NCBI RefSeq assembly: GCF_963921235.1
Contig: NC_086100.1
Span: forward strand, 151,280,001 to 151,344,000
Direction: 5' to 3'
Source of the DNA: Mobula hypostoma
Lineage: Eukaryota
DNA: 64,000 nt
Shown piece after piece: positions 1 to 64,000 of this stretch (the first letter of the stretch is position 1; each line of letters begins with the position of its first letter). The position numbers and the translations under genes were made by a program. The notes under the pieces were generated by a model. It did not search any database. It saw nothing but the letters and a program-made list of their open reading frames with translations, and was not told the DNA's origin.

Positions 1-1445
1 CATAGCAAGGATAACTACAGAAAGAACCTGCATCTCTATAGCACCTTTCACAATCACAGGATGTGTGTTCTTTCTTTGCACAAATACTATGAAAATGTAT
101 CAAAATTAAATGAAACATGCAGCAAATTCCAACAAATAATGAAATAAATAAGCAAGTCATTAGTTTTAAATGTTGACAGGGAAATGGTGAAATCCACCCA
201 ATTTGCATAGTATCCACAAAATGTCAAGGCACAATGCAGAAAGAGCTTTGTATCTCAATCCTCGAACAGAAGGTGATGAACCTTTGAGAGCATATGCCCA
301 AATTGACAATCTTTTGAAAAATCCCCTCGTGTACCTTGGTAATTTTGAGCAGGGATTATTTAATGAATTAATAATTTTAGACTTTAAGGAACAAGGATGA
401 ACCTTGTTCCTTATTTATGTGGATTCATTGTCAACTGTTTGCTGGCACCAAGCTGATGAGACATTTCCTGTGAAAATGTCTCACTAGCTTTCAGGTTGTA
501 AAAAAATGATTCACTGCTTCATTTTGCAGAACAGGTTAATTGTTATATATTGTTTTATTATGAGTGATGTTTATAGAATCAAGGAGCAGCACTACTTTTG
601 ATGCACGCCATCTTGGGCATATAGGTTCACCAGCTCTGTCTTAGACGATGCGGGCTTCATAAGGACTTTTAAATCATGTATCAATACTGTGATTGAAGCC
701 TCAGCCTAGAACAAGAGGCAATCAAACCACATCTAATACCAAGAAATAGATGCGTTCTATAAGAAATGTGGTTGTTCTCTGAACATCACAGAGAGCTGAA
801 TGGTCCTGTTTGAGCAACGTACCATTCTAACACCAATCAGCAGCATACAGTACTTACAGATGCAACACTCCTCTAATATACTTCAGCCAAAACAAATGGA
901 AACAATATTTAAGTTCTTAAAGCATAAAGTATCACAAATAAGTTGAGCATCTAAAATTTTAATGAGCAATAAACCATAATGCAATTATTTACCACAATTA
1001 AAACATATCATCCAGTGTATTTAATATGATATCAAACTTTTGTGATTTGCACAAAAATACAGCATATCAAAACTATTCTTAAAAAACATTATAAATCCTT
1101 AAACTTAAGCCTTCTGGATTTGCCACTTAGAACAAAATTAAAACTAATTCTTTCACTTTAAATAAACAGCATAAACCTTCCTTTAAACTGCAAAAAAATA
1201 AGTTTACACAAACTTTCAGAAAACAGATTAAATGTTTCTACTAGGCTTTCATGAGTCATCAACAGGAGGTACATTGGATGGCAGATATTCTTTTCATTTT
1301 TCCTTCAAGATTTGAAGTTGCTTCCCATTGCATTTCTGCAGAATAACTTATTATATTTAGCAGCTTACTGGAAATGCAAGTCAAGATGAACACCCAATTC
1401 AGCAATTCTCCACAGAACTAAATTTTTAACCAGACTATACTTATA

Positions 1446-2059
1446 TTAAATGCTGCCATTTTCCTCTGGCTTTAGGAGGCTAGAGGATGCAAGAACCACC
1501 TGACATCCATTATTGAGATGATTCATTACTTTATGTTTGAGGTGTACCACTTGCTCACGTAAGACACTTGCTGTTGAGGTCAATTCAAAGTTCTCTGATT
1601 TTAGGGTCTTTACTTTATCTTCAAGTCTTGCAATTCTCTCTAACTTCCTTCTTCGACAATTTGATGCTGCAATGCGATTTCTCTGTCTCTTCTTTTCAGC
1701 TTTGATATGCTGTGCCCCATCTTCTAATGGGGAAAGTGGTGGAGATTCACTCATTGGGCCTACTTCTGGCACTGTCTGGGGCTCTTCTTGATACTTTGGA
1801 CACATAAACTGTGCCAAGGCTGAGAAGTGATGCTGTGCTGGTGCTGGGCCAGCATAGGGTACATGGCTAGTGGGATAACTTTCAGAACCTGCATTGAGCA
1901 GGCCTGAATTATAGTTGCCAAGGTTTGTATAGACAGGGAAATCTGCTTTCGACTGGGCTAAATGCAGACTTCCATGATAAACTGAAGTGGAGGAATGGGC
2001 TGGACATGGGGCTCCTGCCAGGACCAGGTGTTGGTTCTGTTTGGTCAAATCCTGCAATG
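1446..2059 (-). CDS. Jun/AP-1 family bZIP transcription factor (JunD-like, possibly june-type paralog), coding exon 2 of 2
   Basis: Encodes [10 protein letters not shown] (JunD ALEDLHKQNQ), [14 protein letters not shown] and the b[62 protein letters not shown]. Acceptor tttttctgtctttaaag ends at 2060; phase 1; stop TAA at 1448-1446. Confidence 0.95.
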
Positions 2060-2452
2060 CTTTAAAGACAGAAAAATTAAAGTTATCAGATTATTCACTA
2101 TAAGATATAGATACTTTAATGCTAGACATTCAGTCCACATGCCAACTTCTTCAAAAATCCATCCAATTAGTCTATAAGTTATCCTTTTATCCCAATAAAC
2201 TTAATTTAAAAAACTGGATTTGTGTACCCATTTATATTGAAGAGAACAAATTATAACCTTATAGGTCTGAGGTATGTGCCTCACAGCACCTAGGCACAGA
2301 ATCCCAAGATTCACAATTCCTTCTATTCAATAAGATAATCTCTATATACCACAAGAAAATCTATTAACTATTTTAAGCATTTTCATCTCAAATTTCTTTT
2401 CTGAAGACTGTTAAAGCATACTCCACATTTTATGTAATTATTATTCTGGTAA

Positions 2453-2705
2453 GACCCGGCTGGTGGCGTAGTGGCATCAGTGCCGGACTTCAGGATGAAA
2501 GGTCCCGAGTTCGAATCCAGCTGGCTCCCCTGCACGCTTTCCATCCGTGCTGGGTTACGAGCTCATGATCTCTTTGGAAACTCACCCGGCAGAAGGCAAT
2601 GGCAAACCACTGCTGTAACTTGCCTCATACGTGGTTCCCAGAGAGACATGGAGGGAAATAGTCCGCTAACCAGAGAAACTCCGGATGCGACGTATCTTTC
2701 CTTTT
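2453..2705 (+). mobile_element. tRNA-derived SINE with RTE-like body in the Jun intron
   Basis: Box A TGGCGTAGTGG, box B GAGTTCGAATCC, internal GAAGGCAATGGCAAACCAC motif, T-rich tail; 13-bp TSD TTATTATTCTGGT at 2438-2450 and 2706-2718. Confidence 0.85.
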
Positions 2706-3394
2706 TTATTATTCTGGTGAATATCCATTGCATTAGAACTAAATGCAATTGCTATACAATTTCAAGCTTTCATAATCCTATGACAGACATATTTCAACAT
2801 TTTATATACTGTTCACCAGTTTAGCAGCATCTTCACAAGGACCTCTAAAATACCCCAGCACTCTATGCTTCTCACAACATATTTTCTATATTTTTACTTC
2901 AGGTCCATACTGATGATCTCACACTGTCCAAAAGAATTCCATCCACCAGTCTCTTAATGCCATAGTAACTTAGCCATATCATCCTTACAACTCCCACATG
3001 TAATGTGGTCCCACTGGTCATTCAAATGCGTTATTAGTTATGAAGACTCACAATAAGGATGTGGATTTTCAATCTCATCTCTGCTTCCCAGCAAGAATCT
3101 TCTACCTGCAAATTGTAATACGTAAAATTTAGAAATCAAATCCATTAAGGTATTTGGGTGAAACTGCAAGTTTAAATTGAGAGAAAAGTACTGGTTAGAA
3201 ATGCAAAGGTGAGCAGCGAGGTGCAAAAATCGTTCTCACGTTCATCAACGCCTTAAATAGCAACTTCAAACTATCTCATGGTGGTCTGACCTGGTCAAGT
3301 ATAAGGAATACTTGGGTGATTATAAATAGAAATGAAATGAAATTTAAAGTGAAACTTTCGGAAGCCGGCGCAAAAGACGATACAACCGATATAA

Positions 3395-3490
3395 AGCAAC
3401 CCAAAATGCTGGAAGAACTCAGGTCAGGCATCATCTATGGAAAAGAGTAAACAGTCGACAATTCGGGCCGGGACCCTTCATCAGTTCTCC
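3395..3490 (-). mobile_element. Penelope-derived 3' end with degenerate hammerhead motif (Jun intron)
   Basis: Minus strand CTGATGAAGGGTCCCGGCCCGAATTGTCGACTG followed by the family tail ATAGATGATGCCTGACC...CCAGCATTTTG. Confidence 0.75.
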
Positions 3491-3967
3491 CCTTAATTTC
3501 CTATGCGTAACAAGGCAGAGAGTTTAAGTCTTTTGATAATGAGAGTCAACAGTACTACCCTAGGGGATAAAACATTAACAACGTTTATCTTGCCACAAAT
3601 GCTACCCGACCCGGGTGTTTCCAAAATGTTGTGTCCCATGCTCCTAACGCTGAACTGCCGCTTCGATCCACGCACCACTTTAAAGCACACCTGATGGACT
3701 CCCATGTGCAGCCAGCCTCAGTGGTCCTTTAAACCACACATGAAGCGATTATGCCGGGACGACTGGCAATGTAAAGCAGGCAGGGAGTGGGAACTACCGC
3801 AGAGTATGAGAGGAGCAGCAGTAGCAAACAGGCGATGGACATGTGAGCTGCAGTACTCCGAATTCCGACATGGGGCCCGTTCCTGAGCATCAGTCCACGA
3901 ATGCCTTCGACGTCCCAGGCCCAGTACCTAAACCTTCTCCATCCGCTGAGCCCGAAGCCGCTCTCAC

Positions 3968-4229
3968 CTTTCACAAGTGGATGGACAAGGCCCTCGGGCT
4001 CCCGCCTGGTAACGGGCCTGTCGGCCTGGGAAACGGATTCCGGCGAGGGCAGCGTGAGCAGAGCGGAATCAGAGCCGCCGCTGGTGCTGCCGCCGCCGCC
4101 ACCACCACCACCACCACCCGCCACCGCCTCCTGCGACTGCCGCCGATTCGTCGCACCTTTCTTGTCCATCGGCGCCGTCTCCAGGTGTCTGGAGCTCACC
4201 GTCTCGTCGCGATAAAAAGGAGCTGCCAT
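3968..4229 (-). CDS. Jun/AP-1 family transcription factor, coding exon 1 of 2
   Basis: MAAPFYRDE resembles JunD METPFYGDE; LLTLPSPE resembles LLKLASPE. Donor AAAG|gtgaga at 3968/3967. The 262 nt exon (phase 1) joins exon 2 in frame to rebuild LVKALQDL. Total 876 nt, 291 aa. Confidence 0.88.
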
Positions 4230-4270
4230 CTGAAGTCAGGAACTCGCTGCCAGTCCCGAACTTGGCGTGG

Positions 4271-4373
4271 CGTGACGCGACGCCGCTCGCTGACGCACTT
4301 CATTGCTCTTCTTAAGCTCTTAACGTCACAACGTCCCCATGGCAACCAGGCCCCCTCCCCCTCCCCCTCCCCC
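4271..4373 (-). promoter_or_regulatory. Proximal promoter of the Jun-like gene: CRE-like sites, RFX X-box, G-tract
   Basis: CpG-rich region. TGACGC half-sites near 4273 and 4291; TGACGTTA (-) at 4321-4328; GTCCCCATGGCAAC at 4333-4346; (GGGGGA)3GGGGG on - at 4351-4373. Confidence 0.7.
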
Positions 4374-4429
4374 AGTCTTCGTAATCCTGGACTGGGGAAA
4401 TTTGAATTGAGGTGGCGCACTTCGGGACC

Positions 4430-5555
4430 TTACAGCACGCACAATATGCTGGTGGAACTCAGCCGGTCGGGCAGCTTCTATGGCGGGATATAAACAGTCG
4501 ACGTTTCGGACCGAAACCTTTGATCAGGACTGGAAAGGAAGACGGCAGAATCCAGAATAATGGGGTAGGGGACGGGAAAGCGCAAGCTGGCAGGTGATAA
4601 GTAGGTAGGAGGGTGAGAGTGAGGTGGAGTGAAAACAGGAAATGACATGCAAACGGCTATGCCCGCTTTTTTGTCGATTACGTGAAACAGTCTACATTAC
4701 AAACCTACACCGCTGCCCAATTCGTTCTCTCCCGCATTGAGGACTGCATGGTGCTGCTTCCTGTGCCCACGCCGAGTTATCACTGCGATCTTCGCCCGCA
4801 TCTCCAACATTTGCCACACGTCTGCTCTCACCCCCATAGCTCCCAACATAACAGGGATGTGGCTCTCCTCGTCCTCCCAGCCTCCGCACCCAATACATCA
4901 TATTCCGTAACTTTCATCTTCTCCAGCGGGAACCCAAATTCAGGCAGATCTTCCCCTCCCCTCTCTGTTGTCCACCGCGATCGCTTTCTCCCTGGTTCCC
5001 TTGTCTGTTAGTCCCTCCCTACCAATCATTCTCCAGACACTTCTCCCTACAACCACGTTGTTACACTTGTCCTAAATTCAGGTTGGTGGGGCAACACCTC
5101 ATATGCCGTCTAGGTAGTCTCCAGCCCCTTGGTATGAACATAGAATTCTCCAGCTTCCGGTAATTCTCTCCCCATCCCTTCCCCTATCCCTATTTCACTC
5201 TGCCCCCTCCCCCAGCTACCTATCACCTCCCTCATGGTTCCACCTCCTTCTACTACCCATTGTTTTCCCCATTCCTTCTTCACCTTTCCTGCCTATCACC
5301 TCCCTGCTTCCCCTCTTCCACCCCTTTATCTTTCCCCTTACTGGTTTTTCACCTGGAACCTACCAACCTTCTCCTTCCCACCCTCCCCCCACCTTCTTTA
5401 TAAGGGCCCTGCCCCCTCCCTCTTCTGTTCTGATGAAGGGTTCCGGCCCGGAACATTGACTGATCGTTTCCACGGGTGCTGCCCTACCTGCTCAGTTTTT
5501 CCAGTGTGTTGCGAGTGTTGCTTTGACCCCAGCATCTGCAGAGTATTTTGTGTTT
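4430..5555. mobile_element. Penelope-derived remnants in opposite orientations (about 4430-4600 -, about 4700-5555 +)
   Basis: Same terminal module as 15133-16335; hammerhead-like motifs at 4495-4532 (-) and about 5427-5462 (+); pyrimidine-rich 3' region. Confidence 0.7.
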
Positions 5556-5759
5556 ACACTTGTCCTTACACCTCCTTCCTCACCACCATTCAGGAACTTA
5601 ACAGTCCTTCCAGTTGAGGCAATTCCAGTTAAGTCCATCGGTGTACTTGGTGCAGTGCAGTTACCCTTTCTCTTTCACCTCTCCCATCCTCAAGATCTGA
5701 TAAGAGAGGAATCAGAATCAGGTTTATTATCACTGGCATGTAACGTGAAGTTTGTTAAT

Positions 5760-6065
5760 GGATCATTGGAGAAAGGGAAGGAGGAGCGGCACCGGGGGGA
5801 AGTGATAGAGAGATGACGAGAAGACTCAAGAGGCCAGAGTGGGGAAATGAAGCCGAGGGAGGGGAAAGAAATTGCTAGAAGTTGGAGAAATGAATGTTCA
5901 TGCCATCAGCTTGGAGGCTATCTAGACAGAAAATGAGTGCTGTTCCTCCAACCTAAGAGTGGTCTCATCATGGCAGAAGAGGAGGCCATGGAACGACATG
6001 TCGGAACAGGAATGAGGATAGGAATTGAAATGATTGGCCACCAGGAAATTCCACTTTTTGCAGAT
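5760..6065 (-). mobile_element. Penelope-derived fragment
   Basis: Reverse complement matches the GGAGGAACAGCAC...TAGCCTCCAA segment seen at about 15860-15900. Confidence 0.6.
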
Positions 6066-6781
6066 GGAGCTCAGGTGATCGGTCCCCCAATCTGTCAGGT
6101 CTAATGGCAGGGTATAATCTTCGCTCAGTTTGTCAAGGCAAGTGTCAGAGAGAGGTCATCTGTACTGTGCTACTTCAAGATTCCCTTTATGAAAGTGGAA
6201 TATCTGTTGTTATTGTTTTTATATAGACAAGAGCAAACAAAAATCCTACTGATTCTACGATCAGTCCAACCAAACAAGTTTTTACCTACAATAGTATTTA
6301 CTGGTGCTTCAATGAGAAGAATATACATGCTGAGAGCTGATGAGGGAGTTTCATTTCAACATTACTGGTGTCTGCTATCTTAACACCACATGCAGAACTG
6401 GATTTTTCTGTATGATAACAAGGAAGGTTTCAAACCAAATGACACTGCCATCATAAACACCAATTCTTCATCTCTATTCTGCTTCAAACCATTTGCTATT
6501 GAAAATAAAAGAATGTCCCTATGTTTTCCTAATCACCCTTCTATCCAACATTTAAGTTCATCCAAAGTTCTACTGCCTATATCCTAATTCATACACATTC
6601 CATTCCATTGGTCTGAATGTGTTTACTAACCAATCCGGAAATGTTTTAAATTTAAAATACACCACCTGGGATTTAAATCCTTTACAGTCTCATCCTTATC
6701 CCTGACCCTCTCCAATTCTGGCTAATTGTGCATCTACATTTTACAATGCTCTATCCATTCAACTGCTGAACTCTCAAACTA

Positions 6782-6836
6782 CCGTACTGTGCAACCTTAG
6801 GACATAAATATAGCTAGGGTGCTGAAGACTTGCAGA
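6782..6836. mobile_element. Short palindromic Tc1-like MITE relic (second copy about 8238-8290)
   Basis: GTACTGTGCAA-CTTAGG...TAGCTAGGGTG...AAGACTTGCA; a related GTACTGTACAAAAGTCTTAGGCACCCTAGCTA occurs at about 8239. Confidence 0.45.
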
Positions 6837-7093
6837 GTCTGGTATTTTTCCAATGTGGAGCAAAAGAGTGAGTTTGTAAATCTGGCAGAAGCAAAGGGAA
6901 TGGCAAGGTGGAGCGCTGGGAGCGGTGCAGGACAAGTGGCAGAAGAGTGCCAGCAGCAGGGGTGCAGACATACGCAGCCAGAAGGCACCAGGCAAGGTAA
7001 TTGGATTCCAAACAAATGGTTTATTGATCATTGTAGAGTGTCTCTCTAGTGCTTCCAATTCCCTTCCCTCTCTCTTCCCCTTTACCCAACCAT

Positions 7094-8113
7094 GGTTTAC
7101 AATATATATTAATGATTTGGATGAGGGATTTACAATATATATTAATGATTTGGATGAGAGAATTAAATGCAGCATCTCCAAGTTTGCGGATGACACGAAG
7201 CTGGGTGGCAGTGTTAGCTGTGAGGAGGATGCTAAGAGGATGCAGGGTGACTTGGATAGGTTAGGTGAGTGGACAAATTCATAGCAGATGCAATTTAATG
7301 TGGATAAATGTGAAGTTATCCACTTTGGTGGCAAAAATAGGAAAACAGGTTATTATCTGAATGGTGGCCGATTAGGAAAAGGGGAGGTGCAACGAGACCT
7401 GGGTGTCATTATACACCAGTCATTGAAAGTGGGCATGCAGGTACAGCAGGCGGTGAAAAAGGCGAATGGTATGCTAGCATTTATAGCGAGAGGATTCGAG
7501 TACAGGAGCAGGGAGGTACTACTGCAGTTGTACAAGGCCTTGGTGAGACCACACCTGGAGTATTGTGTGCAGTTTTGGTCCCCTAATCTGAGGAAAGACA
7601 TCCTTGCCATAGAGGGAGTACAAAAAAGGTCCACCAGATTGATTCCTGGGATGGCAGGACTTTCATATGATGAAAGACTGGATGAACTAGGCTTATACTC
7701 GTTGGAATTTAGAAGATTGAGGAGGGATCTGATTGAAACGTATAAAATTCTAAAGGGATTGGACAGGCTAGATGCAGGAAGATTGTTCCCGATGTTGGGG
7801 AAGTCCAGAACGAGGGGTCACAGTTTGAGGATTAAGGGGAAGCCTTTTAGGACCGAGATTAGGAAAAACTTCTTCACACAGAGAGTGGTGAATCTGTGGA
7901 ATTCTCTGCCACAGGAAACAGTTGAGGCCAGTTCATTGGCTATATTTAAGAGGGAGTTAGATATGGCCCTTGTGGCTAAAGGGATCAGAGGGTATGGAGG
8001 GAAGGGTGGTACAGGGTTCTGAGTTGGATGATCAGCCATGATCATACTGAATGGCGGTGCAGGCTCAAAGGGCCGAATGGCCTACTCCTGCACCTATTTT
8101 CTATGTTTCTATG
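7094..8113 (+). mobile_element. 5'-truncated CR1 LINE (RT C-terminus and 3' UTR)
   Basis: ORFs 6925..7284 (YINDLD, KFADDTKLGG) and 7288..8022 (LVRPHLEYCVQFWSP, FFTQRVVNLWNSLP); (TTTCTATG)n tail. Confidence 0.92.
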
Positions 8114-9089
8114 ATCCCCTCTCCCTGGCCCCTTCCTATACTCAGTTCACAATATCAGAATAAGGTTTATTATCACTCCCATAGATCATGAAATTTGTTT
8201 TATTTTGCAGTAGCAGTACAATACATAAAATTACTAAAGTACTGTACAAAAGTCTTAGGCACCCTAGCTATATATACACAGAGTATATGTACTTTGATAA
8301 TCAATTTACTTTCAACTTTGAACTTTTACCTAGTGTCTCTGGGACATTCCCAATCACTCACCATTGAAAGAGATTTTTGGAGTTTGTTGGGAAATAAAAC
8401 TGCAAACAAATAAATTTGCAAATACAAAATCTGAAATAAAAGCAAAAGAGTTCAACCAGTCAAACACCATCACTGGAGAGGAAACCAGTCAACACTGTGG
8501 GTCAATGCCCTTCCCTTTTGAAATGTCTTTGCAGCTGTGATGTAGGATGTTAGTTTTGCGTGCAGCAAGTTCCCCTAAGATGACTTAATATAAGGAAATA
8601 CCCCAAAGCTGGTGAAGAAATAAATAGAGTGAACTGATTATCTTTCTTCAGACATAAATTTTAAGGAGAACTAAGATGTACAGTGTTACTTTTCCTGATT
8701 TTATTGAGTTCTGATGTTTTGAGATTTTACAGCACACTGCTCAATGTCGGTCAAGACATGTGATCAAAGAAGTACATGTTAGAAGAGTTCCTTTAAAGGG
8801 GAAGGCAGAATGGGTTATTTGTTTGGGTTCCTCTTGCACTTTATCATATGCTGTTATTTAGCAAACAGAGATAAGGAGGAAAACCAATTTAAAACATTGA
8901 AGTTAGTGTTTAATAACTTGTTTTTAATTGATCACATGACAAGAGGGAATATCAGCCTTAAATTAACATCTCATACTAATATACTGTCAATATGCAACAG
9001 TTCAGGGAGCAAATTCCAGGACTGCAGCTCCTCCAGCTGTGAATCATCTGCGTCAGCAATTTGGCTGAGGGGAAATCAAATGTCATATT

Positions 9090-9720
9090 TACAACTTTGC
9101 TGATGATGCAAAACTAAACAGGTTTATGAGTAATGAAGAAAACATAAAGACACTTTAAAACAACATACCATTTACCTTCCAAATCGCTTACAATATGCAG
9201 TTTTATTAAGGCATTTATTACAGGCAAGTATAGGTGTAAAGTATCTTATTTCCATTATATTGGCCCTTGGTGAGGCTGCACGCAAAGCATTGTTTACAGT
9301 TCTGTTTTCTTTACCCAAGAAAAAGTATATTTGCCTTAGAACAAGTGCAGGGAACATTCACTGGACCCATTCCATTAAAAATTAAAATAAATTCTTCCAT
9401 GACTTGACAAGCTGCATGTGGGCAAGGTGTTTCTGCCAGTTTAGTGGTAAGAGGCCATGATGTCCATATTAGAGTAGGCCATTCAGGACTGAAATTAGGA
9501 GAAATTTACTCAAGGAACAGGTGGTGACTCCATGGAGTTCCCTATCCCAGAGGGCTGGTGAAGGTTAGTTGTTGAGATCATTCAAAACAAAGTTGAGTAG
9601 AATTCTGAACATTCAAGGACTATGAAAGAAAATGGTTTTCAGGTAGATGACCTGCCATGATATTGAATGGTAGAGCAGGCTCAAATAGTAAGATGGAGGG
9701 CCAACTATTAATCGTGGGGC
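9090..9720 (+). mobile_element. Old degenerate CR1 fragments
   Basis: Decayed TTTGCTGATGATGCAAAACT RT motif and CR1-type 3' region. Confidence 0.5.
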
Positions 9721-11815
9721 AACTGGATTCAAGCTCTCATAAGCACAAATATAAAGAATTGGAGGAAAGATGGTCAAAGACCATAAAAGTATTTGAAAAC
9801 TAAGATGAGAATTTTACTTGTGTTTAAGCAGGAACCAATACAGATCATGGTTTAGTGTGAATTATGACAGAATTATCAGATTTTGTACTGAAGAGAGTTG
9901 GAGGAAAAAGTACAGTCAGGTGTGCATTGGAAGAGTGAAATCTTTTTATACATCTTTTGTTGTCCATGCATCTAAACAGGTGATTTGATATTCCTTCTTC
10001 AGATAGCAACTTCATCTGATCATCCCACATGATCACACAGTCTGTTTCATATGCCAGCTTTATCAAGAACTTTGGTATCAGGAATTTTGTCTTGCCATCT
10101 GATTTACACATTATTTCAGACAGCTTATATGAAAATGATTTGCTCTCTTAACAGGGCACCCAGATGAATCAGAATCAATGTCATTAACAGACTATGTTGT
10201 GAAATTTTTGTTTTGCAGCAACAGTACAATGCAAGTCAAAAATAAATAGTGCAAAAGAGAAATAGTGAAGTAGTGTTCATAGGTTCATGGACTATTCAGA
10301 AATATGATGGCAGAGGGGAAGAAGGTGTTCCTAAAATGTTGAATGTGGTGTTGCAGTTTCTCAGCCCTTAAAATATAAAACTGCAGATGCTGGAAATCTG
10401 AAATAAAACAATCAGAAAATGCTGGAAAAATTTGTGTCAGACAACATCTATGGAAAGAGACACTTAATATTTCATATCTAATGAAGGGTCCCAGACACAA
10501 AATATCAACTATTTCCTCTTTCCACGGATGCTTCTTTACCTGATGATATTTTTTCCAGCATTTTCTGTTATTTTTTTCCTCATCAACTGAATTGAACTTG
10601 CAGAATAATCCATCTCTTACTCTACTGGCCTACCATTGTGTTTGACGAAGATAGTGATTGAGGATGATTCTACAGGATTTTTGTGCATTTATTTTAGTAC
10701 CTCTAAATCGCAACAATGTTCCAACATGCATCACAAAAGCATTGTAAAACAAAATCTAACACCATCAGGTAGATGTCCAAATATTTGTTTTGATGTAGAT
10801 TTAAGGAAGTGTCTTGAGATGGAGAAAAACAGAGACCCAGTGATGGTTCGGGATAGAATTCTAGAGACTTAAGACTTTGGCTATCAAAGAAATTATAGGA
10901 TATGGTGAAGCAATTAAATTTGGGGGTAGGTATCAGATTTGGAGGGCTGGAGGCTTTTAATGAATCAGCCATTAATGAATGGCAAAGTAGATTCAATGGG
11001 CCAACGGCCTTATTCTGCTCCTTTGTCTTATGAAAAAAAACTTTTAATCAGAACAATGCACAACTGAGGGACAATGTTGGTCAACAAACACTACAGAGAT
11101 ATGTGAACAGGTCATGATGCAAGTTGACATAAGGATTTGATTATTGCTTACAAAAGATAACAGATAGTCTGGGAGTGCATTGAAAAAGTCAATTATACCA
11201 AGATACAGATAAAGGGTTCAATTCAGATTAAGCAGAAGTAGGGACTTTTTGGCAACATTATGAATGAGGAACAAGTAGTCCTGGTAATCAATCAGATATG
11301 TTATCTGAGTTTATTTTTGGAGCATGTGTGACACAAAGACGGCAAACACTTTGGTTCAATTTAAAACAGGTTCCAGGGAGAGCAATGGGATGAGTGACTA
11401 GGGCTGAAGACAGAGTATGCTCTTCAAAAGATATAATTGGAGAAAATTTCTGCTCATCTATTGGTGAATTTTAGACATGCATTTTAGAATAGTGAGAGTG
11501 GTCATAGCTGGGCATTGTCAACATAAATGAGGAAAATGACTGTCTTCAGATCATCTTGCAGAGCTGAATCCCAATTAAAAAGCAGAGGGGACCATTTGGC
11601 TTTCTTTAGCATGGGTTCTTTGAATTTAAAAACATCAGCGGTGCTGTAGTTTGCAGTAACACTGAGAAGGAGCCTAGACTTGCAAGAAAGAATGGGCTCA
11701 AGTAAGGAGGAAAGCATGAAATTAATAATGTGGGAAACAATGGAAGCTATTAAGCCACATACATCAAAGTTGCTGGTGAATGCAGCAGGCCAGGCAGCAT
11801 CTATAGGAAGAGGTG

Positions 11816-11853
11816 CAGTCGACGTTTCAGACCGAGACCCTTCGTCAGGACTA
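11816..11853 (-). ncRNA. Minimal type-I hammerhead ribozyme motif
   Basis: TAGTC-CTGACGA-AGGGTCTCGGTCT-GAAA-CGTC-GACTG: intact CUGANGA/GAAA core, stem I AGUC/GACU, GUC cleavage triplet. Confidence 0.8.
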
Positions 11854-12168
11854 ACTGAAGGAAGAGTGAGTAAGGGATTTGAAAGTTAGAGGGGGAGGGG
11901 GAGATCCAAAATGATAGGAGAAGACAGGAGGGGGAGGGATAGAGCCGAGAGCTGGACAGGTGATAGGCAAAAGGGGATACGAGAGGATCATGGGACAAGA
12001 GGTCCGGGAAGAAAGACCGGAGGGGGGTGACCCAGAGGATGGGCAAGGGGTATATTCAGAGGGACAGAGGGAGAAAAAGGAGAGTGAGAGAAAGAATGTG
12101 TGCATAAAAATGAGTAACAGATGGGAAAGCCTCCAGCTTTCAAATCCCTTACTCACTCTTCCTTCAGT

Positions 12169-12206
12169 TAGTCCTGACGAAGGGTCTCGGCCTGAAACGT
12201 CGACTG
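12169..12206 (+). ncRNA. Minimal type-I hammerhead ribozyme motif
   Basis: TAGTC-CTGACGA-AGGGTCTCGGCCT-GAAA-CGTC-GACTG; predicted cleavage after C12201; palindromic ACGU stem III. Confidence 0.8.
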
Positions 12207-12742
12207 CACCTCTTCCTATAGATGCTGCTTGGCCTGCTGCGTTCACCAGCAACTTTGATGTATGTTGCTTGAATTTCCAGCATCTGCAGAATTCCTGTTG
12301 TAAGCTATTAAGCCAAATTAGTTCATTTTATGGCAATATGTATTAGCCTTGGCTTTGAATTCAAATATGAAGATTTAAGCACATTATCTGTAATGGAAGT
12401 TTTTTGTTATATTGCTATATTGTCTGAAGTGGTATCTTTTGGATGAGATGTTAAGATTAGACCCAATCTAATGAAGATCACCCTAATGTGAAAGGATGAG
12501 AAGGGGTGGGACTCGCTGAGCTACTAATGAAGAAGGCAGTTTATGACCCAAATTTAGGGAATGGAGCCAGTCAAGTGACTACAGTTTCAGTAGGAGAGAA
12601 TTTGAGATAGTGACTATACTCGAAACTTCAAGGTACTTATGGAATAGGATAATGATGGAGGGATATTAAAGTGCTAAATTGGGGGAAAGCAGACTTCAGT
12701 ACCATAAGACAGGGCTTGATAAAACTATGCTGACTGTAGTAA

Positions 12743-13834
12743 TGTCATAGTGGGGAGCATTGGGAACAGACCCAAATGCAAGACACAAACACTGAAGTAC
12801 TAAGAACAGGACTTGACTGGAGAACTAGAGTTAGGGACAGGACTGGAAGCAGACAAGGAATTGGGACAGGAACACAGACTAGGCTAGGGGAGCAGGACCA
12901 GGACAAAGGACTGGGAACAAGGAGCCTGGCGTGGACTCCGAGCCAGAGACTGGACAAGGACCCAGAACCTGGGTCTTGACTCGGGCTCAGACCCCAAAAC
13001 CAGGTGACGACGTGGCGAGGCTCGGGTTCCTGGAGAACAGGCGACGACGTGGCGAGGCTCGGGTTCCTGGAGAACAGGCGACGACGTGGCGAGGCTCGGG
13101 TTCCTGGAGAACAGGCGACGACGTGGCGAGGCTCGGGTTCCTGGAGAACAGGCGACGACGTGGCGAGGCTCGGGTTCCTGGAGAACAGGCGACGACGTGG
13201 CGAGGCTCGGGTTCCTGGAGAACAGGCGACGACGTGGCGAGGCTGGAGGCTGGCACTCAGAGACAGACTGGAAACTGTACATCAACATAGAGCTGGGACT
13301 TATCCTTTGAAAAGCCAGGACTCATCTTTAACACAACAGTAACATGAGACTGGACAGTATACAGACATTGAGCCAGGACTTATCCTTAGACAAGCCAGGA
13401 CTCAACTTTATCTCCACACCAAGGTGGGGCAGGTCCATTCATCAGGTAACAGCAGAACAACCTGACTTACCCAACAGAGGCAGAGACAAGACAAAACAGA
13501 TCCCCCGCAGGGCAACAGTAGAACAGCCTGACTTACCCCACAGAGGCAAGGACAAGAGGGGACAGATCCAACCACAGGGTAACAGCAATCACCCTGGCTT
13601 ACCCAACAAAGGCAAGGGACAGAACCAACCAGTAGATTACTCCAAGAGGAGACTGACAAGACAACCCAGCAACTACACATAATCCCAGAGCCACTTATAT
13701 TCCCAGCCCCAAGATGAGCATCAGGTGCTTATTGTTAAGTCCAACCGAAACAAGGGACAGCCGGAAGACCTGGAGTCCGGAGTCCACGGACCGGACTGTG
13801 AACCGGAATGTGGATTTCGGACTGGACCATGAGA
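12743..13834. mobile_element. Solo LTR inserted in a CR1 remnant
   Basis: Termini TGTCAT...ATGAGA (one change from ATGACA); 5-bp TSD AGTAA at 12738-12742 and 13835-13839; internal tandem repeats. Confidence 0.75.
13003..13244. repeat. 37-bp CpG-rich minisatellite, about 6.5 copies
   Basis: Unit GGCGACGACGTGGCGAGGCTCGGGTTCCTGGAGAACA starting at 13003, 13040, 13077, 13114, 13151, 13188 and 13225 (partial). Confidence 0.97.
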
Positions 13835-13989
13835 AGTAACCTGCAGGTAAGTGTGTATCTGACAAGTGGGAGTTAATCAAAAGTGAAAGTGAAAGCTCAG
13901 GGTCACTCCATTCCCTCAAGGGTGAAAGATAAGAACACCCAGTCACAGAGACACACAGCAGGGAAAGAGGCTCTCCAGTCAGTTGAGTC

Positions 13990-14258
13990 CACACTGATCA
14001 CCCACTCATTTACACAATCCTACATTGATCCCATTTGTTTATTCCAACATTCTCATCAACTCCTCCCAGACAGAACTTCACATAAAGGGCTATTTACAGT
14101 ATCCAATTAACTTACTAACCCACACATCTGTCGGATTTGGAAAGAAACCTGGGCACCCAGGGGAAACCCATGGTGTCACAGGAAGGACAGATAAATTCCA
14201 AGCAGACAGTAACTAAAGACAGGATTGAATCCAGGTATTTACTGTACCACTGCGCTGC
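13990..14258 (-). mobile_element. V-SINE (HE1-like) copy
   Basis: Reverse strand has the V-domain-like TGGGTTTCCCCTGGGTGCCCAGGTTTCTTTCCA after a degenerate tRNA head. Confidence 0.65.
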
Positions 14259-15132
14259 TTTGGGGTGGAGGGGAAAGGCAGGAAATTGTTGCAGCTCTGT
14301 CAGAGATTTGTAAATCTTCACTGTCTACAAACAAGATACCAGATAACCAGAGGAGAACAAATATGGTATGTTTATTCAAAGAGGAATGCAGGGATAAGCC
14401 AGGTTAAATATCAATGTTAAGGAAATTATGAAGAAAGCCCAAGGGACTGAATTAATCTAAACCTGGAGAGGTAGAAATGAATCAAAGATAAAATGATTTT
14501 ATTATGAGTGATTCTATCTGATCAACATTTTTTAAGAGGAAACAATTCAATTGATGAGAGCAGTATGGTCACTGAAGCTTCCATGGATTTCAGTTAGGTC
14601 TTTGACAAGGACCCATATGGAAGACTGATCCTGAAGATTGGGATCTAGAGGAAACTGGCTTGGAAACAGGAGGAAGAAGATGATGGTAGCAAACCACTAT
14701 AGCTGTCCAAACAAAATGAAGTACAGGAATTTACTGCACGTCACGTCTTTCAGCCCATTATATCCATGTCAAATCTTCACTAACACTATCTAGAAATTAT
14801 CCCACCATATTACCAGACCTTCCTCCGGCATTGAATTTCTCTATGGCTCAAAGTCATTAGTAGCATTCCACAGGGATCTGCACTGGAACCTTTGCTGTTT
14901 GTGGTGTATATAAATTACCTGGATGAGAATGCAGATGAGTGGGTTAGTATGTTTGCAGATGATACAAAGATTGGTGGTGTTGTGGATGGCAATGTATACA
15001 ACAGAATACAGATCAGTTGAAAATAAGTGCAGATAAGTGACAGATGAAGTTTAACCAAGCCAAATGTAAAGTGTTGCATCTTGGTAGGTTAAATGCAGAG
15101 ACAGCACACTACTCATAGCAAGATTCTTAACT

Positions 15133-16335
15133 GTGTCGCTCCCTTCTCTCAATTCCTGCATCTTCAGCACTTCTGCTCTCAGGACGAGGCTTTTCATTCC
15201 AGAATTAAGGAAATGTCCTCTTTCTTCAAAGAGAGAGGCTTCTCTTCCTCCACCATCAACGCTGTCCTCAACCGCATCTCTTCCATTTCATGCACGACTG
15301 CCTCAGTCCATCCTCCCACTACCTCACCAAAGATAGGGTTCCTCTTGTCCCTATCTACCACCCCACCAGCCTCCATGACTAGCACATAATTCTCTGTAAA
15401 TTCCATCATCTCCAATGGAACCACCAGCAAGCACATCTTTCACTCTCCCCACTTTCTGTTTTCCACAGGGATCGCTCCCTATGTGACTTCGTTGTCCATT
15501 CGTCCCTCCCCACTGATCCCCCTCCTAGCACTCATCCTTGCAAGTGAAACAAGTGCTACACCTGCCCCTACACCTCCTCCCTTATTACCATTCAGTGCCG
15601 CAAACATTCCTTCCAGGTGAGGTGATGCTTCACCTTTGAGTCTGTTGGGGTCATCTACTGTATCCGGTGCTCTCGGTGTGGCCTCCTGCATATCGGTGAG
15701 ACCCGACACAGATTAGGAGACCACTTCACTGAGCACATATGGTGCGTCCCACCAGAAAAAGCGGGATCTCTCAGTGACCACCCATTTTAATTCCAATTTC
15801 CATTCCAACATGTCCATTCATGGCTTCCTTTACTGTCGTGACGAGGTCACATTCGGGTTGGAGGAGCAACACCTTATATTCTGTTTGGGTAGCCTCCAAC
15901 CTAATGGCATGAATAGTGAGTTCTCAAACTTTCAGTAATGCCTCTCTCCCTTCACCATTTCCCTTTCCCATTTCCCTCCCTCACCTTATCTTCTTCCCTC
16001 TGGTTCTCCTCATCCTTCTCTTTCTTCCATGGCCTCCTGTCCTCTCCTATCAGATTTCCCCCTTCTCCAGCCCTGCATCTCTTTCACCAATCAACGTCCC
16101 AGCTCTTTACTTCACCCATCCTGCCATCTTGGTTTCACCTATCACCTTGTGTTTCTTCCTCCCCTTTCCCCACCTTCTTGCTCTGACTCCTCATCTTCTT
16201 TGCTCCAGTCCTGATGAAGTGTCTCGACCTGAAATGTCGACTGTACTTTTTCCCATAGATGCTGCCTGGCCTGCTGAGTTCCTCCAGCACTGTGTGTATG
16301 TTGCTTGAATTTCCAACATCTGCAGATTTTCCCTT
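15133..16335 (+). mobile_element. Penelope-like element 3' part (GIY-YIG endonuclease remnant plus terminal hammerhead)
   Basis: About 15610-15735 translates FTFESVGVIYCIRCSRCGLLHIGETRHRLGDHFTEH; hammerhead motif at 16206-16243. Confidence 0.85.
16206..16243 (+). ncRNA. Hammerhead ribozyme motif (core intact, stems partly decayed)
   Basis: CAGTC-CTGATGA-AGTGTCTCGACCT-GAAA-TGTC-GACTG. Confidence 0.65.
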
Positions 16336-17094
16336 GTCCCTAACAGGATAGGCAGAATGATCTTGGGGCTCACATTCATAGTTCCCTGAAAGTGGCTACA
16401 CAGGTCAATAGGGTGGTTAAGTAGGCATATGGCATACTTGCAATTATTAGTCAAGACACTGAGTTCAAAGTCAGGAAGTTATATTGTAGCTTTATAAAAC
16501 TCTAGTTAGACTGTATCTGGAGTACTGCATACAGCTTTGATCACCCCACTACACAAAAAGAGGGTGCAGAAGAGTTTTATCAGGGTGCTGCCTGGATTAG
16601 AGGACATGTATTATAACAGACATTGAACATACTCGAGTTGTTTTCTCTGGAGTGGTGGAGAGGTTTATAAGATTATGAGAGACGTAGGTAGGGTATACAG
16701 ACAATATCTTTTTCCAAGGGTTGAAATGTCAAATACCAGACAGCATGCATTTCAGGTGAGATGGGGTAATTTCAAAGGAGATGTGAGGTGCAAGTATTTT
16801 TACACAGAGAGTTGGTGGCTGTCTAGGATGCACTGACTGTGGTGATGGTGGAGGCAGATAAATTAGGGACTTTTAAAAGATGATTAGATAGGCACATTAT
16901 GTCATCATGAAGTGCTTTGAATGACTGCTAATGGCACAAATAAAAGACGTAATTCCTGCCACATTGGACATTCACCAATGTGCTTACAAACCAAATTCAT
17001 CTATAATAGATCCCATAGCATCTGTCATGCCCCTGGTCCTGATGCACCTAGAAATCAAGGACACATGTCAGAATGCTGTCTCTGGATTTCAGTT

Positions 17095-17835
17095 ATCCAT
17101 TGTCTATTGTGTCTTGTGCTTCCTGTACATTAGTCAAACTTCTCATAAATTGGATGACTGCTTCATCAAGCACTTCTGCTCCATTTGCTTAAAGCAGAAC
17201 TTCCCAGTGGCCAAACACTTTCATTCCCATTCCCGTTCCAACATGCCCATGGCCTCCTCTTGTGCTACGACAAAGCCACCCTCAGGGTGGAGGATCAACA
17301 TCTTATATTCCATCTAGATAGCCTCCAACCTGATGGTATGAATATTGATTTCTCCTTCCAGTAAAAAAATTCTCTCCCCCTCCCTCTATTCTCCACTCTG
17401 GCCTCTTACATCTTCTCATCTGCCTATCGCCTCCCCCTGGGTCCCTTCCTCCTACTCTTTCTCCTATGGTTCCCTCTTCTCACCTATCAGATTCCTTCCT
17501 CTCCAGCCCTTTACTTTTCCTACCCACCTGGCTTTTCCTATCAGCATCAAACTATTCTCCCTCTCCTCCTCCACCACCTTTTCATTCTGGTGCCTTCCCC
17601 CTTCCTTTGCAGTCCTGAAGAAGGGTCTTGGCCCAAAACTTTGACTGTTTATTCATTTCCATAGATGCTGTCTGACCTACACATACAAGGTGGAAAAAAA
17701 GTAGAGCTGATGTTTCGGGCTGAGACCCTTGGGCAGGACTTTTTTTCCATTGATGCTGCCTGGCTTGCTAAGTTCCTCCAGCATTTTGTGTGTGTTGCTT
17801 GGATTTCCAGCATCTGCAGAATTTCTCATGTTTAT
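17095..17835 (+). mobile_element. Penelope-derived fragments with a short internal inversion
   Basis: GIY-YIG-like remnant; degenerate hammerhead motifs at about 17610-17647 (+) and about 17705-17740 (-). Confidence 0.7.
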
Positions 17836-18055
17836 ATTATTGTATGTTTTTTAAATTATTATTGTGTTCTGTAATTTTTGTTTTTTTTGTGTGCTGCGTC
17901 GGATTGGGAGTAGCAATTATTTTGTTCTCCTTTACACATGTGTACTAGAAATGAGACTAATCAACCTTGAATCTCGAACGCACTGCCTCAGATGGTGATA
18001 GAGGCTGAAGTATTGGGAGTCTTTTAAAAGACATTTAAATAGGCACATGAATGTG

Positions 18056-18700
18056 GGAGGGAGAAGATGGCGGCACGACGCAGCACATGCAGCCGTTCTG
18101 AATGAATATCGTATGTGTAACTAGGGGGGCCGTGCACAGTCCTGATTTGATGGAGACAGCCGTGAGAGTATGGAGGAACACCTGGAGTAACTTCTGAAAT
18201 GCCCGCTTCACTGCCGCTGCTACTGTGCGATCGAGAATCTCCGGAGACGAAGGCCCCAAATCCTCGGCTTTGCCTATTGCTTGTTGCCAGGACCAGGGTC
18301 GAAACGCTCAGCAGAGATGGTGCTCGGTGCTCGGTTTCGAAGAGATGGTCGGAGGCTCAGAGTTTTCGGACGGACTCAGAGTCGGACTGTGGTCAGAGGC
18401 TTCCAGGGTGCTGCATCGGCAAGTTGGCGGCACTAGAGGTTTACCGTCTGCGTGAGATGATGGGACTTTTGAGAGATTTTGAGACTTTACCGTGCCATGC
18501 TCTGTTCTTATCAAATTACGGTATTGCTTTGCACTGTTGTAACTATATGTTATAATTATGTGGTTTTTGTTAGTTTTTAAGTCGGTTTGTCATGTGTTTT
18601 CGTGATATCATTCTGGAAAAACATTGTATCATTTCTTAATGCATACATTACTAAATGACAATAAAAGAGGACTGCGTGCCCTCATAATCTAATCTAATCT
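18056..18700 (+). mobile_element. Non-autonomous retroposon with YY1-motif 5' end and (AATCT)n tail
   Basis: Starts GGAGGGAGAAGATGGCGGC; ends AATAAAA...(AATCT)3; 19-bp TSD AAATAGGCA(C/T)ATGAATGTG at 18037-18055 and 18701-18719. Confidence 0.85.
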
Positions 18701-19647
18701 AAATAGGCATATGAATGTGCGAAAAATGGATTTAGCTGAGGCCTACTTACAGATAGAGATGGAAGAAGAGTCCAAAATGTTTCTCAGCATAAACACTCAC
18801 AAGGGCCTTTATCATTATAATAGGCTTATTTTTAGAATAGCATCTGCACTTGCGCTCTGGCAGAAAGCTGTGGACCGGGCACTCAGTGTTACCACAATAA
18901 CAGAATTGTTGCTGGTAAGGATGACCAAGAACATCTGCAAAACCTCAAGACAGTGTTAAAAAGATTAAGAGATTACGGGCTCAGCATGAAGCAACAAGTG
19001 TGGATTCTTTAAACCAAGCATCACTTTCTGTGGTCACAAGGTTTTGCTCAAATGTGCTGAGAAAATTCAATGATGGATACCCCAAGGCCAAAGGGTGTGT
19101 CACAGTTTCGGTCCTGTTTAGGATTTGTTAACTACAATAACAGGTTCCTGCCAAAACTGGCTAATGTGCTCCATTCCTTGAACACACTACTGCGGATCGG
19201 GAAGAAATGGCAATGGACGAAGCAGTATGAGATGGCTTTAAATAAGATAAAGGAAGTGATGAAGTCAGACACTATACTGACATATTATGATCAACCTCAT
19301 CTAGTGAAGCTTGCATGTGATGCTTTGCCTTATGGTACAGGTGCAGACATGTCACATGCTGTGAGTGATGGAAGTGAATACCCCATAACTTTTGCATCAC
19401 TTTCCCTTACCACTACGGAGAAAAAATATGCATAGATTGACAGACAGGCCTTGAGTCTGGTTTGGGGTGTAAAACATTTCAACCAGTACTTGTATGAAAG
19501 AAAGCTTACCCTCATGATTGATCATCAACCACTGGTGTCCATTTTCAAGCCACAGAGGGGTGTTTCATTAACAGCAGCAGCTCGAATGCAGAGATGGGCT
19601 CTGTTTCCTTGAGAGCACAATTACAAAATTTAATTCAAGAGGACAAC

Positions 19648-20072
19648 TGTCACCAGGTGAGGGGCATGGCCCAAGTGCGGTGTGAGAGACACTGAAGCTG
19701 GTTGATAGTTCACAGACTTTAATGCGAACAGTGTTAAAGGGAAAAGAAAACAATAAACGCTAGGCCAAACAGGGCTGTTAACTAAAACTCTCAAATGGAA
19801 AACGAAGCCTGCACTGCGGATGAAAAGAACAACTAAGAATAAAACGAATACCGCTAGTGTTCAGAGTCAGTTGACTCGACAGTCCAATTTCTCAGGCAAG
19901 GCAGAATGCAAAACAGGCAGCGAAGCGTTGGCTGTGTCCAAGTCTCGGCAAATACTATGACGGAATGAATGGAGTTAAATACTATCACAATGGAATAATA
20001 ATTAGCTGATACGTGCATATTCACAAGCGCAATTGCCGTAACTACTGCACTGCCGAATCGGTGGTTGTGACA
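19648..20072. mobile_element. Solo LTR nested in Gypsy pol
   Basis: TGTCAC...GTGACA termini; 6-bp TSD GACAAC at 19642-19647 and 20073-20078; removing it restores FKRTTNHGNADG. Confidence 0.85.
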
Positions 20073-21011
20073 GACAACTAATCATGGAAATGCTGATGGA
20101 TTGTCCCGTTTACCCTTAGGAAAGGAAGTACCAGAAAAGTTACTAAAAAAGTCACTCTTTTGGACATATTCTCTCTAACACAAATCAAAAGTCTCCATAT
20201 TATAACAGAGATGATCCAAAGGGAAACCAGAAAAGACCCCACACTATGTCAGGTTTACATGGACATATAAAATGGCTGGAATGTGTAACAGATATCCCAC
20301 TTCCCTCATTTTTACCAGCGCTGGGATGAACTTGTCCTTCACAGAGTAGAGTCAATTGAGAGTTTTTATACCATCCAAGCTGGGAGCTAAAATGTTGGAG
20401 GAGCTACATGCCAGGCATCTGGGTGTGGTTAAAATGAATGTGTTGGCTATAAGCTTTGTCTGGTGGCCTGGGTAGATCAGCAGATCGAGCAGCTTGCCAT
20501 GCCCCGTACAGAATGCCAACATGTCCAGAAGATGCCAAGAGCAGTGCCTCTCCATCCCTGGGATTGACCTGCATTGCCCTGACAGAGGATTCCTGTGGAT
20601 TTTGCTGGACCGTTCATGGGCACAAATTTCTTGTTAGTAGTGGATGCAGCTACAAAGTGGCCAGAAGTGTTCCCAATAGCCTCCACTATAGCCTCACACG
20701 CTGTTGATGTGTTGAGAAGTCTCTTTGCATGGACTGTTGATCCAGAACACTGTGTCAGTGACAACGGACCACAGTTTGTGGTGGAACAGTTTCAGTTATT
20801 CCTAAAAGTGAATGGAATAAGACATATTACATCTGCACTGTACCGCCCAGTTACAAATGGCCTGGCGGAAAGGTTTGTCCAGAAACAATGTCACCAGTAC
20901 ACACTACACTAAAACTGAAACAGAAGCTCACCAATTTCCTCCTTGTATATCATAATTCAACACACTCTACAACTAACAACTCACCAGCTATACTCTTCCT
21001 GGATCATCCCT

Positions 21012-21723
21012 TGTCAAGTCAAACTAGAGTTTCTAGAAAGTATTGGGACCTAGAGGCAAAAGAAAATAAAATTTAAAAGTAATAGCAAGAATACATTGAT
21101 AGACTGGATGGAACCCATTCTGCCCTGAACACTGGGAGGACCCCACAGTATCACAGCGGCAGTCTGGGAGCAGTGTTGGAACCTGCGGCAAGATGCTAGA
21201 ACTTTAAATAACTTGAGGGACTGTTTCATGGAAAAGAGCACTGCTGTCACTGTGTTTTGGGTTAGCACCAGTTTCACGTCATGGGGATCATTGCGCGCAG
21301 GCGCTTCTGGGAAATGGCGCAAGGTTTAAGAAGAGCTCAGGAACCTTCGGGAAGGCGCACCCAGTTTGAAAACATAATGGTCTGTTAGGGAGCGAAGACT
21401 GTGCAGGTCGAATCCGTCTACAAAGTCCAGAGAGGTAGCCAGTTTTTTCACCTAGTGACTAGTGCCTAGTGACTAATGTCTAATGTCTAATGTCTAATGA
21501 CTAATGTCTGGTGACTAATGACTAATGTCTAATGGCTAATGGTTGATGGAATTAATGGAACTATCAAACTGCCACACTTGCGAAAAATAAAAGGAGGAAA
21601 AAGGAAAAGTTGTTTGGTCATTGAGTGGAATCCAGTGAAAAAACCTTCGGGTAGATGCATTCAATCTCTTTCAAGTGGGGAAGCTGCACATGTTCAAAGA
21701 AGAAAAAGAAATCCGACTTGACA
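21012..21723. mobile_element. Solo LTR nested in Gypsy integrase, containing a (CTAATGT/A)n tract at about 21451-21540
   Basis: 9-bp inverted termini TGTCAAGTC/GACTTGACA; 5-bp TSD TCCCT at 21007-21011 and 21724-21728. Confidence 0.85.
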
Positions 21724-22129
21724 TCCCTTGTGTTCACACTTAGATGTCCTCAAACCCAATCTCAGAAGGAAGATGCAGGACAAACAGCTGAGATAAATTG
21801 AGGGCTTCTCAAACAAGGAGATACAATGTTTCCCTCCTGGACAAGCAGTCCTAGTGAGGGACTACAGAGGTGATCAAAAGTGGGTACTTGGAAAGATTAG
21901 GGACAAAACTGGACTACTCTCCTACATAGTGGAGATTGAATCTGATGTCATCTAGAGAGGACGCATCAATCAGTTGAGGAGAGTAGAGTCAACTGATAGA
22001 GAAGAAAATTGGCTACTGCTATCAATACCACTTCCTGTAGTCTCAGAGTCATCTCCTCCAACCACCTCGGAGGAGGCCCCAGAACACGAGATTGTTTCAC
22101 AGCCACATCTCACCTGTTAAGCAACCAGA

Positions 22130-22366
22130 TAGCAAATCCGGAGTGGAGCTGCTAAGGCGGTTGGACATCATCGAACATCCTTCCGACAGCTCCTGCAGAC
22201 AAGCCGGTGCCAAACATATTGCTTCAAAAGCTTTCCTTTGGACTGTGCTGGTGAGGCTGAGAGGGGGATCTTGAAGGCTGGGCATCTCATGATCTCCATA
22301 TCTTCCGCCCGGGGCTATGATGATTATCATCACCCATTGTCCTTCCAGACAGACGGATGCCAACCA
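22130..22366 (-). mobile_element. Probable RTE-type 5' UTR or SINE fragment
   Basis: Reverse strand GGTTGGCATCCGTC...CCAACCGCCTTAG...CTCCGGATTT resembles RTE 5' ends (from recall only). Confidence 0.35.
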
Positions 22367-22937
22367 TGTAATATACTGTGTATAGAGTTGACATGCATTC
22401 TCCATTGAGTTGGATTTATAGCTATGAAATACTTCAATAATATCTCAGTAATCTTGTATATAATCACTCTTGTCATTTAAATAATTAATTACAGGTTATA
22501 TGTATAAATACACTAATTGCATATATCATTATGATACCATGTGATACGTGCACGCCTCGCTTAAACTTGAACTAGACTCATATTCCCAGTCTTCCCTGTC
22601 TTCCCTTAAATTAGTTTAATGTTTTGAAGTTACAAAACATAACAGTAACTACCAATTAAACATCTGCTTAACTGCTTGTTCAGGACTAGTTTGGATCTGC
22701 TGCCTACTCAGAGATGTCTGGGAAGAGAGCAAACTGCGGTCCACTGGAAAATATGTCATTGAGAGATACACTCCCGGCTTTCCAAAACCAAAATCATTAA
22801 AAAGATTAAATAAAAATAACTTTTGTTGGCATCAGTTATGTGTTGTAACTTACAAAACATTAAATTAATTCAAAGAACACTCGGGGGTCCAAAATATAGG
22901 TCTAGCTTTGTCTTTACTTTTAAACGAGGCAAGCACC

Positions 22938-25900
22938 GTAAGACCTTAAGATGTAGGAGCAGAAGTAGGCCATTTGGCCCATTGAGTCTGCTCTGCAATT
23001 CAATCATGGGCTGATCCAATTCTTCTAGTCATCCCCATTCCCCTGCTTTCACCCCATACCCTTTGATGCCCTGGCTAATCAAGAATCTATCTATCTCTTC
23101 CTTAAATACACCCAATGACTTGGCCTCCACAGCCGCTCGTGGCAACAAATTCCACAGGTTTACCACCCTCTGACTAAAGTAATATCTCCGCATCTCTGTT
23201 CTAAACAGACGTCCTTCAATCCTGAACTCAAGCCTTCTTGTCCTAGAGTCCCCTACCATGGGAAATAACTTTGCCATATCTAATCTGTTAAGGCCTTTTA
23301 ACATTCAGAATGTTCCTATGAGATCCCCCCTCATTCTCCTGAACTCCAGGGAACGAAGCCCAGGAGCGGCCAGACATTCCTCATATGGTAACCCTTTCAT
23401 TCCTGGAATCATTCTCGTGAATCTTCTTTGAACCCTCTCCAATGTCAGTATATCCTTTTTAAAATAAGGAGCCCAAAACTGCACACAATACTCCAAGTGT
23501 GGTCTCACAAGTGCCTTACAGAGCCTCAAAATCACATCCCTGCTCTTATATTCAATACCTCTAGAAATGAATGCCAACATTGCATTTGCCTTCTTCACAA
23601 CCAACTCAACCTGCAGGTTAACCTTTAGGGTATAGAAACATAGAACAATAGAAACTACAGCACAGAAACAGGCCTTTTGGCCCTTCTTGGCTGTGCCGAA
23701 CCATTTTCTGCCGAGTCCCACTGACCTGCACACGGACCATATCCCTCCATACACCTCCCATCCATGTATCTGTCCAATTTATTCTTAAATGTTAAAAAAG
23801 AACCTGCATTTACCACTTTGTCTGGCAGCTCATTCCATACTCCCACTTCTCTCTGTGTGAAGAAGCCCCCCCTAATGCTCCCTTTAAACTTTTCCCCCCT
23901 CACCCTTAACCCATGTCCTCTGGTTTTTTTCTTCCCTTGCCTCAGTGGAAAAAGCCCGCTTGCATTCACTCTATCTATACCTATCATAATTTTATATACC
24001 TCTATCAAATTTCCCCTCATTCTTCTATGCTCCAGGGAATAAAGTCCTAACATATTCAACCTTTCTCTGTAACTGAGTTTCTCAAGTCCCGGCAACATCC
24101 TTGTAAACCTTCTCTGCACTCTTTCAACCTTATTTATATCCTTCCTGTAATTTGGTGACCAAAACTGAACACAATACTCCAGATTCAGCCTCACCAATGC
24201 CTTATACAACCTCATCATGACATTCCAGCTCTTATACTCAATACTTTGATTAATAAAGTCAATGTACCAAAAGCTCTCTTTACAACCCTATCTACCTGTG
24301 ACGACACTTTTAGGGAATTTTGTATCTGTATTCCCAGATCCCTCTGTTCCACTGCACCCCTCAGTGCCCTACCATTAACCCTGTATGTTCTACCTTGGCT
24401 AGTCCTTCCAACGTGCAATACCTCACACTTGTCTGTATTAATCTCCATCTGCCATTTTTCCAGCTGGTCCAAGTCCCTCTGCAGGCTCTGAAAATCTTCC
24501 TCACTGTCTACTACACCTCCAGTCTTTGTATCATCAGCAAATTTGCTGATCCAATTTACCACATTATCACCCAGATCATTGATATAGATGACAAATAACA
24601 ATGGACCCAGCACTGATCCCTGTGGCACACCACTAGTCACAGGCCTCCACTCGGAGAAGCAATTCTCTACTACCACTCTTTGGCTTCTTCCATTGAGCCA
24701 ATGTCTAATCCAATTTACCACCTCTCCATCTATACCTAGCGACTGAATTTTCCTAACTAACCTCCCATGCGGGACCTTGTCAAAGGCCTTACTGAAGTCC
24801 ATGTAGACAATATCCACTGCCTTCCCTTCATCCACTTTCCTGGTAACCTCCTCGAAAAACTCCAATAGATTGGTCAAACATGACCTACCACACACAAACC
24901 CATGTTGACTCTCCCTAATAAGTCCCTGTCTATCCAAATACTTGTAGATTCTGTCTCTTAGTACTCCCTCCAATAACTTACCTACTACCGACCTTAAACT
25001 TACTGGCCTATAATTTCCCGGATTACTTTTCAATCCCTTTTTAAACAACGGAACAACATGAGCCACTCTCCAATCCTCTGGCATCTCACCTGTAGACAGC
25101 GACATTTTAAATATTTCTGCCAGGGCCACTGCAATTTCAACACTAGTTTCCTTCAAGGTCCGAGGGAACACCCTGTCAGGTCCCGGGGATTTATCCACTT
25201 TAATTTTCCTCAAGACAGCAAGGACCTCCTCCTTTTCGATCTGTACAGTTTCCATGATCTCACTACTTGTTTCCCTTAATTCCATAGACTTCATGCCAGT
25301 TTCCTTAGTAAATACAGATGCAAAAAACCTATTTAAGATCTCCCCCATTTCCTTTGGTTCCGCACATAGCTGACCACTCTGATCTTCAAGAGGACCAATT
25401 TTATCCCTTACAATCCTTTTGCTCTTAATATACCTGTAAAAGCTCTTTGGATTATCCTTCACTTTGACTGCCAAGGCAACCTCATGTCTTCTTTTAGCCC
25501 TCCTGATTTCTTTCTTAAGTATTTTCTTGCACTTCTTATACTCCTCAAGCACCTGATTTACTCCCTGCTTCCTATACATGTCATACAACTCCCTCTTCTT
25601 CTTTATCAGAGTTGCAATATCCCTTGAGAACCAAGGTTCCTTATTCCTATTCACTTTGCCTTTAATCCTGACAGGAACATACAAATTCTGCACTCTCAAA
25701 ATTTCTCCTTTGAAGGCTTCCCACCTACCAAACACATCCTTGCCAGAGAACAACCTGTCCCAATCCACGTTTTTTAGATCATTTCTCATTTCTTCGAATT
25801 TGGCCTTCTTCCAGTTAAGAACCTCAACCCTAGGACCAGATCTATCCTTGTCCATGATCAAATTGAAACTAATGTTGTTATGATCACTGGAACCAAAGTG

Positions 25901-28119
25901 CTCCCCTACACAGACTTCTATCACTTGTCCGAACTCGTTTCCTAACAGGAGATCCAATATTGCATCCCCTCCAGTTGGTCCCTCTATATATTGATTTAGA
26001 AAACTTTCCTGAGCACATTTTACAAACTCTAAACCATCTAGACCCCTAACAGTATGGGAGACCCAATCAATATATGGAAAATTAAAATCCCCTACCACCA
26101 CAACTTTATGTTTCCTGCAGTTGCCTGCTATCTCTCTGCAGTTTTGCTCTTCCAATTCTCGTTGACTATTAGGTGGTCTGTAATACAATCCCACTAATGT
26201 GGCCATACCTTTCCTGTTTCTCAGCTCCACCCACAAGGACTCAGTAGACAAGCCCTCTAATCTGTCTGGCCTGAGCACTGCTGTAATATTTTCCCTAACA
26301 AGCAATGCCACTCCCCCACCTTTCATTCCTCTGCCTCGATCACATCTGAAACATCGGAACCCTGGAATATTAAGCTGCCAGTCCTGCCCCTCCCGTAGCC
26401 AAGTTTCACTAATCGCTACAACGTCATAATTCCATGTCTCAATCCACGCCCTCAACTCATCCGCCTTACCCACAATACTCCAAGCATTGAAATATATACA
26501 CCTCAGAATATTGCACAAGGACTCCCAAGTCTCTCTGCATCTTTCCATTTTGAATTCTCTCCCCATCTAAATAATAGTCTCCCTGTTTATTTCTTCCACC
26601 AAAGTGCATGACCATACATTTTCCAACATTGTATTTCATTTGCCATTTCTTTGTCCATTCCCCTAAACTATCTAAGTCTCTCTGTAGGCTCTCTGTTCCC
26701 TCAATACTACCACTCCTCCACCTATCTTTGTATCATTGGCAAATTTAGCCACAAATACATTAATACCGTAGTCCAAATCATTGACATACATCGTGAAAAG
26801 CAGCGGTCCCAACACCAACCCCTGTGGGTCTCCACTGGTTACCAGCAGCCAGCCAGAATAGGATCCCTTTATTCCCACTCTTTGTTTTCTGCCGACCAGC
26901 CAATGTTCCACCCATGCTAGTAACTTCCCTGTAATCCCACAGGTTCTTATCTTGCTAACCAGCCTCATGTATGGCACCTTATCAAAGGCCTTCTGAAAAT
27001 CCAAGTACATCACATCTACTGTATCTCCTTTGTCTACCCTGCTTGTAATTTCCTCAAAGAATTGCAGTAGGTTTGTCAGGCAGGATTTTCCTTTCAGGAA
27101 ACCATGCTGGCTTTAGCCTATCTAGACATGGGCCTCCAGGTACTCCGTAATCTCATCCCTAACAATTGATTCCAACAACTTCCCAACCACAGATGTCAGG
27201 CTAACAGGTCTATAGTTTCCTTTCTTCTGCCTCTCACCCTTCTTAAATAGCGGAGTAACATTTGCAATTTTCCAGTCATCCAGTACAATGCCAGAATTTA
27301 TCAATTCTTGAAAGATCTTTGTTAATGCCTATGCAATCTCTCCAGCTACTTCCTTCAGAACCCGAGGGTGCATTCCATCAGGTCCAGGAGATTTATCCAC
27401 CCTCAGACCATTAAGCTTCCTGAGCACCTTCTCAGTTGTAATTTTCACAGCACAAACTTCACTTCCCTGACACTCTTGAATGTCCAGTATACTGCAGATG
27501 TCTTCCACTGTGAAGACTGATGCAAAATACGCATTCAGTTCCTCTGCCATCTCTCATTACAATATCTCCAGCATCATTTTGTATTGGTCCTATATTTACC
27601 CTCAACTCTCTTTTACCCTTTTTATACTTAAAAAAGCTTTTAGTATCTTCTTTGATATTAGTCATAATTCATCTTTTCCTTCAGAATGACCTTTTTAATT
27701 AACTTCGGCAAGTTTTTAAAAGCTCACCAATCCTCTAACTTCCCACTACCTATGGCTTCCTTGTATGCCCTCTCTTTTGCTTTTACTTTGGCTCTGACTT
27801 CACTTGTCAGCCACGGTAGTGTCCTTCTTCTCTTTGAAAATTTCTTCTTATTTGGAATATATCTGTCTTGCACTTCCCTCATTTTTCACAGAAACTCTAG
27901 CCATTGCTGCTCTGCTGTCCTTCCTGCAAATGTCCCTTTCCAGTCAACCTCAGCCAGTTACCCTCTCATGCCATTGTAATTTCCTTAATTCCATTGAAAT
28001 ACCCACACATTGGATTTTAATTTTTCCCTCTTAAATTTCAACGTGAACTCGATCATATTGTGATCACTGTTCCCTAAGGGTTCCATAACTTTCTCTCTTA
28101 TCACCTCCGGATGATTACA
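22938..28119 (-). mobile_element. CR1 LINE (host copy), split by a second LINE
   Basis: ORF2 fragments 27459-27665, 27329-27550, 27122-27304, 26672-27013, 23305-23630 and 23029-23304; 3' UTR near 22940. Confidence 0.9.
23633..26508 (-). mobile_element. Near-intact CR1-clade LINE ORF2 (APE endonuclease + RT), one frameshift
   Basis: ORF 24215..26566 with ISETWL, GDFNFP, SDHN, PQGSVLGP and FADD, continuing in 23655..24218; short-repeat tail at 23633-23655. Confidence 0.93.
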
Positions 28120-28639
28120 CGTATTATGTGGTAACGTATTTTTACATATAACCGATAATGAGTTATTTAAATGACCAAGAATGCTTAATCAACCTATATA
28201 TACTGAAATATTATCAAAAAATTAAATACACAACAGAATATACAGGTTTTTACAGCAAATACTGAAAACTTGAGTATTCTCTGCTCAGCACCAACCAATT
28301 TTGAGAGAATTGAGGCACACAACAGTACATGGAAGGAACTTAATACCTTAAACAGGGATCCCTCAAATGTAATCTAAAATGGTAAAGGATATATTTCATA
28401 CCACCTTGAAACATTTTTTCAAAAGTAATTGTGACCTTTCGAAGATGTTGATTGTCTGTAGTCTCCCATTTAAGGTTTATTTGATTCAATTCTGAATACT
28501 GCTATCACTGATGAAACATTTATTGCCCATCCCTTATTGACATTTCCTAATTGCCCTTGAAATATATGGCCCACTGCTTCATTTCACAGGACAGTTAAGT
28601 CAACCGCATTGCTGCCAGTGGAGTCTCAAAGACCAGGCT

Positions 28640-29925
28640 CAAGTTTTAAGATTGTTTAAAGTCATTTCTTCAACATAATAAACACATAAGACAGTTTATA
28701 GTCATAGATTGATTGTATGTCCATAAAGTGATGCTAGGCACAGGAGTGTCTGTACATAAGTGACTCTGACAGGGAATGACGAAATAGTGACAGGGGTGTG
28801 GGTGTTAATGGGTGAATCTTACTGCTTGGGGAAAATAACTTTTTGAGTCTGGTGGTCCTGCTATTCATGCTATGTAGCCTCCTCCCTGATGGGAGTGGGA
28901 CAAACAGTCCATGAGCAGGGTGCGAGAGATTCTTTATGATGTTTTCTGGCACCATTCTGTATACAGGTATATGTCCTTGATGGCAGGTAGGCTGATGGTG
29001 TTAGTGCAAAGGAAATTTTGACTACCTGTTGTAGAGCCTTCCAGTCTGCCCCAAAGCAATTTCCATATCATACAGTCACACAGCATGTTAGGTTGCTCTC
29101 TACTGTGCATCTGCAGAAGGTCGCGAGTATAGATGTACATAGTCCAGCTCTCTTCAGCCCCCTCAAAAAGTAGAGGCTTTGGTGAGCTTTCCTAATTGTG
29201 CAGGTTGTGTTCGGGGACCATGAAAGTTTGTGTGAGATATGCACTCTCAGGAGTTTGAAACTGTTCTGTTTTCACAGATGTGCAGAGGGATATGGGTGGT
29301 GTGCATTCTTCTGAAGTTGATAACCATCTCCTTTGTCTTGTTGACCTTGAGAAAGAGGTTATTTGCCTGGTACCAGGCCTCAAGCTCTTCCACTTTCTCT
29401 CTGGAGGCTGTCTTGTTGTTGGTGGTGATGAGCCCACCACTGTCGTACCCTCAGCAAAGTTGACAATGTGATTTTGCTGTGCATTCATGTGCTCAGCAGA
29501 CAGCCCCAGGAGGTACCCAGGTTGCGGATAATGTTGAGGAAGGAGCAGTTGTGAATCTGATATTCTGTCTGTTGGTTAGGAAGTCCAATACCCAGCTGCA
29601 CAGCGGTGTATTTAGACTTAAGAGTAGGAGTTCTTTCACCAAGGTCTGTGGGACAATAGTGTTGAATGCGGCACTGATATCCAGAGACATCATTCTGACA
29701 TGTGTACTTTTTTTTTGGGTGTGTCATAGCTAGGTGCATGACAGAAGTTATGGCATCTGTTGTGGAGTAGTTCTCTTGTCAAATATATTTGTGAGTAACC
29801 AATGCAGCAGGAACAGTGTTTTTGGATATGTACCATTGTCAGCCATTTAAGGGCAATCAAGTGGTAGCTGTTTAGTTCTGAAGGTGTAGAATTCTTTGGC
29901 ACAGATTTGAAGCATGTGGGGATAG
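28640..29925 (-). mobile_element. Rex1/Babar-type LINE remnant
   Basis: DISAAFNTIVP...LCSWVLDFLTNRQ; HPAHGLFVPLPSGRR. Confidence 0.75.
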
Positions 29926-30064
29926 GACGATACTTTTCCTACTTTAAAATGACTTTGATATCAATCTAATTTCATATTTTTATATTCCAAATTTACTTAA
30001 TTAATTGCTTTAATTAAGTGTTTTGAGGTTGGTCATGGCCAGAATCAACTTGTGTCTAAGCAAA

Positions 30065-30525
30065 GACCTAGGCCCCCTGCAATTTGCCTATCATCACAAT
30101 CTCACTGGCTTTCCACACTGGACAATAGTAGTACCTACATTAGGCTGCTGTTTGTTGATTACAACTCAGTGTTCGATACCATCATTCCCTCTGTATTAAT
30201 CAACAAGCTCCAAAACGTGGGCCTCAGTACATCCCTCTACAACTGGATCCACACTGGCCAGTCTGTGCAGATGAGAAATAACATCTCCACGCTGACAATC
30301 AACATTGGAGCACCTCAAGATTGCGTGTTTAGCCCACTGCTCTACTCTCCCTACACCTGCAACTGTGCGGCTAGGTGCAGCCACAACAGTTGCAAATTTA
30401 TAAGTGCCATTTATAAATTTGATGACACAACTATTGTTGGTAGAATTTCAGATGACGTACACAGGAGATAGATCACCTGGCTGAGTGGTGTCCTAACAGT
30501 AACATTGCGCTCAATGTCAGTATAC
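30065..30525 (+). mobile_element. Rex1/Babar-type RT fragment
   Basis: YIRLLFVDYNSVFDTIIP...GAPQDCVFSPLLYS...KFDDTTIVG. Confidence 0.75.
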
Positions 30526-32474
30526 TGCTACCACAAAACAAATATCAAGACATATCCCACTGCTAGCAAACCTGATTCTGAATTTAAATTCTTTATTCCT
30601 GTGGTGTGATTTGAACACACTTCTGGATTATTAGTCTGGTAACATAGCCACTATACTATCATTTTCCCTGTCGTAAACTAGAGAACTTGTTTCTGTATAA
30701 TTACATTTACCATCCTTGTTATTCTATCCAATAGTAGTACTGCTAAGTTTTATTCAAGTTATGGAAAGGAAACTAATGTGAGCCTATCATAAATTAATAT
30801 TTAAAGATTATGGCTTACATGCATTTGAGCCTATTATTTGTCCAGCATTTAATACTATTTATCCCATATAAAACTGTAGTTCACAACTAGCTAAATGAGC
30901 AATTTACTTGTCCTCTTTTCAAAGAGGTGGCATACCACACATTCCAGGGGCTTGTGTATAATTCAAGGATTCACTGTTGATCCTCAAGTCTTGCTTTTGT
31001 TCATTCGGATATTAAATGAAGACACACAATGCAAGTGAGAATGTTACTTACACACAAAAAAAAGCAAAACCACAATACATACATTAAAACCTTCAGCATT
31101 CTGATTTACAATTAATAACCCCAAGAGCCCCTCTTTAATACCACACACATGGATGACTCAGAAAATTCACTTTGGTTTTAGAGAAAGCCACATTATTTTC
31201 ATTACGTGTTACTTTTTAACATTGGCTAACGTACACAAAATAAAATCCTGTAACTCTATCCATAGATCCACATGCTATACAGGCTTGTAATTTGAAAAAA
31301 AAGGATGCCACATAGAAAAGGGAAAAAAAGCCCAATATTCAGATGACTCAGTTATTGTGCAGATAGATGTATATCCTAGAGCTTTACAAAATTAGCTTAA
31401 AAGATTATAGCTTTTATTGGGTGCAAATAATTAAGGTATGCAGAGGCAATTCCTGGTTCTGTACCTTGAAGTAAAGTACAGATGTAATAGCAAGTTAGGC
31501 TACTAATCAAATGATGTTTATAATTTTGTACAGACCATTATACTGAAAAGACAAGAATTCGACATTTGTAACATATATTTAACACAAAGGGAGAAGGCTT
31601 GCAGTTAGAAGAAAATTTAAAAGTATGACTATTTTCCCCAAGAAATACTTTTTGCCCCTTTAAGAGATTATATGGTAAACCAATGCAGGAGTTAAATGAT
31701 TACGAGGGTATACAGACCATTTCTATAGCTGAGAGTATGCTAAAGACTAGATTTTTATAATTTCAGCTAAAGGTTTAAAAAAACTAGCTACAGTGTAGTT
31801 AAAATGTGACATTCCCTGCCACAAATCAATTATATATAAATTAAGTTCTTAAAATAGCATAGCAAGAAAGATGTAAAGATCATTGGCACTATTCTGATGT
31901 CACTTTCTGTAGCCCTGCTCTTTATATTCCCTGTCAATGTAGTTACATCTAATTTGTGATCAATTTTTTTTCTAACAGAACAAATAGCTGCACTGTGGGC
32001 TTTGAGTATTTTTGAGTTCAGTTCTGAAACTTTAGTATGATTCAATCACCCAACAAATTTTGCAACATATAAATTCCCACTTTTTCACTAGTTTCTCTCA
32101 GTGACAGTTCTTCACAATAATTCAATACTCCGCTCCAGTATTATGAGAACTGTACACAGTAACCCACCACCCATGTAAATGAATTAATGGTTTGGGAAAC
32201 CTTACAAGATCTGTCAATCTCACCAGGTTGCTTTTTGGATATACCAGAATTTTTGTATATTCTTCTATTGCTAGTCTGCTTGTTCTGTTACCTGTAATTC
32301 ACCAGCTCCATAATGCATTCAACTTAATAAGTTTGTTCTTACTTATACATTTTAAACAATTTCCCCAGAACGAACCATGAGAAATTTTTACTTAAACCCC
32401 TACCTCAACCTTGGGTAGTAAAACTTATGATTCTACACTATGCAACAAATGTGATGCTGATAAACAAATTACAT

Positions 32475-32810
32475 CTAAACTTTAATTACTTCATACAAAG
32501 TATCATTTAACAGCACACAATTTTGATGTGACAATATATCTCGTGTATTAAGTTCTTGTAATAGCTTCTTCATTCTTTGTAAACGTTGCTCTTGGCGGCG
32601 AGACTTTTGCTGTAAGAATTTCAGTTTCTTCTTCAATTTCTCATTTTGTTCCTCCAACTGCTGAATCTTCTTTTTCTGTAAGCATGCATCTCCAACACTG
32701 TAGCTATGATCGTAAACAGTTAAGAGTCCATGCGATTGATTCAGTTCCGACTCCTCTATAATTTCCTCTGTTGCATGATGTTGGTCACTCGGTAATGCCA
32801 TTTCTAACTT
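32475..32810 (-). CDS. THAP1: THAP1-like protein, exon 3 (HCF1-binding motif DHSY plus coiled coil)
   Basis: Acceptor ctttattgatag ends at 32811; phase 0. YDHSYSV...KKIQQLEEQNEKLKKKLK...RRQEQRL...YEVIKV parallels the THAP1 C-terminus. Stop TAG. Confidence 0.85.
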   Translation of the reverse strand, partial: KLEMALPSDQHHATEEIIEESELNQSHGLLTVYDHSYSVGDACLQKKKIQQLEEQNEKLKKKLKFLQQKSRRQEQRLQRMKKLLQELNTRDILSHQNCVLLNDTLYEVIKV

Positions 32811-33982
32811 CTATCAATAAAGATCAACAGATTAATAGTTCAAGATATATAATTTTGACATTCAGCAAATTAAAGCTGTAAACAAAGGTCAAGCATAAAA
32901 GCTACAAATAATTTATCAAATCCAACATTTGTAAAGTAAAAATGATTTTATTAAGATTTACTCAGAAAATATTGTAGATAATACAGCAAGTACTTTGACA
33001 AAAGAATGGAATGTGTTAAATTTATTTTAACAATAAATTTAAGGAGATAATTTATTTGATGGAAAACCAGAGATTTTGGATCTATTCAAACCTGAAGAAT
33101 TCCTGACTTGAAATATTAATTATTTCTCTTTCCACAAATGCTGCCTGAATTGCAGAGTTTTTGCGACAATTTCAATTGAAAAACAGATTTCTCCTTTTAG
33201 CTACATTAAATGCAATGAGTTAAATAAAATTAAACAAGATTTTACATTTAACAATAAACCGGAGAAGTCAGTGAATACCAGATCAATGTGAGGCCTTTAT
33301 TCAATAAAATGACCAAAAACAGATGTAATGACTAACCTCAGGATCAGAGTTTCAAAAACTTTTGTTTTCCTAATAAAAGCTTCAGTTCCCAGCATTCACA
33401 ACTCTTTATAGTAACCTGGACACAAAATATTCTTATTTCTCTGATAAGCTTCTGATTACTTGAGTGACAATTACAGAAACCAAACAGGTGATAAGGGAAT
33501 TTCCCTGATGGTGAAATAGCACATTTAAAATATTTATGAATTTTGAATTCCAAAAAAGTGTACTCTTGTATCAGATTCAGCTTGCTGTATCCTGCACCAG
33601 GATGATAATAGCAATAAGATGCTACAAAAATGAATATACTCGAGACTGCAGATGCTGGAATCTAGAGGAAAAAAAAAACAAACTTCTAGAGGATATCAGT
33701 GGGTCAGGCAACGTCCTTGTAGAAGAGGAAGAAGAATAATATGGCAACAGAGAGGAGAATTAAAATGGCTTGCAACCAGGAGCTCTAGATGGGTCATCGT
33801 AGAACGAGCACAGGTGTTTGGTAAAAAGGTCACCTACCCAACACTGTTTCCCCATGTCTGTTAAACCACCAACTCAACTAAGATAGTTATGTAATCTAGC
33901 AACTTTTTCAGCTGTTACATTTAATTAAGATTGAAATTGTTAGCATCTAAGCATTTCATTAGCTATAATTAGATCAGCTTTG

Positions 33983-34771
33983 GGCTATGTCCACACAAGA
34001 CCGGCTAAGTCTGTAACTGAAGCTTTTTCTCTTTGTTTTGACCCTCCGTCCACAATGAAACAGCGTTTTCCTCCCCTGAAAACAGAGCTTTTCTAAAACG
34101 CTCTCCAGAGTGTTTAAATCTGAAAACATCGGTTGGGCGTTGTAGTGTGTACGGGGTAACCGGAGGTTTTAAAAAACCTGTCGTCCCTTTATTCAGTGAA
34201 GAGACTATGGCTGTAGAAAATGTTTCCAGGGCGACCCCTCTGTGGATGTGGGGAAGATGTTGGTGGGGCCACCCGCGGGTCTGTGTGTCCATATGTGTAG
34301 CTACTGTAGTGGCTGTGAGGCTGGTATTGTGGCAGTGAAAAGTACTGGGGGGGGGGGCCATCATATTCTTCATCATTGCAAATCCCTCTGCAACAGCGTT
34401 AGTCAGTTTTTCAATGTTCGTCGTCAGCCAGGTCATACCGTCTGTGAACTCCCTGTCAGTTACCTCCTTACGCTCCAGTATTTTTTTTAGTTTTAAGTCC
34501 TCCTGCGCGAGAGCCAACAGCTGTCCATCGTTTGGCAATTTCCTTTTAAGTTTTTCTAGTCTGTAACTGGACAAACTCGCACCAAGTATAACGTTTCCTC
34601 TTCACTTGTTTTCTGTAGATGTGTCCTGCTTATACCCAGTAGGAGGAGATTCATCCAAATACCCATTTTACTGTGGACAGAGGTATTTTCAAAAACGCCT
34701 GGTGTGGACGCCTATTGTTTTTAAGCAAAAGTGGCGTTTTCAAAATTATCTGGTCTAGTGTGGACGTAGCC
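33983..34771 (-). mobile_element. Non-autonomous PIF/Harbinger DNA transposon with accessory-ORF remnant
   Basis: TIRs GGCTATGTCCACACAAGACCGG / GGCTACGTCCACACTAGACCAG; flanks TTG/TTA; ORF 34005..34574 with coiled-coil QLLALAQEDLKLKK. Confidence 0.7.
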
Positions 34772-35229
34772 TTAGTCTGTGAACACTAGTCTTGCATTAC
34801 AGTACTTTCCTCTTAGATACAAAATGCCTCAACATTGATTCATTATTGTTAGACTTACAATACCCAAGCAAGTAATAGTGAAACAAATTTCAACAAAATC
34901 TTATCTGGTCATCAACATTAGAGGAAAAAGTATATAACCCAAGCTGTTTCATTTGCAGGTTTACCTAAATATATAGAAATGGATGGTTACTTAAATGTAT
35001 TCAACCAATTAGCTTAAAGATGAACACGAGATACAGATCATAACGCACTTCGTCTCCTTGATCCAAATTAAAAATGAAACTGACAGATACCGCGAGTACC
35101 ATAATCATGTCATTACTGCTGTCCTGATAGTGACATGGGGGAAAAAAACTAATCACATGCCCACTTTTTAAAGGCACTTTTAGAAAAGATTTTAAAAGAG
35201 CACAGGACCTTTCAGTGGCCTTCAATCAT

Positions 35230-38200
35230 CAAGAGCACTTGCTTGTGAAGGAAGCAGCACAAGATTTTAAAAGAACTTCGGGCCCTTTGGGACTTTTCGG
35301 AGGCCTTAATCATAACGGTCTATTAGGCACTTGGCAAAGCCTAATGAAAAGACGTGAAGTGTAAGCAGAATGGCTATTATGTGAGGGGGCCAGTTTTAAG
35401 AATGGTCAGGCTTTGGCAAGAAGAGACAAAGACTGTTTCTTTTTCTTTCCTTGTCTTTAATACGCAATTAGTGGAGGGAGAATGGGTCTGGAGGTAGTAG
35501 TATGTTGTTCATGTGAGGTGTGGGAGACCTCCAGTCTCCCTGATAACAACACCTGCTTGAAGTGCATCGAGCTGCAGCTCCAGAGAGACTGTGTTAATGA
35601 ACTGGCGCTGCACCTGCACCTGGATGACTTTCAGCTCATATGGGAGAATGAAGAGTGATAGATAAGGAGCTACAGGGAGGCAGTCACCTCCAAGTTGCAG
35701 GAGGTAGGTAGCTGGGAAACTGTCAGGACAGGGGAAGGGAATTGGCAACCAGTGCAGTGTACCCCTGTGGCCATTCCCCTCAATAAGTATGCCACTTTGG
35801 TTACAGCTGAGGGGTTGACCTACCAAGGGGAAGACACAGTGACCAGGTCTTTGGCAAAATTGGCTCTGTGGTTCTGAAGGGAAGCAGGGAGGAGTGATAG
35901 GGGATTTCATTGTTAGAGGAGCAGATAGTAAGAAGTAACATGAAACATGTTACCTCCCAGGTGCCAGGCCCAGTCTTGGATCATATCCACAACATTCTAA
36001 AGGGGGAAGGTGAACAGCCAGAAGTTGTGGTAAATATTGGTACCAATGGCATAGGTAGGATGACGTTCTGAACAGAAAAATATAGGGAGTTATGTAGAAA
36101 GCTGAAAAGCAGGACTTCAAGGGTAGCAATCTCTGGATTGCTGCTTATGCCACATGCCAGTGAGGGTAAGAATAAGATGACTTGGCATATGAATGCATGA
36201 CTGAGGAACTGATGCAGGGGACAGGGTTTCAGATTTCTGGATCATTGGGATCTGCTCTGGGGAAGGTATGACCTGTAGAAAAAGGACAGGTTACACCTGA
36301 ACCTGAGGGAGACCAATATCTTTGCAGGCATGTTTGCCAGAGCTGTTGGGTAGGGTTTAAACCTAATTTGGCAGGGGATGGGAACCTGAGTGATGGGGCT
36401 GAGGATGGTGCAGTTGGTAGACGCGTAGATGAAGTCTGCAATGAGACTGAGGAAAAGCAGGCAAATGATAGGGCAAAATAGCAGTGAGTGGAATGAACTT
36501 AAGTGTAACATGGAGGCAAAATTGCAAAGGTTGACGAATATAAGACTGAAGGCATTATATTTGAATGTTTACAGTATATGAATGAGGTAGATGAACTTGT
36601 GGCACTGTTGAGATTGGCAGGTGGGCATCCCTGACTCATGGCTGAAAAATTATCACAGTTGGGATGTACGTATCGAAAGGATAGGCACTAAGGCAAAGGG
36701 GGTGGGGTGGCTCTGTTAGGAAAAAATGAAATCGAGTCCTTAGAAAGAAGTGACATAGGATCAGCAGATATAGAACCCTGATGGGTAGAGGTAAGAAACT
36801 GCAAGGATAAAAAAAAAAGACCCCGATAGGAGTTTTATAGAGGCAAGGATATAAAAAAAAAAGACCCTGATAGGAGTTTTATAGAGGCCTCCGAACATAG
36901 CCAAGATGTGGAATAGAAATTAAAACAGGAGCCATCTGACATAGGAGCAGAATTAGGGCATTCAGCCCATCGAGTCTTCTTCATCATTCCATCAAGGCTG
37001 ATTTATTATTCTCCCCAACCCCATTCTTCTACCTTCTCCCTGTAACCTTTGACGGAACAACAAAAGAACCTGTCGAACTCTGCTTTAAATATACCCAATG
37101 ACTTGGCCTCCACAGCCATCTGTGGCAATGAATTCCGCAGATTTACTTATCTCTGGCTAAAGAAATTCCTCCCCATCTGTTCTAAATGGACATCCCTCTA
37201 TTCTGAGGTGGTGCCCTCGTGTCCTAACCTTCCACACTACAGGAAACGTCCTCTCCCCATCCATACCATATACATGCCTTTTCTATCTCATGAACAGTAG
37301 CCCAGGATGTGGGATTTAAAAATAGAAGATAGAAAAGGCATGTAAAAATGGCAATGTTATGATAGTCATGAAGGATTTCAATATGCAGGTAGATTGGGAA
37401 AATCAGGTTGGTGCTGATCCCAAGTGACGGAATTTGTAGAATACCAATGAGATGTCATTTTCAAGCAGCTTGTGATTGAACCAACCAGGGGAAAGGCAAC
37501 TGGTAATGAATCAGATTTAATTAGAGAGCTTAAGCTAAAAGATCCTATGGAGACAGTAATTTTTAAAATGATAGAGTTCACCCAGCAGGTTGAGACAGAG
37601 AAAATAAAGTCAGATATATCAGTATTATAGTGGATTAAATGAAGTCACAGAGGCATGAGGGAGGTGTTGGCCAAAGATGATTGAAAAAGGGACACTAGCA
37701 GGGATGACTTTAGAACAGCAATGGCTAGAGTTTCTGGGAGCAGTTCAGAAGGTACAGGATAGATACATCCCATTGAAGAAGCTGTATTCTAAGGAAGATG
37801 CAACTGTGGCTGACAAGGGAAGTCAAAGACTATAAAAGTAAAAAGGAAGGTGAATAACACAGCAAAAAAAAAAGTGAGAAGTTAGAGGATTGAGAAGATT
37901 TCAAAGCCAACAAAAGGCAACTAAAAACAAAAGAGAAGAAAAGATGAAAAATGAAGATAAGCTAGCCAATAACATAAAAGAAATGCAATACTGGATATTA
38001 GACCACTGGAAAAGGACGCAGAAGTAGTAATGAGGGACAAAGAAATGGCAGACAAACTTAATAGCTATTTTGAACAAGTCTTCACTGTGGAAGACACTAG
38101 CAATATGCCTGAAATTCAAGGGTGTCAGGGGGCAGAAGTGAGTGTACTTGCTATTACTATGGAGAAGATCCTTGGGAGCTGAATGTTCTGAAGGTAGATA

Positions 38201-38830
38201 AGTCACCTGGGCCAGATGGATTACATCCCAAGGATCTGAAAGGGGTAGTTGAAGAGATTGTGGGGGCATTAGTAATGATCTTTCAAGAATCACTAGCTTC
38301 TGGAATGGTTCAGGACTCGAAAAATATAAATGTCACTCCACTTTTCAATAAGGGAGGGAGGCAGAAGAAAGGAAAATATATACCAATCAGCCTGACTTTA
38401 GTGGTTGAGAAGATGTTGGAGTCCATTATTAAGGGTAAGGTTTCAGGGTACTTGGAGGCACATGATAAAATAGGCTAAAGTCAGCATGGTTTCTTGAAGG
38501 GAAAATCTTGCTTGACAAACCTGTTGGAATTATTTGAGGAAATAATAAGCAGGATAGACAAAGGAGAATCAGTGTATGTTGTTTACCTGGATTTTCAGGT
38601 AGCTTTTGACAAGGTGCCACACATGACACTGCTTAACAAGAGCCTATGGAAAGATACTAACATAGAAGATTGGCTAATTGGCAGGAGACAAAGAGTGGAA
38701 ATAAAATGGGCCTTTTCTGGTTGGCTGCCAGTGACTAGTGGTGTTATGCAGAAGTTGGTGTTGGGACCACTTCTTTTCACTTGTCAATGATTTGGATAAT
38801 GGAATAAATGGTTTTGTAGCCAGGTTTGCA
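35230..38830 (+). mobile_element. Decayed CR1 LINE including ORF1 region (THAP1-like intron 2); CR1 3' piece inserted on - at about 36935-37290
   Basis: ORF1 zinc-finger remnant CSCEVW..TCLKCIELQL near 35505-35580; ORF2 remnants 38122..38790. Confidence 0.8.
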
Positions 38831-38849
38831 ATATTAGCATTCATTTGAA

Positions 38850-40835
38850 GTCACAGGAAACTACAGCACAGAAACAGGCCCTTTGGCCCACCTAGCTCAT
38901 GGGGAACCATTTAAACTGCTAGACCTATTAACCTGCAGCCAGATTATAGCCCTCCATACCTATCCCATCCATGTACCTTTCCAAACTACTCAAACGTTGA
39001 AATCAAAATTGCATCCATCATTTGCACTAGCAGCTCATTCCACACTCTGAGTAAAGATGTTTCTCTTCATATTCTCCTTAAACATTTCATCTTTCACCCT
39101 AAAGCCATGACCTTTAATTATAGTCTCACCCAGCCTCAATGGAAAAAGCCTGCTTGCATTTACCCTATCTACACCCCTCAATTTTGTATACCACTATCAA
39201 ATCTCCTCCCAATCTTCCACTTTCTAGGGAATAAAGTTCTAACCTATTCAATCTTTCCTATAACTCAGGTTCTCCAGTCCTGGCAACATGCTTGTAATTT
39301 ATCTCTGTACTTTCAATCTTATCTAGATGTTTCATGTAGGTAGCTAATTTCATACAATACTCCAAATTAGTCCTCAACAATGTTCAACATAACAGCCCAA
39401 TGCCTGCAGTCAATACTTTGATCATTAAAGGCCAATGTGCCAAAAGTGTTTTTTTACAACCCTATCTACCTGTGATACTACGTTCAATGAATTATGGACC
39501 TGTATTCCCAGATCCCCTTGTTCTGTGGCACTTCACAGTGCCCTCCCACTGGTTGGTCCTCCAAAAGTGCAACATCTCACACATCAGCATAAAATTCTAT
39601 CTGCCACTTTTCAGCTATTTATCCACCTGGTCCAGATCCCGTTAAAAGATTTGATAGTCTTCCTTGCTGTCCACTACACCCCCAATCTTGTGTCATCTGA
39701 AAAACCACATTATCATCCAAGTCATTGACACCGATGACAAACAACGGACCCAGCACTGATCCCTGTGGTGCTCCTCTAGTCACAGGGGCAACCATCTACT
39801 GTGACACATTGGCTTCTCCCACAAAGACAATGTCTAATCCAATTTACTACCTCATCTTGAATACTAAGTGATTGAAAGTTCTTGACCAATTTCCCAAGCG
39901 AGGCCTTATCAATTGCCCTACTGAAGTCCATGTACACAACATCCACTGCTTTGCCTTCATCAACGTCCCTGGTAACTTCCTAAAAAAAAAATCTATAAGA
40001 TTGTTTAGACACAACCTACCATGTACAAAGCCATGTTGACTACCCCTAATCAGTCCCTGGCTATTGAAATACTCAAATCCGGTCCCTTACAATACCCTCC
40101 AATAACTTTCCCACTACTGATGTCAGGCTCACCAGCCTATAATTTCTGGTTTATTCTTACAGCCTCTCTTAAACAGCAGAACAATATTAACTATCCTACT
40201 ATCCTCCAGTACCTCATCTGTCGCTAAGGACGATTTAAGTATCTCTGCTGGAGCCCCCGCAATTTCTGCACTTGCCTCCCACAGGGTCCAAGAGAATACC
40301 TTGTCAGGCCATGGGGACTTGTCCACCCTAATTTACCTCAAGAGAACAAACACCTACTCATTGTAATCTGTACAGGGTCCACGACCTCACTACTGCTTTG
40401 CTCACTTCTATAGACTGTGTCTGTCTCCTGAGTAATTACAGATGCAAAAAAAAATTTAAGATCCCCTCCATCTCTTTTGGCCCCACACATAGATTACCAT
40501 TCTGATCTTTCAGAGGACCATTTTTTTCCTACTCACAATCCTTTTGCTCTTAACATATCTGAAGAAGCTCTTAGGATTTTCCTTCACCTTGCCTGCCAGA
40601 GCAACCTCATAACTTCTTTTAGCACTCCTGATTTCTTTCTTTGCATTTCTTAAACTCAACTACCTCATTTGTTCCTACCTGCCTATATCTTCCATGCACC
40701 TCCTTTTTCTTCACAAGGGCCCCAATCTCTCTCAAAAACCAAGGTTACCTAAAGCTGTTATTCTTGCCTTTTATTCTGACAAGAACACAGAAGCTTTGTA
40801 CTCTTAAAATTTCACTTTTGAAGGCCTTCCACTTA
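38850..40835 (-). mobile_element. Decayed CR1-clade LINE
   Basis: Homologous to 23633-26508 (DKSP.PD, RT region, 3' tail). Confidence 0.8.
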
Positions 40836-41455
40836 TGAAGAGGCTTTATAAGGCACTAGTGAGGTCTAGCTTGGGGTATTGTGAGCAGTTTTGGTGCCCC
40901 TTTTTAAGAAAGGATATGCTAGCACTGGAGAGTGTCCAGGGGAGGTTCACAAAAATGACTCCAGGACTGAAAACGATAATGTACGTGGAACAGTTGATTA
41001 ATTTGGGCCTGTACTCGCTGGAGTTTAGAGGAACGTCAGGGGATCTTGTTGAAAACTACCAAATATTCAAAGATGTTGAACACTGAAAAGTATAGAAGTA
41101 TAGAGTGAATGTGGAGAGGATGTTTCCAATAGTGGGGGGTGGGGGTGGGAGTGGAGTCTAGGACCAGAGGGAACAGCCTCAGAATAGGACATCCCTTTAG
41201 AATAGAGATGAGGAGCAATTTCAGCCAGAGGATGGTAAATTTGTGAAATTCAGTACAACAGACGGCAGTGGAGGCCAAGTGATTGGATGTATTTAAAGTG
41301 AAGATTGATAGGTTCTTGATTAGGAAGGGCATCAAAAATTACAGGGAGAAGGGAGGAGAATGGTGTTGAGAGGGATAGTTAATCATGCATGATGAAATGG
41401 TGGGCCAGACTCAAAAGGACAAAGTAGCTTTACTCTGCTCCTATGTCTTATGGTT
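40836..41455 (+). mobile_element. CR1 3' fragment
   Basis: RLYKALVR...CEQFWCP; 3' tail CTGCTCCTATGTCTTATGG. Confidence 0.8.
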
Positions 41456-41493
41456 TAATAAACATCATAACTTATAAATAACCTAAGAGTTAC

Positions 41494-41695
41494 CTTTGAC
41501 TGCTGATTTGATCGAGTAAAACAGAATATGGATGGCACAGCATTTTCTTCCAGTATTTTATTGTTACAGTTCTTTCTGAAACAGTCCAATGTGAAATGTT
41601 CTGAACACAAATTGCTGTTTTTAGTGGGTATAAAATTCCGTCTTCTTACTGCATCCAGCCACTTTTTGCAGAGCTCCGGCCGCTTCAGGGGAAAC
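41494..41695 (-). CDS. THAP1: THAP1-like protein, exon 2 (rest of the THAP C2CH zinc finger)
   Basis: [67 protein letters not shown]; acceptor AG 41697-41696; donor AAG|gtaact; 202 nt. Confidence 0.93.
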
Positions 41696-43419
41696 CTTCA
41701 ATTGGGTTTTAAAAATACTGTTAGAGAGAAGACCCATATATTGATAGCTATCAATAAAATTGGTTACTTACAATTGGTTTTTCACCATCCTTCCAAGCAC
41801 ACAGCTGGTCTCCTGAATATAAATTGCAGCCAAAAGAAACCAAACAATGTAAGTATATACAAAACAATGTCTACTCCATTCTTTAGTGTATCATACTCAG
41901 TTAATGATTCAGGATCATTGATATTTGCAGGCCACTGTAGTGATGTCAGACACACATAACTGCATGAAGTGTCCCAATCTCCAAATTTACCTGTATTGTC
42001 CAAACTGGTCATCACAGCTATTTAATTCAGCCGTGCGTTTTTAGCCAAAGCTGCAGTAATTTTACTGCTCTTCTGTGGCCATGCAACTCATTTATTCCTC
42101 CTTACGTCCAGTTGGCTTTGGCTCAACATTGTAATCGAGGCAAAAAGCAATTAAGATCATGGCTTTAAACCCCTTTCAGTATAACTAAATTCTTTCACAC
42201 CCAATCAAATATTTTTAAAGTGTAATAATAATGTTAAGAAATACAACAGCTAATTTGCATAAATCCAAGTTCCACACATGACAGTAATGCACAATCTGTA
42301 TCATTATTGATATTAGTTGAAGTATCAGCCAAGGTCTGGTCCTTTTTGGATAGCACATAGCCTTTCTCACATCCAAATGAAAAATCCCATAGTTTCAAAT
42401 CTCAGTATATTGTCTCATCAAAAAATTAAAATGTTGATAGCACAATTCATACTCAGTACAACATGATATCAGCCTAGATTAGAACTTGATTGAATAGTCA
42501 TCTTAATCACATGAGAACGCTACCCTAGCCATCACCACTACTTCATGGATAAAATAGCAAAAGGACAAGGTCAAAAGTGAAAAGAAGGACATTTCCACTT
42601 TTAGCTTTATTTAAAAATATATTTAAATGCCAGACCATCATATTTTGTGGAAAGAAAATCCAGTAACATTTCAGGTCAAATCAGTTCTGACAAAGGGTCT
42701 TTGACCTGAAACATTAACTGTTTCTCAGAGATGCAGCCTGACCTGCAGATGTTAAAAAAACATAAGAAATAACGTGATTTCTATCATCCACAGCTTATTT
42801 TTTGACTTTCACATATTTGTAGTTTTATTAGACCAGTCTACCATTGATTTCACTATGTATGTTTTCTAAGTCCTATTCACACATTACCAATAAAGCCGGA
42901 TTTAGGAATTCATGGAACCTTTAATACATGAAGTTTATCCAGCACCACTTTGCCCATTAACGTAGATTATCACAGGCCTATCACTCTGTGCCAACACAGC
43001 TATCACAATTGCAAAGATTCACTGCAAAATATAGCAAGAAAGTCCATGACCACAGCCAAAAGGAAAACAGTATTTTAAAACATTAGAATGCTGGATAAAA
43101 ATGCTGCAAATAGAAAACTACAGTAAGATTTTAGAAACTCACTACTTCAAGCACGCTTTCCATCATGATTATTCGCTACACTTATTTTTTTTATTACAAT
43201 TCTCTATCGGGTACGCTGTGAAATCAACCCCTCACTCCATCACAACTAACCCTAAAGTGATTTACCAACTCCGCCTCACATACATACTTCCGGATCATCC
43301 CCTTCAGTCACTTGCCCTGCTTATCCCTCTACTCTGGAGACCCTTTCAGCTTCAACCCTCCTGCCAAATTTCTTTCCCTGCCCAACGTCAGTAGCTTTCC
43401 CACCTCACCACCAACATCC

Positions 43420-43780
43420 CGCCTTGTTCAACTTCCTTTCTGACGCCATTCAAGGAGTGGCCTGGCTAGTCAGCCAGCAAGCCAGCCCGCGCCAAGATCT
43501 CAGCTCACCGGCCACGTTCTGCCACGCAGAGCCACAACCAATACACTCCCTGATGGAAGCCGCCACCCAGAGCCTACCTGTGGAAAGAAACGCCACGGTC
43601 TTTATCATACCGATTCTTGCAGCCGTAAGCAGAGCAGGATAACACCATGGCGCCGAGCAGTCTCCGGGCACCGACCGCGCCTACCTGACCCTGTTCACGG
43701 CTCTCATTGGCTGGGTCTGCCAGCAGCCGCCGTTTCTGCTATACTGTCGGTGATGTCACTGATGGTGCTGGGGCGATCTG
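43420..43780 (-). promoter_or_regulatory. CpG-rich promoter and first exon region of the THAP1-like gene
   Basis: Local CpG enrichment; CCAAT (-) at about 43706-43710; TGATGTCA near 43751. Confidence 0.6.
43578..43648 (-). CDS. THAP1: THAP1-like protein, exon 1
   Basis: Kozak GCGCCATGG; [23 protein letters not shown](R); 71 coding nt then gtaggc, the same length as human THAP1 coding exon 1. Confidence 0.93.
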
Positions 43781-44289
43781 CACCTTCTTGCAGTGGGGGT
43801 TCTTGAAGAGAAACTAAAGGAAAACTTTGCCGAGGCTAAGATGATGTAACAATTAACAAATGAAGTTGTTGTGACTGACTGAAACTGAGCCATATGAAAG
43901 CTGCAACTGGGAAACATTAGTATTTACATAGCGAACGTTTCTGGAAAAGTAGAATCTGAGAGAGTCTCACTCTCCTGACACAAAGTTTTATACTTCTTCA
44001 ACACAAAGGTAACAATAAACAATCAACTACTTACTTTAACATTTGGAATATAGTCACGTAAATTTACTGTATTTACAGCACACCCTAACAAGCAGAACCC
44101 TTTGAATATTCAATACCTGTAAGGGGGAGAATTCCACTACCCAGCCTTACCTGAAGATTCATCACCCTTTGAATGAAGAACTTTCTCTTAACAGTTAAAT
44201 GGTCTGACCTATATTATGAGACTATGATTTCCGGTTCTAGGTTTTCCAATCAGGAGATACATATTTTATTCTTACAAACTTCATGGAAT

Positions 44290-44935
44290 ATAATAATAAC
44301 AATAATAATACTTTATTGATAGTGGGAAATTCTTTTGTTACAGCAGCAACATTTAAAAACATGCTTAGCAGTGTACTTAACTAGTAATAAATACAGAATA
44401 ATACAAACAATAATAATGTACCAATGTGCAATAATAATGTACAAAATAATAAAATAGAGATTATTGTACTATGATGTGTGTCACCTGTGCACAGAGGTGA
44501 AATGTTGTATCTGCTTATTGTATTTGTTAGGAAAGCTTTACTGTAATGATGCTTATGACAGCGGAGCTGAATGAGTCTGTTCCAAAGAGTACTCCACTGC
44601 TTATTCAGTAGGTCATGGAGAGGATGTGCCAGATTGTCCATAATGGATAACAGTTTGTTTAGTGACCTCCTCTCCACCATTAACTCAAGAGCCCAGGTTG
44701 TAGCCAAGGATGGATCCAGCCTTTTTGATATGTTTATTTAGTCTTTTTGTATCACCAACACCAATGCTGCTCCCCCAACATAAAGTCGCAAAGAAGACTG
44801 CACTGACTGCAACAGACTGCTAAAAGATCTCCAACATCTTGTTGCACACATTAAAGGATCTCAGCTTCCTTAGAAATTGGAGTCTGCTCATCCCTTTCTT
44901 GTAAACAGCCTTTGTGTTGGTTTTCCAGTCAAGTC
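44290..44935 (-). mobile_element. Rex1/Babar LINE 3' fragment
   Basis: LDWKTNTKAVYKKGMSRLQFLRKLRSFNVC; IMDNLAHPLH; (ATT)n tail. Confidence 0.75.
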
Positions 44936-46334
44936 TTATAGGTTCATTGCCTTCTAATACAGCAACTGTTCTATCTAGAAACCAATCTGGCAAACTTTCA
45001 TTCCACTCCCTGTGGCAAGAAGATCTTTCTTTTAGGTAAGGAGACCAAAAGATCATGTAATACTCCAGCTACGATCTCACCAAGACTCCATATAATTGCA
45101 TTAAGATTCAAATCTTCATGTAAATGCCAATGTACCAATTACCATCTTAATTGTTTACAATATCTGCATGTTCTTCATTGACTTTTATACAAGGATGCAT
45201 AGGTTTCTGAACATTGCCAATCTATGACCATTTTTTTAAAAAGTCCTACTTTCCTGTATTATACACATAAGTGAATGAACTCACATTTAATCCTACTCCT
45301 TGCTTCCCACCTGGTAAATTAATTCTCAGTCCAAGTCTGTATATTAAACTCAATTCCTTGCATTATTGAAGTTCAATACCTCTCAGGATCTGTTTCCCTT
45401 TTTCTATTGATCCCATTTCTTCCAAATTCAAACACTCAGCATTTTTTCACTACCTTTTTTTCAATCTTCCCTCTCTGATCCCAAAGATCAGTCTTCAGAC
45501 ACGACTTCACATTTTCCCCCTGTGTCCCTGTGACTTTTTCCTCCAATTCTGTGTCCATTTCTTTTTCCAGATGTCTTCAGTTCAGATTACGGACCCCTTC
45601 TCCCATCTCCAAAAGTCCCAACCCACCTGGACCCTTCCCTCTTGTCTCTAATTATCTATAAACCATTCATTTAAACTGCTGATGCAATATTGACTAGCTT
45701 GATATTTTCAGTCCTTTCACTTGCTCTGAACTACTCGGTTTTGAACTTGTAGTACTTTGTTTATTAGAAATAACCCTTACATCAGGTGCATTTAAGAACC
45801 TCTTAAATGAGTACATTGATGATAGAAAAGTAGAAAGCAATGTTGCAGCAGAGGTTTAAGGTTGATCATAGAGTTGGTTAAAAGAATGGTACAACATCAT
45901 GGATCGAATGACCTGTATAGCACTGTAATGTTCTCTGTTCCACGTTCTTGTATTGACAATATACTCACCTCAAAAGATGGTACCATTATGGTCTGGCAAA
46001 CTGATGTTTATCTACAGAAATTAAGCATTGTCTCTCAGCATCCTCCTGTACCACCCTCTGGAGTGGCACTGAGCCGTCATCCCTAATTCAATGTGTGTCC
46101 AACAATGCCCATCCACCCTCCTTTCTTCAATGTATCTTTGATATGTACATATTTAAGCTCAGCTTTCCCATCTACCGAGTATCTGACACTGAGCAACAAA
46201 CATGCTGGAGGAATTCAGCGGATGCAGTGGCAGCTGTGGATGCAAGGTCGACCATTCGGGGGAGACCCCTTCACCATCTTGCTTCATTTTCAGTATCTAC
46301 AGTCTCCGTCCTTTCTTTCTTTCTCTGTGATATT

Positions 46335-46720
46335 TCACTGGAATTTGGAAGGATAAGGAGTGATATCATTGAAACCTTTCAAATATTGAAAGGCCTAGAC
46401 AGAGTAGATGTGAAAAAGATGTTTCCCATGGTGGGGGGGGGGTGTCTAGGACAAGAGGGCACAGCCTCAGAATAGAGGGGCATCCATTTAAAACAGAGAT
46501 GCTGTGAAATTTCTTTGTGAATTTGTGGAATTTATTACCACAGGCAGCTGAAGTGGCCAGTTTCTTAGGTTTATTTAAGGGAGAGCTTGATAGGTTCTTG
46601 ATTACACACAGTATCAAAGGTTGCGGGAAGAAGGCCAGGGAACGGGGGTGAGGAGGGGAAAAAAGAATCAGCCATGATTGAATAGCGGAGCAGACTTGAC
46701 GGGCCAAATGGCCTAATTCT
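46335..46720 (+). mobile_element. CR1 3' fragment
   Basis: LEFGRIRSDIIETFQILKGLDRVD and CR1 3' UTR. Confidence 0.75.
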
Positions 46721-47049
46721 AAGTGTTATGGTATTACAGTCTAACTTTTTCCCCTCTGCCATTGGATTTCTGCAAGGACAATGATCCATGAACACTACTT
46801 CACTATCTTTTACTCTCGTTTTCCACTATTTAATGTAACGTAATGTGTATATATACACACAAAGTAATTTACAGTTTTTTATTGTTATGTGTAACAATAT
46901 ACTGCTGCCACAAAACAGCAAATTTGATGACATACGCCAGTGATATTAACCCTGATTCTGATTCTGATATTAGGGAAGAGGGCAGAGTATGGAGCTGGGG
47001 GAGGATCTTAGCTGTAGACTGAGGTTGAAGCACAGGGCGAAGCCTGCTG

Positions 47050-47930
47050 TTGGGAGTTTTCTCTCAGGAAGGAAGAGGGCTAGAGATGGCAGGAAGCAAT
47101 GGAGAAAACAGTGGTAGTGAACGCAAGCTGTATTAGGTGACAGGAATGTATGGAGGAAGAGGAAGAGCAGGTTTCTGGGAAACAGAAAAATAAGTGACCG
47201 ATTGAGGGATATAGTGGCTTATTTTCAAGTGATGAAAGCAGTAGATAGGATTTAAATAATAGGACGGAAGAGTTTAAAATTTTGCTGAATTTTGAATGTG
47301 GACCTGTTTCAGTTATCAATCCAATTAGACTAAATGAAAATTTGAAAAAAAGCAATTGTGGGTGCAAAACCTTTAAGAGAGGGGACAACTCCTAGACTTT
47401 TGTAAAGATAGTAAGCAATGTGAGAAAGCTTTGGGGGTTAAAGCCGTGGGAGGAAGGAAAGTAACACAAGGAATTATATTGAATGACATTGGCTTTGGGG
47501 AGTAACATTTGGAGTGTCTCTAGATGTGTATCCATGGACCAAGTTAAAAATAATTTCGTCGGGGGAAGGGTTTTGGATGCTAAACATTTAAGTGGATTTT
47601 GTGGTGAAGTTAGAACATATAGCTTATTGAACATATAGCTTATTAAACAGATAGTTGATTAAATATAATGGAAAAAGTTGCCGGATAGAATTAATTTAGG
47701 TAATATGAGGTACATGGTGCTGCCCCCTCGGAGATATTTTCAATACCATAAGTTTGGTCATGTAGCAGATGTTTGTAGTGGTAAAATGTGGTGTGGTAGA
47801 TCTGGTGGAGAACATGATTAGGGCAATTGCGGAGAATGCGTTAGGCAAAATAGTAGTAACTGTGGAGGGGAACGTAGCTCTGCATATGCAGGGTACCCTG
47901 TATAAAAGAAAGCTGTGGAAGTGTCGCATG
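47050..47930 (+). mobile_element. Decayed ORF1 (gag-like zinc knuckle) of an I/Nimb-type LINE
   Basis: About 47720-47830 reads like PLR.F.C.KFGHVADVC..K..CG..GGEH...C with stops and frameshifts. Confidence 0.5.
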
Positions 47931-47934
47931 TTCC

Positions 47935-50900
47935 AGTGGTTTCCTGAAAGGAAAATCCTGTCTGACAAACCTACTGCAATTTTTTGAGGAAATTACAAGG
48001 CGAGTTGGCAAAGGAGATGCAGTAGACATGGTGTACTTAGATTTTCAGAAGACCTTTGACAAGGTGCCGCACTTGAGGCTGCATAGCAAGATAAGAGCCC
48101 ATGGAATTACAGGGGAGTCACTAGCATTGGTGGAGCATTGGCTGGTCGGCAGAAAACAGTGAGTGGGAATAAAGGGATCCTATTCTGGCTGGCTGCCTGT
48201 TACCAGTGGAGTTCCACAGGAGTTGGTGTTGGGGCCGCTGATTTACAATGTATATTAATGATTTATGGAATTAATGGATTTGTGGCTAAATTTGCAGATG
48301 ATACAAAGACAGTTGGAGGAGCTGTTGTGTTGAGGAAACAGAGAGACTTAGTTTAGTGGAATGGGCAAAGAAGTGGCAAATGAAATACAATGTTGGAAAA
48401 TGTATGTGTAACTCTCACTTTGACTAGGGGACTAATATAGGGGGTGATAGCCCCCGGCCCGGCCAAACTTAAAGAAAGCTTGTTTGGGTGGATGCGGTGT
48501 GATGTGTCCCTTGTTACAAATCAGTACCCTGAAATAACGAACAGTGCACAATATGAGATTAAATGATTAAGCTTTATAATTCTTACTTTGACCATATGGT
48601 TAGTAAAGAAATGAAAAAAGGGCCCAATCTTATTAAACAGTCTGTTGCACAATGTTAGAGCTCACTGTTAAGTCAATCGTCAATCGTCCACCATCGACCT
48701 CCTCCGATTGTCACTTCCCTTCGGACTCTCGCTCCAAGTCCACCCTGTCCAGCGGTCTACCAACTCTCTCCATTCACGTCTTCTCTCCTCATCTCTCCCC
48801 GGCAAAAGACCGCGAAAATCTCTCTGCCAGCTCACAAGGAAGAACAATAGAATTCCAAACCCCGTTATCTCCAGTCATAACCCAAACATTGCTGCTACAG
48901 AGAAACTATCACATTATCAGTGAAACCTTACAGCATGTTATACAGCAGTGAAACCGTACAGCATGTTACACTCTCCCCCCAACCAAATTTAGTCATATCC
49001 TCATGACACTGAGATAATTCTCCAACCCTTCCTGCAAAACACAAAGCCCAGTCCAGGTGTAAAAAGCAGTGACATAGCTCCCCGGCACAGTAGGGGTCAC
49101 ATTCTGTTCCCCTGGTGCTATGTAGGCCAACCTATCCAGTGGTCTCCTAATTCTCTGAGACCTCTGCACCCCATCATCTAACATTTCAGGTTTTGACACT
49201 ACTGGGGATACTGGGTTTACCTGGCGAGGTCTCCTCCAATCTATCACTCGTGCCCACCTGCAATTTGGAGCCCTCTGTTCTGTGATCAAACCCCACTTCC
49301 TCCCCTGCAGAGTCCCGCTGCAACCCAGGCTGCCCACAGATGCACCCCCCTCACCTGTCTCAATGGGAGAAGGGCCGGGAGTCTCTTCCTCAATCAATGG
49401 GGAGTTAGCGAAAGGCAGCGTATACCACACATCCAGGTCCTCATCCTCCGAATCAGTATCCCTCTCGGGGTGGCGGGGGTGGGGGGGTGCGGCTTGACCT
49501 CGCCTGTTGGGAGCTCAGTAGTCACCCGACGTTTCCGCAGAGTCCTCTTACTAGGTGTAGGCTCCAAGTTGGGCTCTGGGTCTACCTGTACCTCTTGACC
49601 CAGGGGCCACAGGTTATTCCAATGGAGAACCTTGACAGGCTCATTCCCATTCTCTGGTTTCACCGGGAAAACTGGTAGGTTTGGCATCTGACTCTCCACC
49701 ACATAGGGCGTAGCCACCCAACGGTCAGCAACTTATGCTTTCCAGATAGCCCCAAATTCCTTATGTGGACTGTCTCCTGGCAGAAGTTGGGAGAACCTCA
49801 CCTTTTGATCATACCTCCTCTTATTCCCTTAATTCTGCTGGGCAGCCGTGACCCCAGCTAATTCATAAGCCCTTTTCTACTCTCTTCTCATGTCAGACAC
49901 ATACTTCAGATAAGTCTTCAGTGGTAAGTCACCCTCGTCAGTCCCAAAACAAAGGTCAATGGGCAACCTCGCCTCATGCCCAAATATCAGATAATTTGGT
50001 GATTACCCAGTAGCTTCATTTCGTGTACAATTATAACTGTGAAACAGATGCCCAATATGTTGACTCCACCTGCTCTTCTTGCTGATCTGCAGGGTCCTGA
50101 GCACGTATAGCAAGTCTGGTTAAACGTCTCTGGCTGGGGATCACTCTGCGGGTGATAGGGCATGGTCCTTGACTTCTCGACGCCAAGCATGCCCAGTAAC
50201 TCATGGATGAGTCTGCTCTCGAAATCCTGTCTCTGATCGCTATGTATTCGCCTGGGAAGGCCATAATAATTGAAATACTTCTCCCATAACACCTTTGCAA
50301 CCATAGACACCCTCTGGTCCTTGGTAGGAAAAGCCTGAGCATATCTGGTGTAGTGGTCCGTGATGACTAAGACATTTGCTGTGTTGCTGGCATAGGGTTC
50401 TATGGACAGGAAATCCACACACACCAGGACCAGAGGCCCTGCACTCTGCAAGTGTGACAAAGAAGCTGCCCACATAGGCAGTGTCTTCCATGGTATACAT
50501 CGAATGCATGAATTGCAGTATTCTTCGACCTCCGACTTCATTCGGAGCCAGTAAAACCAGTCTCTGAGCAGATCCATAGGTCTTTTCCACCCCCAAGTGT
50601 CCAGAATCATCATGAAGTGACTTCCAACGCAATCCTCCAATACTTCTCGGGCAGAACCAGCTGGCAACGCTGGGGTCGGTTTGGGGGTGATGTGATCCGG
50701 TATAAGATTTGATTCTTCAACTCCAACCAAGGCCATTCTCATAGTAATGGAGGCAGCGACATGTTTTTCATCCTCTCCACCTAAGCTATGTCTCCTTTTT
50801 CGACTGCTGCCCAAATGGTACCAATGCCTGGATCGTTGCGCTGAGCAGCAGCCACTTCCCCAGAACTCAATCCCGGCAGCTAATTGGTCTTCAGAGCAGT

Positions 50901-53900
50901 CAGGTTACACTAAACTTGGGTGATGGTGTCATCAGAGGCCCCCAATTGATCCACCACTTGCTCCTGCCCCTCCTTTTCCTCTGCCTTCACGGTGATGGCA
51001 AACTGACACAGGGCCTTCACCCCCGGGGCAGGAACGCTCTCCCACTCCTCGTCCCTAACCAGTCCCTTGTGCGCCCGTTGGGACAAAGCATCAACGTCAA
51101 TGTTCCAGCTTCCCGGCCGGTACTTCAGGCTGAAGTCATAGGCAGACAACGCCGCCAATCATTGATGGCCTGTGGCATCCAATTTCGCCGATGTCAGGAT
51201 ATAAGTTTGGGGGGTTGTTGTCTGTCCTCACCTCAAACTTGGTCCCATAGAGGTAGTCACTCAGCTTATCCACCACTGCCCATTTCAACGGCAGAACTTC
51301 CAACTTGTGTGTGGGATAGTTTTTCTCGGAGGGCGACAAACTCCAGCTGCTAAACACAACTGCCCTCAACCCAGAGCCCTGATCTTGATACAGGATGCCC
51401 CCTAAACCCTCTCGGCTGGCATCCATGTGCAGTACATACGGTAATCGGGTGTCTGCAAAAGCCAGCACTGCTGCCTGGGCCTGCAGCTCCTTCAGTGACT
51501 GAAAGGCCTTCTCACATTTCGCATCCCACCTCGGTCCAAAGGGCCCCGACAGGCTAAGATACTCTCCACCCCCCTGTCCTTTTATCCCGCTCCCTTTCTT
51601 CCCCAAGGGAGGGTAACCACACAGAAGCCGATTCAAAGGGTGGTTCACTTTCGTGTAGCATTTCACAAACTTCCAATAGTAACCACAAAACCCGAGGAAT
51701 GAGTACAGAGCACTCACAGTCTGGGGTCTTGGCCAAGTGGTAATGGCCTTGATCTTAGCTGGATCTGTAGCTACCCCATCTGTGACACTGTGTGCCCAAC
51801 ATAGCTAACAGACATTTGACAGAACTGGCAATAGTCCAGGGAGAGTTTTAACCCTTCAGCTTTCAGGCAGCCCAGCACCTTCAGCACCTTCGCTTCATGT
51901 TCTTCCAAGGTGAATCCAAATACTATGAGGTCATCCAGATGTACCAATACCTCAAGCAAGTTCATATCCTCCACCGTCTTCTCCATGGCCCACTGGAAGA
52001 TTTCAGGAGCTCCTGAGATGCCCTGGGGCATCCTTTCCAACTGGAAAAATCCTGGGGGCATATAAATGCCGTTTTCTCTTTGTTGGCCTCACTCATGGGG
52101 ATCTGGTAATATCCACTCCTCAAGTCCAGCAACCTGAACCACTTGGCAGCACTCAGGCATGCCAGCACGTCTTCAGTCCTCGGGACGGGGATGGTGCGCC
52201 TGTTCAGAGTCCTGTAGTCCACACGCATCTGTACTTTCCCATTCTTCTTTCGGGCCACTACTTTTGGGGATGCATAGGGGCTTCCGGATTCAGTGATGAT
52301 CCCAGTTCCCTTCAACTTACACAAATGCTGCCAAACGTCCTCCATCTCTGCAGGGGCCAGTCGCCGTGGCCTTTCTCTGAACGGGGTATCCTCAGTCACC
52401 CGGATAGTGTGACATGTGCTCTTTGAACAACCCACATCAAACTCGTCAGTGGAAAAGACACCTTCCAGCTTCAACATCTTCTCCACCAATCTCCTCTTCC
52501 AACCCACAGGAACTGGGGAGTCCCCGAAGCTGAATGACTCAGCGGTCAACTTTCCCCCCTCTTCCAATAGTTTCTCCCCGGGGTGTCTCGCCGGGGCACT
52601 AGACATCACCGTCACCAGGAAGAAAAGCGCCGGGGCATCCCCCGCTTGAAGGTGACCTCCCCCTTTGTAGTGTTCCTGACAATCACTGCCATCCCACTTG
52701 CCTGTACAACTGAGGGCCTCTGCAATTGGGGCCTCACCAGTACCCCAGCAGGAAATCCTGACTGCCCCTCGTGGTCTTCTGGAGAGTCCACTAAGAGGGC
52801 TTCGCGCTCAGGCACTCCAGAAAATTTGGGGGTCCCCATCACTCTCGCTACTTCCCCGGGCCATACCACCATTGGCTTCAACTGGGTGAACTTTACAGTC
52901 CCTTGTCTAAATTCGGTATCTGGCCCAATGCTGCCATGCACTTCCTCAAAAGCAGCTCGAAACCCCGGGAGCACGGACAATGTCCCCAGAAAGCTCTCGC
53001 CAGTCTTCTCCTTGCAGGCCACCATGAGTCTCCTCACAAGAGGGGTGTTGGTCCCCACCGGAATTGAAACGCTGCCCTTCTCCGGGTCCAGACAAACCAG
53101 CACCAGTGTATCAAGGACCTCAGACACTCCCACATCGGCCTCTGAGAACTCCAACTTCACTGACAAATAACCGTCGTATGGATAATCACTAGCATTAAGC
53201 CCCCAGATCTCCAGTGCCCTGAATGGTGTCATTGGCAAATGCTTCAGATACCGGTTGTAAAACAAATGGTACAACAACATGACCTGTGACCTGGTGTTGA
53301 GTATGGCTTTAGCATAAATACCCTCTATTCGTAGCGACAGACTGGAGCATGGACCCAATAAGCCTTCAGGAGTTGGGCCTTTCACTTTCGGGAGTTCCTT
53401 GGTACATTGCTGGGAATGTGTTCCCCCAGAGACACCAGGCCTTTCCCTCACTGGGTCTCCTCTAGATTTTCCCAATGACTCCCCCTGCTGAGGTACCCGG
53501 GGGCTCACTCTCCTTCTGGTGTGACACCTGCTGCCAGCTGATGTTGTGAGAGCTGTCAGGTTGAAATATCCGGTAGCGACAGCTGTCAATTATTGTTCGT
53601 CCCTTTGGGGAATCCACTGCCCCATCAGCTCTATCACATGGGGGGGGGTCACACCCGCTGATAATAGCCAACATATCTCCATTCTCAACTCTGCCACAAT
53701 CTCCTCTACTGCTCCCCCGGGGTAGGCTATCTGTGGTCACTTCACCACAGGAGACTACTGCTGAGGACTGTACCTTGCTGACGGAGTCCTCCCGCACCTC
53801 TGCCGCATTCTCCTCTTCCTGTACCTCTCTGATCAACTCAACAAAAGATGGAGGGGGGCACGTCTTACGAGACTGTCAGAGACCCCAAGCAATCAGGTCA

Positions 53901-55272
53901 TGGGACTAGGCGCCCCTGGCTATCTGGTCCATTCTTAACTGATCCACCTCAGCCACCTGAATGACCCCTCTGCACTGCAAGCAATTTAGCTGCCTCTCTA
54001 GAGAAAAAATAAAAGCAGAAAGCTTCTCCCCCTTCTCCTGATGCATGTTCTGAAACCCCAGCATGAGCCAAAAGCATTGTCCAGTGCTTGCATGTAATTG
54101 ACAGCTGTCGCTACCGGATATTTCAATCTGACAGCTCTCACAACATCAGTGGCCTGCCCATTCAAACTTTCAACCAATCACTGTCACCTTTCATCATTAG
54201 AGCACTGCCACTCATTAACAACTGAGAGGTCTGCTCTGCCCAAGTCTCATACTCCTCCTCCCCTCTAGGGGTGGCGTTATTCCAGAGAATAGGCAGAGCC
54301 TGCCATAGCTAGGACTTTGAATCTGTCTTTTCCATTTATTCGCCAGAGAAGTAAGGGCGGATACTAACTCAGAATTCTCACTCTTCACCAGGGGATGTGG
54401 ATTAATTAGACATTCCAAATCCGACCACTCTTTCCCCTCACTCCTCAGAAACGAGAGAACCCTGTTTTTGAAATCTCTAACCCCAGCTACCGATACCTCA
54501 GCGCTGGTCTGTATTAAAATGAAAGCTGCGCCTGCCATTTTATCAAACCTCCGCCCACAATCGCAACTTCAACAGTAGAATTAACAATTCATTCGGAGTA
54601 CAAATATCTGCCCCAGTGGTTCATTGCTCAGGGTAATCACACAGCATCCAACGGAATCAATCCCAGACAAGCCCCCACAATTGTAACTCTCGCTTCGGCT
54701 AGCGACTTAATATGGGGGGGGGGGTGATAGTCCCTGGCTTGGCCAAACTTAAGAAACCTTTTTTGGATAGATGCGGCGTGATGTGTCCCCTGTTAACCCA
54801 AAATAACAAACAGTACACAATATGCGATTAAACGATTAAGCTTTATAATTCTTACTTTGACTATATGGTTAGAAAAGAAATGAAAAAAAGAAAAAAAGGG
54901 CCCTATCTTATTAAACTGCCTGTTGCACAATGTTGGAGCTCACTGATAAGTCGATTGTCCACCATCAACCTCCTCTGATTGTCGCTGCCCCTCGGACCCT
55001 CACTCCAAGTCCACCCCGTCCAGCGGTCTACCAACTCTCTCCATTCACATCTTCTCTCATCTCTCCCCAGCAAAAGACCGTGAAAATCTCTCTTCCAGCT
55101 CACAAGAAAGAACAACAGCATTCCAAACCCTGTTATTTTTAGTAATAACCCAAACATTGCTGCTACAGAGAAACCATTATATTATCAGTGAAACCCTACA
55201 GCGTGTTACACAGCAGTGTATCATGTTACATATGGTCATGCACTTTGGTGGAAGAAATAAATAGGCAGACTA
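47935..55272 (+). mobile_element. CR1 RT fragment split by the Gypsy insertion (47935-48406 and 55231-55272)
   Basis: ...GGAAAATGTATG joins GTCATGCACTTTGG across the LTR element. Confidence 0.8.
48407..55230 (-). mobile_element. Full-length decayed Ty3/Gypsy LTR retrotransposon with PNMA-like gag
   Basis: LTRs 54682-55230 (5') and 48407-48970 (3'), TG...CA; TSD TATG at 48403-48406 and 55231-55234; PBS TGGGGGCTTGTCTGGGAT (tRNA-Pro type) 54677-54660; PPT 48980-48971; order gag-PR-RT(HLDD)-RNaseH(DAS)-IN(HDDSGHLG, HSDQ). Confidence 0.93.
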
Positions 55273-55859
55273 TACCAAAACAAAGAAACACTACGGAACG
55301 CATTCAAAGAAAACATCAAACACCCAACATGCAAAAGGAGGCCATTATTTTGAAAGTCTGTTCAATTACTGTGACAACAAAATTGCGATAAGGAAAATAA
55401 AGTTCTGCATTACTGCAAGATTCAGAGGATGGTGGAAGTTCAATCGGGAGATGGGTATAAAAGTAGGGAAGTAGTATACTTACAAGTCTTCTATTGGACA
55501 TACGAGGTTGAATAATTCCTCGTTCAGAATTAATATGCATAATACAGACATTCGTAGGGATTGCACTTGTCAAGAAACAGTGCAGCATATGAGGTGCAAA
55601 GGAAACACCTAATTGCTAGATTAAGATCTTTGAGACAGACACAGTTTAGCAAGGAAAGTTTGTTAGAATATTATTGCGGTTGTAATGTGCCCAAGAGCGT
55701 ATTTGTCTTTCTGAAAAGCATTAGACTTTCTGATGTTATTTGAATATTTTTTTGGGGGGGGGCTTGAATTTAGCGGGCATACTCCCTGTCTCGTTGCTGT
55801 ACACTCCAATTCAATAAGTGGCGGTAATGCCAACCGCCGTTAAACTTTACAAGAGGAAA

Positions 55860-56130
55860 ATTCCTATATTTCGCCGTCCTCACAACAAGAGGGCACTGCA
55901 CATGCGTAGTGCTGAGCAGAGGTGAGCGTCTTGCTTCTGACGGCAGATCAATCCTGGGCCACGCGTCTGGTGAGCTGGTCGGCTTCCGCCCCTCTCCAAC
56001 GGATCCCGGCAAATTAACATCGCAGTATCGAAATGTACGATCCCGATGAGGCTGAAGGTGAGTGTTGTATTTGACTTCATAATCTGTGGCTGTGTTCTGC
56101 GTGACGGTGAAGAAAAATGGCGCTGCGCCG
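55860..56130 (+). promoter_or_regulatory. CpG-island housekeeping-type promoter
   Basis: NRF1-like TGCACATGCGTA 55897-55908; ETS/GC-box CTTCCGCCCC near 55983; YY1 AAAATGGCG near 56114 in intron 1. Confidence 0.65.
56033..56057 (+). CDS. POLR2B: Probable first coding exon of RNA polymerase II subunit RPB2; gene continues beyond the window
   Basis: ATG TAC GAT CCC GAT GAG GCT GAA G|gtgagt = MYDPDEAE(D), compare human MYDADED with a short phase-1 first exon; lies in a CpG promoter. Only 8 codons are visible and no exon 2 was found in the window. Confidence 0.68.
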
Positions 56131-57220
56131 GCATTCCGGGTGCCAGAGTGGGCGAACAGATAGTTCAGCCGAGGCCTCGCTTGCTGCAGAGAGCGTAGGC
56201 CAAACTGATGACGCTGTCAGTGGAAAGAAGGATGCAAACATAAGCTGGAAGTCTCTTTGTCCCTGGATTAGTATTCACTGACCCACAGATACACAGCATT
56301 CTTTCAAATGTGTTTTTTTTTAAAAACATAACACTGTAACATCCCATCTCTGACCTTCCAAACGGTTTCGCAGTTACTGATATAAATGCTGGAAGAGGTA
56401 GCCAATTTGCGAACCACAACCTGAACTTGGTGATGTTAATTGAGACATAAATATTGGCCTTAGTAATGGGGATAACTTTTTTTTTTCCAAAACAACGCTG
56501 CGTTTGAAGATGTGGACTTTTTCCCCCTACTTATAACGTGAAAGGCTATCTCTAAATGCAGCAGCACCTTAAATACATTTTCATGCTCTCAGATCTGGGA
56601 TGAGACTTGAGCCAAGATCTTCTGACATGGCGTTAAGAGTGCTGCTGGTTGTCACTTGTACAATGAAGTAAAAAATCTGAAATTTTAATTAAGATCTACT
56701 GTACAATTTGTAGAGTAATGTCTAATGTTGAAAATCAAAATAACTGGAGGCTGACAATCTGAAATAAGGCTGGAAACATTCAACTTGTCAGACTACCTTG
56801 GCAAGAAACATTTATAGTTGATTACAAAGTTTCTGGCTTAAAACTCCTTTCTTGAGATTTGAGCCTCTAATGCAAGGAGAACTGGTTAAATATTTGGAGT
56901 CAAGGAAGGGACAATCCTATGGGCCAAGAGTATATCTTGACATTCATTCAAGAAATTGATAAAACTCCATAAAATTTGAAATCTTTATTTGTGCTGCTGC
57001 CTTGTAGTCATTCTAGCACCATCTTCTTTATGAAGTGTTAGCTGAACTGCCTTCCCCTTTCTCATTTATATTTGCATTACTGTCTTGCTGTATTAAAACG
57101 TTAAGGAAATCTGAACACGCTTCAACTATGTAAGTAACATCCTAAATCTATCATAGTTGATACACTTAAACTCCTGTGCCAGCATTCATTACAGCAGCAG
57201 TCTTTTTAAAATAAATAAAT

Positions 57221-57222
<2 letters not shown>

Positions 57223-57270
<48 letters not shown>
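57223..57270. repeat. (AC)24 microsatellite
   Basis: Perfect dinucleotide run. Confidence 0.98.
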
Positions 57271-57272
<2 letters not shown>

Positions 57273-57394
57273 TTTTAAGTTCATCACCTTAGCTACTCTT
57301 TCCTCCTGTCAGAATGCTCACGGTGAAAGACAGTGCATGGCTCCACACTTCAACATCTCGATATAGGTGACATTTCTAAAAGTGCTAGCATTAG

Positions 57395-57790
57395 ATTTGG
57401 TTGTATATTCTGTACTATATCAAATTAATGATATATTCGATTAGTGATAGAGGAGGATGCAAAGAATATCATGGACGAAACAAATATCTAACGAGGATGT
57501 CATGAACAGAGCAAACACAAAAAGAGAAATAATGTATGAGATCATGAAAAGGCAACATAACTTCATTGGACGTGATTAGGAAAGAGGAGTTAGAATGCAC
57601 GATAATTATGAGAAGGATTGAAGGGAAGAAAGCAAGAGGAAGACAAAGACAAATGATGATGGAGACAGCAGCCGGAGAACTGGAAATGAATACTGTACCA
57701 ATGAATTGATCCACTTGACCCGAAACAAGAGTGTGTGGGCCATGGCAGTCAAAGCTCAAACTGGGCATGGCACCTGATGATGGTGATAGA
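57395..57790 (+). mobile_element. RTE-clade LINE 3' fragment
   Basis: ISNEDVMNRA...IEGKKARGRQR; (TGA)n-like tail. Confidence 0.65.
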
Positions 57791-59549
57791 GGAAACACAT
57801 TCTCAAAATGAGCATGGAAATATAGTTTCATAGAGTCAAAAGGTACAGCACAGAAATGGGTCCTTCTATCCACTGTCATAGTTTTAGTGCATTTTATTTT
57901 GTACAGTAGGTATAATTTACTTAAATCGATAAACTAACAGTATTTTTGTGTGAGATTTAAGTTTTTGTCTGAATTTTTAGAACAGCAGATCCATTTGCTT
58001 AAACACATTTAGAATCTATTATTTTTAATTTCTCCAATTTTGGCAACCATTAGAAATATCCAAAGCAGGAGGTTTGGAACATTTTAAAGAGGCTTACGTT
58101 TGTAGGAGAGAATGATGATAATAGAGAAAATTATGAAAACAAGCAAGGGGTGAATAAGCATAAGAGATTCTGCAGATGCTATAAAACAAAAAATGCTGGA
58201 GGAATTAAGCAAGTCAGGTAGCATCTATGGAGGGGAATAAAAAGTCAATGTTTCAGGTTGAGACCTCTTCATCATAGAGTCATAGAAAAGTACAGCACAG
58301 AAATATGGGCCTTTTGGCCCATTTAGTCCACATTAAGCCACCTACTCCTATTGGCCTGCACTGGGACCATAGTCCTCTATGCCTCTATCATCGAGATACC
58401 AATTTAAACTTTTCTTAAACATTGGAATCAAGCTCATGTGTACCATTTGTGCTGGCAGCTCATTCCTCACTCTTGCAAACCTCTGAATGAAGACGTTTCC
58501 CCTCATGTTCCCCTTAAACCTCACTTTTCATTCTTACCCATGATCTCTGGTTGTAGTCTCACCCAACCTTGGTGGAAAAAGCCTATTTGCATTTACCCTC
58601 ATACCCTTCTTAATTTTGTATTAAATCTCTCCTCAATCTTCTATGTTGTATGGAATAAAGACCTAACCTATACAATGTTTCCTTAATACTCAGGACTTCT
58701 AGTCCTGGCAACATCCTTATAAATTTTCTCTGTACTCTTTCAACCTTATTTACCTCTTTTTCTGTAGGTAGATGAGCAGAAATGCTCGCAATACTTCAAA
58801 TAAGGCCTTATCAATATCTTCTACAATTTCAACATAACATCCTATCTTCCTATACTCAATTGGAAGGCCAATACGCCAAAAGCTTTCTTTATGACCCTGT
58901 CTACTTGTGATGCCACTTTCAATTAATTAGGGTCTTGTATTCCTATATCCCTTTGTTCTACCCCACTCTTCAGTGCCCTACTGTTCACTGTGTAAGACCT
59001 TCCCTGGTCGGTCCTACCAAAGTGCAACATTTCAGACTTATCTATATTAAATTCCATCTGCTATGTTTCAGCCCATTTTTTCAGCTGGTCCAGATCCCGC
59101 TGCAAGCCAAGATGGTCTTCCTTGTTGTCCTCTCTACCCCCTATCTTGGTGTCATCTGCAAATTTGCTGATCCAGTTAACCACATTGTCATCTATATCAG
59201 GGATCTGGATGATAAACAACACTGATCCCTGTGGCACTCCGCTAGTCACAGGCATCCCATTAGGGAGGCAACCATCTACAACTACACAGTGCTTTCTCCC
59301 ACAAAGCCAATGTATAATCCAGTTTACTATCTCATCTTTAATGCCAAGGGACTGAATCTTCTTGACCAACCTCCTGTGCAGGACTTTGTTAAATGCCTTG
59401 CTAAAATCCATGTAGAGAACATCCATTGCTTTGCCTTCATCAACTTTCCTGGTAACTTCCTCAAAAAACTGTGTAAGATTGGCTACAGATGATTTATCAT
59501 GTACAAAGCAATGCTGACTATCCCCAATCAGTCCATGTCTATCCAAATA

Positions 59550-59947
59550 CAGGTCGACCTTTTATAATCCGGTACCATTGGGACCTGAGGAGTGCCGGAT
59601 TAGTGAAAATGCCGAATTACAGAAGGATCACATTAAGCAATAGCTAACCACCTCATCATACCTTTAAAATATCAAAGGTTCATTTAATGTCAGAGGAATG
59701 TATACATCCTGAAATGCTTTTTCTTCGCAACCATCTATGAAAACAGAGGAGTGCCCCAAAGGATGAATGACAGTTAAATGTTAGAACCCCTAAGTTCCCC
59801 CCCTCGCGAATAAGTGGCAAAGAGCAACAATCCCCCCCTCCCCACTGCCAAAAAATAAAGTGCACCCACTACCAGCACTCAAGCGTGAACTAAGCGATAG
59901 CAAAGGCACAGACTTGCAGTTACCCTAAAGACTACATTGCACTCACA

Positions 59948-59990
<43 letters not shown>

Positions 59991-60388
59991 GATGATATGC
60001 TTAAATTCAGCGGGTCACCATGTCTGACCTGAGGTTGTAGGCAGAAGAGAACGGAGTGCCGGCCGGGCGACGCCGGAGGGCAGTGCACGACTGCTGGCAG
60101 GCGGGCGAGAACGCGGACTGGCCCAGCATGCACTAGCTCCCCCACCGCTGGTGGGTGAGACGGGCAGCTGTCGGGCGGCCACACCGCACGCAAATGATAT
60201 TAATAAATGCAGGAAAACAAGCAGGAATCACCTGTTTGTGCTTACAAGAGCGCGCTAACATGTGAACAGATCTAGCACAACCAAAACAATGCGCAGCAGA
60301 TTGGTATGATGGCCAGGAAAATTTGAAACCAGTGCGGATTATTGAAGGAACCAGATTACAGGTAGTCGGATAAGTGAAGGTCGACCTG
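59550..60388. mobile_element. Tc1/mariner-pogo type MITE with nested cargo
   Basis: TIRs CAGGTCGACCTT...ATCCG at both ends; TA duplication at 59548-59549 and 60389-60390; the host LINE rejoins as ATCCAAATACTTGTG. Confidence 0.85.
59940..60190 (-). pseudogene. rDNA-derived fragment: putative ITS2 3' end plus 28S rRNA 5' end
   Basis: 60037-59940 reads CAACCTCAGGTCAGACATGGTGACCCGCTGAATTTAAGCATATC..CTAAGCGGAGGAAAAGAAACTAACCAGGATTCCCTCAGTAAC, the conserved 28S 5' terminus with CpG decay; preceded by a GC-rich spacer-like stretch. Confidence 0.9.
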
Positions 60389-61198
60389 TACTTGTGTATC
60401 TGACCCCTTAGAATACCTTCCAATAACTTTGCCATGACTGATGTCAGGCTCACTGGCCTATAATTTCCTGGTTTATTTTCAGATCCTTTCTTAAACAGTG
60501 GAACATTGTTGGCTCTCCTCCCAATGCTGTGGTACCTCACCTGTCGCTAAGGATGATTTAACTATCTCTGCTAGGGCTCCGGCAATTTGTGCACTTGCCT
60601 CACACAGGGTCCGAGAGAAAACCTTCTCAGGCCCTGGGGATTTATCCGCTCTAATTTGCCTCAAGGCAGCAAACACCTCCTCTGTAATCTCTATAGGGTC
60701 CATGAAGTTGATACTGCTTTGCCTTGCTTCTATAGAGTTTGTGTCTATCCCCTGAGTAAATACAGATGCAAAAAGTCCATTTAAGATCTCTCTCCATTTG
60801 CTTTGGCTCCACGCATGGATTACCATTCTGATCTCCCACAGGACCAATTTTGTCTGCTAGGGCAAACTCATGCCTTCTTTTAGTCCTCCTGATTTCTTAA
60901 GTGTTCTCCTGCATTTCTGAGACTCCATAAGCACCTCATTTGTTCCTATCTGCCTTTATCTGCTATGCACCTTTTTTTCCTTAACCAGGCCCTAAATATC
61001 CCTTGAAAACCAAGACTCCCTGCTATCTTTACCTTTAATTCTGACAAGCAAGTGTAAGTTTTGCACTCTCAAAATTTTGCCTTTGTGTGAAAACAGCCTG
61101 TCCCATTCCACACTTGCGGATAATTTCTGATACCATCAAAATTGGCCTTTCTCCACTTTAGAATCTCAACCCATGGACCGGACCTACCTTTTCGCATA

Positions 61199-62078
61199 CA
61201 GGTTTTCCCCTGCCATCCGAAGGTAGAGCATTCCTATGAAATGGTTCGTAAGCTGGAATGTTGTAAAGCGAAGAAGCAATTACCATTTACTGATATGGGA
61301 AAATTTTGTGAAATTATAAAATTTTGTACCTAATTAATTAGCATGTTTATTTCGGCTTTTTTTCTTAAAGATGTGCTGTGTGTCTCCCGGCTACCGCTGC
61401 ATTCTCCACGAATCGGTATCTGTCCGTGGCCTGGGGTTTGGGGTGGTGGGACACTGGGGTGTCATCTCATCGTCGTCTGCTGTGGCTGATGTGGAAGGCT
61501 TGCTTGACTGCTTAGCCTCGAGCATTTTTAGATCATACAGTTCTTCGTAAGCACTCAAACCATTCTGCAAATATCCCCTAAACCTACATACCCTTTCAAA
61601 ATTAAAGTCGTACTTTATCATTTCTCATTTGGTTTCGATTGTTATCCTTTCCTCTTCCAATTGCATCAGCTATTCTATCAGTTCTTGGTCATGGGATGCC
61701 AAAACCTCTTCAACATCATCTTCGCCAGCTTCCACAAGCCAAACTCACTTAGTCCTTACTTCGTTCACCACAATCAAAAGGATTACTTATTTCTAGTTTT
61801 ACGCTAAGTGTAACATCCTTACGAGCTCTTTCAGGTTTTTCCGATACTCATCTTGCAAACGGCTGCTCACAGGCATGTGTTAAAGCAATGCCGGCGAGAA
61901 TGTAGTTCCGAATCCGGGGGAGAGCGGCTGCTTGGGGCGCGTGCTGCCTTTTATCGTGCGCTGTTTTTTTTTCATAACAGTGAAAACACCTTCTGTTAGC
62001 GAAAACAGGGTACTAATGTAGGTCTTTCATAACAGTGAGGTTTCGTAAAGCGAACGTTCGAAAAGCGAGGGACACCTG
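61199..62078 (-). mobile_element. Tigger/pogo-like non-autonomous DNA transposon
   Basis: Imperfect TIRs CAGGTTTTCCCC / CAGGTGTCCCTC with TA on both sides; ORF 61391..61621 DFNFERVCRF...YEELYD resembles a Tigger transposase C-terminus. Confidence 0.75.
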
Positions 62079-62699
62079 TATTTACTTCAAAAGTAATGGC
62101 ATTTTGATCACGGATGCAAGTTGTTCTCTTATACAAACTGTCACCATCTTAATTCCAGGTGTTGAGCCATGCATGCCCTGAGCTCATTTGCCTTCCCTAT
62201 GATACTTCTTGCATTGAAATATATACAGCTCAGGACAGTAGTCACACCATGCTCAATCTTTTTTGCTTCCTGACTGTCTGAGGTGTTACAAACACCTGTC
62301 TCCACAACCTCTCCAGTAACTTCTGGCACTCTGGTTCCCATCCCCCTGCAGCTCTAGCTTAAACCCATAGTACAGGACTAACAAACCTTCTCGCTAGACT
62401 ATTAGTACCCCTCCAGTTCAGGTGCAAACTGACCCTTCTGTACAGGTTCCATCTTCCCTGGAAGAGAGTCCAATGAGCCAAAAATCTGATGTCCTCCCTC
62501 CTATACCAAAGAAATAATCTTTCTTTCTTTTTTTTTAGCCTCACTTACACATGGCACAAATAGCAATCCTGAAATCATAACCTTGGAGATCCTGTCCTCT
62601 AAATTTATGCCTAATGCACCCGGGAGGGAACATCCCATCCAGGAATCTCGTTTTTGCCTTGTCTGTTCCCCTAACTAACAAATCCCCTAAACAGATGCA

Positions 62700-63430
62700 T
62701 CTGTATTTACTCAGGATGTGCACAGAGTCTATAGAAGTGATGCAAAATGCTATCAACTTCATGGACCTGTACAGATTACAGAGGGGGAGGTGTTTGCTAT
62801 TGAGGCAAATCAGGGTGGATAAGTTACCAAGGCGTTTTCTCAGACCCTACAAGAAGCAAGTGCAAGAATTGCTGGGGCCCGAACAGAGAGATTTAAATCA
62901 TCCTTAGTGACAGGAGAGGTTACAGAGGATTAGGGGATAGCCTGTGTTGTTCCATTGTTTAAAAAAGGCTCTAAACATAACCTAGGAAATTATAGGCCGT
63001 GAGTTTGACATCAGTTATGGGAAAGTTATTGGAAACTATTCTAAGGGACTGGAAATATAAGTATTTGGATTGATGTGGACTGACTAAGGATGGTCAGCAT
63101 ACCTTTGTGTGTGGTAGATCATGTCTCACCAATCTTGTAGAGCTTTTTGAGGAAGTTACCAGGAAAGGTGATGAAGGCAAAGCAGTTGATATTGTCTACA
63201 TGGACTTTGGCAAGGCATTTGATAAGGTCCCGCATGGGAGGTAGGTCAAGAAGGTTCAGTTGCTTGGCATTCAAGATGAGGTAGTAAATTTTATTAGATA
63301 TTGACTTTGTGGGAGAAGCTAGAGAGTGGCAGTAAATGGTTGCCACTCTGACTGAAGGCCTGTGACTTGTGGAGTGCCACATGGATGGTTGCTCTGTCGG
63401 TGGTTGTTTGTCATCTATATCTGTGATCTG
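62700..63430 (+). mobile_element. CR1-clade RT fragment
   Basis: GNYRP, CLTNLVELFEEVT and DFGKAFDKVPH remnants. Confidence 0.8.
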
Positions 63431-63431
63431 G

Positions 63432-64000
63432 AAAACACACACAAAATGCTGGAGGGACTCAGCAGGCCAAGCAGCATCTACAGAAAAGAGTGTAGTTGAC
63501 GTTTCGGGCCAAGACTCTTCATCAGGACTGGAGAAAAAGGATGAGGAGTCAGTGTTAGAAGGTGGGGGAGGGGAGGAAGAAACACAAGGTGATAGATGAA
63601 ACTAGGAAGGGGGGTGGGTTAAGTAAGGAGCTTGGAAGTTGAGTGGTGAAAGAGATACAGGGCTGGAGAAGGGGGAATCTGATAGAGGACAGAAGGCCTT
63701 GGAAGGGGGAGGAGCACCAGAGAGTGCAGGTAAGGAGATAAAGTGAGAGAGGGAAATGGGAATAGTGAAGGGGGGGGCGTTACTGGAAGTTCGAGAAATC
63801 GATGTTCATGTCATCAGGTTGGAGGCTACTCAGTTGTAATATAGGGTGTTGCTCCTCCATCCTGAATGTGGCCTTATTGCGACAGTAGAAGAGCCATGGA
63901 TTGACATGTCAGAATGGGAAGTGGAATTAAAATGGGTGGCCACTGGGAGATCCCTCTTCTTCTGGTGGATGGAGTGTAGGTGCTCAGCGAAGCTGTCTCC
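63432..64000 (-). mobile_element. Penelope-derived 3' region with hammerhead motif (63493-63530)
   Basis: Minus strand CAGTC-CTGATGA-AGAGTCTTGGCCC-GAAA-CGTC-AACTA; purine-rich tract and GIY-YIG-adjacent sequence. Confidence 0.8.

What the first reader, a model, noticed from the sequence alone, without database searches (positions are those of the whole stretch)
1446..4229. Intron-containing Jun gene: candidate relic parent lineage of the intronless vertebrate Jun genes
Seen: a 1.9-kb GT-AG phase-1 intron (3967-2060) splits the conserved VK-A-LxDL helix, and the joined ORF is an intact 291-aa Jun. Established: mammalian JUN, JUNB and JUND are intronless and lie on 1p32 and 19p13, not near POLR2B (4q12). 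Inference: this is a separate Jun lineage lost in mammals. It may correspond to the teleost june/fjun-type gene (recalled, not verified), and may be the intron-bearing source locus from which the intronless Jun ancestor was retroposed.
Basis: partly seen in the sequence, partly recalled or inferred. Interest (0 to 1): 0.8.

Follow-up and report, generated by a model that had tools for sequence, protein, structure and literature searches.

The report
Ray JunE gene with gained introns
This is a stingray's copy of JunE, the already named fourth Jun gene that mammals lack, and its introns are most likely a cartilaginous-fish addition rather than a relic of the ancestral Jun gene.

Summary

**Gene model.** RNA contigs from four runs splice exon 1 (4229..3968) to a 54-nt micro-exon (3105..3052), then to the last exon (2059..1446). 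That gives two GT-AG phase-1 introns and a 309-aa protein.

**Identity.** The ray also has single-ORF c-Jun, JunB and JunD, so this is a fourth paralogue. It groups (96/94) with teleost 'junE proto-oncogene' and with unnamed orthologues in sturgeon, amphibians, turtle, tuatara and ratites. It lies beside THAP1, as in emu and turtle, with RNF170 and a HOOK gene nearby. So it is chondrichthyan JunE (june), already reported to have no apparent mouse orthologue.

**Introns.** The coding sequence is uninterrupted in every other Jun gene checked:
- bony-vertebrate JunE (five species);
- the ray's own three paralogues;
- a lamprey Jun;
- two invertebrate Juns.

Amphioxus Jun has one intron, at a different site and phase. 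The ray's insertion sits seamlessly inside one Ala codon of the conserved FVK-AL motif. Chimaera, sharks and rays share the structure. The introns were therefore most likely gained in the chondrichthyan stem.

Interest is moderate: a known paralogue carrying a clean, ancient intron gain and a conserved micro-exon.

The parts
3968..4229 (-). Coding part of exon 1 (ATG at 4229). It encodes residues 1-87 plus the first base of codon 88. It contains a degenerate copy (LLTLPSPES) of the LLKLASPELE phospho-acceptor motif. The exon ends AAAG|GT, phase 1.
   Evidence: Sequence and translation. RNA contigs reach 4250-4260 and join 3968 to 3105 in four runs.
4156..4157 (-). Alternative donor inside exon 1 (AAAG|GTGCGA; exon ends at 4157). 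Joined to the micro-exon it stays in frame (phase 1) and removes 63 aa (4156..3968).
   Evidence: Joint 3103/3105->4155/4157 in run X1 at depth 46. Sequence.
3106..3967 (-). Intron 1, 862 nt, GT..AG, phase 1. It holds an abundant repeat at about 3380-3483.
   Evidence: Joint 3105->3968 in four runs. Intronic contigs have depth of only 3-17 outside the repeats.
3052..3105 (-). 54-nt micro-exon, phase 1-1, encoding GRRFLLGSRDEIENPHPY(S). It is inserted between FVK and ALxDL of the conserved activation-domain motif.
   Evidence: Coordinates. Both flanking joints appear in all four runs. The insert is identical in the Hemitrygon protein and conserved in other sharks and rays. Callorhinchus has a 63-nt counterpart. 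Single copy in this genome.
2060..3051 (-). Intron 2, 992 nt, GT..AG, phase 1. It holds an abundant repeat at about 2450-2700.
   Evidence: Joint 2059->3052 in four runs at depths 129, 140, 15 and 55.
1446..2059 (-). Coding part of the last exon: the C-terminal half of the Jun domain, the basic region ([17 protein letters not shown]), the leucine zipper, a JunE-type C-terminal tail ([13 protein letters not shown]) and the stop at 1448..1446. The 3'UTR runs on past 1300 and beyond the window start.
   Evidence: Pfam Jun and bZIP_1 hits. Contigs of 2.6-2.8 kb continue beyond 1300. 73.9% nucleotide identity to the Callorhinchus last exon.
4273..4328 (-). Putative promoter core with three CRE half-sites (TGACG/CGTCA) at 4328-4324, 4295-4291 and 4277-4273, just upstream of where the RNA contigs end. 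This is an inference only.
   Evidence: Read from the sequence. Contig ends at 4250-4260. No functional test.
41491..43648 (-). Context: exons 1-2 of the THAP1 orthologue (43648..43577 and 41697..41491), upstream of JunE on the same strand.
   Evidence: tblastn with the THAP part of P0011 gives 100% and 96% identity. NCBI names that part THAP1 in sharks.

Best explanation
The locus is the stingray orthologue of JunE (teleost june). JunE is the fourth gnathostome member of the Jun bZIP family, kept in cartilaginous fishes, ray-finned fishes, amphibians, turtles, tuatara and at least ratite birds, and absent from mammals.

It is transcribed and spliced from three coding exons into a 309-aa protein. 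That protein has an intact Jun-type basic region and leucine zipper. By inference it dimerises with Fos/ATF partners and binds TRE/CRE sites.

The two introns are derived, not ancestral. DNA was inserted inside the Ala codon of the conserved FVK-A-L motif (AAA G^CA) of an intronless JunE gene in the chondrichthyan stem lineage. The insert became spliced out, and 54-63 nt of it was retained or later exonised as a symmetric micro-exon. In the sampled RNA this micro-exon is included.

Inclusion puts 18 residues into the activation-domain motif; skipping would restore the canonical motif. An internal donor in exon 1 can also remove 63 N-terminal residues. Splicing therefore probably tunes the transactivation half and leaves the DNA-binding half unchanged.

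Shown: the splicing pattern, the paralogue count, the tree placement, the shared neighbours, and the uninterrupted CDS in the other Jun genes checked. Inferred: the direction (gain), its timing, DNA binding and dimerisation, and any regulatory role of the micro-exon.
For: Splicing:
- Joints 3968-3105 and 3052-2059 occur in four runs from three studies. Exon depth is 15-140 against 3-17 in the introns.

Fourth paralogue:
- The genome search finds four Jun loci. Three have full-length single ORFs that read as c-Jun, JunB and JunD, and they fall in clades holding source-named Jun, JunB and JunD proteins.

Orthology to JunE:
- The profile search gives only two 50%-identity clusters for the chondrichthyan protein.
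- Its sister clade has support 99 in FastTree and 96/94 in IQ-TREE.
- That clade holds 'junE proto-oncogene' of Lampris and Myripristis, plus sturgeon, salmon, frog, salamander, turtle, tuatara and ratite proteins.
- All of these share a C-terminal tail beyond GCQ that Jun, JunB and JunD lack.
- THAP1 lies next to the gene in ray, chimaera, emu and turtle.
- An RNF170-like exon lies 4 kb downstream in the ray, and an RNF170-like gene lies downstream in chimaera.
- A HOOK gene lies about 105 kb away. c-Jun and JunB also share chromosomes with HOOK genes.

Intron gain:
- The CDS length equals the gene span in sturgeon (1041 nt), Lampris (1080), Pleurodeles (1236) and emu (1242). The turtle gene span (1193 nt) is 2 nt longer than its 396-codon CDS, and NCBI flags that model as low quality.
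- The same holds for a lamprey Jun (1413 nt) and two invertebrate Juns.
- Amphioxus has one 209-nt phase-0 intron, 53 codons upstream of the motif.
- The codon alignment shows a seamless insertion inside one codon.
- Callorhinchus has the same three-exon structure.
Against: - AU tests do not formally reject the chondrichthyan clade grouping with JunD (p = 0.06) or lying outside all other vertebrate Juns (p = 0.14). Orthology therefore rests on the ML support plus synteny and the shared tail.
- Gain versus loss is a parsimony argument. A gain in the gnathostome stem followed by one loss in the osteichthyan stem needs only one more event.
- No trace of the inserted element survives: the introns do not align between ray and chimaera, and the micro-exon is single copy. 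The mechanism of gain is therefore unknown.
- The outgroup sample is small. Two of the invertebrate genes come from unnamed assemblies.
- The run type 'RNA' is a guess by the tool. It is supported here only by the spliced joints and the exon/intron depth contrast.
Confidence: 0.76

Rival explanations
1. The intron is ancestral and this locus is the surviving intron-bearing parent. The intronless Jun genes arose from it by retroposition, or each lost the intron independently.
For: - It is the only Jun lineage found with introns at this site.
- The AU test does not reject a position outside all other vertebrate Juns (p = 0.14).
- Amphioxus Jun does have an intron, so the pre-vertebrate gene need not have been intronless.
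Against: - Osteichthyan JunE at the same THAP1-linked locus is uninterrupted, so even the orthologue lacks the intron.
- A lamprey Jun and two invertebrate Juns are uninterrupted.
- The amphioxus intron is at another site and in another phase.
- The ML tree nests the gene with JunE at 96/94.
- c-Jun, JunB and this gene each share a chromosome with a HOOK paralogue, as expected from duplication of regions and not from retrocopies.
- This reading needs at least three or four independent precise losses, against one gain.
Confidence: 0.06
2. The intron was gained in JunE before the chondrichthyan-osteichthyan split, after the duplications that made JunE. It was then lost once in the osteichthyan stem by recombination with a cDNA.
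For: - It needs only one event more than the stem-chondrichthyan gain.
- Precise intron loss is a known process in expressed genes (established knowledge).
- All osteichthyan JunE genes checked lack it uniformly.
Against: - It is less parsimonious.
- No osteichthyan checked keeps any trace of the intron or the micro-exon.
Confidence: 0.1
3. The main product is the 291-aa micro-exon-less protein proposed by the reader, and the micro-exon is a minor or non-functional inclusion.
For: - Skipping restores the canonical VK-A-LQDL motif exactly.
- A skip isoform is annotated in Pristiophorus (P0005).
Against: - All four runs carry the inclusion joints at the depth of the flanking exons, and none shows the skip joint.
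- The annotated primary models of the other sharks, rays and chimaera listed include the micro-exon.
- Its peptide is conserved across sharks and rays, and the GR.F.L start is shared with chimaera.
- Its length is a multiple of three in both lineages, 54 and 63 nt.
Confidence: 0.08

Closest known systems
[quoted passage not shown]
   Same: - Same orthology group by tree (96/94).
- Same neighbour, THAP1, in emu and turtle.
- Same C-terminal tail after GCQ.
- Same Jun plus bZIP_1 domain content.
   Different: - The chondrichthyan gene has two introns and a micro-exon, where bony-vertebrate JunE has one uninterrupted ORF.
- It has a shortened N-terminal half with no recognisable JNK-docking stretch.
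- Its basic region reads ASNCRRR, against ASKCRKR in actinopterygian and amphibian JunE and ASKCRRR in turtle, tuatara and bird JunE.
- It sits on a long stem branch (0.51).
- THAP1 is head-to-tail with it rather than head-to-head.
JunD
   Same: - It is the best-scoring non-chondrichthyan hit by plain similarity, at about 50-53% identity.
- Callorhinchus JunE is even labelled 'jun-D' by NCBI.
   Different: - The ray has its own JunD on another chromosome (L003, 293 aa, single ORF).
- That JunD groups with named JunD proteins, so this gene is not JunD.
c-Jun (JUN)
   Same: - Same family architecture: an N-terminal PFY.DE start, an S-P phospho-acceptor remnant, the FVKAL motif, the basic region and five zipper heptads.
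- Presumably the same TRE/CRE binding as a dimer (inference).
   Different: - c-Jun is intronless.
- c-Jun has the delta/JNK-docking region and the TTTPTP stretch, both missing here.
- The ray's c-Jun is a separate gene (L004).

Membership tests
Jun family of bZIP transcription factors | Pfam Jun domain (PF03957) followed by bZIP_1 (PF00170) | tested here: met
   The last exon scores 44.4 bits against Jun (cut-off 26.7) and 62.2 bits against bZIP_1 (cut-off 27.6).
Jun family of bZIP transcription factors | Jun-type basic region (N-x2-AA-x2-CR) and leucine heptads | tested here: met
   [13 protein letters not shown] is followed by L-x6-L heptads and is invariant across 12 chondrichthyan orthologues. 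AF2 predicts one confident helix over residues 216-294 of the Hemitrygon orthologue. DNA binding itself was not tested.
Jun family of bZIP transcription factors | N-terminal activation region with a JNK-docking (delta) stretch and LLKLASPELE phospho-acceptor sites | tested here: inconclusive
   Exon 1 has no Pfam hit. The alignment shows only LLTLPSPES in the ray and FLRLASPELHRL in chimaera. No K-x-x-K-x-x-x-LNL-like docking stretch is seen.
JunE (june) orthology group | Groups with named junE proteins to the exclusion of Jun, JunB and JunD | tested here: met
   Support is 99 in FastTree and 96/94 in IQ-TREE. The AU test of the alternatives is not decisive (p = 0.06 and 0.14).
JunE (june) orthology group | Same genomic neighbourhood as JunE of other vertebrates | tested here: met
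   THAP1 is adjacent in ray, chimaera, emu and turtle. Lampris junE lies beside an FKTN-like gene instead. No neighbour gene was seen within 10 kb in sturgeon.
JunE (june) orthology group | A full complement of the other three paralogues in the same genome | tested here: met
   c-Jun (L004), JunB (L002) and JunD (L003) are present as single ORFs.
   There is no intron at the FVK-AL codon in amphioxus (its intron lies elsewhere, phase 0), a lamprey Jun, two invertebrate Juns or osteichthyan JunE.

The most novel reading that the evidence does not exclude
A spliceosomal intron was gained de novo, more than about 400 million years ago, inside the most conserved activation-domain motif of an otherwise intronless immediate-early gene family. 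Part of it then became a conserved, constitutively included micro-exon. Cartilaginous fishes would thereby have a splice-tunable Jun protein that no other vertebrate has. The new acceptors may also allow read-through THAP1-JunE fusion transcripts, which are annotated in catshark only.
Probability: 0.55. Interest if true: 0.5.

Novelty: new variant of a known kind. Interest (0 to 1): 0.38.

Why it matters
- Well-supported intron gains in vertebrates are rare (my recollection of the field, not checked here). This one has a clear before-and-after state: a seamless insertion inside one codon, with four paralogue groups and several outgroups uninterrupted at that codon. It also has a datable window, the chondrichthyan stem.
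- The same event created a conserved micro-exon in a transcription-factor activation motif. Assays of the protein with and without the exon could test what that motif does.
- The result also corrects annotation. The 'Jun-like', 'AP-1-like' and 'jun-D' labels in sharks, rays and chimaera should read JunE. The human THAP1-RNF170 interval is the place where mammals lost it.
- It does not bear on how the Jun family became intronless.

Tried and rejected
- **Pfam on exon 1:** no family hit.
- **Literature:** searches for retroposition or intronless origin of Jun genes, and for JunE evolution, found nothing on gene structure. They only showed that june is used as a zebrafish and eel gene symbol and appears to lack a mouse orthologue.
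- **AU tests:** tests of the alternative placements were inconclusive.
- **Origin of the insert:** the micro-exon with its flanks is single copy in the genome. Ray and chimaera introns do not align; only the last exon does. No donor element could therefore be named.
- **Intron repeats:** ARAGORN and Rfam found nothing in the introns.
- **Structure:** AlphaFold2 on the Hemitrygon orthologue gave confidence only for the bZIP helix (mean pLDDT 54). It says nothing about how the micro-exon affects the motif.
- **THAP1-JunE fusion as a conserved product:** a search with the THAP part of the catshark isoform found normal THAP1 proteins in many species, but no second fusion.
- **JunD orthologue or recent duplicate:** rejected, because the genome has its own JunD and the gene is shared by chimaera, sharks and rays.
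- **Skip junction and THAP1 junction in ray RNA:** not tested further.
Full report
**1. What is in the sequence**

On the minus strand an ATG at 4229 opens a G+C-rich exon (66% G+C). It ends AAAG|GTGAGA, with the last exon base at 3968.

An AT-rich acceptor, tttaaag|CATTGCAG, starts a 614-nt exon at 2059 that runs to a stop at 1448..1446.

The last exon scores above the Pfam cut-offs for Jun (PF03957) and bZIP_1. Exon 1 alone hits no family.

**2. The gene model has three coding exons, not two**

The first protein search returned orthologues from rays, sharks and a chimaera. Hemitrygon akajei was 97% identical over the last exon, so the window comes from a closely related stingray.

All but one of these orthologues carry 18-21 extra residues, such as GRRFLLGSRDEIENPHPYS, exactly between VK and LQDL. 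The 54-nt exon has an acceptor ttgcag|GT and a donor TATT|GTGAGT, and is phase 1 on both sides.

I laid the contigs of four RNA-like runs from three studies on 1300-4400.
- All four runs have the joints 2059->3052 and 3105->3968, both GT..AG on the minus strand.
- These joints lie at the depth of the flanking exons (129/140/15/55 and 110/86/15/44). Intronic contigs outside the repeats reach only 3-17.
- No contig joins 2059 to 3968.
- One 2840-nt contig runs 4250..3966, then the micro-exon, then 2059..1300 and on into a long 3'UTR.

The expressed product is therefore 309 aa.

Run X1 also joins the micro-exon to an internal donor of exon 1 (AAAG|GTGCGA, exon ending at 4157). This stays in frame and removes 63 residues. 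A micro-exon-skipping form is annotated only in Pristiophorus (P0005).

**3. It is a fourth Jun paralogue**

A six-frame search of the window's own 3.48-Gb assembly finds four Jun loci. The other three are full-length single ORFs that read as c-Jun (318 aa), JunB (318 aa ORF from TTG, 313 aa from the first ATG) and JunD (293 aa). In the tree each sits in a clade holding proteins that their sources name Jun, JunB or JunD.

**4. Which paralogue it is**

A profile of 12 chondrichthyan orthologues was searched against 1.84 billion cluster representatives. It found only two clusters for the chondrichthyan protein itself, then a drop from 455 to 232 bits.

In a FastTree of 136 rows the chondrichthyan clade is sister, with support 99, to a clade of 16 representatives. 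Ten of the 16 were looked up:
- 'AP-1-like' or 'Jun-like' proteins of sturgeons, paddlefish and sockeye salmon;
- proteins of two frogs and a salamander;
- proteins of a turtle, the tuatara, and kiwi, cassowary and emu.

A careful IQ-TREE run (48 rows, 290 columns, LG+C20) recovers this grouping with 96/94 support. Inside it the branching follows the species tree. Each of the four groups holds one ray gene.

AU tests do not formally reject the two alternatives: the clade grouping with JunD (p = 0.06) or lying outside all other vertebrate Juns (p = 0.14). I therefore looked for independent evidence.

*Shared tail.* The chondrichthyan proteins and bony-vertebrate JunE share a C-terminal extension beyond GCQ. 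Examples are ...[13 protein letters not shown] in the ray and ...STATLAKSGESASC in sturgeon. Jun, JunB and JunD lack it.

*Shared neighbours.*
- In the window, THAP1 exons 1-2 lie at 43648..43577 and 41697..41491, upstream on the same strand. NCBI names the matching shark protein THAP1.
- An RNF170-like DUF1232 exon lies about 4 kb downstream of the stop codon (2.8 kb outside the window).
- A HOOK gene lies about 105 kb away.
- POLR2B lies about 92 kb away on the other side.
- Callorhinchus has the order THAP gene, Jun gene, RING+DUF1232 gene.
- In emu and turtle a THAP gene 65% identical to the ray's THAP1 exons lies head-to-head 4.5-7 kb from JunE.

From memory, human THAP1, RNF170 and HOOK3 are adjacent on 8p11.21, HOOK1 lies near JUN on 1p32, and HOOK2 lies beside JUNB on 19p13.13. 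In the ray, c-Jun and a HOOK gene lie 1 Mb apart on C50. JunB and another HOOK gene share C81, 11 Mb apart. This pattern fits duplication of whole regions.

[quoted passage not shown] An eel study lists 'june, JunE proto-oncogene' (PMC12733183). The separate lineage lost in mammals is therefore real, but already named.

**5. Are the introns ancestral?**

| Gene | Coding sequence |
|---|---|
| JunE, sturgeon | uninterrupted, 1041 nt |
| JunE, Lampris | uninterrupted, 1080 nt |
| JunE, Pleurodeles | uninterrupted, 1236 nt |
| JunE, emu | uninterrupted, 1242 nt |
| JunE, turtle | gene span 1193 nt, 2 nt longer than the 396-codon CDS (model flagged low quality) |
| Jun, lamprey | uninterrupted, 1413 nt |
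| Jun, two invertebrates on 0.75-0.9 Mb contigs | uninterrupted, Met to stop |
| Jun, amphioxus | one 209-nt phase-0 intron between ...KKPHLQ and NILGTPELNLLKL |

The amphioxus intron lies 53 codons upstream of its GFVAAL motif, so it is a different site and phase.

The motif [FY]A.GFV.AL is contiguous from invertebrates to vertebrates. In a codon alignment the ray reads GTG AAA G^CA TTG CAG GAT TTG, against sturgeon GTG AAA GCC CTG GCA GAT CTC. The whole 1908-nt block therefore sits seamlessly inside one Ala codon.

Callorhinchus has the same two intron positions and a 63-nt micro-exon. The structure therefore predates the holocephalan-elasmobranch split.

One gain in the chondrichthyan stem explains all of this. 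An ancestral intron would need precise independent losses in Jun, JunB, JunD, osteichthyan JunE and the cyclostome gene.

How the insert arose cannot be recovered. The micro-exon region is single copy, and the introns do not align between ray and chimaera.

**6. How it probably works**

The basic region and zipper are invariant across chondrichthyans. They form the only confidently predicted structure, a helix over residues 216-294 of the Hemitrygon orthologue. I infer AP-1-type dimerisation and TRE/CRE binding.

The N-terminal half is shortened. It has no recognisable JNK-docking stretch and only a remnant of the Ser-Pro acceptor motif.

The micro-exon splits the FVK-AL motif, and its peptide is conserved. 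Skipping it, or using the internal donor of exon 1, would change only the activation half. This points to splice-level tuning of transactivation, but that is an inference with no test behind it.

Three CRE half-sites lie just upstream of the contig ends. They suggest, and no more than suggest, an inducible promoter.

**7. Verdict**

The gene and both splice sites are real, but the middle exon was missed.
This is a distinct lineage, namely june, and mammals lack it. It is not a relic intron-bearing parent.
- What remains new is a clean, ancient intron gain with a conserved micro-exon in a known but little-studied paralogue.
- Interest is moderate (0.38).

Noticed in passing
window 41491-43648 (minus); P0011: THAP1 exons 1-2 lie upstream of JunE on the same strand. 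Catshark isoform X2 (P0011) fuses THAP1 exons 1-2 to the JunE micro-exon read in another frame, then to the last exon from an acceptor 8 nt downstream. In the ray that frame of the micro-exon is open (VEDSCWEAEMRLKIHILI) and the matching acceptor ttgcag|GATTTG exists at 2052/2051. No second species has such a fusion annotated.
   Followed up: partly
L009 1-5538 and L011 1-3194, compared with window and L005: THAP1 is head-to-head with JunE in emu and turtle, but head-to-tail in ray and chimaera. This implies a local inversion in one of the two lineages.
   Followed up: no
window about 2450-2700 and about 3380-3483: Two interspersed repeats lie inside the JunE introns, with very high contig depth in the RNA runs (up to about 4e4). 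The first looks tRNA-derived by eye, but ARAGORN and Rfam report nothing.
   Followed up: partly
window 4273-4370 (minus): Three CRE half-sites (TGACG/CGTCA) and a (GGGGGA)n run lie just upstream of where the RNA contigs end (4250-4260). This may be an inducible promoter core.
   Followed up: no
window 4156-4157 (minus): An internal alternative donor in exon 1 is used in run X1. It stays in frame and removes 63 residues of the N-terminal half.
   Followed up: partly
L010 3373-3581: Amphioxus Jun has a 209-nt phase-0 intron just before the LLKLGSPELERL motif. The NCBI 384-aa model adds 63 N-terminal residues compared with the cDNA-derived 321-aa protein.
   Followed up: partly
window 7288-8022, 23305-26566, 49987-53589 and others: The rest of the window is mostly retroelement ORFs: a LINE endonuclease/reverse-transcriptase ORF of 783 aa, and LTR-type integrase, RT and protease fragments.
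   Followed up: no
P0013, P0053: Two database labels are misleading. Callorhinchus JunE is named 'jun-D'. A ray-like JunB protein is filed in UniRef under the bacterium Kangiella spongicola, which is probably contamination.
   Followed up: no
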